This document shows positions 1-64,000 of a stretch of 64,000 nucleotides of DNA, one piece after another. A program made the translations under genes and the position numbers. The notes under the pieces were generated by a model. The model was not told where the DNA came from and ran no database searches. It worked only from the letters and a program-made list of their open reading frames with translations. Source of the DNA: the human T2T-CHM13v2.0 reference genome, Homo sapiens; the NCBI RefSeq assembly GCF_009914755.1, contig NC_060926.1, one strand, 5' to 3'. Numbering within the stretch: the first letter of the stretch is position 1; each line of letters begins with the position of its first letter.

Positions 1-84
1 CATTTCAGACCATGTCTTCTATCCAAAAATGTTATCATTCCCTCTCTTATATATCTGTTGGTCTAACAGTGAGAATTATGTTAA

Positions 85-190
85 TTCGGTTGACAAATAT
101 TTAATGTAAGCCTACTATATGCCAGGCACTGTTCTAAATTCTAGGATTCAGTGTTAAAGAGATAGAAAATACTCTATTTACAAAGCAAAT
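85..190 (-). mobile_element. L2 3'-end fragment
   Basis: caaatatttaatgtaagcctactatatgccaggcactgttcta resembles the reverse complement of the L2 terminal motif. Confidence 0.6.
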
Positions 191-1152
191 TGAAACAATA
201 GACATGAATTTGCAGGTAATGACTAGGAGTATTGCAAACAAACTGTTCCACATGTTATATGCTACATGTGTCATCTGAGTGCTGTTTGTAAAGAATAGCA
301 TGTATTTGAAGGTGGAGAAAAAAGATGGGCATTCCTATAATATTAGCTATATAACCACCTAATTCTCTTCTAATGGACTCAATTAAATTAATGGACTCAG
401 TAATTAGTGTAAGTTTTGATTATTACTGCTTTTTTGTTTTATCCTTTATGCCTTTCATAATATTTGATTTTTTTCTTGTATTTATACTACTTTAGGTACC
501 ATTTTTCCTTATCCAAATTTGGTTGTAACAGTGGATCCTTCTGCTACTTGTGCTTATTTTCCTTCTACTTCTTTTGCTGTTCTTACTCCCCCTTAGCTCC
601 TTTCTCTGTAATCATTTTTATCATCCTTTTTTTTCTTTTTCATCAGGTACAAATAACTGAATTAATCATACTTCTCAGTATGTGATAAACTTATTAATCT
701 CCTTTTATGTGCCGTTCCTACTTTCATTCTTTCCCATTCTCCATGGAAGTTTTTAAATGTCTTTAATATGTTCTCTTAGATCTGCAGATATCCTTGAAGA
801 ACGTATATATAGAGAAAATTATTCTGTGTATGTACGTATGTAAGTTTCTAAAAACTATGTTTTGCTATGCATTCCATTCAATTTCTTGCTTTTTCATTTT
901 ACAGCATGTTCTTACATTTTACCCACATTAATATATGCCTATCAATTTAATCAATTCTGTCTACTTGATAGTATTTCATATTATTCATCTTACTATTTTA
1001 TTTATCCATTGCTGTAATGATGGATGCATAATTTTCCTATAAGCCCCTTGCTACCTAAAGGCATTCTGCACTAAACATTTTTCTCAAACAGAAGTTTACT
1101 GATTTCATCTAGAATGTCTTTTATTAAATTGAAATATTTAGATTATATTGAG

Positions 1153-2024
1153 TCAATTGTTCAGCTCCCACTTATAAGTGAGAACATGAAGTGTTTGGTT
1201 TTCTGTTCCTGCATTAGTTTGCTGAAGATAATGGCTTCCAGCTCCATCCATGTTTCTGCAAATAACATGATCTTGTTCCTTTCTATGGCTGCATAGTATT
1301 CCATGGTGGAGATGTACAACATTTTCTTTATCCAGTCTATTATTGATGGGCAATTAGATTGATTTCATGTTTTTGCTATTGTGAATAGTGCTGCAATGCA
1401 TATATGTATATATGTATCTTTGTAATAGAATGATTTATATTCCTTTGGATATATACCCAGTAATGGGATTGCTGAATCAAATGGTATTTCAGGTTCTGGA
1501 TCTCTGAGAAACTGCCACATCATCTTCCACAATGGTTGAACTTATTTACATTCCCACCAACAGTGTAAAAGCATTCTTATTTCTACACAACCTCACCAGC
1601 ATCTGTTGTTTCTTGACATTTTAATAATTGCCATTCTAACTGGCATGAGATGGTATGTCATTGTGGTTTTGATTTGCCTTTCTCTAATGATCAGTGATGT
1701 TGAGCTTTTTCTCACATGTTTGTTGGTGGCATGACTGTCTTTTTTGGGAAGCGTCTGTTGGACAGTGAGAGCACATGGACACAGGGAGGGGAATAACACA
1801 CACTGGGGCCTGTAGAGGGGTGGGGTTGATGGGTAGAGAGAGCATTAGGAAAAATAGCTAACCCACGCTGGGCTTAATACCTAGGTGATGGGTTGATAGG
1901 TACAGCAAACCACCATGGCACACTTTTACCTGTGTAACAAACCTGCACATTATGCACATGTACTCCAGAACTTAAAATAAAAATAACTTTAAAAATAAAT
2001 TTAAAAAATTTTTAAAAAATTAAA
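1153..2024 (+). mobile_element. Short 5'-inverted L1PA (L1PA11-15-like) 3' end: inverted part 1153-1759 (-), non-inverted 3'UTR and A-rich tail 1760-2024 (+)
   Basis: Minus-strand ORF2 C-terminal remnant (IKTTMTYHLMPVRMAIIK), then a plus-strand 3'UTR (gagcattaggaaaaatagctaa...gggcttaatacctaggtgatgg) and A-rich tail; candidate TSD GAGTCAA at 1150-1156 and 2025-2031. Confidence 0.85.
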
Positions 2025-2194
2025 GAGTCAAAACTATTTTGTTTGTCTTTGTATTTTTTTGGAGGAGGGATTGCTGAAGAATATCAACCCTGCTGTTAGG
2101 TCACAAAAATATTCTTCTCTTCTAGCATCTTTCTCTTTTAGCTTTACGTTGGTACCTTTTACATTTTAGGTCTTTAATCCGAGGTGCAAGGGAG

Positions 2195-2640
2195 TGTTAT
2201 CAGTCCATTTTTCCTGCAATAACAAAGAAACCCAGGATCTTCCTGACTTATAGAAGCATTTGTTTCTTGTTCCCTTATCAGAAAGCTTCAGGACAGTTCA
2301 AGGCTGACTTGCTTTCCTGGGCTCAGCCTAATGCCATGTGTCTGATTTCAGATCCCAGGACCTTTTGGTGGGACATGTCCTCATAGAATGAGCAGGTCAA
2401 ATGAAAAACCAAACTTGTGCAATCACATTTAAATCTTTTTTGAGATGTCACAAATTTTAAGTCTGTTTAACATTCCATTGACCATAAGAAGGTCATAGCA
2501 AGTTATAAACCAAGTACAAAACCACTGAGATGGGGACATATATCCTATTACTACAGATATCAAAGACAAGTTTCATGGTAATAGGTGGAGATTTTTAACC
2601 CTATTACAGGGAAGAAGTAAGTACTGGGAACAATAATGAC
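2195..2640. mobile_element. Old MaLR (MLT1-like) LTR
   Basis: tgttatcagtcc...aataacaaagaaacccagg...catttgtttcttg start and cattccattgaccataag...ggtcatagc segment resemble MLT1 LTRs. Confidence 0.4.
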
Positions 2641-3603
2641 TATAGAGGGAGATTCAACTTTATTTCTCTTTCTAATAAGTCAGTTTTCTTAACACCACCA
2701 ACTCTACTATTGAAACTTGTCTCGTTGATTTGTGATGCCACTTTTATTAGAGATCAACTTCAAACCAATAGACACATCATTTTCTGAATTTTCCTTTCTA
2801 ATATGCTGGTAACATTGCCTGTTTCTGATCTAGCACAATACTGTTTTTGTTGCCGTGATGTTCTAGTATTGTCTGCTTAATATCTAAATGAAGCCACACT
2901 CTTTGTACTTCTTTTTAAAAAGTATCCATTGAGTTTTCTATTTCTTGAGACTTTTGGAGTTATCCCTTTTAAAATTTCAAACTGTATTTCAATCTGTTAG
3001 AGAACATGATCTGCATTAAGTTCATCTTCTATGCAAATATAGACAATTTGTTCACTGCCCCTTGTTTAGGCAAAAAATGCATTTCTGTGCAGCAATTGGT
3101 TGATTCAAAAAATTTATAGAACTTTCAATTTAGCTTATTAACTAGTTATTCAAATAATTTATACAATTTATTTTTTGACTGCTTGAGATCTCAGTTTCTG
3201 ACATGCATATATTAAAATCCTTAACCACAAATGGTAACTAATTTATCCATATAAATCTGTCAGTTTTCACTGTATGTATTTTGAGGCTATGTTTCCAGAT
3301 ACATATATATGAATAATCATTATACATTCTTGATCTTTTTTCCCTTTGTCAAATATAACATCTCTTTCATGTGATTTTGCCTTAAGTTCTATTTTATCTC
3401 ACATTAAAGTTGGCAAACCTTTTTATGTCATATTTTCCAAGTAATCTTTTCCATACCTTTACTTTCCATACCTTTTTATGGCAATTTGTTTTTATTTATT
3501 TTTGTTTTTCTCCCCAATCTGATATTTATATTTTTGAGATGGTTAATTTACTCATAATAGTTGCATTGTTTCCTACATCAGTATGCTTGCTTAGAAAAAT
3601 TTT

Positions 3604-4197
3604 TGTATTGGTCAGTATTCTCCAGATAAACAGAACCAATATGTGTGTGTATATATAAGAATGTATGTGTATGTATATATGTGTGTGTGTGTGTGTGTCT
3701 GTGTATATGTGTGTGTGTATATATATATACACACACATATATACATATATATATACACACATATATACATATATATAGAGAGAGAGAGAGAGAAAGAGAG
3801 AGAGAGGAAAAGATTTATTTTAAGGAATTAGCTTATGTGATTGCGGGGGCTGGCAATTGTGAATTCACAGGTTAGGCAAACAGTCTAGAGTCTCAGAAAA
3901 ACTTGATATTGCAGCTCGAGTCCACAGGTAGTATAGAAGCAGAATTCCTTCTTTCTTGAGGGCCTTAGTCTTTCTTTATTAACGCTTTCAACTGATTGGA
4001 TGAAATCATTGGATTGGATGAGGCCCACTCACATTATGGAGGGTAATCTGCTTTACCCAAAGTCTGTGAGTTCAAGTACTAATCACGTCTTTAAAAAAAA
4101 TACCTGTACAGCATTATCTACACTAGTGTTTGACCAAATACCGGGTACCATATGTACAATGGCCTATCCAAATTGACATATAAAATTAACCCTCACA
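3604..4197 (-). mobile_element. MLT2D-like ERVL solo LTR
   Basis: TG...CA ends; ttctccagataaacagaaccaata, gatgaggcccactcacattatggagggtaatctgcttta, aattgacatataaaattaaccctcaca match the MLT2 family. Confidence 0.85.
3640..3805. repeat. Compound (TG)n/(TA)n/(CA)n/(GA)n microsatellite inside the MLT2 LTR
   Basis: Read directly from the sequence. Confidence 0.95.
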
Positions 4198-4249
4198 ATG
4201 CTACATTGTGATTGTCTTGACCTTGTCTTTCCCTTGATGATCTTATTTC

Positions 4250-4750
4250 TTTCAGGAAATATTTACTATGCCCTATTCTAGACAGTAAAAATAGAGCAAT
4301 GAAAAAATATATCTGCTCTCATAGAACTTACATTCTACTTGAGAAAGAAGGTTCAGTGAATGGGAGGTGGATGATAAATAGCTACCGAAATTAATGCCAA
4401 CATATTTGCCAAGTGGTGATAAGTCTTATGAAAAATTAAGACAAGTTAAGAGAACAAAGAGTGATGAAGTGGAATATTACTTTAGAAAGGATGTTCTGAG
4501 ATTACTTCTCTATGAAGTGATACACATGAGCAGACACCTGGATGAATTGAGGGAATCAGTCAAATGGTTATCAGCAGGAAGAGCATTCCAGAAAAAAAAC
4601 AGCAGTGCAAAAGATTTAAATCTAAATTATGCTTTTTGTGAGTGAGATTGGATAAGGAAAACTATGAGAGATGGATCAAAGTGTTAGCCAAGGGCAGATT
4701 ATGGATGGTCTTGACTGTGGCACCAACGCTGGTCTTTATTCTAAAAAGAA
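4250..4750 (-). mobile_element. L2 3' fragment
   Basis: tgctctcatagaacttacattcta, gagcagacacctggatga, ggaagagcattccagaaaaaaaacagcagtgcaaaag are typical antisense L2 motifs. Confidence 0.7.
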
Positions 4751-5607
4751 GAAATAATTATAAGTTAGCTCAATTTTTTAAATGCATGTACATTTGATGG
4801 GGTATAGGTAAATTAAAATCTTGCCAAGAGACCAACACATGCAACTTAAAAGAGAGCTAATATATTTGATCTCAAATAAAAGAACAACCAATGAATTTGT
4901 CTGCTATTAATTATGGATGATCAATCCACAGCAAATCATTCCTATTTATGTCTAAAGACATGGTGGGACTTAAATCAGAGACTTAACAGTATAAAATGGT
5001 GTAGAAATTTAAATGCTCCGGACACTGCTAAGAGACAGCAATTAATAATATCATGTAATGAAAAATTTTGTAAACTACTCTTATATTCTTGTATAAGGGC
5101 TATTAGATGTTCTGCTGAGGAGGAGATAGTTCATGAGTTTGCTACTTTCTAGTTCCACATCAATGGATAATTTCTCCCTCTTTACTGTATGGAAATTTAT
5201 AATATGTAGACATTTTGATGTTGATAACATTTAGAAGTGTTTAATTTTTAGTATTATCAGCCTGACAGACATAAGTTTTATTAAATTAGTTTGAGAATCT
5301 CTTTGAAGATATTTGCATCTGCATAAGTTTGCATGAAAAAAAAAGTTTGCATTTTAGGGGGAAAACTATTATATCAGTGAGAATTTTGGAGTATTTTGCT
5401 TATTCTTTCTGGAACTTTGAAGTAATGTGAAATAGTGTTTAGAAACCTCATCTCAACGTAGGGGGCTTCTTAGTAATAATACACTGTATCTGCATACCCG
5501 TTTATAGGTTTTAATCCAATTCATTCCACCAACATATCTTCTAATGCTTAGTCCTGTTGTCTTCTCATGATCAAAAATGACCCCTTTTAAAAATGCTTTG
5601 CATCACC

Positions 5608-5611
<4 letters not shown>

Positions 5612-5646
<35 letters not shown>
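5612..5646. repeat. Pure T35 homopolymer
   Basis: 35 consecutive T. Confidence 0.95.
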
Positions 5647-5648
<2 letters not shown>

Positions 5649-6364
5649 CAAAATTGACATCCAGTTTGTTTTAAGACAGTTTCATTAGGTCATATGTCTA
5701 GATTTGTTACCTCCATTCTTCCTCTGCCTGGGCCTAAACTATTCTATAATTTTTCTCTGTCCCCACTGCCCCCCACCCCCTTGAAATCATAGTCAACAAT
5801 TAAACTTTGCTACTTATAAGAAAGACTTGACCTGGCTTTGGGACAGCCAACTGAGCATAAAGTGGTGAATATGCTGTTGAGAGTAGTGCTTATAACCCCA
5901 TCATATGTCAGTCAACCAGATTAGCATACTGCTCCACTATTTTCATTAATGAAGGCAGAATTTGTGTTAAGAAAGCCATATTTGCTACAATTCAAAGTCA
6001 ATTAGCTTTCTCGTGAAAAAATGAGTTTCTCATTTAGGTGCTTAATGTTAAAATAAAGAGGGCATTGTTCATATTAATTATAAAATAATTCAAAAAGACA
6101 TCTCTAGACACCAATCAGGAAAAGATAATCACTGAAGATTATCTGAAAATAAATTAAATGTCTAAGCATAAGTCTTGTTCAAATATAATATCTCAAATCC
6201 ATGCAATGGAATACCATGTGACTATTAAAATGTCATAAATGTGCATATAATGAAATATAAAGATAGATTTTCATAGTACATAGTGAAAACAAAGGCAGTG
6301 GAAAAATGGGATATAGGATGTAACTTCACAATAATCATCTAGATAGAGAGGTATATAGACAGGA

Positions 6365-6849
6365 TGCTGTGCTGCTCATTCTCCATTGGCCCCATTCCTC
6401 CACTCATCCATTCTATGTTCTTCTCTGCCTTCCTCTATTCCCTGGGAGGCTGACTTGCCTATTGACTTGTGTTTGGAATTGACGAATGGGAGGCACTTAC
6501 AGGAGAGTGAAGGGCAGGAAGAGAGGGAGATTGGAGCATCTACTCCCTCCACGCCCCCGGGCTCGGGTGCACTTGCACAGTGGCTGCATTACTCTCCAGC
6601 TACAGCTCCCATCAGGCCGACTTACTCCTGAGACTGGTTCTCAGCCAGGCTCCTGTTAGGCCATTTTCTCTCCTCAAGCCTAGTGTCAGTAACAACTCTT
6701 CACTGCTTCTAATTTACATATGTATTTCCTTAATTTATTCCTCTATCTTTACCCCTTGGTAAATATTTAGTCCCTTCATTAATAAGTCTCTTTAAAACTT
6801 CCCTCTGAGAGTGGGCTCTTTGTTTCCTGGCGGGGCCCTGACCGACACA
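6365..6849 (+). mobile_element. LTR33-like ERVL solo LTR
   Basis: aatgggaggcacttacaggagagtgaagggcaggaagagagggag; agtcccttcattaa; tgtttcctggcggggccctgaccgacaca 3' end. Confidence 0.7.
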
Positions 6850-7974
6850 GTTGCTCATAAAAGGCCTGGCATGCTAACCACTACAATGTGCGTAGGCATT
6901 CTCTGAGAAGTGTTTTGCCTTTTGTTCTAAATTTTCTAAAGTGAATATATAACGAGTTTTCAATATTAAGAAAATCAAGTAAAAATGTTTCTGTACATGA
7001 AAGAGAAAAAATGAAAATAAATAATGCTAGTATGAAACCAAGAAGAGCTGGTATCTTTTTAACTTGTTTTAATTGGCCATATTGGTCTTAAGGACCTCCC
7101 ACATCTAACACTAAGTCTTACCCATCTCCTCCCAAATGAGTTAGAAAGAGAGGAGGAGAAGGGCAGATGAAGAAGACTCAGCTGAAGCCAAGTGAAAGTT
7201 AGCATTTATACCTAATGGAAGTTAATAAAGCTTAACTCCTTGGACTTCACATATGTCTGGAAGGAAGAGATTTTCCACTCTACTGTCAGGGTTAAAACAC
7301 TTACATAGCATAATTCTAACTCCGGCTCTGTCCCTCCTTCCTCTCTCCCTCTATGAAAGTGGTATCTATCTTGGTAACTGGTGTCATTGAATAGCCTCTA
7401 CTTGTGCCGCTCTCCTTGGAAAAACTTGTCATCTAGTCACACAGGTTCTTCCATCTATTACTGCCAGCAGACAGCACCAGCAGTGGAGGCCTGAGTTACC
7501 ACAATGCTGCCAATAATTAGGTGGGCATGGTTCATTCACTGTGGGGAGTGTTAGGATGCCCATGAGCCAACAAATTTGTGTTATGTGTTCAGCTTGGCCT
7601 TATCACATTTTAGCTGCATTCTGTTCTCCCTATAAATCCTGTGCCTTTTCCTGGGGGTGGTTCCAAACTGGAGAAGGAAAGGAAAGGATACTTTACTGAT
7701 GTTCTCAAAACACAGTAACATTTAGATCCCTTCTATATGCCCACAGGAGGCAATATTTTTTTAAATGTGTATTTTTGTTATTCTAAATGTCTTATAATTA
7801 CTGCAGTCATTTTTGAAAAGAATATGAAACACATGTAAAAGAAAAATCATGAAATCATAAAAGAGTTAATTGTATACTTTTTATGAAACTATAAAATCAC
7901 TATATAATATATATTTGATAATATAATGTTTTCAGTCTAATTATATACTTTTTTTTTTTCATTTTAGTTATGTA

Positions 7975-8540
7975 CAGGGACAGTAGAACAGTTAGAAACC
8001 AAGGTCTCCAGAGTGACACTGACTGGTTTTGAATCTAGATTCTACCACTTATTCATTCTCTAACCTTGGGCAAATTCCTTAATTTTTCTTTTCTTTTTCT
8101 TTTTTTCTGTTTTCTTTTCTTTTTTCTTTTTCTCTTTTTTTTTTTTTTGAGATAGAGTCTTGCTCTGTCACCCAGGCTAAAGTGCAGTGGTGCCATCTGA
8201 GCTCACTGCAACTCCGTCTCCCGAGGTCAAAGGATTCTCCCACCTCAGCCTTCTGAATAGCTGGGATTACAGGCATGCACCACCACACCCAGCTAATTTT
8301 TGTATTTTTTTTGTAGAGATGGAAATTCACCATATTGGCCAGGCTGATCTCAAACTCCTGACCTCAAGTGATCTGCCTGCCTCAGCCTCCCAAAGTACTG
8401 GAATTACAGGTGTGAGCCACTGCGCCTAGACAGTTCCTTAATTTTTCTATGCTTAAGTTTTCGCCTCTGTAAAATGAGAATAACAAAATAGTGCATGTTG
8501 TTTTTTGTGAGCCTTAATGAAATATTCATATAAACATGGT
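7975..8540 (+). mobile_element. MIR split by an Alu insertion
   Basis: ttttgaatctagattctaccactt...accttgggcaaattccttaa, then after the Alu ctctgtaaaatgagaataac. Confidence 0.7.
8090..8431 (-). mobile_element. Full-length Alu (AluS-like)
   Basis: Dimeric Alu with a T-rich tail; 15-bp TSD ttccttaatttttct at 8075-8089 and 8434-8448. Confidence 0.95.
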
Positions 8541-8679
8541 GAATAAGGCATAAGTCTCTGCCCTTATTGTTTACACAGAGAAGCAGAAAATTAACTACCT
8601 CTTTCTTTCTGTCTCTGTCTCACACATGACACGCACGCACACACATGCACACACACACACATTCATAAATGGTATAAGC

Positions 8680-8910
8680 AAAATAAAGCCATGTTAAGTA
8701 TACACAGTGAAAGAGTGGATAGTCATATTTTAGATAAGATGTGCAGGAAAGGCCTCTGAGAAAAAGCAACTTTCCTAACTGAGGAAGCAAGTCATGCACA
8801 GGTCTTGGCAAGAACATTTCAGGCTGAAAGTTCCAGGAGGCAGACCATTAGTTAAAAAAATGTTGCAGAGGTCCATGTGATTAGAGTGGAATGAATAAGG
8901 AAATTAAGAT
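8680..8910 (-). mobile_element. L2 fragment
   Basis: ttttagataagatgtgcaggaaaggcctctgag...aagaacatttcaggc...ttagagtggaatgaataagg. Confidence 0.55.
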
Positions 8911-10320
8911 AACGCTGAATCGATTACCTGAGAGCAAAGGGGAACAAACCCCCCGGGTAGGTTCCAGACTCAGTATCTGAGAACTTCCAAAGGATGTGGT
9001 ACTATTTTACTTAATGGTGGGAAACTGTGACAAGGTAGCCTGAGCAAGTGTTGTTACTTCAAATGCAGCTATCTCACCAGCAGGATTTTGTGTATGGAAT
9101 ACTACAATTAAACATTGAATTAAATATTTTATGTTGTTTCCAAAACTAAGTCATTATGATTGTGTATGATATATCCCAATGTTTTCTATTAATGGTTTCC
9201 AGAAACACCATCTTTCTTTTGTAGGTTAGAACATTATCATATGAAATAAGATGCCAAGAAAAGAACTTGTTATATCACGTAACTCATAATTTGATAATCC
9301 TTGAGTATTCATAATTAAATTGAAAAAGTCATTATTTCTTGGACTATAATAGTATCTGAGATGTAAATTAATGTATTTATTTGTTACTAACCAATATAAT
9401 TTAATTTTATACCACTTTAACTCCCCATTTTGTGTTAAAAAAGAACACAATCATAATTTGACTCCTTTATTCAAAGGAAGTAAATTGAAATTCAAAGTGT
9501 TGCGCTTAAAAGTGAGTTGGTTAGTGTTTAACTTTCTTTTGAGCACTTCTGTCCCCAAAGCCGGTCAGTACTTTGCATTTTGGTCATTTTTCTTTTGCTG
9601 AGATAATGAGGGTGGGGACTCTTTACAACTGCAGGCAATTGCTTTGAGCTCCGAGCACTTTGAAGAGATTAGCCCCATTGATATTCTCTCCAATATTTTT
9701 GGAGAGAAATGCTGCCTTCCCTTGAGTGTAAGACGAACGGCTGTTGAATAGAAACTTCTTTTGTCTAGCAGAGAGTATGGTAATACATATTCTCTTCTTA
9801 GAGACATATATACAACATTAGAAAGTTATCTAAGATGATTGGGAGCCTCAATACACTGACTTGTTAATTTTGTTTAAACTTTCAGTTAAATGTGGTCTCA
9901 TTTACCTGGAAAGTATCCTTAAAGCGTTTAAGCCTGGATTGTATTGCTATTAAGCCAGTGAACTTGGTGATGAACAAGTTAATTATCCTGGGGATAAAAA
10001 GGGAAAACGGCATAATTTCTGCCAGCAATACAGTGAAAAATATATGAGTGAACTATTTGGAGGCCTGCCCACTCAGTAGGACTTAGCTGGCCAGTAACCT
10101 GATCTCTCTGGTTTGAGTTCATCAAAGACATTTCTTTGATCTAAAAATGTTACAGAATGCTAAAATTCAGATGAAGCCATATAAATAATATAAATTTTAT
10201 ACCACTTGACTCCACATGCATTATGTTTTTGTTTCAGAGAGGTTCAGTTAGCAAAAATATCAATTCAAATGACTTTTCTGTCATTAAAAAAATGCCTTTT
10301 GTGGGAGAGGGATACACATA

Positions 10321-10432
10321 CACTTAGGTGTGTATACATATACACACACACTTAGGTGTGTATACATATACACACACACTTAGGTGTGTATACATATACA
10401 CACACACTTAGGTGTGCGTACATATACATACA
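10321..10432. repeat. 28-bp minisatellite, 4 copies (cacttaggtgtgtatacatatacacaca)
   Basis: Units start at 10321, 10349, 10377 and 10405; the first three are identical. Confidence 0.95.
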
Positions 10433-11992
10433 CATATAAGATATAAATTAAAATAAAATTAATTAAATATATATTTAATTTCATTGCTGCAATTCTACCT
10501 AGTGTCTCACATAAATACAAGATCATCATCTACTGATTAGCTTGCTCCTGCAGACAATCGGATAGATACTAAAACCTCCTGAAGGTCATCATAACCTCAT
10601 TTTCTGAAAGCATCCCTTGAAGTTCAATAGCTTAGAAAGTTTCTGTTGCATTTGTGTCCCTTGCTGGGTTGTATATACATAAAAAGGGATATTACTTTCA
10701 TTCAGAGAAGATAATAAAACCTTGTGATTTAGGAAACAGGGTTATCATCAAATAAGCCTTTTATTTATGCTATTCAGACTGCCTATCTTCAGGATATCGC
10801 AAGTACTGATCAATTTCAGGTCAATTGGATGTGTGAAATAGAAGTGTTGTGGTATAAGCTCATGATTATGTCCTGTAGCTTGAAACAGTGAATTTGATTA
10901 CATGACATGTTGCTGTACCCTCTTTGGTCTTATTGTCTGCACACTTCAAATAATCTACCTGTGCCAACTCTAACAGCCCATTTCATTCTCTAGGAAATAA
11001 CCTTGATATAACTCTAACCATTTCTTCATGGTGTTAGAAATTATAAACTCATACCACCTTCATCCTTAGAACTTTTTAACTCTAGTCCCAATATCATTAT
11101 CCAGGATTCTGGGCAGGCTGCCATATAGCACTGTGATGGATAAATACAAATGGGTGTGGGATTTGCTGAAGGGTGTCTAGGCTCAGAAAATTGCCATTGT
11201 GCCTTTACATCCAAGAGCGCCTCACAAGATTACAATATTTTGTGACTCCTTAACCTTGGAAACTAGAGTCCATGAGACTTTTCTAAGATCATAACAACTT
11301 TCAGGAAAGGAGATAATTTTCTGTACCTCAGAAAATTCTGAGGTACAGGTCTGGCCACTTTTACTTCAGGCCACCACCTTAGTTACACTGGACCTTAATT
11401 ATCATGGCAAAAATGTGAAGCATCAATTTTTGACTCCTTTACATTGAAATAGATAGTTTATGGGTGCTTAGACTGTCAAAGCTCTCCTTTATCAGTGTTC
11501 TTTTCTCTAATTTACAAAATATATTTTGTTGTTTTGTTGCACTTTGCTGAGTTATTTATATTCCCCTTGTACAGATGCTAGCATATCAATAAATAGTTTA
11601 TATATTTTATAACATCACAGAAAACATTTATTGAGGGCCTTTGACTCTAGTCATTATCATTACTTTTCACAAACTTGCAAGATGATTTCTAAGAAATTCT
11701 CATTAAACTCTTTTAAAGTTTAAATTCGAACATATTTTCTCAGCAACTTTTCTTTGCTTTTAAAGAACTTTGGCTCCTTGCACTAACAGAATACCATCAA
11801 ATCAGTTCTACTCCTATGTAGTAAGACAAATTTTATCTTTTTCCATAGAATTGAATAATTTCATGATACTAGTTTAAGAATAAGGCTTGAAGATGCTGAT
11901 TTGCAACTGATACTGGTGCATCAAGTATCATAAAATTCCTTAAGAACAATAAATAAGTAAACATATATTTTAAGTGAAAAGTTATTAATGTT

Positions 11993-12223
11993 TTTTTCTT
12001 TTTAAAATACATTTTATTGTGTATATTTGAGATTTACAACATGATGTATGGGGTACATATAGATAAATGGTTACTATAGTGAAGCAGATCAACATATTCA
12101 TCACTTTACGTAATTACTTTTCTGAGACAAGATCAGCTAAAATCTACTTATTTAACAAAAATATCTAACATAGAATTGCATCTCATGTTACACATTAGAT
12201 CTCTGATTTATCCTGCATACTTT
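11993..12223 (-). mobile_element. L1MA (L1MA4A-like) 3'-end fragment, probably transduced by the adjacent L1PA
   Basis: ttttattgtgtatatttgagatttacaacatgatg...ggttactatagtgaagcag...cagctaaaatctactta...cattagatctc. Confidence 0.8.
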
Positions 12224-14682
<2,459 letters not shown>

Positions 14683-14717
14683 TAATGTTGAAACAGTTCA
14701 GTTAATGTTGCCTGCAG

Positions 14718-15180
14718 GTATTAGTTTAATGTTAAGTGCTGAAAGAAATTAATGCAAAAATTAATGGCTTAACATCATCAATATTTACTTCTCACTCACA
14801 TCAATCCAATGTGAGAAGGATTCTGTGCCATACATACAGTATTTCAGTAGCCCAGGATGGCAAAGGCTGTTCCATTTTCAGTATTTAGCTTCAAAGGTCA
14901 CTCTGGGCATAAACATCTAGCCAGTGGACAGGAAAAGATAGGGAAAGCTTTCTTCATCACTTTTGCACGAATCTAAAATAAATATTTTCCACTACTAGGG
15001 CCAGAGGCCCTCAATAAATAACCACTTCATTCAGTTAGCAAGTACTAGTTCCATACCCTGCCTAGATAAAAAGGAGACTGAGAACTGTATTCCTTGGCAT
15101 AGTAGCCATTTTCGAGCCACAACTCTACCCTGCAGAAGCCAGTCTGAATCTTCAGTGGAGAGTCAACCTGTGTCTACCTG
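14718..15180. mobile_element. Old MLT1 (MaLR) LTR
   Basis: aatggcttaacatcatcaatatttacttctcactcacat; cattcagttagcaagtactagt...aaaggagactgagaactgta. Confidence 0.5.
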
Positions 15181-15328
15181 AACCTGTAAATTGTTACTTT
15201 ATCAGCTATAATTCTTGGGTTGCAGTCAACAGAAATTGATTCTGCTATCTCTCCTAAGAAAGAAATAGATTAGAAGGATATGATGCAGTTTGCAGAATTC
15301 GAAAGAAGGTTAAATTGAGGAACCAGGA

Positions 15329-15486
15329 ATAAAGAAATATATATATATATAAAGAAATGTGTGTATATATATATATAAAGAAATGTATATATATATATAA
15401 AGAAATGTATATATATAAAGAAATGTGTATATATATAAAGAAATATATATATAAAGAAATATATATATAAAGAAATATATATATAT
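15329..15486. repeat. AT-rich minisatellite, 8 units of AAAGAAAT(GT)x(AT)y
   Basis: AAAGAAAT at 15331, 15351, 15377, 15399, 15417, 15437, 15453 and 15469. Confidence 0.9.
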
Positions 15487-18030
15487 GAATCAGAGAAATT
15501 CTGTGAATAAAAGGAATTGGATTGATGAATGTGGTCTTCTGAGTACTGTCAACATGAGTACGTCTCATCTCAAGATGAGATGGCTCTAGCCACTTTCTGT
15601 CCAGGTGTTATTCCATTCAAGATTTGAATTAAAGAAAAGAACATCTGATTAGCAGAGCACTTCCTCTTGGCTAGTGGAGATCGGGGTATCTTGATTGACA
15701 GTCCTCTAAGATTTTACCCAATGAGACATGGGAAGACACCTCAAAGCCAAAACAAAAAAGAGCAATGTCAAAAGAAGGGGTGATAGAGGTTAGGTTGATC
15801 AAACAATATATATGCTTTTAAAAAATCAGTTATTTCAGACTACTTTTAGTTTAATACATTAAAAAGCAAGAAAACAGTTCCTGGTCAGAACAGCAAGGAG
15901 AAAAAACTGATAAATCATTATAATCAGTATAAAATTCTTCTTCCTTTTTGTTGTAATTTGATGGCCTTGAATAAAATTTTGAATCCTTCAGTAGTTAAGT
16001 TTCTTTATGTATAAAGGTGCAGATGAGAGTACTTTGTCATATGAGGCAGTGGTGTTTGGTTGTGGGGAATGGGAGGGAAACAGCAATGAGAATTAATGTG
16101 TTAGCCATTTTATATGTTGTGATTTACTTGGAATATCCCATAATAAAAACATTTTTACTGCTTATAAATAAAATTATACTTTGCCAAGGAGCTATTATAA
16201 TATACTAATTTGTATTCCACTGATAAATTCATCTTTTAATGTATGGATACCTTCAGATTAAATACAGGTTTATTAAAGGCTTTTGTTGATGACAATGTCC
16301 TCAAATATAGCATTTACCACCATTTCCTGACAAATAACTATGTGGTGAAATGGATCCAAATGAACAATATCTAAGTAGATAAATGTTAAGATACTGTAAA
16401 GGAAAGAAACTTCTTTTTTTAAAAAAAAAACAATATTATTGCTAGCTAGAGGTGCTATAGATAGTCATCCATAAAAATAAATGCCAGGTTTGAAAACTAC
16501 AGGATATACCTGTAGAATATCATAAAACTTACAATGAAAAAAAATCCTCCAAACAGATCTTAATATGCCCCTCTTATCTGTTCACTCTATCCTGTAGCTG
16601 TAGTTTTCCAAGTAGGCTACTAAGCGGTCTTTCAAAGATTTATTTTAACAAATGGCTGCTCTGTCTATGCACAAAGAAAATGAAATAACCCTATAATTTT
16701 GTGAATTTTTAAAGGTAAGCTAACAAAAAGATTCCTTTCCTGTTCCTTTGATTCCAAAGAATGGATAGTTGTATATTATTTTCCCTTGGGAGCTCGGTAA
16801 GACAATCTTCCCCTGAGTCTTTATTCAAGTATTTCATATAACAATAGAAGTACAGTGATGGTCAATTTCTTTTAAAATTTTCCATGTATGCTTACTCTAG
16901 AGCAAATTCCACTAGTGCCCTTAAGAGTCTCTAGTGGAATTTATTGAATGTGTGTGTGTGTGTGTGTTTTATATATGTATCTAAAAATAGTTCTTTGGCA
17001 AAAAAATATGTGCTATCAATTTTTTAAAATTACACTGGCTTTTCTAGACTTTATTAACGTATCTCTGGAGCCAGAATTTTATGCTAAGCTTTTTTTAAAA
17101 AAATTTCTATTTGTGGTATATCTATATTCAGTTATAATTGGGGAAAAACCCTCACTTCTGGAGTGCTGATGAATATAGAATTATTTAAGAATTAAGATTA
17201 TTTCAAGAATTATGTTTGGAATAAATCTCTTAAACACAATTCTCAGTATGTGAGCTTATGATATTTATATGAAAACTAAAACCATTTTTCTTGCCAATGG
17301 ATATGAAATTATTGTCCTATTAGACACCTAGACCCTATTTCCTGCAGAAAGGAGCATCATTCATACCATTGCCTAAGCTCAAAGTCCCTGAATTTTCCTT
17401 AACTTCTTTTTCTTAACATATGGACCATTACCAAATGTATCTATTTTGCTTGCAGAATAGGTTCAAAATCTAACCCTTTAGATGAATTGTCTTTAAAAAG
17501 ATTGACTTAATGGTGACAGTTCCATTTTTTAAAATTCTTAATGGGACCTATGGTTCTACCAGCAATTCTCTAGTATTCCAGGAATTCTCAGGATTTTACA
17601 TCTTTGCTGTGACTTTCCTGCTTCTGCCTGGCAAACCCTGATTCATTCTTTAATATTCTATTCAAATAGTACTTTTTCTAATATCACTCCCTCACTTTTT
17701 CTCCCAACTCTATTTTTTAGGCGAAATAAATTCTTTTGTCATCTTTGTAAGAATTATGACAGAAGGTAGGTTTTTTGTGAAACAAAAATGCTTCTTATGG
17801 AAGTTATATTTGCTTTCCGTTGTACATTGATGTGTTACAGAATGGCTTAGTACTTAGCACTGTAGTTTGCTGAGTATTTATAGTACCTCTGCTAGTATCA
17901 AATTAACCTAACAAACAATGAAGTTTTATAATAATTAATAAAAACCATAAGTTTGTTCCTATAAGTAAATATTTTATATGTCTTAATTATGGAGAAAAGT
18001 TCAAGGTAAATTTTAAGTTAAAAAAGCAGA

Positions 18031-18042
18031 ATATATATATAC

Positions 18043-18082
<40 letters not shown>

Positions 18083-18115
18083 GGCCAGAATTGTTATATC
18101 TAACTTCACAAAGTG

Positions 18116-18148
<33 letters not shown>
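18031..18148. repeat. Two (TA)n tracts
   Basis: Interrupted (TA)n at 18031-18082 and (TA)n at ~18120-18148. Confidence 0.9.
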
Positions 18149-18151
<3 letters not shown>

Positions 18152-21100
18152 TACTTTATTTGTACATATAAACTCAAGTAGATATATTTGTGTTTATATA
18201 TATTTTCAAATACATTTACACAGAAGAAACTGAGAGGAAATATAGGTACTTACTTTTATTAACCCAAATTAGCTTATTTTTAAAATGTCATTAAATCTAA
18301 ATATACCTAACTAGGGTATTTTGAGAATAAAACGTTCTTATTTGACTGAATTATCTTTCTTCAGACAGGAGATATCAGAGTTTTGCAAACACTGTGCTAT
18401 ATTTTTATAATAAACCAATCTAGGAAATTGGAATGTAGGAGTTTAATGGTTGCTATATTATGTAGTTTGTGAAATAATGAAAGTGAGGGTAATCAATGTG
18501 AAAAACTGCATATATAAAATTAGAAACAGATGCTAATAAACAGGTGGTTGAACAAAAAATACTATGGTACTGGTTCAGCACGCTTGTGCTGAGGAAACAT
18601 CTGGATGTGGGTGTTTTACTCCAAAGCTAGAACTTGCTAACAAGAAATAAAAACAAGAAATTTCTTGAGTGAATAGAGTGAATCAAAAAGTGATTTTCAA
18701 GATGATCTTTAAGTCTATATTGCTTTTGAATGTCTATAGAGTAATGAGGCTGATTCACATGCAGGAAAATATGTCGATAACAAATATCATAAATAGAGCA
18801 CACGTGCACATACAACTAAGTTTGTTTTGTAGCACACCCAGTGTTTTGAAAAATATTAAAGTAATATTTCTAATTTCTATTACCCAGTATTCGAAGCTGA
18901 ATTTCCTTACAAAAACATTTTGATGATTTTTATCAGAAAGAAACATATTTTGAAAATGTATCCTTCTGAAAATCTTCCTAGAAGTGTTTATTATATATAG
19001 TATGCATGCAAATAATATATAGTTTATTATATATAGCGTGTAAATAAAAGCCCAGTTGTTACCGTCATTTAGTAGAAAGCTTATACAATTTTCTTTTGAC
19101 GTATGAACATTTCTTTTGCAAACTAAGATGACCCACTCTACAATCTACAATCACTATAAAACTACAATACCTGAGTAATGAAAATATTGCCAAACTCTAA
19201 TCACTTCTCTACTTTTAGAAATATTTAGTAACACAAAATTTAAGTGTATAAAACCAAAACAAAATCATCTAGCCTGTAGGAATTTGTTGCAATAGTATTT
19301 GTTTTTCACCATTTGCCAAATTAGAAAAGCTGGACCTGTGATCTAAAAGATCCAATTCTCTGGTCAATTTTTTTATAGCCTGCATTGTTTCCATTGAGTT
19401 TTATGCTATCAGTTGGTATAATTTTTTTTTTCTGTTTGGCCATAATATTGTAAGCATACGAAATGGGCAATATGTCAGGAATAATTAGGCACTGTGGTGC
19501 TGAAACCCCAGCGTATATACTGCTTCTTTTATAGAAGAAACCAGTTACCTGTAGTCTTGTCAGTTTAACTTAGCAAAGACCATCTGTTTGCAGCCACCTC
19601 TTTTCTCAGAGGAGCATTCCCTCTTCCACAAAGAATTGCTCCATGAAGTCAAAAACACTTTTCTCTACAAAATGGTCTCTCCTGTCTTCATTTCTTTCTG
19701 TTTTCTAAACTGGGTTGCTTTTTAGAGAATCAGCAAATGTGGCACTAGATAACTTAAGAGGTGAAATAAAATGAATCCGATAGACAGTGCTCTCAATAGA
19801 ATAGATATGAATGTGCTTAGATAAATGTATGGCTACAGGAGGCTTTCTTGTGGACAATAACTATCCAAAAATATTTACATGTATTTGTGAGTCTAGGTTT
19901 ATTTGCAACAGTAAGCCAACTGGTATTTGTCAATTACATTTAAATTTAAATTTAATTTCAAATCATACTGAACATTATGAGTGGAAAATAAATGGTTTTA
20001 TGTGCTTAGAATTTAACAGTTTATATGTAATATTATGTTTTGGAAAAACATGTAAATGGTGTTAGAATAGTTCAGCTATTACTAAGCCATTCTGGGTTAG
20101 CAGTTATTCAGGAAAAGACTGTCAATTTTATATAAAACCTCTTAGATAAATAGTATGGGTATATGCGAAATTACACAGATAAATAATATTCTGCATCTTT
20201 CATCCCTCCTTCCCATTTCATGACAAACTACTGTTTTACTAAATATGACAATGTATATTTTAAAACCACCAGAAATTATAATACCTATATTTCCTGCAAC
20301 TGGGGAGTAATTCAGAGGGAAACTGGGAACTTACCCAGTGGTGTATGCTTGAGTTTATATGTTTTATACATATGTTGAGGGAAGAATGCGGCAAGCCTGA
20401 CATTTCTGCATATTTCATGGTATTTAGGGAATTTGTCCAGAGCAGAGTGGAAATTTTTTGTTCTAGCCCTCTTTGTTCATATGTTGCCACAGTGATCTAT
20501 GAGTTAACAATTAATGGCTGTGATATTTCAGTGCAAAAGGACAGTTGATCATCAAAATAACTCAGATATATAGTCCTGTTATAATCATTAGAATAGTATT
20601 TAGTATCCAAGTATTTCCAAAATAAATTCAATAAGCTATAAATAGATAATAATTTCCATCTTATTTAATTACCAACAAACTTTTTCTTTGTAGTCAGTAT
20701 TCATCCTTCCTTTAAATGACAAGTAAAAACAAGGTAGCATTCAGGAAAGCAATATGCACTGCACTGATACAGAATAATCACCAAAGTAAGAAAAAGGATG
20801 TATACTTGGAGTTAAGACACCTAGACACATATTTTTATAATTAAGTGCAAATTGTAAATTATTTCTTTGCAGTATGGGCTCTGATAGTGGTTCCAGGATT
20901 AGATTTTTCTTATACCTAAAGAATATTTTCGGAATAATTAACAACTCATATTGAATCTGAAAGTTCTCACATTGGGCTAGATGCAACGTGACCTTTAATC
21001 TTTACCTAGTTTAAACTCATGCCAAACCAACCTGGGATCATTTTGGGCCTTGAGTGGATTTTATTACAAACTTCTGTTGTCTCTCAGTTAAAGTTGCCCC

Positions 21101-23469
21101 CGATTGGTTTAGTTTTCAGTTTTATTAAAGATAGTTATTATGTACCATCCAAAAGTAAACAAGACTTCTGGGTAATTTTACTTAGCATAGTTTGTTTTCC
21201 AAATAAATTTAGAAATAATTTTATAAAAATGACATAAATATTGCTTGAAAGGCATTAAATTAGCAATAGTCAGAACATAGCTTAACAGAGAACATCTGAG
21301 AAGAAAGAGAAGCAATAAATGTGAGTAGATGTAACAAAGGAATATCTAACATGAGAAATGTGATTTTTATATTTTCAATTTGTGTCCCTCTCTGCCTAGT
21401 ACTAACAGACAGAAATAAGAACTGCACATGATGTAATGAACAGAGAAAAGGGAAGTCATACTTCTTGGCTAAAGGAATGGTACAAAATAGAGGCCTCTAA
21501 CTTGACATGACAGAAAGTATGATGGGATTTTCAAGGCATCCCAAGGCATCCCAGGGGAGCTTTAGACGTAGCTTCCTATCTTATAAGCAGTCCTTTTTCT
21601 CACTGCCTGCCTCTGCTGGCCACCAATTCTATATATGAACACCATGAAGAAACATAATGAGGGCACATGTAAAATCTGCTCCACTCACAGATATTCTCTA
21701 TCCAGGGTGCAAGCTTTGCTAGAGGCCGTCTCTCTCTAAATCCTTTTTCTTCTTTTCTTCCTCCACTCTTACTGCATTCTTTACACATCTAAGTTTAAAT
21801 TCCATAAAGCAAAGAGTCTTGCAATTCTCTGCCATTGTCACTTCCATAAGATGTAAAATTGTATATTTTAGCCCAGCAAGTACCCAGTAGTCAAGTAGAT
21901 GTGTTTAATTTTTACATTAAAATGTAAACAATAGGAAAAAGACGATTTGACCTAGTCAAAGTTGTGGTTGAAAGGCTATCTACCATGCCTCTTGCATCAC
22001 AGTGACTTAAAGTGCTTTTCTAGATGGCCTCTAGGCATCACAACTGCATGCTGTTAAATTCAGCCACCACCAGCACACACATACTCTTCATACACGTACA
22101 AACTCATTGAGAACAGAAAATGCAACAGTGATTTAAAGCCCTATGTTATCTAAAAAGCTTCATGGTCTTTAATCTTTTAAATGTTTTCTACTTGATCATG
22201 GAATAAAATGAACTGACAGTTTATCTCTTTCTTCTCTCTACCTTTTGCTGGAGATTTAAATATATATACATATATATATTGTACATGTATATATATAACA
22301 AAAGAAGGGAAAGTAATAAAATCAAAGATCCTAGAAATATTCCATACCAGATAACAAGCTCTGTTGTTATCAGTTTGTTTATTTTATTATTCTTATAAGT
22401 TTGAGACTCTGGGTAATCAGTTTTCTTGATTTTAAAACTAAATATACCAATGCCTCTAGTAGTACACTGGATATTCTTAAATACCGTCTATGCCTTTTCA
22501 AAGTATATAGTCTAAAATTGATGTGAATAATGAACAGATGGACTAATATGTGCGTTACACAACTAAGATTAAAAAGTAACAGCCAGTCTCACAATTGTTT
22601 CTTCTGTCCAATATAAATGCTACAAGATTATAGACATGTACCTTAGGTAAATGTATTTTATAATAGGGATGAAAAGGACTGCAAATCTTTAAGTCAAAGT
22701 TAGTTGCTTTTTGTTTCTTTGTTTACCTTTAATCCTTTCATGGCTGTTACCTGATGAGTAAGCCAGGAAGCTAGAGATATACAAGATATATAAATATTAA
22801 TGTTATAAATTGGGATAAAGACCAAAATAATTGCTCCAGTAGATTCTGTGGTTTTTATACTTGCTCTGTATTTTAGCAATTGTAAGAAACGATCTCCTTA
22901 CAAGGTGCCAGAATCATGTCACTTTATTGTACATAAATATCAGATCACATTGCTCAGATTTTTTCCAAACTTCAGAAAAATTTTGAAAAAAATAATATGA
23001 CATACACTTTAAATTTTATTTTATTACTGTGGCCATCAATTATGTGCTTCTTATATCCCAATTATAAGGAACTCTAGAAGAGGTCATAGCGATGAAGTGC
23101 CTGGCATATAGTAAATACACAAATACTTGTTAGAGGAATCAATGACTCTAACCATTGGTTATTTTCCTAATACAGTAAATTAGTGATAATCTCCAGTTTC
23201 ATTATTCTTCCTCTTTTAAAAATATTCCTTTGTATACCTAAATGTACCATCCCTATTTGAATTACTGCCCGCTTCCCTCACTTTGAAAATCCATACATCT
23301 ACTACATATTTTTCTATTTGTGGTTATCTGAACTCAGACTTAACCTGAAGCAGATCCATTTCTGTCCCCATATCATGCCTAAATTTACTTCTTGAGATTA
23401 CTATGCCCTATTATAGATAGACTTTCACTCAGGGACAAAGAGGAGAATTACTGGTGAAGAGAAGCTTTA

Positions 23470-23800
23470 AAAATAGGGGCTATTTTTCTTAGATAACAAG
23501 GATTCTGGAGACAAGAGCTACTATTATTGGTGTGAAGGCTCAATGACATCAGGGTGTACACCTCTGCAAGTCTCTCGGCCCTTTTACTCTCAGCTAAAAT
23601 GTGGCTACTATGGCTCTCAGCTTGTTCAAGTCAGGAAAAGGAGTGAAGTGGCTCATTTTTCTTCAATAAAGAAAGCAGAAGCTCTTCCAGAAAAACCATA
23701 ACACACTTTTGTTTATACCTAATTGGCTTGAACTTTGTTACATGGCAAACCATGATGAAAGGGAAGCAGGGACAAGGGTGCTGGAGATAGGTCAGCCCTA
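23470..23800. mobile_element. Old MLT1 (MaLR) LTR fragment
   Basis: ggctcaatgacatcagg, aaagcagaagctcttccagaa, aattggcttgaactttgttacatggc motifs. Confidence 0.45.
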
Positions 23801-25269
23801 TCACTCCTGTCTCATTTTAGCTCAGCTTAGAAACCTGTCCTGGCTGATAATATTTTCGTCATCTGTGTAGTCCAAACTTGCAGTGAGAGCCTGCTTGTCT
23901 TTTCCTCAAATGTGCTTTTATGAAGACCAATGAAAGGCTTCACCGAAGCCTCCGTGTATAGATTACCCCATCTGAGATTATAAAGAAGCAATCACAAGTG
24001 GTTGAGGCAAATTTAAGCTCCATACAGGATAAGTACATATCTTAAAACATTTGGGGGTTTTGACATAAATCTTGACTCATTATCTCAATACCATTTAGGT
24101 CCATGCTATTCTAACTGTGGTCTTTACTATACATGTATTTATAGTACACATTCTAAATGTTTATTTTCAATTTATATACTTATCATGGACCATTAACAAA
24201 GAGTTGGCAAACCAGAGCCAGTTTGCCAACCATATATCATATGAAATAAATATGCTTATAGTCTGATATTTTTGTTCTTCACTGACATGTGGTAAACATC
24301 TCTCTGCATTTCTTGTTTCTTTTGTTTGTCATTTTGATGATAAAATGCATAATTCTTGGTATACCATTTAAATAAAATTTTATTATAATTATTGGATATT
24401 AAAACTCACCAAGGATTATTTGTGTCATATAAATGTAAAGTTAGTTGAAAGCTTTTCAAGCTTTATTAGTAATACTAACAGCCACTCATCCCAACTATAG
24501 TGTCTCTATAATTGCCAATTTTTACTAGTTTACTTTTAATGTAATTGGGTTAGCTAGGCTCACTCATAAAATATTAATGTTTACACTGATTTGTTTTGCT
24601 TTAAATGACAGCAAAAAAAAGACATTTCTTTTGTCACCCCACAACATTCTCAGGGAGAACTGTGGTACGTTATGAGGCTAACTATTGCTTGAATATTACC
24701 TGTGCATTACTTAAGGGGGAATCTGCAAACAGTTTCAGGGCCAAAAACAAAAGGTCATAATTTGATAAAAATCTTATTGCCTGATAGCTCGCAGACATCT
24801 GTCAGCAGTTTTGGTTTCTTTTAAAGGGCAGCACATGGCTGACTGATCTCATAGTAGGATTTATAAGTATAATTATTGCCATATAATTCAACAAATCACT
24901 TTTATCACTGAAAACTTAAAGCTTTCCAATTTTTGCTTTTTAGCCATTTAAATTTTAGGGAAATAGTCTTCTGTCCAATAAATTTTAATTTCAAAATAAA
25001 GTCTTCACTAAAATTTAAGTAGTTTAATGACAAAATAGAAATGAAAATTTTGTCTTTAAAAATTTTTTTTTTGCTTTTGCATTTAGAATATTCTATGGAT
25101 ATAAAAATATAGCAGCTGGGCCTTTTAGGATTACATTGATTATTAATCTCAATAATCAGTTGTCCTTATTAACATTCATAATTAACATGCATAGCTTATT
25201 GACAAAGGTAATTTGCTTGCATGAAAAAAATAGGCTTATTTGCAGAGGCTGAAAAATGCTTTGAAAAGT

Positions 25270-25465
25270 GCTCGTTCTAGAGGCTCACTGCTTTCTAAGC
25301 ACACTCCACTGTAATCTAACATAGACAATTCAAGAAAATAACCTTTCTGAGCTTGGGTCTACCTATCTCATAAGGTTATTATATGCATAAAATGAGACAT
25401 TTTATGTAAATCAGTGAACACAATTCCTACCACATAATATGCACCTGATAATTTATGGTTATTGT
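25270..25465 (+). mobile_element. MIR (degenerate)
   Basis: aacctttctgagcttggg...ctcataaggttattatatgcataaaatgag...atgtaaa. Confidence 0.5.
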
Positions 25466-25999
25466 ACAGAAGCTTATTTCTTAGTTACTGGGTAGAAGCA
25501 GTTTGTGTTTGGAAATGAGAATACTAATTTGGACCAAAATAAGAAACAGAATAAAATATATTCGCATAAATAGATATACCTGTCTTAAATGTCCCTGAAA
25601 GAATTCCTATGTGATAAAAAAAAAAGTCTACAGAATGATGATGAGATAAACTGCACATCAAGAAAACTAGAGAAATTACAAAGAGGTATTTTTTTAAACA
25701 TTAAACAGTTACATGAATGTATTTTTTAAATTTCGAAGAATGGACAACTGTACATAAACTGGAGTGATGTGAGAAGGTGTCACAGAGCAAGCAAAACTTG
25801 CAGGCCAGACAGAGACAGAATTATTGGAGACCTGTCCAAGTGTGCCTGCGTAGTCTGTGACAAAGGGGCAAAGGCTAAATGGAACAGATGTATGGTCATG
25901 TGGAGACCAGAGAGCAGATGGACCTGACCACTATATCCAAAGCAGCCCCACAATACACACCCAACAAGATATGCCCTTTTAGCCTTTCATCCTGTTTGT

Positions 26000-26200
26000 T
26001 TCCTTTATATCATGTTTCACAATCCATACTCATCTTGTTTTTCTATTCCTTTAACTGTTAGCAACCTATCTCCCCCACTATAATGTAAGTTCTGTTAGGG
26101 CAGAGTCCTTGTTTGTCTTCTACAGCACTCTGTTCATAAATACCCAGCACTGTACCAGGCATAAAATAAAATAATGTTCAAAAAATAAAAGTTGAATTGA
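26000..26200 (+). mobile_element. L2 3' end
   Basis: tctcccccactataatgtaagttctgttagggcagagtccttgtttgtc...cccagcactgtaccaggcat...gttgaattga. Confidence 0.7.
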
Positions 26201-26794
26201 TAACAAAGAATATGAGCTGAAAATTAAATGATTCTTTCAACAAGCATTACTGGATAAACTGGGGAATTATATTGTCAAGTATTAAAAGAATTCCCTGACA
26301 CCTTCACCCTACCACATTGTCTTCCACCACAGAACTGTGTTGAATAAGCTCCCCACTGCCACAGGAGGAGTCTCATAGCTCACAGTGAAGCTGGAGTATA
26401 AAGCATAAGATTGTCACCTCTGAAGTTAAAATGCATGGTCCAGGTATATGAAGGAAAGATTTATGAGAATCTAATTACTCTGAGTTTTTCCTTCTTCTAA
26501 GCAAATAAAGACTCCATGGGCAGGGGCAGGAGAGAGGGGAAGATGAAAGTCATTGGGGCTTGAGAAGAATGAGGAGTGAAGATGATGAAATTATTTAGTA
26601 AAATGTAGGAAAAATTGTACGTCCAGAGAATTAGAAGAGTTACAGATGAATCTGTAGAATCTGGATGAATAACCATGGCTGAGAACCATACAGCTTCCCC
26701 CTCCTTCCACTGAAATAACATGACATAAGTGTTCTGGAGCATACATGTCACTCCAAAGAGAAGGAATAGATGGAGGTAATGAATACTAACCTGA

Positions 26795-27190
<396 letters not shown>

Positions 27191-30100
27191 TGCAAGTAGT
27201 TTCAACAGGAGGGATAAATAGAAGCTTTCAAAGTTTACACTTGAGGAACCACTATGGTAGGACACTATATGGGCGTACTCTCATTTGCAAAAATAGTTAT
27301 ACGTTAAGTGTAAGTACATACACCAATATATATCCCCACACACACACACACACAAAGTTCCGGTATATTCCTGTTTTAATCCATAGTAATCTCTTGTTTC
27401 AAATACTTCTCAATTATTCTTTCACTTTTGTCTAGGTGCTTCATAGGTGAGAGGTACTATGCTATGTGTTACCTAGCAATATTTTATATGGGCAAGTTGA
27501 TGTAAATCAATTCAAAAAGGGAAAGTAAAATCTTGGCAAACAAATGTTTTCCTTAGCTATGATTATTAAATCTAAGTACTCATTCATCTACCCATTAATT
27601 CATTCAAAAAGAATTGTCCCTTTTATCAGAAAGCAAGAGTTTTTCTACATTTTATTAGCAATTAAACTAACATCTTACTGGCCCATATGAACAATATCAT
27701 CTCCCCTAGCTTGAACGGAAGCTGAGAAACAGGCTTTTTCATCCACTGTAGCAGAAGACAGCAAGGAAGAAAAAGTCTGGGAATTAGTCATGTAAACAAT
27801 AATGTCTGCCATAACAAACCTCAGGTTAAGACAAATCCGCCTAACCAAATCTTGGCTATCTAAGCTGTCCAGTTTTTCAGGTTACTCTTATAACTCCATA
27901 TCGCTTAACCTTTTTTTTTTTCTGGTCAGAGGAAAGGATGAAATGAGGAAGAAAAAAAAATGTAAACAAAATGAAATAGGCTCCAAACTTTCGGACAAAG
28001 TAGTACTTTGAGCTATTCTCTCTAGCCATACCTCTTCTCCTTTAATATCAAAATGCACTACTATTTAAGCGATTTTTGTATTGGATGGACCTTGAGAACA
28101 TATGACTTTAAATGCTGACGGTTTATTGCAGCAGTTCCATCCAGAACCATAAGAAGCCCAAGTTATGAGAAACTGGGATAGATAGGTCAGAGTGTCTGCC
28201 CCTCCTCTGCCCATATCATCCCTTTCTTTGCATATCCACTTCTCCCTGGATACCCACATCTCATGTAGCTCAATCTCTCACTTGACCATGTGAGATTCAT
28301 TTGCCAAGGCTAGAATGAAAGTCTACAAAGGAAATTCAAAAGGCATTGCCAATAAAGGACTAGTTAGGCCATTAAGTATATTTGAAAGTGTAATGAGGAT
28401 CTAAAGGGAAATTTTGTCTTATTGCATACAGTCTCTCAAAGATGTTGTATATACATTCCACACATTTATAAAGCAAGTACCATTTGCCAAGCACTGTATT
28501 ACAAAGTATGTGTCACCTGCACTTAATCTTTGTTTATGCACAATCATAGTGCAGTGTCTGAAAATTACATTTAGATCTGATTCTTCAAACCATAAATTAA
28601 AATAATTGAAATTCCATAGTTTAGAATAAAAGGGACTTATTAAACTAAATATCTGGATCTATTTCTCTGTATTTCAAAACCAAACATTCTTTGGTACCTA
28701 ATCCACATAGAGTATTTCTTCATATCCATAAAAATGCAAACTCTTTGCAAATGCAATTGCTCAGTCTTCAGAGGTGAGATATCTTTACTTCTAAGTCTCT
28801 TCCTATCCTTATATTTACCTGCTGTGGTTCTGAATACTAATTTTAGGAATTCTTTTGATATTACACTGAACTGCTATTTTTCAAATTTGAAAATCTCTGT
28901 TACTGCAATTACTTCCACACTTCTTAAGCAACACATCTATTTTTTAACTCATCCTTTACTCATAGCAGTCATCAACTAATTTGATGATAATCACTTACTG
29001 ATTCAAGTGTGGGGTCCTGCATCCCTTTCTGTGCTTCATTTATAGCAAGGTGTGTCAGTCTGGGTGTGATTTAGGAGGAAACAGGTAACATTTTATACAT
29101 AGCAACATCTCTTGTCCAGGAAAGACCTCAACTCTTTACAAAGGAATCGTGGTCTTTTTACCTTTTAGTTGGGTGAATGTTCACTTTCAGAACTAACAAA
29201 TCCATTTGTATAAGTATGTTGTATTGCATAGATTTGTGCAGTACTTCTCAAAATGATTGTGAGACTCCTGTAAGCTTTTGGCGAATGACAGACTCACAAC
29301 ATCTGATGTTAAATTAACATCATAAAGCAGAATTTGCATCTGGCCACCAGGCCTTTAGTCATCAAACTAGCAAATGGAACTAATGTGGAATAATAATGAG
29401 AGAGCTGGCTTTTGAGAACAGAAGACTAAAGGGGAATTTTAGGAAACATGCAGTTCACATTAAAAAAAAAATCACCAAAGCTATTAAACACTGAATGCAT
29501 CTTATTTTTCATGTCAGCTAGGTTTATCATTGTCTCTGCCAGGACATTCATGATTTTTCTGCTGCAAGTAATGTTGAGAAGTTTTTGATAACCATTTTAA
29601 ATGCCAGTCAGGTAAACAGTCTTCTTTTCTCTGGACAAAGCTCTATGTACCTGTGCATTTTGCATATTTTAAAATAAGGGCTTGAATTGGGAGAATTTTT
29701 CAAGACTACAGTGAAATGTGATCCTAGGAGACTATCACCAAAGCAGCAAATGCTAAACATGATTTTTTTTTGTATTGAATGCATAAACACCTTTTTTTTT
29801 GCATTTTTCTCCATGATATTTTGATAGAACTATTGAAAATACTCTAGGGAAGAGAAAAGTTTTTAAGAGGTGCTTTTAAAAAATCAACTTAATTATATAG
29901 TTAAGTCCTTTATTTGTAAATTAATTTATGTAATTCAAGTAGATATATGTGCTTCTTTACCAAAAACTGAGCTCCTATAGATTATATTTTGCATCATCAA
30001 AATTATCAACAATCCCCTTTAACAACTAGTAAATGCCACCTGAAATTTTCCGAAATTGGGATCATACAGTTGGAAAAAAATTGAATGAATAAAAATTTTA

Positions 30101-30543
30101 ATTGACTGAACCAGTCTCCAGAATGAACATCCTACTCTGAAATTATCTTCCAGTTTCCTGTTTTGCACTATCAAACTCTGTCTTATCTCTTTCCTTTTTC
30201 TCTTTTTACCTTGATGCATGCATATAGACATATGTAGCCACACACCTGTCACTCTCTACACAGTCATACTACAATGTTACTAGAATATGCTCCACGTCTT
30301 TCGTCTGTGTCTGCCTCAATACTGGTAATCTCTCCCCTCCTCCTGGCATTACTCTTGGAGTGAAAGGTAGTTGACTAAGATTAAAAGGGAATATGAGTGG
30401 GACCTTTACAAGCTTCCTCTCCTCCCTACTTGCCAGATTGTGTTGTTTGCTTTGGAATTTATATAGGAGAAATAATTTGAAAATTTTTGAGCAGTGCACT
30501 TCAATTTTCTTCTTCATGTATGCCCCCAAATTTTGAAAACGAA

Positions 30544-30677
30544 TATATACCCTCATATAAAATTGATAGCTCAAATTATTTTTATAAATTTAAATGGCTA
30601 CAAAGACTATTATATACCCTTGTATACAATTGATAGCTCAAATTATTTTTACAAATTTAAATGACTACAAAGGCTAT
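30544..30677. repeat. 67-bp tandem duplication (2 copies, 6 mismatches)
   Basis: 30544-30610 versus 30611-30677. Confidence 0.9.
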
Positions 30678-30705
30678 TATCTCCAGCCTGTTGTATATGA
30701 TATAT

Positions 30706-31056
30706 CATCACAGATCAAATCTTTATGTCTGCCTCAAATTCATATGTTGATGTCCTACCCCCAAATGTGATGGTTTTCAGATGTGCGGCCTTAGGTTTAG
30801 ATGCCATTATGAGAGTGGGGGCCCCATGATGGCATCAATGTCCTTATAAGAAGAGAAAGAGCCTGGAGCTCCCTCTTCACCTTGAGAGGACACAGAAAGA
30901 AGGTGGCCTTCTGCAAACCAGGAAGGCGCCCTCACCAGATCTCATGATAGCACCCTGTTCTTGGACTTCCAGCCTCCAGAACTGTGAGAAATAAACTGTT
31001 GTTGTTTATCAGCTAATTGGCGTATGGTACTTTGTTACAGCAGCCTGAGCTAAGAT
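30706..31056 (+). mobile_element. MLT1A/MLT1A0 MaLR solo LTR
   Basis: aaattcatatgttga, ccttataagaagag, ttggacttccagcctccagaactgtgagaaataaa, tttgttacagcagcctgagctaagata. Confidence 0.85.
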
Positions 31057-31476
31057 AGAAAAGTGCTGTAAATACATATTTGTCAAAAGCTTGTAGCGAC
31101 AGGTTTAGATTATTCAATTTATAGTAAATGGTAAAAAGCCAGTCCTCATTATCAAACCAGTCTGCCAAATCAGGCTTACTATGGGTCAGAAAAGCCTACC
31201 TCAATTATCCATTCTTCTTCTGAATTCTAGATAGAATCACAGAATGACAGAATTGTAGAAGAGGAGAATGATCAATCAATAGATGGACAGATAGGACAGA
31301 GACCACCTAGCAGAAGCAGGGGTCCTTCACTGAGATATTTTTGATTTAGTGAGAAAAAAGGCACAGCCACTTTCAATAATGCTTATCAGAACTCTCTTTG
31401 GTTCCCTTGCTAGACTCTTCCAGTGGGAGCTATGCATTTTCAAATTGCCCCTTCGTTGGTATACCAACTAATGTTA

Positions 31477-31866
<390 letters not shown>

Positions 31867-32980
31867 AAAGGAAAAACCAGGATGCTGTGAACCAATCATA
31901 AAAAAGAGTTCACATAGAATTTGAGGTTCTAGAAAACGATTTCCGTATAGTTATGTGTCCATGTACTTATAAGAATTTATTTGTGATCCCAAGGGAACAC
32001 GTACAATTTGAAGATCCTTGCTTAAAATGGTTTTAATATGCAAATTCCTGAGCTTCATTTCCATTAGTTTCTTATTCAAGCAGTCTGAATGAATCATTGG
32101 ACATTACTTTGGGAAAAAAAAAACAGGACTAGGACAAAAGAATGGATTAGTAAGGAAGTAAATAAATATTGCTCTAAGAGAAGCTAAAGAGTTTACCACA
32201 AAGGTTGAAAACTCTGTGAAGACATGCAAGTTTATGATTCCTTTCTAGGTAGAAGTTTATGACAATTTGAACAAAAATTAGAGGGCTTCAAGAAACGAAG
32301 CATTCTACCTTTCCAGTGATGGTGTTCATATTAGTGACAAGTTCAGAATATATTAAGGAAGGCACGCAAATGATTGATATAGAACAGTGTAGTCATTTTC
32401 TCCTTCACTGCTCATCTTTCCTTAATGTTTCTTTTTTCCTGATGCCTTAAGAAAATAGTGCCTGTGTGAAATAATTAATGAATAATGTTAAATTTGTTAC
32501 CGAGTAACTTTACAATCCTGGTGAAACTCTTTATTTTCTATTTCTTAGAAAAAAATGGAGATTTGTTTCTTCTATGAAAGATTGGTTCTGCTGTCTCAGG
32601 AGCAAAATTGAGGAGAAAATAATATTTTGTTCACAGAGTTTATTTAGCTGTGTTTAGCTATGCTTTTGTAATGTATTCTTTCAAAAGCTGTTTTCTTTTC
32701 TCTTTGTCATATACTATAGTTTGTTCTGTTTATTGCACTTAGTAGTATTGTATATTCCTTTATATTTTTTTGTACTTTTCCAAAGAGACAGTTCTAATAT
32801 TTTATGGCATTTGGGATGGTTTTGTTTTTCTTAAGTGTCTTTCATACACTGTATCTTCTGGTTAACAGAGACCCATGGGTAAGCAAAATACTCTGTTTAC
32901 AAAATTGTGCCCATATATGATTATTACTCTCTTGCTGTAATGCATTGTAAAAAATAAGTAATGAGACTGCAATAAGCTTC

Positions 32981-33438
32981 TGTCTTACATCAAGTTCCCC
33001 TAGAACAGCTTGAGATTTTGCAATGGGGATTTGTATGCAAGAGAGAGCTTTTAAGAGAAACCCAAATGGAATGAGAGAAGCAGATCAGGGAAGGGACAGA
33101 AGCCAAGTGACGATGAAGTTTTAGCTCAAGTCTGTTGTCAGCCTGGTCCTACAAGGACCTCTGCTACATGATCAGTACTATAGAGTTGTCCCATCTAGAG
33201 GCAAAGCGACCAAGCTTTGTATCCCCATATCAGTCGGCTACTGGCTGTTAAGGCCACTGGTATAGAGGGTGAGGCATAATTTCTCAGACATTTCCAAGCA
33301 AAATGGATTTTATCAAAAGGTAATTTTAAAAAATACATCTATGAGCAATTAGCAGCCAACACTTCCAGTAGCTGGTGGATGGGTGCTGTCCTGACCAGAG
33401 AAAGGGAACTGGGAGGAGCTCTGGTCGCCTCTACTAGA
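32981..33438 (-). mobile_element. LTR40-like ERVL solo LTR
   Basis: agagttgtcccatctagaggcaaag...ctttgtatccccatatcagtc; ttagcagccaacacttccagtagctgg. Confidence 0.6.
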
Positions 33439-33523
33439 ACTGCTGCACCAAGATACTCATCCAATTAAAATTTTAAGAGCTTTTGCTAAAATTCATTAAC
33501 ATCTAATTCAAAGAGATCTTTTA

Positions 33524-33549
33524 TGTGTGTGTGTGTGTGTGTGTGTGTG

Positions 33550-33584
<35 letters not shown>
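33524..33584. repeat. (TG)n(AG)n compound microsatellite
   Basis: Read directly from the sequence. Confidence 0.95.
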
Positions 33585-33587
<3 letters not shown>

Positions 33588-33624
33588 GGGTAGAGCTCAA
33601 AGCTATGTCTGCCAAGATTTTAGG

Positions 33625-33830
33625 CAGAATGGTTCAGTTAAATAAAAGGTCCTGGCAGTAATAAATCTGTGTGATTTATTTGCTGTGTAACCTTGAGTAG
33701 TTACTTAACTTTTCTGAATCCAGTTCATCATCTCTGCAACGTCTGTCATGGGTAGCTACCTGAGGATTATTGTGAAAAAAATGTGTGTCAAGTTGCTGAC
33801 AAAAGGGAGATACTCACTAAATGATGGTTC
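33625..33830 (+). mobile_element. MIR
   Basis: gctgtgtaaccttgagtagttacttaacttttctgaatccagttcatcatctctgcaa MIR core. Confidence 0.65.
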
Positions 33831-34674
33831 CTATTTTATATTCAGTACAGGTTATTGTCCTCCATTTCATGACCTCAGACACTTGCTTTGAAAACAAAAC
33901 AAAGAATAAAACCAAGTGAGAAAATGTGGCTATATTGGTGCAAATGTTCTCTCTACTGCAAAAACAAAACAAAACATTCAACACTAAGTATCATCTCTGT
34001 GTAAAAAAGTAGATCATTTAGTTTAATTTCTTTAATGATAAAATTCTCAGACACTACCAACGTTAAAGCAATGCACCATTCAGATGCACCTTTGCACCAG
34101 AAAAAATTGGTTGGCATTCTTTAGAGATGTTTAAAGAGAATTACTCTTTATATAATACTCAACTATTATAGTCAGAAAATGCTAAACATGACTTGGACAA
34201 GCAAGACATTATTTAAGACTGTAACTGACTCATTCTAAAGCAATGCATTATATGACCAGTAGGCTCAAATAGTTGGCGAGTTGTCATGGGGCTTTTGCTT
34301 TTTCTAGCAATACATGAAATGGCAATACATGAAAATTCACTTCAGTCTTGATTAAAGACAAAATATGCCCTGGATCTCCAAAATCTACTATAGGCAAACC
34401 TGTCTACCTAGATCATAATAGTCATGAAGTATATGCACTAATACACATATGTGTACTCATAGACTGTATCCTCTTCCTCATACTTGCTCAGAAACACTAT
34501 ACTTTTACTTTACAAACTATTCTAGTTTGTATGTTTGGTATCTGAAATTACAGGAAAACTGGAAGCAGGAAAATGAGATAGAAGAATGGTACACACAGTA
34601 AAACTTCACATTGTCAAATTGACATCTAACAGCCCAGAGCAATAATTCTTCAAATTTGTGTCTGTTTTACTAGC

Positions 34675-34870
34675 ATAAGACATATTTGTGCACATTATTG
34701 CATTAGATCTTTATAACACAATAGAGGTTTGCTAGTCAAATAAATATTCTCATTTTACATGTGAAGAATGACTCAGGATGTTTCTGACACTTTCAAAGTC
34801 ACAACATTAATAAAATGGCAAAAAGGGATGTCAGATGCATATAGTAGATCACAAAATTTGCATCCTTATC
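34675..34870 (-). mobile_element. MIR (antisense)
   Basis: tattctcattttacatgtgaagaatgactcagg...caaagtcacaacattaataaaatggca. Confidence 0.55.
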
Positions 34871-35004
34871 ATATTGTTAGATTTTAAGAAAGGAGGATTT
34901 TTCCTGATAACTCAGAAAGCCCTGTTTCTGAAACCATTTGGTAAAGGGAAAAATTCTGCACATTTACTACTACGACTGGAATATGTAACCATATCTTTTA
35001 GTTA

Positions 35005-35425
35005 ATACACATTTATTACACAGCATCCATATGTGGTAGCCATTGTGTTAAACTCTGGGGATTTGGGGATGAATACGTAAAACATAGCGTGGCCCTCATA
35101 AAACTTATAGTGTAATGCAATAGGCAGATAACAGTAGATACAAAAATAATTATAATACATTTTGAATTACATGAATGAAAGAAAATAACCAGCAGAAGCT
35201 ACAGGGATGGCCTCTTGAGAAAGTGCTATTTAATATGAAACCTAAAATAAAAGGAATAGTCTGCCAGGAAAACAAATAACACTTCCAGGCACAAGGAATG
35301 ATGTGTATAAAAGCCCTAAGGGTGGAAAATTCTTTGCAAGTTCTAGGAAGAGTTAAAAATGTAGGAAAAGGCAGAGTGACCAGGGGAAGATACTGAGTTC
35401 AAACACACACAGATAGATGAGAGAT

Positions 35426-35477
<52 letters not shown>

Positions 35478-36110
35478 TTTGAGAGATATATAGACTTGAC
35501 ATATTTCAAGCACAGAATGTTATTATTCAATTCACATTTTACAAAGATTACTCTAACAACTCTAGGAAAAGAATTACAGGGGGTTAGCATTAGATATGAG
35601 GAGACCACTGATGGGGCTGTAATAGAAGTGCAAGATTGAACTAGAAACAGTGGTGGAGGTGGAGATAAGTGATATATTAGAACAAACTTTGCGCATAAAA
35701 CTGAAAGGGCATGGTGATGGATTAGAGATGGGAGTGCAGAGGTGAGTAAGGCAAGTGACTTGACCCCCTTGGCTTTCTGGCTTGATCCAGTGACTAAATA
35801 GTGTCTGAGGTCATTACTGAGATGAAGAAGACTGGGCAAAAGTAGAAAACAGAATCAGGAGGGAAATCAGCAGTTCATGTTGACACTTGGCAAGTCTGAG
35901 ATTCCTATGAGAATCAGATGAAATTCAAGTAAAAAAAACTAGCTATGGAAGTCTAGATTCTGACGGGGAATTTCAAGCTGGAGTTATGAATTTGAAGTCA
36001 CCAACATTATGATTTTATTTAAAGTCAAATAAACAACTGCTATCTTCCAGGATCACAGAGAGAGTGATATTAGTAAAAATGCCCAGGACTGAGCCAGAGG
36101 AACACCAGTA
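35005..36110 (-). mobile_element. L2 3' region (~1.1 kb) containing a (GATA)n STR
   Basis: ggccctcataaaacttatagt, ttccaggcacaagg...aaagccctaagg, gtcattactgagatgaagaagactgg, gcccaggactgagcc. Confidence 0.75.
35426..35477. repeat. (GATA)13 tetranucleotide STR
   Basis: 52 bp of uninterrupted GATA. Confidence 0.95.
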
Positions 36111-37566
36111 CCTAGTGGTCTTTCTACTATATCACAGTACTTCCTTAGAAAAATGTTCAAAATAAGTGTAAAAAGTTACCAGAACCAGAATCGCCCATAT
36201 TTAATAATAATGAAAATTTCAGGCCCTTAAAGAAATATTTTCACTATGTTTTCTTAATCCCGTGTTGAATGTCATAACCATCAGTATTGTATGCCTCGGG
36301 AAGGTGGAGATATAGGACAGAAGGAAGAAACCATGCCAGAGAGACAGAAATCAACATGCCATTTCAATCTTTCCCCTTTGTTCTTTGAACTTCTCTACCG
36401 TTTTCTCCCTGTGGAGCCTTGGCATCTTAAGATCTTGATTATCAGAACTTAAGCATGAAAGAATTTCTTGTCTTGATGCCTTATCTCTTCTGCATCCAGA
36501 GGAACTTCATGATGTTTAGATACCACTTAACAAATATGAAAACAGAAAAACTACCCTAAGATAGTAGACACAGAGGCCATCCGTATTGACTGTTTAATAG
36601 TTCAGGGATTGCACAATAAAGGCAACTATCATTGCTAAATTCAGAATGGAAGAATGGTAAATATCACTTAGTCCCAGAATATTCTCCTAATTCCAACTGA
36701 AATATACACTACAAACCAAGAAAAATGCAGAAGGTGCTCAGAAACTGCAAAGAAAATAATTGGAAAAGAAAGAGTGAAACACAAAGAGTGAAACCAGTCT
36801 ATATGCCTGTTACATTATTTGTGGTTGAATTTTAAAACATGCATCATATACAAACTAGGAAAATTTCTTAATTTAATTGGATTTAACATTTAAGTATCAA
36901 AAGCAGAATACTAATTTAGCTGAGCTAAGAATAATGTAGGGAAAACCTGAAGGATAGTATAATGCACTGAATCATATAGCACAATATAATCCATCAAAAC
37001 CACAGAGCCTACAATTTTCTCGCTTTATATTCGGTTGAAAAATGACTTCAGAGTATGTGCTTATAAGAATAACTGATGAGAAATCTAAGTGGAGGGAAGA
37101 CCACTTGATGCCAGCTTCTTATGATAATGTATAAATCTAACAGCCATAATTAATAATAGTTAAAGGCTTAAATGGCCCTGGGATATTCAGTTAACAGAAG
37201 ACAGGTACACCTGCCAATATGAAGCTTTGAAACTTGCTTAGAGAAAGTTAGGGCAATTAACCTGACTATATTCCACTCAGTTTTGAGTAAAAATGAATGT
37301 TATGAAAATAATGTAGGTCAGATATTGACTTGCAATATTATTTAGAGTTCTGATACAATATATCTTAAACACTGTTCAGTCATTTTGAAATCTGTGAATA
37401 AATCTCAACATGTAATTTATACAGACAAAATAAATAAGAAAAATGCTTACTGAGTTTATATTCCCATTTTGGCGTTAATATCATTTTTAAAGGCTGTTAG
37501 CTTTATTTGGAAGTCAGAGAATTTCTGAATTAATAAAGTTCACATTAAAATAAAACATCATTGTTT

Positions 37567-37670
37567 TGGACATAGTCTACAATATGAATGGACTATGTAT
37601 AATGGACTATGTATAATGGACTATGAATGGACCATACATACTGTATGGACTACAGTATGAATGGACTATA
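37567..37670. repeat. Cluster of ATGGACTA direct and inverted repeats
   Basis: Motif at 37588, 37602, 37616, 37627 (variant), 37645 and 37661. Confidence 0.85.
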
Positions 37671-38231
37671 AATAAATCTCCATAGTGAAAATTCTCAAAT
37701 CTCCTACACATTTACTGAAAAATTAAAATATCATTGTCATTGCAAATAAAATATTATTGGCATTATTAATAAAACTGTTTTGGGTACTCTATACAACTTC
37801 TTTTAGAGGTATTTTCTCAGATTTTTGTTTCATCAGAGTTCTACTTCTGTTATTTACATTTTGGTACTTTTCATTGTAATGTATGTGATAGCTATGTGTG
37901 GTAACATCAGTTTACATTATAATCACCTGTGTTTTTTATATGTGTTTTTCCACTGAATTAACCTATTAATAAAGTGAATATTAAACACCCAGATTTCTAA
38001 AATATATATATATTATGAAATAAATATTATCATATCGATTCTCACTCTTTTTATCAGTAAAAGGTAATATTTAGGCCCAATTTGCTATTGACTTTTTACC
38101 TGGCCATTGGGTGAAAATGGCCCAAGGTTTTTGTAATCAATGACTCCACAAATAAATCGTGTATAATCTTATAGATAACTTGTTTTCACTTTATTTCAAA
38201 CATGGTAGCAGAATTGACCTCTTTTATTGTG

Positions 38232-40696
38232 TAATTTTTATTTTTATTTCAATAGTTTTTGGGGTATAGCTGGTATTTGGTTACATGGATAAGTTCTTCC
38301 TAGTGATGATTTCTGAGATTTTGGTGCACCGTCACCTGAGCAGTGTACCCTGGACCCTATATGTAGTCTTTTATCCCTCACCTCTCTCCTACCCTTCCCC
38401 CACCCACTGAGTCCTCAAAGTACATTATATCATTCTTAGGCCTTTGCATACTCATAGTTTAGCTTTCACTTACAAGTGAGATTATACAAAATTTGGTTTT
38501 TCCATTCCTGAGTTAGTTACTTCACTTAGAATAATGGCCTCCAGCTCCATCCAAGTTTCTGCAAAAAGATATTATTTCATTCTTTTTTTGGTTGAGTAGT
38601 ATTCTTGGTGTAAATATACCACATTTGTTCATTAATTTGTTGGTTGGTAGACACTTAGGTTGGTTCCATATCTGAAATTGTGAACTGTGCTGCTATAAAC
38701 ATGTGTGTCCACGTATCTTTTTCATATAATGACTTCTTTTCCTTTGGGTAGATACCGAGTAGTGCAATTGCTGGATCGAATGGTAGTTATACTTTTAGTT
38801 CTTTAAGGAGGCTCTATACTGTTTTCCATAATGGTTAACTAGTTTACATTCCCACCAGCAACACTGCTGGTGGCAGTGTTCCATTTTTACCATATTCATG
38901 CCAACATCTATTTTTTTTATTCTTAATTATGGCCATTCTTGCAGGAGTAATGTGGTGCCTTATTATGGTTTTAATTTGCATTTCCCTGATAATTAGGGAT
39001 ATTGAGCATTTTTTCATATGTTTGTTGGCCATTTGTATATCTTCTTTTGAGAACTCTCTATTCATGTCTTTGTCCACTTTTTGATGGGATTACTTGTTTT
39101 TGTCTTGCTGATTTGTTGAGTTCCTTGTAGATTCTGGATAGTGGCCCTTTGTCAGATGTGTAGTTTGTGAATATTTTCTTCCACTCTCTCAGCTGCCTGT
39201 TTATTCTGATGATTGTTTCTTTTGCTGTGCGGAGGCTTTTTCATTTAATTAGGTTCCATTTATTTATTTTTGTTTTTGTTGCATTTGCTTTTGTGGTCTG
39301 AAGTCATGAATTATTTGCCTAAGCCAATGTCTAGAAGAGTTTTTCCGATGTTAACTTCTAGAAGTTTTATGGTTTCAGGTTTTAGATTTAAGTCTTTGAT
39401 CCTTCTTGAGTTGATTTTTGTATAAGGTGAGAGATGAGGATCCAGTTTCATTCTTCCACATGTGTTTGTCAGTTTTCCCAGCACCATTTATTGAACAGGG
39501 TGTCCTTTCCCCAATTTGTGTTTTTGTTTGCTTTGTCGAAGATCAGTTGGCTATAAGTATTTGGCTTATTTCTGGGTTCTCTATTCTGTTCCCTGGGTCT
39601 ACATGCCTATTTTTATACCAGTATCATGCTATTTGATAATTATTGCCTTGTAGTATAATTTGAAGTCGGGTAATGTGATGCCTCTAGATTTGTTCTTTTT
39701 GCTTAGTATTGTTTTGGCTATGTGGGCTACTTTTGGCTCCATATGAATTTTAGGATTGTTTATTCTAGTTCTGTGAAGAATGATGATGGTGTTTTAATGA
39801 GAATTACATTGAATCTGTAGATTGCTTTAGGCAGTATGGTCATTTTCACAATATTGTATCTTCCCATCCATGAACATGGAATGTGTTTCTATTTGTTTGT
39901 ATCATCTATGATTTCTTTGAGTAGCGTTTTGTAATTTTCCTTGTACAGATCTTTCACCTCCTTGGTTAAGTATATTCCAAAGTATTTGAATTGTTTTGCA
40001 GCTGTTGTAAAAGGGATTAAGTTCTTGATTTGGGTCGCAGCTTGGTCATTTTTGGTGTACAGCAGTGCTACTGATTTGTGTACACTGATTTTGTATCCTG
40101 AGACTTTACAGAATTCGCTGATCAGATCTAGGAACTTTTTGGATGAGTTTTTAGGGTTTGCTAGGTAAACGATCATATCATTAGCAAACAGCAACAGTTT
40201 GTCTTCCTCTCTTCCAATTTGGATGCCCTTTATTTCTCTCTTCTCTTGTCTGATTGCCTAGCCAGGACCTCCAGTACTATGTTAAATAGAAGTGGTGTCT
40301 TGTTCCAGTTCTTGGGGGAAATGTTTTTAACTTTTCCCCATTCAGTGTGATGTTGGCTATGGGTTTGTCATAGATGGCTTTTATTACTCGAAGGTAAGTC
40401 TGTTCTATGCCAATGTCGTTGAGGGTTTTGATCATAAAGGGATGCTAGATTCAATCAACTACTTTTTTACATCTATTGAAATGATCATATGATTTTTGTT
40501 TTTAATTCTGTTCATGTGATGTATCACATTTATTGATTTGCATATGTTAAACCACCCCTGCATCCCTGATATGAGACCCACTTGATCATAATGGATTATC
40601 TTTTTGATATGCTGTTGGATTTGGTTAGCTAGTATTTTGTTGAGGACTTTTGCATCTATGTTCATCAGGGATATTGGTCTGTAGTTTCCTTTTTTC
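38232..40696 (-). mobile_element. 5'-truncated L1PB (L1PB1-like), 3'UTR plus disrupted ORF2 RT/C-terminus
   Basis: ggttacatggataagttctt...gatttctgagattttggtgcacc L1PB 3'UTR; peptides [32 protein letters not shown]. Confidence 0.9.
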
Positions 40697-40713
40697 ATAA
40701 CGTTACAAAGAGG

Positions 40714-40829
40714 GGGAGGTGAGAGGATTGCTTGAGCCCAGGAGGCAGAGGTTGCAGTGTGCTGAGATTGCACCACTTCACTCCTGCCTGGGAGATAGAG
40801 CAAGATCCCCATCTCAAACAAACAAACAA
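40714..40829 (+). mobile_element. Alu right-arm fragment (AluJ-like) with (CAAA)n tail
   Basis: gaggattgcttgagcccaggagg...gagcaagatccccatctcaaacaaac. Confidence 0.85.
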
Positions 40830-41910
40830 GATCTCATAAAATATAAGTTTATAAAAATTGTAATCTGATAAAAATTCAAAGTTTATAAATTCGAGGTTTT
40901 TGAGAAAACAATTAATTTTAATGTTTGTGAAACAAATATAGAACATGGATACACAGACAATATTACTTAACACCAAAGGCCTGTCTCCTTTTTCCCCAGC
41001 CCATTAGCTTTTGATTCAAGAAAATAAATCAAGTTTAACATATTTGATAAATAATAATTACCACACATGGGAAGACATTGTCTGAGACACAGAGTAATTG
41101 TAAAGAGAGTTGCTTCTTCCGGCCAATTAACAGGTGATCCACTGGATCAGCTCAGCTTTTGTGTTTGCCCAGATACTAGGAAAAACTTCTGGAAAAGTGG
41201 TGTCAATATCAAAGGGACACAGACTGGTATTGTTTTGTGGATCAATTAGCAAAAATAACTGTAAATGTCTCTTTTTCTAAAGACGGAGCCAAATTTGTCT
41301 ACAGGGCCACAATTAAGTAGCATAAATTCTTACTTCAGAGTTGGTGCTTCACCATCAAGGTATCAATAAAATCCAAAATAGAGATTCCTGACTAAACACT
41401 TTCGATTAGTTTCTTAAAATCTAGCTGCTAAGTGAAAATATTTAAATAATAAACATTTTAATTTACTTGTAATAGGGGAAATTAAGATATATCCCATTTC
41501 AGCTAGCTAGTTTTCCTGCCCTTGAATACATGAGAGATACCTGCAAACTCTAAGCTTTCATATGAATGAATTCAGGCCTCATTAATGCACAGTACATGAC
41601 AAGATAGACCTACATGTGGTTTGCATTTGTATTTATGAAGATAGCCATTGGAAAGAATAAGTAGCCATATAAGGAGGATGTTAAAAGTTCCTACAAAGAA
41701 CAAACATTTCATATATTTAAATGCATCAATTTTCATACATTTAACTGGTGTGCTACTGAGGTCATATGCTAGTTAGGTCACTTCAGCATGTCCTCTACAA
41801 TGCCTGATATGGGATAGACTACATTTTATTGGCATAACACCAACCAAAATTCTGGAATAGATTATATGATATTCTCTGGAAATAATCTTTTGGATCAAAT
41901 TAATTAATGA

Positions 41911-42287
<377 letters not shown>

Positions 42288-43436
42288 AAAAATCACATTT
42301 CTTATAACACGTTTATTTACTTTGGATGTGGGAGACGTTACACCAACAAAGTCAGTCATTTAGAAAGAAAGAGTTTAACTTGAAAATTTTTTTACAACCT
42401 AAATACATTAAATTGATGGCTGCCTTATGATATGTCTGTATTTAAATTGATGACAAAAGTATTTACAGAAAGAAAAGAGGGATAAGGAAAGATATTTGAG
42501 CAACATGGGAGGGTTGCTGATGGACTTTGAAGGACATAAATGACTAATATTTAATCTCAGTCTGTCTGTGTTCCTAGAATATGAAAACCTTCAGTAAGGT
42601 AAGGTATATTAATACTAGGAAAGGCCTTGGATGAGTATTTAATGAAAATTATAGAGAAGGGATAAATTCTGACTATGGTCACCATCGGGGCAGAGGTAAA
42701 TTATCCTCAAGAAAGAAAGATTGAAGCCCCAAAATCCATAGAGGTAGGGAGTAGGAGTCAGAAGTGATCACGAAGCCACATGCACTGGCAGGAGTTTGAA
42801 GCAGTTTTAAGAAGGACGTTGCACTTCCCATAAAATATGAAAGTTGGGTTTGAGCTAATCTGATCTACATCTTTAAGGGCCAAGAGACAGAGAATTGAAT
42901 CTAAGATACACAAATAAATGGCCAAAGCATCAGTCTCCAAACAAACGTATTCAAATAGAAAAACAAAGGAAATAAATACTCTATTTTGAATTTTCTATTA
43001 GTGCCACCAGAGAAAGCATCACAGATGTTTTCCGGCTATCTCCTAAGCTGTTAAAGAATATGATTCTGTGAAACAGACCTGAGAGAATTGCCTTCTCTTT
43101 TGGTACAAAAAAAATCTAAAGTTTCATTTTCTGAAATCTCTCACGAGGTGAAGTCAGTGTAGAATACCAACACAGGTTTTAAATTCTGGAAACCTAAATT
43201 ATTCTCTTTTATGTTGTCAGCAAAGGTGCTTTATTCACACTAAATGAAAAATACAGTCTTCATTTTTCTATATCTGTGAGAGATTTATAATTGAAAATAA
43301 AGATAATTATATCATGATAAATATAATTGGATGATGTCCAATTTAAACATAAACTTCCATATTACTTTCAATAATGTGTTTTATTTTATTTTCTGGTTCT
43401 GGTATATTTCTAAGTTCTTTAAAGCATTTAAGTTGA

Positions 43437-45499
<2,063 letters not shown>

Positions 45500-45865
45500 C
45501 ATTTAAGTTGATAATGTATTTTACTTTTGATGCCTTGTTGTTTTTATTACTGTAGGAGTTAAAAATCATAAGATCCTGAAAAACATAATAATTTCATATG
45601 TTCAATTTTATATTTGTGACTTCATATATTGAATAATTTTTACTCAAAGAAATATAACTTTAAACTACACAGTCAGTATTATACAAAAGCATTGGTCACA
45701 CATCAGCTTGAGTATATAAAAAATTTTGAAGCACATCTCACCTAAAGATATTTATGCTTTAGTTGAGGATATAAAACCCATAAATAAAAATAAACAAAAA
45801 TAATACATCAAAATATGCTAAATTAGGCTATATATGTCATCAATTTGAGGGTATATTGAAAGATT

Positions 45866-47053
45866 TCTTATTGATCCATAATATACCTATTTATGGAATA
45901 CATGTGATATTTTGATACATGCATATAATGTGTAGTAATCAAATCAGAGTAATTGCAGTATCCATTACCTCAAATGCTTATTTTTGTGTGTGTTGGGAAC
46001 ATTCTACATCTCCTCTTTTAGCTATTTTGAAATGTACAACAAATTATTGATAACTGGCCGGGCGCAGTGGCTGACACCTGTAGTCCCACACTTTGAGAGG
46101 CCGAGGTGGGCAGATTACGAGGTCAGGAGATCCAGAACACCCTGACCAACATGGTGAAACCCCGTCTCTACTAAAAATACAAAAAAAAATAGCTAGGTGT
46201 GGTGGCATACGCCTGTAGTCCCACATAATCAGGAGGCTGAGGCAGGAGAATCGCTTGAACCCAGGAGGCGGAGTTTGCAGTGAGCCGAGATTGCACCACT
46301 ACAGAGTGACACTCTGTCTCAAAAAATATATATATATTGATATCTATTGAACTTACAACTAATTTCTCCCCTCTAGCTGTATTTTTGTACCCATTAACCA
46401 ACTTCTCCTTATCTCTTTCTCCCACTCTTTCTCCCAGCTTTCTGGTAACCATCATTCTCCCCTCTACCTTCATGAGATTAACGTTTTTAGCTGCCACATA
46501 TGAGTGAGAACATGTAATATTTGTCTTTCTGTGTGTAGTTTATTTCACTTAAGATAATGTCCTCCAGGCTCATCCATGTTGCTGCAAATGACAGGATGTC
46601 CTTCTTTTTTATGGGTGAATAATATTCCATTGTGTATACATGCCACATTATCTGTTCATCTGTTGATGGACACTTAAGCTGATTCCATATCTTAGCTATA
46701 GTGAATAATGCTGCAGTAAACATGGGAGTACAGTCGTCTCTTCAATATACATATTTCCCTTATTTTGGACATATACCCAGCAGTGAGATTGCAGGATCAC
46801 ATGGTAGTTCTATTTTTAGTTTTTTGTGGAACCTCCATACTGTCTTCCATAATGGCTGTACTAAGTTACATTCCTACCAAAGGTGTATGAGAGTTCCTAT
46901 TTCTCTGCATTCTCATCAGCATTTGTTATTTTTTGCTTTTTTATAATATCCATCCTATTATAATATCACCCAACTGGGATGAGATAATATCTCATTGTAG
47001 TTTTGATTTGCATTTTTTGATGGTTAGTGATGTTGAACATTTTTTCATATACA
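45866..47053 (-). mobile_element. 5'-truncated L1MA (L1MA3/4-like) 3' end
   Basis: acatgtgatattttgatacatgcat...aatcaaatcagagtaatt; ORF2 tail [20 protein letters not shown]; candidate TSD atattga(a/g)agatt at 45853-45865 and 47054-47066. Confidence 0.85.
46056..46326 (+). mobile_element. Alu (AluSc/Sg-like) with a small right-arm deletion, inside the L1MA
   Basis: ggccgggcgcagtggc...ttacgaggtcaggagatc; lacks gcactccagcctggg. Confidence 0.9.
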
Positions 47054-47739
47054 ATATTGAGAGATTGATGTAAAAAATTAATCTTAGAAAATGTATAAAG
47101 ATCTAAGTCAGAAAAACCATTGCCAGAGGTTTGATCTCAACCTCATTAAAGTTGATCCTAATATAATAGAAAATCAGACTATTAAAGAGGTAGTTTCTTT
47201 AGAATTGCCAGAACATTTAATCCTTCACTGAGAGCATTCTGCTTCTTGGACCTATTGTGTAGTGTGATGCACCTCCAGGCTAAAATATTACCTTCAAATC
47301 AGAATTTTATAAGGGGTACCATTCTTCTATTCCTGCTTGCCCTGGGTGCCAGAATGCTGATTCTCAACATCAGGTAGGGTCCACCCAGTTCAGGTGCTTT
47401 TTCTTCAACAATTCTTAACCAGATTAGTTTATGTGGAACTTACCAAAGCAGCAAAAGATTCATGACTGTTTATCCCCTTCCTTTCCTGTTCCTCTCCTCA
47501 TCATATTACATCTTCCACCAATAAAATTGATAATTTACTTGATTATGTGCTCAGTAAAGATATACCACAATTTCTAATTCCAAAGTTTCAGTTTTTGCTC
47601 ATTAAGCAGTGGATCCTGTTTCTATGCTAGCAGTGCTGATCTATCTTCTCAAATATCAGGCCCCAAAAGGTGGCCTTATTTTCATTGATTTCTCATGCTT
47701 ATTTCTTATTATTATTTCTCATGCTTAGCTTTTCTTTAT

Positions 47740-48308
47740 TTTGATGGTTAATATTACGTGTCAGCTTGATTGCATGGAAGGATGCCTAGATAGCTGGTAA
47801 AGTATTGTTTCTGGGTGTGTCTGTGAGGGTGTTTCCAAAGGAGATTAACATTTGAGTCAGGGGATTGGGAGAAGAAGATCCACCCTCAAGTGTGTGGGTA
47901 CCATCCAATCAGTTGCCAGCGAGACTAGAACAAAGCAGAGAAGAAGGTATGACAAGCTGGCTTGCCAAGTCTTCTGGCTTCCATCTTTCTCCTGTCCTGG
48001 ATGCTTCCTGCCCTTGGACATCAGACTCTAGGTTCTTCAACCTTTAGACTCTTGGACTTACACTAGTGGTTTGCCAGAGGCTCTCAGGCCTTCGGCCACA
48101 CACGGAAGTCTGCACTGTCAGCTTCCCTACTTTTGAGGTTTTTGGACTCAGACTGAGCCACTACTGGCTTCCTACCTCCTCAGTTTGCAGACTGCTTATT
48201 GTGGGACTTTGCCTTCTGATCATGTGCACCAATTCTCCTTAATAACTCTCTTTCATATATACATATACTCTATTCATTCTGTCCTTCTGGAGAACTCTGA
48301 AAAATACA
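47740..48308 (+). mobile_element. MLT2A (MLT2A2-like) HERVL 5' LTR
   Basis: tgatggttaatatt...ctgggtgtgtctgtgagggtg...ggacatcagactc...ttctggagaactctgaaaaataca. Confidence 0.9.
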
Positions 48309-48595
48309 GATTTCGGTACCAAAATCTGTATTATGTTGTCTTTTATGATAACATAAAAGAGAATAATTTAGGTTTCCAGAATTAAAAACCTGTGTTGCTA
48401 TTCTACACTGACTTCACCTCTAGAGAAATCTCAAATTTCTCTAGAGAGAAATGGAATTTTAAGGATGGATTTCTTTAGTTGGTTTTGGAGTTTCTGGAGT
48501 TCTCTGTTTAAACTGATTAGACGCCAAAATGGTAAGGACTCTACTTCTAGTAGTATGGAGAATACTGATAGTCCTTGGCATGAACTGTGTAGACA
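48309..48595 (+). mobile_element. Start of HERVL internal region, interrupted by a ~117-bp insert (48321-48437)
   Basis: gatttcggtacc follows the LTR directly; gaattttaaggatgga...aaggactctacttctagtagtatggagaatactgatagtccttggcatgaactg matches the HERVL leader. Confidence 0.8.
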
Positions 48596-48689
48596 TGCTC
48601 AAAGTAAAGGCTTTGAGTGCTGAATCTTTTTCAAACTATTTCAGTTGAAGACTTTATTTTGTGTAATGAGCCCAGAAAACATATCAGTC

Positions 48690-49080
48690 ATAGTATAATA
48701 GTATAATAGTTAAAAGCATTGGCTCTAGAGCTAGAATGAATTAATCCAAATTTCAACTCTCCCACTGTGTAACTGGATTAACCCATTTATGCCTGAGGTT
48801 GCAATTTTTTTTTTAGTTTTTGCAATCAGACCTTGGTGATGACATTGAGCAGTAGGATATAAATAACTCCCACATGCTTAGGGTTCCAATAATGGAACAC
48901 TAGGGATAAATGGGCTAATAGCTATATAACATAGACAGGGCACTTAATCTTCCTGTGCCTCAGTTACTTCTTCTATAAAATGGGGATTATAATAGTACCT
49001 ACCTCATAGGTTTGTGGTGGGGAAGAAATAAATAATTACATCATTGCATGGCACATAGTAAACTTTCAGTAGTTAATGCA
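48690..49080 (+). mobile_element. MIR split by MER85
   Basis: atagttaaaagcattggctctagag; cttaatcttcctgtgcctcagtt...aaaatggggattataatagtacctacctcatagg; tggcacatagtaa. Confidence 0.85.
48782..48914 (-). mobile_element. MER85 (non-autonomous piggyBac/PGBD3 element)
   Basis: 13-bp TIRs cccatttatgcct / agggataaatggg (1 mismatch); TTAA (48778-48781) and CTAA (48915-48918) target; internal gttccaataatggaac. Confidence 0.9.
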
Positions 49081-49189
49081 ACTGTTTTTGTTTTTATGGT
49101 TACGGGATGAAGTTTTCTATTTCTTGAACCCAATTGCTCTGTTTTTTGTTATTATTATTAGTCTTTTATCATTATTTTTTCTGGCTGCT

Positions 49190-50375
49190 GCAATACCTAC
49201 CTGGGTCTTTATTTCTCCCAATGCTATCATAAATGTTTTAGATCCCATTAGCTAAAAGGATCCTTTCCTACCTAGAGTCCAGACTCAAAACAGACCACTT
49301 CATGCCTCTCCATGCCTAAATAAGGGTCCCTTCACCCACTATGGTAGTGTAGTTATTATATCTCTTCATGCCTGATGTCCTGGGAATATAACTAAAACTC
49401 TAGATAGGAAGAAGGATCAGAAACTCCCCAGCCTAATTGTAGAGAAACCCATTGCAGCCTATCTGAGAAATGGGAATTTTGCTTGTGTCTCACACCCCTA
49501 GCATCACTGTCTCCTGAGCCATAAAATAACAGTAAACAAAGTTCTCATTTATGTGAAACTTTAACAGCATGCATCAATCGAGAGATGTTCAAATACCCTG
49601 GGAAAACTATTCAAACAAAAGCATATCCACTCACACAAAAAGCCACAAAGAAATATCCTCTGCTCTTCTTTCTTGCTCTTGCTCTTGCTCTTCAACATCT
49701 TGAAAGAGTTTTATGGACCATGGGAAGTAATACGTCTTTGCAGCTGACCTAGTTGTCTTACCACAATAGTAGAGGTTTCTAGCCTTTGGTTCCAGGTATT
49801 GTTACCAATTTGACTAGTGCTCCCAATTCATCAGTTACTGGTACTGAGGCTCATAGCAATGATGTCTTGGCTTTGCCCAGAAACATGAACACTTCCACCT
49901 TATCTTGAGCCAAATTAAGCCTATTTAACCTGCAACCTTCCATAGTCAATAAGGTTACATAATTGATTAATTTGTCACCAAGGCCCCATACTCAAGTATA
50001 TTTATTTATTTTTGGAAATGGAGATAACCTCAGGGAAGTTCCTAAGGCCATCTACAGTGTTTGTCATATGACCTTTTACCAGCCCTACTCTTATACACAT
50101 TTTTCTCACCAAGAAAAATGGAGAATTTAAGGTTTATAACAACTCCCAGATATTGAACCAAATTACCATTGAAATCAATATGCCCTCCTACATTTTTCTT
50201 AATCTGCTTGATCAACTTGAGTCAGCTGTGATTTGTATCAGCTGAAACTCCAGGACAGGATTAGAGGGTAAGGAAGAAGTTGGGGGGAAGGGTCTTATCT
50301 CCCTATCAATATCAGAAATATTTTTTAAGTATTCATGAAAGACTGTGTTTTCAGATCCTTATGATAATTTTGAGT
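49190..50375 (+). mobile_element. Decayed Ty3/Gypsy (sushi-like) pol fossil: protease-region traces and RT N-terminus
   Basis: 50063-50245 translates as VI*PFTSPTLIHIFLTKKNGEFKVYNNSQILNQITIEINMPSYIFLNLLDQLESAVICIS*, which aligns by eye with the Gypsy RT motif FIRPSTSP...FVKKKDG...LNxITIKNRYPLP...LLDQLxGAxIF. Confidence 0.6.
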
Positions 50376-50376
50376 A

Positions 50377-50715
50377 CAATTGACCCTCGAACATGTTTGA
50401 ACTATGAGGTCCACTTATACATGGATTTTTTCAATAAGTTTACTGAAAATTTTCTTGGAGATTTGTGACAATCTGAAAAAAACTTGCAGATGAACCATGT
50501 AGCCTAGAAATAAGAAAAAATAAAAGGTATGTCATGAGTAAATTCAGTATAAAATGTATTTAGATATTAGTCTCTTTATGTGTTAATTGACTATGATATT
50601 GATAACAGTAAGATATTAGTAGTCAAGTTTCTGTGGAGTCAAAATTTATGTGTGGATTTTCTATTTCCTGGGGGTTTTGTGCTCTTACCCCATGCATATT
50701 TCCAAAGATCAATTG
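50377..50715 (+). mobile_element. Tigger2-family (TcMar) internally deleted DNA transposon
   Basis: ta|caattgaccctcgaac...ggtccacttatacatggattttt...aaagatcaattg|tg; TIR-like ends and TA target. Confidence 0.8.
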
Positions 50716-50960
50716 TGTTTGGTAATAGGTTTGAATAAATGTTAACATATTTATGTAACTCTGAAAAATACACTTTTAAGCATTACAAATGATTGGAAAA
50801 AAGAAGAATTATTTAATAAATAATCTTTCTTTGGTAGATGGGAACCAGTAAATATCAAAGGCCTTAGAAACATGTATAACTCAACACAGGAATTCTATTC
50901 CTAGAAATCTTTTTAATGAGGTAACCAAAAGCTCCACAATTTGGAATTAAGCAAAAAAAT

Positions 50961-51012
50961 ACACACACACATGCGCGCGCGCACACACACACACACACAT
51001 ATTTGTGTGTGT
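50961..51012. repeat. (CA)n/(CG)n alternating purine-pyrimidine tract
   Basis: acacacacacatgcgcgcgcgcacacac... Confidence 0.9.
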
Positions 51013-51344
51013 ACTTATATATGGATCTTATGATAGTTATATAACAAAAATAATATGTAACTGTTTAAAATCATATTTATCTAGAATATCTGACAACAAA
51101 AGAAAGATGCCATAATATATTTAAGTGATAAACCAAAGCAATGAACGTTATGCACCATGTCATATGAGTCTTAAAGATGATAATGACTGCATGGATGATA
51201 ATATTGCTACTCACTTGTTTTATTTTTTACTCTTGAGCACGTAACATTTTCCCCACAGTTACAATGCAATAAATTTAATTCAGAAATAATTATTTTTAGT
51301 AAAGAGGCAAAAAAAAATTCCCTACATTTGAATGTATTAGTCTA

Positions 51345-51500
51345 GTTCATGTTGGCTGCATATTAGAATCACCAGGGGAGCATGAAAAACAAAATATCTG
51401 AGACCTACTCTAACTTGCTGAATCAAAATGTGTTTCATTTTTAGTGTTTGTTGTTGTTCATATTTTTAACATGGTTCTCAAATGATTTTGAAGTGGTCAG
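51345..51500. mobile_element. MER5-like hAT fragment
   Basis: ggctgcatattagaatcaccaggggagc...ctgaatcaaaat. Confidence 0.5.
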
Positions 51501-51914
51501 GCCCACAAAAGTCCACACTGTCATATGGGTACAACTGGCCTTGAGGATAATATTGCTAACTCCTCAGGATCTTTTCAGAATGAAGTGAAATAATGTGAGT
51601 GAGTGATCCTACAGTCATGGGGGAATAATCCATCTATGGGCCTATTTCCCAGGACACTGATATCTGAGAGGTCTTACATCTTTTGGAAAAGACCTCTTGT
51701 AAGTAGTTTGGTAGAAGTGCTATGTCTCTTCAGCACTTCTTCACTGCCTTCTTGTGGTAGCAAATCCCAGCTCCCTGACTAGAGAGGGGACCTGCAACCA
51801 AGACTGAGAAAGCCACAGGCTCCTATCTCCCTAGTGGTCCAAGGAGTGGTCCAGGCTTGGATCAATTGATCATTACTAAGAATTTTTCTTATCATGGCCA
51901 GCAAATTGTCAAGT

Positions 51915-52710
51915 AAGCTTGCTCCATCCCAGTTTTCCCTGACCAGAAAATGGCACTATTATTCCCCCAATATGATCAGAGTAAAATCATCTTTCCTTAT
52001 ACCCTACATTCCACCCATCAGCAAGTCCTGCTGGTTTTCCTTTGCCACAACCCCCAAAACTTCCCACTTCTCCTGGCCTCCAATTTACCACTCTAGTTTC
52101 AGGCTACTGTGACACTTGGTGCCTATTTGGTCTTCCACTTCATTCTTATCTTGCTAAAGCCGTTGTCCAGAGAGCAAAATATACTTGTAAAATATAAACC
52201 AAATTATGTATGTAATTTCTTAGCTTAAAATTCTCCAGTGAATTCACATTACATTTATTATAGAACAATATTTACTCTCTGTGGCCTGACAAGACATACT
52301 TGGTTTACCCCTCTCTAAATTCCTCCATTTCTCCCTCACTCTCTTGTTTCTGACTGTCTTGCTGTTCCTCAGACATGGCAAGCTTTCCCTGATTTTGTCT
52401 TTTATCTACCAGAACTGCTCATCACCCAGACCTACAAGTGATCCCTTCACTTATTTCTTTCAAGTTTTACTCAAGTATCACCGCCTCAGAGGTAACTTCC
52501 TTGACCTCCCTATGATATTAATTCCTCCTTCTCACCTCCCCGACCACCCACTCCCTGCATCCATCAATCTCTTTGCTTTCTTCCTTTTTGGTTCACAGAA
52601 CTTGGCACTACCTGATACACGGGTTACATGTCCATTGTTTGACTCTTGTGAAGTGAAGGCTTCACAAGGGCTTCCACCGTGATTGTGCCCTGTATCTGTA
52701 CCTAGTTGAG
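51915..52710 (+). mobile_element. L2 3' region
   Basis: cccatcagcaagtcctgctgg, gcttaaaattctccagtg, cttgctgttcctcagacatggcaagc, ccttcacttatttctttcaagttttactcaag. Confidence 0.7.
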
Positions 52711-53656
52711 GACCACTATTTATATGCTAAGTTAGACCCCCATTGATTGGATAAAGTCAGGCTCCAGAAGGGCAGACTAAAGCCACCAAGCAAGGAACAA
52801 GAACTGGAAGAGCTTTTGTTTCCAGAATCACCCCAGCTAGCTCTACTCTTTCTATTTTTCATCCCTTCGATAGATGAACCAAAACAGTCTTTCTTTTCTC
52901 TTCAGTTAGTTTGAATACAATTTCTGTCACTTGAGATTGAAAGATCCCTAACTAATAGCCAGTTGAAGATTCAGTTTCAGGACCTGAGGAATTTTAGAGG
53001 GAGAACTGTGAAATGCCACATCTCTGTGCACAGCACACTAGAACATGTAAGTCCACACAGCACAGACTCCTCACCTGCCCGTTAACCTCTGAAGGCACGG
53101 TGGGCCACCATTATTGTCAATATAATCAAAGAACTTTTTCCTCCCCTATTGAGTACTTTGTTCTTTGTGTGTTGTGTATTCCCTTCATCTGCTGCCTGAA
53201 CAACTCAGACTCAGCTGCTTCTTATCCTTCTTGTCCTTTCCCTTACCCTTCCAGATTTGCAAATCATTCCAGAGTTGTGAAGGGAATTCTAATCTTTTAA
53301 AATTGATTTTCCCAGTTTCTCACACACACAGGGGAAGCAAATAATGCATGCACCATATTATGTATTAATACCTTTATTCCTAATCCAATCTTAAAGCAGA
53401 CTGATTATCCACTTATCCCCACCCCTGAATTTTTTTATTCAAATGTTCATACAAAGCTGTCACTTATTCCTGAATGCCTGAATTTTAAGCAAAGCTGATG
53501 ACTTCACAGAACTCCATACACATTGAGCACACTGAAACCACCTGTGCAACAACGCAAGGCAGTGTGAACAGGCAGGGAGCTGTGTCAAGGCCAGGGTCAG
53601 AGACCAGCTGCTAGAATTCTTCCCTGAACCCAAGGGAGCAAGCATAGGTTTTGTGG

Positions 53657-53862
53657 CAATCTTCTCAACTATAGCATTATTGTTGACATTTTGAGTTTAA
53701 TATAATGTACAGGAGCTGTTCTGTGCATTGTGTGATGTTTAGCAGCATTCCTGGCCTCTACCAGCTACCCAGTGTGGCAACCAAATATTCCTCCAGATTT
53801 TGGAAACTGTCCCCTGGAATGTATGTGCTCAGAGAAGGATTGAGCCCAATTAAGAATCACAT
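53657..53862 (-). mobile_element. MER20 (hAT-Charlie)
   Basis: ttgacatttt...gctgttctgtgcattgtgtgatgtttagcagcattcctggcctcta...tgtcccctgg. Confidence 0.8.
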
Positions 53863-54320
53863 GTATTCAAAAAAAGAACTTGTGTGATAACTCAAAAAAT
53901 CAATTCTATCTACTGGGTATACTACTATCTCCTCAAAATAGTCAGTAAGAGGTCCTGGGTAGGTGAAGGTGCTACCTCTGCTTTACAGTTGGACCATAAA
54001 GGTCATGGCCTTTATGAACCAATAAGTATCCATTAGAAGTAAAATTGTAGATGAGTGTGATCTGTTTATAAATTTGAAATTTTAAGGGATCTTATTTTCT
54101 TCATGGCCCCTTCATTTAAGGTGAAACTCTATTTATAGTGCCTTTTGTGATAGAACTCGGGCTCTCTTCTCAAACCTACATTCCCACTATTCCATCGCAT
54201 GTGTCCTATACCCAGCCATATCAATCTTTTTTTATTCTATGGAAACAATTTGCTTTCTTATATCTCCATGTCATTCATACATACTGTTCCCTCTGCCTAA
54301 AATATCCTTCCCAACCTTCC

Positions 54321-54584
54321 TTTTTACTTTTTTTTTTTTTGAGACAGAGTCACCCACGCTGGAATGCAGTGGCACAATCTGGCTCACTGCAACCTCCACC
54401 TCCCAGGTTCAAGTGATCCTTTTGCCTCAGCCTCCCAAGTAGCTGGGATTACAGGCATGTACCACCATGCCCGGCTAATTTTTGTATTTTTAACAGAGAC
54501 AGGATTTCACCATGTTGGCCAGGCTGGTCTCAAACTCCTGACTTCAGGTGATCTGCCTCCCTTGGCCTCCCAATATGCCCAGTC
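54321..54584 (-). mobile_element. Alu (AluSx-like) with two small internal deletions
   Basis: Alu body lacking tcgctctgt near the tail and gtgctgggattacagg near the 5' end. Confidence 0.9.
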
Positions 54585-54782
54585 TTCCATATTTTCTTTG
54601 ATATGTTACTTCTTATGATACTGAAAACTTCCCTTAATTCCTGTTCCTTCCTGGCATTCTCTATTCCAGGCCTGTAGGTTTGTCTCCTCTCTGATTCACC
54701 TATTCCAATGCCTATTCTTATAAATATCAGTTGAGTTTCTTACCCATCTCCAAATGATGTACTTGAGAGCCACATCATTTTA

Positions 54783-55108
54783 TTTAGGCAGATCTAAATT
54801 TTGTGGGTACAGAAGTTTATGCAATCTGGGATGCCCTCTTTATAAAAAAAGAATATAATATTATTAATATAAAATTAGGTATATTTATTTAGAACTGGGA
54901 AAGAAATCACAACAAATGCCTGGAAATTTAAAGACTCAAACTCCCTTGTCAATTTACCAGAAATGCTTACATAGAAATATTTCCTAATAGGAACCTGGCT
55001 TTTTCTACCATCTAGAATGCTCTGCAGCTGTCAGTATCTCACAGCAACCTGTGCAGTTGAGGGTCACCAGAGCCTAAGGTTCATTACATTTATGGCAAAT
55101 CTGCCTTT
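54783..55108 (+). mobile_element. MER96B-like hAT element
   Basis: aggcagatctaaattttgtggg...gccctctttataaaaaaagaata...aagaaatcacaacaaat...ggcaaatctgcct; inverted ends aggcagat/atctgcct. Confidence 0.65.
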
Positions 55109-55207
55109 AAAAAACGTATCTCTGCATCTCCAAGGCCCAGTACAATGGTTATATGGTAGAAGGTACTTCATAAATGTTAGTGATGACAATATTAAATTTT
55201 ATTTAAA

Positions 55208-55737
55208 GGTTAAGAAATTCCATCACTCTTTTGTTCCAGAAAAAGACATTGCCAGAAACCACCTTTCTCAATATGACTTAGACAAGACTCATAGATGACC
55301 CCCTTGTTCACATAAGGCAAGGCCAGACACAGACCCTCCAAATTCCCATTCTTTGCCTCAGAAATGACTAATGGAACTGCTTGTCCCAACTGATCAGCTG
55401 GAACAAAATGACTGTTAACCAACCTTCCTCAAGATCCCTGACCTCTGGCTCACCTCCAGGTGAGCCAGCATTCAGCTCCTCCCAAGAATAGAATAGACTG
55501 GCCTCACGGAAGATATTCTCCAACCTACCAGCCTATCAGGCCACCTTTGATTCCATTTCCCCACACTGCTTCTTTCTTGCTTTGTTTACTCCTCCCTTCA
55601 GAAGCTTGTAGACCTTATGGTCACCTCCTTCTCCCCAGTGCAACATTATCTTTCCCCAGCCTTCTAGGAAGTCTCTTGCCACAGACTTTCAAATAAAGTC
55701 TCTCCTTACTAAGTCTGAACTTGCTTTTTATGTGACA
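55208..55737 (+). mobile_element. ERV1-class solo LTR (MER90/MER110-like)
   Basis: caaggccagacacagaccctccaaattcccattctttgcctc; aataaagtctctccttactaagtc...tgaca 3' end. Confidence 0.6.
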
Positions 55738-56384
55738 GTGAAATTACTGAAGAAAATAAGTGATGAATGACTGAGTGTGAACTCTTGTCAAGCAACAAGT
55801 GTTCTTTGTAACTCTTTCCCGTACTGTTGCAATGATAATGCTATTGCTTTCCTACTGAGCCTATGTGGTCTCTCTTTTGACCTCTGTTCCTTCTGCCAGT
55901 TGCAATACACTCCTCTGTCAACCATTACTATAAGCTTAATCTGTCAATATTGTCAAACAGTTCTGACCTCTACCTTGATTTTGGCTTAAATCCCACCTTT
56001 GTTATAATTCAGTCTAGATCCTAATCCATTCAGACTTTTTCCTGCCTTAGTTCCAAGAAAACATGACTCTGTTTCTAAATCAAAATAGAGTATGTGAGTT
56101 AGCTTTGAAAAGGCCTGATAGATACCCATTGCAAAAAGTTAGTGAAAGGCCATTCTGGTTGCAAACAATTGCATGTAAAGTCTTGGAGGCAGGAATTTGA
56201 AATTCATGCCTCAGGACAATAAAATTAGCCAAGTTTTATTTTAAATTGGTAGAATAATGACAGAAGGTTGGAGAAAGCATTTTATGAATGGATATTGATT
56301 GGGATTGAAAATTATGAGCATTGGTTTTTTATGTGTGAAATTTCAGATATTGGCAAAATACATAAATAGTATCATAATGAATGA

Positions 56385-56759
<375 letters not shown>

Positions 56760-58021
56760 AGTGCTGTGATTCTTAAAATGAAATCTTGGAGCACAGTACA
56801 TTTTTGCAGTACAAATATATTTTCCAAATTTTGGGTAAAGACTAATATTTTCTCACCTTTATAAAATACATTAATTGAATTCTCTGTTGATTTCACAACT
56901 TCATGTTAATTATAGAATGCAGATTGGCATATTTAAAATTTTCAATGTTCTGAACATCTAACTACATAAAGGACAGTTTTAAACTTATTCTTTCATTGGA
57001 GGCAGGTATTATGTTGAAGGAAACTGGGCAGATAATGAAAATTCTGTATTGGCACCCTGCATAGGCACAAGATATTAATATATAAAACTATGATTAAGAT
57101 AACATTAAATTATAAAGTAATTTTTACAATCTTTTTTTATAGATTAACAAATACAAACTTCATCAGACATTAAAATCCATTATTTCAGATAAGGAACAAT
57201 GATTTATAAGAGCCAAGTGGTGGATTTAACACAAACTCACATTTTAATAAAAGTGTTACAAAATTTTAGTTATTAAAAATTCAAAAAGGTTAACATTTTA
57301 GATATAAAAAGAGCAAGGCACAAATCGATTTAATGGGAGATAAAGGGTAAAGCATGCAATGCTTAGACTTTAAAAATCCAATTATTCCAATTGCTCTGCA
57401 TACATTAGGCAGTCATATTTTAGTGCTATCCCATGCCTTACTTGTCTTGCTGCCTTTTGTCAAAGCTCCTGTTTGCATTTTAATTGACTTGGGGAAAAGC
57501 AAGGGAGAAAAGAAAGGGAAGTTGTAAAATTAAAGAAAGGGCTGTGCATGTTTGAAAGCACCTATGTGACCCCCTCTGACTATGTTATGCCGATGCTTTA
57601 AATATCATTCTGCTCCAAAAGTAAGATCCCTATCAGTCTGGCTAGTTTTAAATTGTCACTTCCAAATTTAAATACATTATTTTATGAAAGTTTATCCCAC
57701 CACTCTTAAGAGTACTTAATAAACACAAAAATCATAGTAGAGATACTTGGAAACAGCCACTAGGCTATACACACTTTCCACATGCTAAAAGAATAGGCCA
57801 CAATTTTGTTTATGTTATGTTTCACAACTATTTAATATCTGCAAACTTTCATGTTCTCATCTGAAAATGAGGATGGTGAGAGCAGCTTTATAAGAAGGCT
57901 AGTAGAATGAAGGAAACGGTAATGCCTGGGCATGCCTGATGAAGTGCAATGTAGCTTCCCTGGGAGTGGCTCATGGTGTTTTGTTAGACATTCTGAAGTG
58001 CTTTTGTAGCTGCTTCTGGGG

Positions 58022-58473
58022 CAGTGGGTCTCAAACTTCTGTCTCCAACCCTTTTTATACTCTTAAAAATGTTACTGAGGACTCCAAAGACCTTTGCTTA
58101 TTTGGATTATATCTTTTGACACTGACTATATTTTAGGTTAATGCATATTTTTTTTCAATATGTATAATAAACTCACTACATCCCAGCATAAACAAATGTT
58201 TTATGGAAATCTACATTTTCCAAAACAACAAATAAAGAGAGAATGATAGCATTGTTTTACATTTTTCAAAATGCTTTAATGTGTCGCATGAAAGACTTCG
58301 ATTCTTACATCAGCTTCTGTTGTCAGTCTTTTATGATGTGTTGTTTTGGTTGAAGCATAGGAAAAAAATCTGGTTTCACATAGATCTGGGGTTGGAAAAG
58401 GGACGGCCTCGAGGTCCCCTTAAACAGTCTGGGGGACCCCTAGAAGTCCTGAAGCCACCCTTGAGAATTGCTG
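58022..58473 (-). mobile_element. Charlie1 (Charlie1b-like) hAT element
   Basis: cagtgggtctcaaactt...actcttaaaaatgttactgaggactccaaaga...gttggaaaaggga...ggggacccc...ttgagaattgctg; TIR-like ends. Confidence 0.7.
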
Positions 58474-59496
58474 TTCTGGAAAATAGAAGCAATGGGGAGA
58501 AGAGTAGAGGGTGTGTTTCCCAGCACTGGTTTGTGCCAAATCTGGGAAAACTTGACGGAAAAATACTAGAGACCCTGAGACTTATGTTTTGCCTCCACGC
58601 TGCCTTTAATCTGATTGCCTGTCCATTGCCCTGCCGTAACCCATTCCCACTTTGCTCCTGCCAGGAAGATCAGAATTCTGGTCTGTACTCATTTGGCAGA
58701 AGAACCTGGGAAGAGAGGATAAGAGATACTTGTACAATAACGCCTTCATATTGTGCAGGTTTTACTATACTACATGAGGAGAGTGGGGAATGTGATTTGA
58801 TTTATTATTGAATATTATAGATCCTTGAAATATACAGATATGACATTTACAGTTTCACAAGTGACATTGAAGATGCATGGCAGGTAGTCATGTCACTTTG
58901 TTGAGGCATGAGTTTGGAACAGGTGGCAAAGCTAGTGGGTAAATGTGGCAAGTCACTGACAAGTGGGCTTAGCTGACTCTCAGCACCTCCATCCCAGTGT
59001 AATTTACCAGTGGCCACTCTTGTTGGGTGAACTTCTCCTAAAATAATTAAAATTATTGTTGAAAGGCTTGGGTTTTGAAGGGGTTTTGTTGTTTTGTGAA
59101 AAATGGCCTTGGGAAATTAAAAATCCAACTACTATTCTTGGAAATGGAAACAGAAGGTGAAGCTATAGGGCTTATTTAAAAAATAACTCTACATTTGTTT
59201 TGGTTTACTATTTATGAAATAATTAAGGACCCAAATATTTAAATTTAAACTTTATTGCCTTTTATGAAGGTAATTAAATGTAATTGTGGTATCCACAAAT
59301 TTGGGCATTTGGAAATATCAGGAATCTCCTGTTAAATCTGAATTTACATTTAATATTAGATGAATCAGTGTTGTTATTAATTCTCAGTTTTGTATGGTTT
59401 AGAAATCTTTTGTTAAATCTATTTTTAGGAGAAACTGAAAAGTATTGATTATTGATTATAATGAGTAGTATTTATAGAAACTTTGTAAAGTAAAAG

Positions 59497-59572
59497 AGAA
59501 ACAACTTATCAAATAGAATTATTTGATAACTTATCAAATAGAATAGAAACAACTTATCAAATAGAATTATTT
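59497..59572. repeat. 28-bp direct repeat with a partial third copy and an internal palindrome
   Basis: agaaacaacttatcaaatagaattattt at 59497-59524 and 59545-59572. Confidence 0.9.
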
Positions 59573-62239
59573 ACTTATGTAAAATTTTATGTACTATCAT
59601 CTATGAAGGACTGAATTTAAAAGGCTTGAAATATTTGCCTCACATATATAAAGTGCTAAGTGTTTGCTATTTTTATACTTTCTTACAAATACCAATTTTT
59701 TAAAAAAATCCAAGAAGAAGAAACAAAACAAGATAATTTATTGAGTACCTGCTCTGTGCCAGTTACTTTTTTAGGCATTTGGAATAGACTGCCCAGAACA
59801 GAACTAGATATTGTATGTCATACATCACAATATTTTATTCCATAAAAGTCTCCAAATTCTTAGAAAATGTCCCTTCTAGTTTCTCTGTGTCTATGTGTGT
59901 CTTTACTGTAACTTATTCAAATTTGCTCTCACTGAAATATATTATTGCATGTGGCAATTCCCAGCTGTTTATTTCCATCTGAAATACCAAACCAAATATT
60001 TCTTAATTACTGTTAACTGATGATGGAAGTATAGACAGTATAAACCTTATTAATAAACTTACTACACATGAAAAAAGATAATTTAGCAAAACCTATCTCT
60101 AGAGATACATTACATTTTGATTATTTTTTTATTGATACTCCTTCATATCTAATAGTTTATAAGGACATTTTACACATATAGTTGAAAACATATCAACATA
60201 TTAACTTTAATAGAATACAAGATATAGAATATGATGTTTAAAAATAGAAGACTGTAAATAGGATTTTTATACCTAAGTTAGCTTAAATATGTAAGTAACT
60301 ATTTAAATATCTTATAAGAATGTTAACACATTTTTAGAAGGTCTTGAATCCTTGGTCCAGATCTTCTTATATCTAATCTGCTTATAACTTTTACCTAGAA
60401 AATCAGCCTTAGATGATTTTAAATGACTTAGCTTACCTACAGCCATCTAAAAACTTGTTTTGGACTTCTGATTCTGGATAGATATAGTTTCAGATAATTG
60501 AAGATTACCAAGGTACTGTCTGCTTACGACACGGAAAAGCTTAATGTTTGGCTAATTTTAGTTGCATTTGAGTTTGTTAATTTTTAATCAGTAAGATTTG
60601 TTAGGTAACCTTAAAGTTAAGTCACTGCTACTCCCCAACCCAAAGCCTTCTCAGACTCCCCATTCACACCTCTCACATCCAATCATAATTAAACACTCTG
60701 TGTTCTCATAACACTTTGTACATATCACTAATATGGAATTTGTTATAGCTGAATATGCTAAAACTGGATGGCAAAATTCAGGGAATCGAAGGCTTCTGTT
60801 AGGTTTCTCCCTCTAATGCTTCAGGTAGTGCCAGGAAATAATAAACCCCCAACAAGTATTTATAGGGATCAATGGATTAATCTTGAAGGGGCTTTTTTAC
60901 TTAAAACGTAATAAAATTAACATGGTTAAAATAAAAGCTGTCATATGACATGTGCTGAAGGTATTTTATATTCTATCCTTTATCTACTTTATCTTTTGGG
61001 GAGCATACTCACTACATTCTTTTTCCATATGGTTAAAAGAGAGTGATTCAAACTCTCTGCCTTAGGGGTGAGCATGTGATTCAGGACTTTTGTAGTTTCT
61101 TTTTCACCCAATTCCCCAGTTATGAGGGCCAATGTATTCCTTTATTTTGCTTTTGATAATTCTAACGGAGTGTCACACACATTCAATAGCTTCCTGGCTA
61201 AAATAACATCTGCATTTTAGAATTTCCCCATAAGAAATATTTATCAGGTTCAGGTTCTTTAGAAGTTTAACTACAGTTTGATATGCATATGAAATTCTAT
61301 TTTATTGCCTCTCCTACTACAAAAGTTTTTCACTCTCACAGTAGTTTTATTTTTCTTTTCACAGTATTTCAAGTATTTTGATCAGAGCCAATTACTTTTA
61401 AATGTAGTTTTTTTTGAATGATGTTTTCTTTGTAACTTATCTTATTTCTTTCTTGACTGTCTAATATCCGAGGCTTTGTTGTGCTCCATTCTTTTCTCAT
61501 GCTTGCCATTTGTCTCGATTTTCTTCAATGATTTTTTCAGCCTATTTTTCTTACTCAAGATAAAGAAAGACATAGACACATCCATTTTATATTTCAGCAA
61601 TATTTATCTTAAATAAACCTACAAAGCGGTTAAAGTAAGATGTCCCACTGAATGTCATAGATATTAGGAATGGCTTATCTTTCTCTTTTAACTCTCTTTA
61701 TTAAAAGAGAGAAACTGCTAAAGAGTAAATATTTGTTTTTTTGAATGCATCTCTTTAGCTTTTGACCCCCACCTGATCTCTCAAAAAAGAAAAAAAGTGA
61801 CATTTTTACTTTCCAGAGCCTACACACAGACAAAAATGGCTTTAAAACTCTATGCATCAGAGGAATGCTAAAGAAAGAAAAATATTTCATGTTATTTTTC
61901 GTGTTTTCACTTTAGCATTTCAATTACATGCTTGTTAGTGTACATTCTTCTTATGTTTGGGGTTGGTTTTGATGAGTGTAGTAGCATGATATTTTTTAGA
62001 ATGTTTTATTACAAAATCAGCCAATACTGTTTAAGGATTACATTAAAATTGGTAAACTGCCAATTGAAAAAAAACATTAAAAATAGATAATATCTGAATA
62101 ATTATTTTAAATAAAAATATGTGTTTTTGCCTAGTGACATCCATTCTCACAGAAAAGTGGTATTGAATGTTTCATGGTACATCTATCTCACAGCTAAGAC
62201 ATTAAAATGTGTTGAGAAATTAGTTTCCTTGCTATTCTT

Positions 62240-62541
62240 TTTTTTTTTTTTTTTTTTTTTTTGAAACAGAGTTTCGCTCGTCTCACTCAGGCTGGAGTGC
62301 AGTGGCACAATCTCGGCTCACTGCAACCCCCGCCTCCTGGGTTCAAGCGAGTCTCCTGACTCAGCCTCCTGAGTAGCTGGAATTACAGGCACCCACCACT
62401 ATGCCTGGCTAATTTGTGTATTTTTAGTAGAGATGGGGTTTCACCATGTTGGCCAGCCTGGTCTTGAACTCCTGACCTCAGGTGATCCACCCGCCTTGGC
62501 CTCCCAAAGTGCTGAGATTACAGGCGTGAGCCACCACTCCC
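62240..62541 (-). mobile_element. Full-length Alu (AluSx/Sq-like)
   Basis: Long T tail; TSD tccttgctattctt at 62226-62239 and 62542-62555. Confidence 0.95.
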
Positions 62542-62904
62542 TCCTTGCTATTCTTGAGCACATTGTAGTAAAATGACCTATTTGGAGCCAGAAATGAACC
62601 AGCCACCTACACAAACTCTTGTTAATCTTTTCAGCCAAATTATAGCCTTAAATTTTAATCTCAGAAGAAAATTTTTGTCACTCAATCTGTGAAATACAGG
62701 ATCAAATAAATGGCTTTTGCTTTAATTTTTTTTACACTTCATGACATAGTTGCTTACCATGTAGAATACTTATTGCTAGCAATGTAATTATCATGAACAG
62801 TGTCTGAAACATCCATTTTTAGTCAAGTTCTGTGACTAATCAAGCTAAAACATACATTTTCAAGAGATCCACCTGAGGACTGTCTATCCATGGATTTTCT
62901 ATCC

Positions 62905-63058
62905 CACTGCACTTTAAAATTGACTGGGAGCTTCTATAAAATGCTCTCTGGATGTGCCTCATACCAAATAAATAGTAATCTTTGAAGGTGTGGCCTTGGG
63001 TTATATTTTTTAAAACTCTACAGATAATTTTAAGGTGAACCAAGGTTAAATACCATTT
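62905..63058. mobile_element. MER5-like fragment
   Basis: ctgcactttaaaattgactgggagctt...tattttttaaaactctacagataatttta...ccaaggtt. Confidence 0.5.
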
Positions 63059-64000
63059 ATTTGAACCAAATGAATATTCAGAAACATGTTATTCAATTTT
63101 TAGTCACTTGTTGAGAACTAATTTCTTGACAAAAAAGACATTCACTTTGTGGTTAATGTCAAAAATTTTACCTTTCATTTCTTAATATGAAATATATTGC
63201 AGAAATCCCTGATAATCACAAACACCTGCATTTTAAAAGATTTCCATTATTATGAACTATTTTTTATTATTATTTGGATCTTCCTGGGGAGACTTTATCT
63301 CACTGGGAGGTAATCTATGTTAAGTCTTAATTCAAAAAATGAAAGTTCTTGAGAAAGGGTTGAAGCATATAGGTCATTAGCAAAAAGCTGATGTTGAAAT
63401 ATTCACTGAAGTATCCATTATAATAATGAATACTAAATTACTATAAGATTTATTTTCCTAGAATAGTAATTTTCCCATGTGAGCACTCTGCAATATTTTA
63501 CAGTAGTAGGTTCACTTCGAGAGTTGTTTCTGAATACGTATAGCATATGAACTAAATCAAATTGGTAAAAATAAACATAGAAGTGAGGGAGTAACCAAAA
63601 AAAAAATAAAGTTATATCCAACCTTTTGTTTCAGAACAATAAAATGCAATCTACTGAAATAAAATATTTGATTAATTTAAGAGGTTGGTATTTAGTAGCA
63701 AAATTTAAAGCAATAAAATAGTTTTGGTAATGGTATTTAAAAGTAACCTAAATTTAAGTATTTCTTCTCATCAAAAGATACTTCTATTATAATAAAATAT
63801 CAATTTTAAATTATAATTCTTAAAATATTTATTAAGTGCAAAGTTTAATGATATACTGTACCAGAGATATAAATATAAGTAAGAGATGATTCCTGCCTTT
63901 AATAAATAGGTATTCAAGTGTGGATGACACAGACATATGCAGAAAACTCGCAATGTAGTGACTGCTATACTAATAAAGTGTGGTGATCAGAAGAGGGCAT

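What the first reader, a model, noticed from the sequence alone, without database searches (positions are those of the whole stretch)
49960..50375. Fossil Ty3/Gypsy (sushi/Mart-type) reverse transcriptase in apparently unique sequence
Seen: the plus-strand frame 50063-50245 reads VI*PFTSPTLIHIFLTKKNGEFKVYNNSQILNQITIEINMPSYIFLNLLDQLESAVICIS*. It is missing from the ORF track because it is short and bounded by stops. Known: Gypsy/chromovirus RTs begin with FIRPSTSPxxAPxFFVKKKDGxLRxCIDYRxLNxITIKNRYPLPLIxELLDQLxGAxIFTKLDLR. The matches are I(R>*)PxTSP, where TGA is the expected CpG decay of an Arg CGA codon, then KKxG, LNQITI and LLDQLxSAxI. A shifted frame gives NQYALL (~NRYPLP). Downstream QLKLQD-RIR (~KLDLR...RIR) and FMKD/VFSD (~FMNDIFRD) continue the pattern until a Tigger2 cuts it off. 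Upstream INLSPRPHTQVYL resembles IDLLPGxxPxGRIYPL. Inference: this is an ancient Gypsy relic of the lineage that gave rise to PEG10/RTL1-type domesticated genes. Such relics are rare in primates and often go unannotated.
Basis: partly seen in the sequence, partly recalled or inferred. Interest (0 to 1): 0.8.

Follow-up and report, generated by a model that had tools for sequence, protein, structure and literature searches.

The report
Dead Gypsy reverse-transcriptase fragment, SPAG16 intron
A roughly 330-base, long-dead scrap of a Ty3/Gypsy-type jumping-gene reverse transcriptase sits in an intron of human SPAG16 and was later split by a small DNA transposon; the scrap is real, but it is an ordinary kind of genomic fossil.

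Summary
The frame reads exactly as reported. Pfam, PDB and a word-index protein search did not recognise it.

I built a Gypsy RT profile without using the window. It came from 105 of the 149 natural polyproteins that the human RTL1 pol region retrieved.
- The profile ranks ORF 50072-50242 first of 2905 window ORFs (E 9e-4, 15.8 bits). The next best has E 1.0.
- The reversed window and 20 shuffled windows reach at most 7.5 bits.
- A second block, KTVFSDPYDNFEY (50339-50377), lies colinear in the same frame (banded null 0.0013).
- BLASTP of the single-frame read-through against two natural Gypsy polyproteins gives E 1e-6 and 7e-7 over residues 4-105.
- The fragment matches Gypsy RTs much better than human ERV RTs.

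A 339-bp Tigger-type MITE (50377-50715) splits the relic. The reading resumes for about 8 codons after it.

Not above chance: the upstream "INLSPRP..." match and the "QLKLQD-RIR" match. "FMKD/VFSD" was assigned to the wrong motif. No protease, RNase H, integrase or LTRs were detected.

The sushi/Mart lineage claim cannot be resolved. The Dfam/RepeatMasker status could not be checked. Verdict: a real but ordinary, non-functional fossil.

The parts
50063..50233 (+). RT fingers segment of the relic. One frame reads VI*PFTSP...KKNG...LNQITI...LLDQLESAVI, with a TGA stop at 50069-50071. It aligns to positions 70-126 of the Gypsy RT profile.
   Evidence: E 9e-4 / 15.8 bits; one 1-residue gap; ungapped PSSM for positions 82-126 scores 31.6 here against at most 6.7 elsewhere in the window
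50234..50338 (+). Intervening stretch of 35 codons where natural proteins have 21, a net +42 nt that stays in frame. It holds TGA stops at 50243 and 50336 and shows no similarity above chance.
   Evidence: 14-residue gap in BLASTP; null fraction 0.58; stop positions
50339..50376 (+). Second RT block, KTVFSDPYDNFE(Y), in the same frame, aligned to profile positions 148-160. The last codon is cut by the MITE insertion.
   Evidence: 16.9 bits, banded null 0.0013; best of about 128,000 positions in the window; 2 of 60 shuffled windows reach it anywhere
50377..50715 (.). 339-bp non-autonomous DNA transposon (MITE) with Tigger-type terminal inverted repeats. Flanking TA target duplication at 50375-50376 and 50716-50717 (the second copy now reads TG).
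   Evidence: 781 first-look candidates; 40 of 40 scored matches including self, others 70-82% identity; alignment A1 with three other copies shows both ends. The family name (MER2/Tigger2-like) is recalled, not tested.
50719..50745 (+). Short resumption of the RT reading after the MITE: LVIGLNKC followed by a stop. It fits the (x)VMPFGLxN block with deleted positions.
   Evidence: test anchored at the pre-specified position: null fraction 0.0075, 0.029 and 0.026 for three deletion penalties. Modest support only.

Best explanation
This is a non-functional fossil of the reverse-transcriptase gene of a Ty3/Gypsy-type LTR retrotransposon. It lies on the + strand in an intron of SPAG16.

What survives is about 105 codons of the RT N-terminus (fingers and the start of the palm). 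It begins just before the start of Pfam RVT_1 and runs to about one third of that domain, at 50063-50376. About 8 further codons lie at 50719-50742.

Inferred history:
1. An ancient Gypsy element inserted here.
2. Its pol gene decayed, leaving three TGA stops and a net 42-nt in-frame insertion.
3. A Tigger-type MITE then landed at a TA inside the ..FEY codon run, so the relic is older than that MITE.
4. Everything else (gag, protease, the catalytic part of RT, RNase H, integrase, LTRs) was deleted or has decayed beyond detection.

It does nothing as a protein. Shown: the homology, colinearity, strand and frame, and the MITE interruption. Inferred: the order of events and the age.
For: -: the frame reads as reported.
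- a profile of 375 positions was built from 105 of the 149 natural proteins returned by the RTL1 pol region, without using the window.
- 12 of 12 sampled proteins carry RVT_1 plus RT_RNaseH. Most carry Integrase_H2C2 and rve, and several carry RVP_2, Ty3_capsid, Retrotrans_gag, DUF4939 or Chromo. The comparison set is therefore Ty3/Gypsy.
- ORF 50072-50242 ranks first of 2905, E 9e-4; the next best is E 1.0.
- reversed window best E 1.4; 20 shuffled windows best E 0.32-8.7.
- frameshift-tolerant DP gives 31.6, against 21.6 for the rest of the window, 23.3 reversed, and at most 25.1 in 15 shuffles.
- a colinear second block in the same frame, banded null 0.0013.
- the reading resumes at the position predicted after the MITE and its target duplication (null 0.008-0.03).
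- BLASTP of the X-read single frame against P0097 and P0010 gives E 1e-6 and 7e-7. One alignment spans residues 4-105 and lands on the start of their RVT_1 domains.
- Smith-Waterman median 60 against 105 Gypsy RTs, compared with 28.3 +/- 1.3 for 40 shuffled queries. Against 29 human ERV RTs the median is only 37 (shuffled 27.2 +/- 1.9).
- control profiles for protease, RNase H and integrase give only chance hits (best E 0.9-3.5), so the method does not produce hits by itself.
- the Atlas feature search gives a top score of 0.95 to eukaryotic fragments, and 3 of 30 hits fall in clusters with RVT_1 (on 15% of the members of the cluster listed). This is a lead only.
Against: - Curated and single-sequence searches saw nothing: Pfam hmmscan found 0 families for 6 frames, PDB phmmer found no RT, and the word-index search found only two self-identical metagenome entries among 8 candidates.
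- The main hit is only 15.8 bits. A per-window E of 9e-4 would on its own be expected dozens of times by chance across a 3.1-Gb genome. The case rests on the combination with the colinear blocks.
- The P0097 and P0010 E-values are for single comparisons chosen after the fact as top scorers among 105.
- No catalytic YxDD region, protease, RNase H, integrase or LTR was found.
- The upstream and middle stretches are not above chance.
- No other genomic copy was found at the DNA level, nor at the protein level beyond one chance hit at E 7.7.
- The ERV comparison uses decayed copies with X at stops, which lowers their scores somewhat.
Confidence: 0.9

Rival explanations
1. Chance resemblance. AT-rich intronic DNA happens to spell a few RT-like motifs in one frame.
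For: Pfam, PDB and the word-index search were silent. The main hit is only 15.8 bits.
Against: The window-wide E is 9e-4, while controls reach at most 7.5 bits. There is an independent colinear same-frame block (null 0.0013) and a resumption at the predicted base after the MITE (0.008-0.03). Multiplied, with a factor of 3 for the three bands tried, this is roughly 1e-7 per window. BLASTP gives about 1e-6 to natural proteins.
Confidence: 0.02
2. Relic of an endogenous retrovirus (ERV class I, II or III) RT rather than of a Gypsy element.
For: ERV RTs are homologous to Gypsy RTs and are very abundant in this genome. The other matches listed after RTL1 for a Gypsy RT query show 20-30% identity, and I take them to be ERV pol copies. 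The fragment also scores above shuffled controls against ERV RTs (median 37 against 27.2).
Against: The score against 105 Gypsy RTs is far higher (median 60, maximum 83) than against 29 human ERV RTs (median 37, maximum 46). The KTxF..Y..FEY block followed by V..GL.N matches the Gypsy proteins shown. Only ERVs that resemble one Gypsy query were sampled, and no exogenous retroviral, BEL/Pao, Copia or caulimovirus RTs were compared.
Confidence: 0.05
3. Decayed copy (retrocopy or duplicate) of a domesticated Gypsy-derived host gene such as RTL1, not a transposon insertion.
For: RTL1 is the only intact Gypsy-type pol reading frame found in this genome by the searches run.
Against: RTL1 has lost the PxxSP...KKxG...LNxITI stretch that is best preserved here. 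Its RT-like part only starts near ..LFDQL... Neither the DNA search nor the protein search links the locus to chr14.
Confidence: 0.02

Closest known systems
Ty3/Gypsy (Metaviridae-type) LTR retrotransposon pol, RT domain. Examples are the natural polyproteins P0097, P0010 and P0016 from the representative library.
   Same: Same order and spacing of the N-terminal RT blocks. Single-comparison BLASTP E is about 1e-6. The alignment starts just before their Pfam RVT_1 domain.
   Different: Only about 105+8 codons survive, with three stops, a 14-codon insertion and a MITE inside. There is no catalytic core, no other pol domains and no LTRs.
Catalogued human Gypsy relics in Repbase/Dfam: MamGyp-int with MamGypLTR1-3, LTR85/88/104 and X1-4_LR (PMC5753468, passages read; MamGypsy2 seen only as a search term in the listing).
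   Same: Same kind of object: an ancient, decayed Gypsy trace in a mammalian genome.
   Different: Membership in any of these families could not be tested, because no consensus library is on hand. At the DNA level the locus matches only itself. That is expected for very old copies and decides nothing.
RTL1 (PEG11), the domesticated sushi-type Gypsy gene on chr14.
   Same: Shares the ..L(L/F)DQL..A.. block and the general RT ancestry. RTL1 was the bait that retrieved the comparison set.
   Different: RTL1 is an intact 1377-codon frame and lacks the fingers stretch preserved here. The fragment shows no special closeness to RTL1-like elements.
Tigger2-derived MITEs (MER2-like). The name is recalled, not tested.
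   Same: The element at 50377-50715 has the CA(A/G)TTGACCC... inverted ends, a TA duplication, a size of about 340 bp and hundreds of copies.
   Different: This is the interrupting element, not part of the Gypsy relic.

Membership tests
Ty3/Gypsy LTR retrotransposon (RT domain) | Significant, colinear similarity to Gypsy RT sequences in the fingers/palm N-terminus | tested here: met
Ty3/Gypsy LTR retrotransposon (RT domain) | Closer to Gypsy RT than to retroviral (ERV) RT | tested here: met
   median SW 60 (105 Gypsy) against 37 (29 human ERV copies). Other RT groups (BEL/Pao, Copia, caulimovirus) were not compared.
Ty3/Gypsy LTR retrotransposon (RT domain) | Catalytic palm with the Y-x-D-D block | tested here: not met
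   no segment above chance for profile positions 161-375 after the MITE (narrow-band null fraction 0.49). That part is missing or too decayed to see.
Ty3/Gypsy LTR retrotransposon (whole element) | Domain order protease-RT-RNase H-integrase in the flanks | tested here: not met
   Pfam, 3 kb on each side, + strand frames: no relevant family; own PR, RH and INT profiles against 2905 ORFs: best E 0.9-3.5
Ty3/Gypsy LTR retrotransposon (whole element) | Flanking long terminal repeats | tested here: not met
   the only direct repeats of 40 nt or more in 42000-58000 have Alu-type sequence (my reading). LTRs of this age would probably be undetectable.
MamGyp-int / MamGypsy2-I (Repbase/Dfam families) | Nucleotide match to the family consensus or profile | not testable with these tools
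   No Dfam or RepeatMasker here. The genome DNA search found only the self-match.
Sushi/Mart lineage (source of PEG10, RTL1) | Closer to sushi/RTL1-like RTs than to other Gypsy clades | tested here: inconclusive
   Spearman -0.01 (p 0.91) between match score and rank of closeness to RTL1. The best matches include proteins with a DUF4939 gag domain and proteins with a Chromo domain. RTL1 lacks the region.
TcMar-Tigger non-autonomous element (for 50377-50715) | Terminal inverted repeats, TA target duplication, many dispersed copies | tested here: met

The most novel reading that the evidence does not exclude
The fragment could be the last trace of a Gypsy lineage that is not among the catalogued MamGyp families. 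That would be a single-copy, pre-eutherian (possibly amniote-age) insertion. Its unusually indel-poor 171-nt frame could reflect a period of constraint, for example exaptation as a regulatory or once-coding piece in the SPAG16 intron. My evidence does not exclude this. The locus matches nothing else in the genome at the DNA level. It keeps one frame over 315 nt with only one 1-codon gap in the first 57 codons. I could not look at conservation or other species. Selection bias explains the clean frame just as well, because only clean frames get noticed.
Probability: 0.08. Interest if true: 0.4.

Novelty: new member of a known kind. Interest (0 to 1): 0.15.

Why it matters
It matters little biologically. 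Gypsy traces in mammalian genomes are known and catalogued, and this one is short, broken and without detectable function.

Its value is methodological. A tool-less reader correctly spotted a fossil of about 28% identity that Pfam RVT_1, PDB phmmer and a word-index search all missed. A clade-specific profile plus colinearity tests then confirmed it.

If a Dfam run shows it is unannotated, it adds one data point to the sparse record of pre-ERV LTR elements in the primate lineage. The MITE inserted into it also gives a relative date: the relic is older than the MITE.

Tried and rejected
- Pfam hmmscan of six frames of 49901-50382: 0 families at E<=10.
- PDB phmmer with the 61-residue read-through: one unrelated hit at E 1.7, no RT.
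- Word-index protein search, 'longer' lengths: 8 candidates. The 2 hits are human-identical metagenome ORFs read with TGA=W.
- Genome protein search with the fragment: self, plus one hit at E 7.7 on C9 that I take as chance.
- A six-frame Pfam scan of 24 kb failed because the output was too large. I repeated it on 3 kb each side, + strand frames only, and found nothing relevant.
- Searching the human genome with a natural Gypsy RT piece to find sister relics. After RTL1 the list holds only matches of 20-30% identity that I take for ERV pol copies, so no sister Gypsy relics could be picked out.
- HMMER on long X-read frames found only the main block.
- Upstream and middle extension with my frameshift-tolerant DP stayed at chance level.
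- A search for continuation after the MITE beyond about 8 codons found nothing above chance.
- LTR search: only repeats with Alu-type sequence.
- The inverted-repeat finder did not pick up the MITE ends. Alignment to other copies did.
- Earlier findings of this scan were not open to the session.
- I did not build a tree. About 100 decayed residues would not resolve Gypsy clades.

Full report
**Observation.** It is bounded by TGA codons and has a TGA at 50069. The 416-base stretch 49960-50375 matches only itself in the genome DNA search.

**First-line searches were silent.**
- Pfam hmmscan of all six frames of 49901-50382, with X at stops, gave 0 families at E<=10.
- phmmer against PDB chains gave one unrelated hit at E 1.7 and no reverse transcriptase.
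- The word-index protein search scored 8 candidates. It returned only two 100%-identical metagenome 'proteins'. These are this same human frame read with TGA as Trp.
- A protein search of the genome returned the locus itself and one E 7.7 hit on C9, which I regard as chance.
- The ESM Atlas feature search gave a top score of 0.95 to small eukaryotic fragment clusters. Three of 30 hits were in clusters carrying RVT_1 (on 15% of the members of the cluster listed). This is a lead only.

**An independent Gypsy profile.**
- Searching the genome with Pfam RT_RNaseH_2 found an intact 1377-codon frame on C14, which I take to be RTL1.
- Its protease-RT-RNase H part (571 residues) retrieved 52,450 proteins at E<=0.001 from the representative library. 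The best 150 were returned.
- Twelve of twelve that I scanned carry RVT_1 plus RT_RNaseH. Most have Integrase_H2C2 and rve. Several have RVP_2, gag-asp_proteas, Ty3_capsid, Retrotrans_gag, DUF4939, SH3_Tf2-1 or Chromo. They are Ty3/Gypsy polyproteins.
- From 105 of the 149 with near-full coverage of the RT region I built a 375-position profile with MAFFT and hmmbuild. The window played no part in building it.

**Main test.** hmmsearch --max with this profile was run against all 2905 stop-to-stop ORFs of 15 or more residues in the six frames of the 64-kb window.
- ORF 50072-50242 (+) ranks first with E 9e-4 (15.8 bits). Profile positions 75-126 align to ORF residues 4-54 with a single 1-residue gap. 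The second-best ORF has E 1.0.
- The reversed window gives a best E of 1.4. Twenty block-shuffled windows give best E values of 0.32-8.7, at most 7.5 bits.
- My own frameshift-tolerant dynamic programme scores 31.6 at this locus. The rest of the window on both strands reaches 21.6, the reversed sequence 23.3, and 15 shuffles at most 25.1.
- As an ungapped PSSM, positions 82-126 score 31.6 at 50099, against at most 6.7 anywhere else in the window.
- Profiles for protease, RNase H and integrase built the same way find only chance-level hits (best E 0.9-3.5). This shows that the rest of the element is not detectable. It also serves as a negative control for the method.

**Colinear extension.** A per-window E of 1e-3 would not be convincing at genome scale, so I looked for independent colinear signal.
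- In a band of +/-45 nt around the expected diagonal, the stretch between the main block and the transposon holds an ungapped segment. Profile positions 148-160 align to 50339-50377 (KTVFSDPYDNFEY) at 16.9 bits.
- This lies in the same frame as the main block, displaced by +42 nt. Of about 1500 random anchors, a fraction of 0.0013 reach that score.
- As a fixed PSSM it is the best of about 128,000 positions in the window. The next best are 12.9 and 11.8. Two of 60 shuffled windows reach 16.9 anywhere.
- BLASTP of the single-frame read-through 50063-50377 (X at the three stops, nothing joined or shifted) against natural proteins P0097 and P0010 gives E 1e-6 and 7e-7. One alignment covers residues 4-105, with 25-28% identity and a 14-residue insertion in the window.
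- These alignments land at P0097 329-413 and P0010 382-466, just before and into the start of their RVT_1 domains, which begin at 337 and 390.
- The two proteins were picked as top scorers among 105, so their E-values should be multiplied by about 100.

**The interrupting transposon.**
- 50368-50760 has 781 first-look candidates in the genome. All 40 scored match (self plus 39 copies at 70-82% identity).
- Alignment with three copies shows both ends. The element runs from 50377 to 50715, begins CAATTGACCC and ends in its inverse. It is flanked by TA at 50375-76 and TG at 50716-17, which I read as a TA target duplication with one later change.
- The insertion point lies inside the last codon of the ..FEY run. 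At the base predicted by that geometry (50719) the frame reads LVIGLNKC, then a stop. Natural proteins continue (x)VMPFGLTNAP there.
- A test anchored at that single pre-specified position, allowing deleted profile positions, gives null fractions of 0.0075, 0.029 and 0.026 for three penalties. This is modest support, but it lies where it should. The MITE therefore landed in a sequence that already encoded this RT.
- Beyond about 50745 nothing is above chance.

**What is not supported.**
- The upstream 'INLSPRPHTQVYL' match has a null fraction of 0.2-0.29.
- The shifted-frame 'QLKLQD-RIR' match has a null fraction of 0.58.
- The best upstream segment is FLRPSTV (50036-50056) on profile positions 68-74, at p 0.13. 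It fits the same profile positions as the following I*PFTSP and may be an old 24-nt duplication. I did not test this.
- 'FMKD/VFSD ~ FMNDIFRD' is a mis-assignment of the KTVF...FEY block.
- Pfam found nothing relevant in 3 kb of + strand frames on either side.
- The only direct repeats of 40 nt or more in 42000-58000 have Alu-type sequence.

**Gypsy or retrovirus?**
- A natural Gypsy RT piece searched against the genome returns RTL1 first. The other listed matches have 20-30% identity, and I take them to be ERV pol copies.
- Pairwise Smith-Waterman scores of the 105-residue read-through are: median 60 (maximum 83) against the 105 Gypsy RT regions, and median 37 (maximum 46) against 29 of those ERV RT regions. 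Forty shuffled queries give 28.3 +/- 1.3 and 27.2 +/- 1.9 respectively.
- The fragment is therefore RT-like in general and Gypsy-like in particular.
- Caveats: the ERV copies carry X at stops. BEL/Pao, Copia and caulimovirus RTs were not compared. According to the passages I read in PMC5753468, Copia and BEL leave no traces in the human genome.

**Lineage.** The claim of descent from the sushi/Mart lineage cannot be decided.
- Match score shows no relation to closeness to RTL1 (Spearman -0.01, p 0.91).
- The best matches include proteins with the DUF4939 gag domain and proteins with chromodomains.
- RTL1 itself lacks the stretch best preserved here.

**Mechanism and history (inference).**
- A Ty3/Gypsy element inserted in what is now a SPAG16 intron, in the same orientation as the gene.
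- It decayed neutrally, and a Tigger-type MITE later inserted into its RT.
- The MITE copies are 70-82% identical to one another. From general knowledge, this suggests an insertion tens of millions of years old, around the eutherian radiation. The relic is older than that.
- The first stop falls on a column that is conserved in the compared proteins. An origin by CpG decay is plausible but not testable here.
- Seven of the eight stops of this frame between 50018 and 50510 are TGA. That explains why metagenome gene callers using a TGA-recoded table produced P0001 and P0002.

**Comparison with what is known.** Human Gypsy traces are catalogued as MamGyp-int, MamGypLTR1-3, LTR85/88/104 and X1-4_LR. 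They are described as a small fraction of the genome, consistent with the PEG10-type domesticated genes (PMC5753468, passages read; the other papers were seen only in the listing). Whether this copy is already annotated could not be checked. NCBI's soft mask covers only 15% of the window, and its list of the longest masked stretches omits even the multi-copy MITE, so absence from it means little.

**Verdict.** This is a real, correctly spotted, non-functional Gypsy RT fossil, split by a MITE. It is an ordinary member of a known kind. Interest is low.

Noticed in passing
window 50377-50715 (TA at 50375-50376, TG at 50716-50717): A 339-bp Tigger-type MITE with hundreds of copies in the genome at 70-82% identity. 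It is absent from NCBI's list of the longest masked stretches, which reaches down to about 200 bp, so that mask is insensitive to old repeats.
   Followed up: yes
window 50018-50510 (+), proteins P0001 and P0002: Two metagenome 'proteins' of 162 and 160 aa are this human frame read from the ATG at 50018 with TGA as Trp. That is human DNA in metagenome assemblies, called under a recoded table. Seven of the eight stops of the frame in this stretch are TGA.
   Followed up: partly
window 50036-50056 and 50063-50086: FLRPST(V) and (V)I*PFTSP both fit the same profile positions (68-74). This may be an old 24-nt tandem duplication inside the relic. By eye the two DNA stretches share about half their bases.
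   Followed up: no
window 50957-51016: A compound (CA)n-(CG)n-(CA)n-(TG)n microsatellite about 240 bp downstream of the MITE.
   Followed up: no
L003 (G000:C9:136171573-136171719, - strand): A 418-codon open frame gave a 35%-identity, E 7.7 match to the fragment. I treated it as chance and did not identify the gene.
   Followed up: no
L005 (G000:C14:18613875-18614171, +): The second-best RT_RNaseH_2 hit in the genome is an intact 1000-codon frame with an integrase-like tail. It is presumably the domesticated gene NYNRIN (name recalled, not tested).
   Followed up: no
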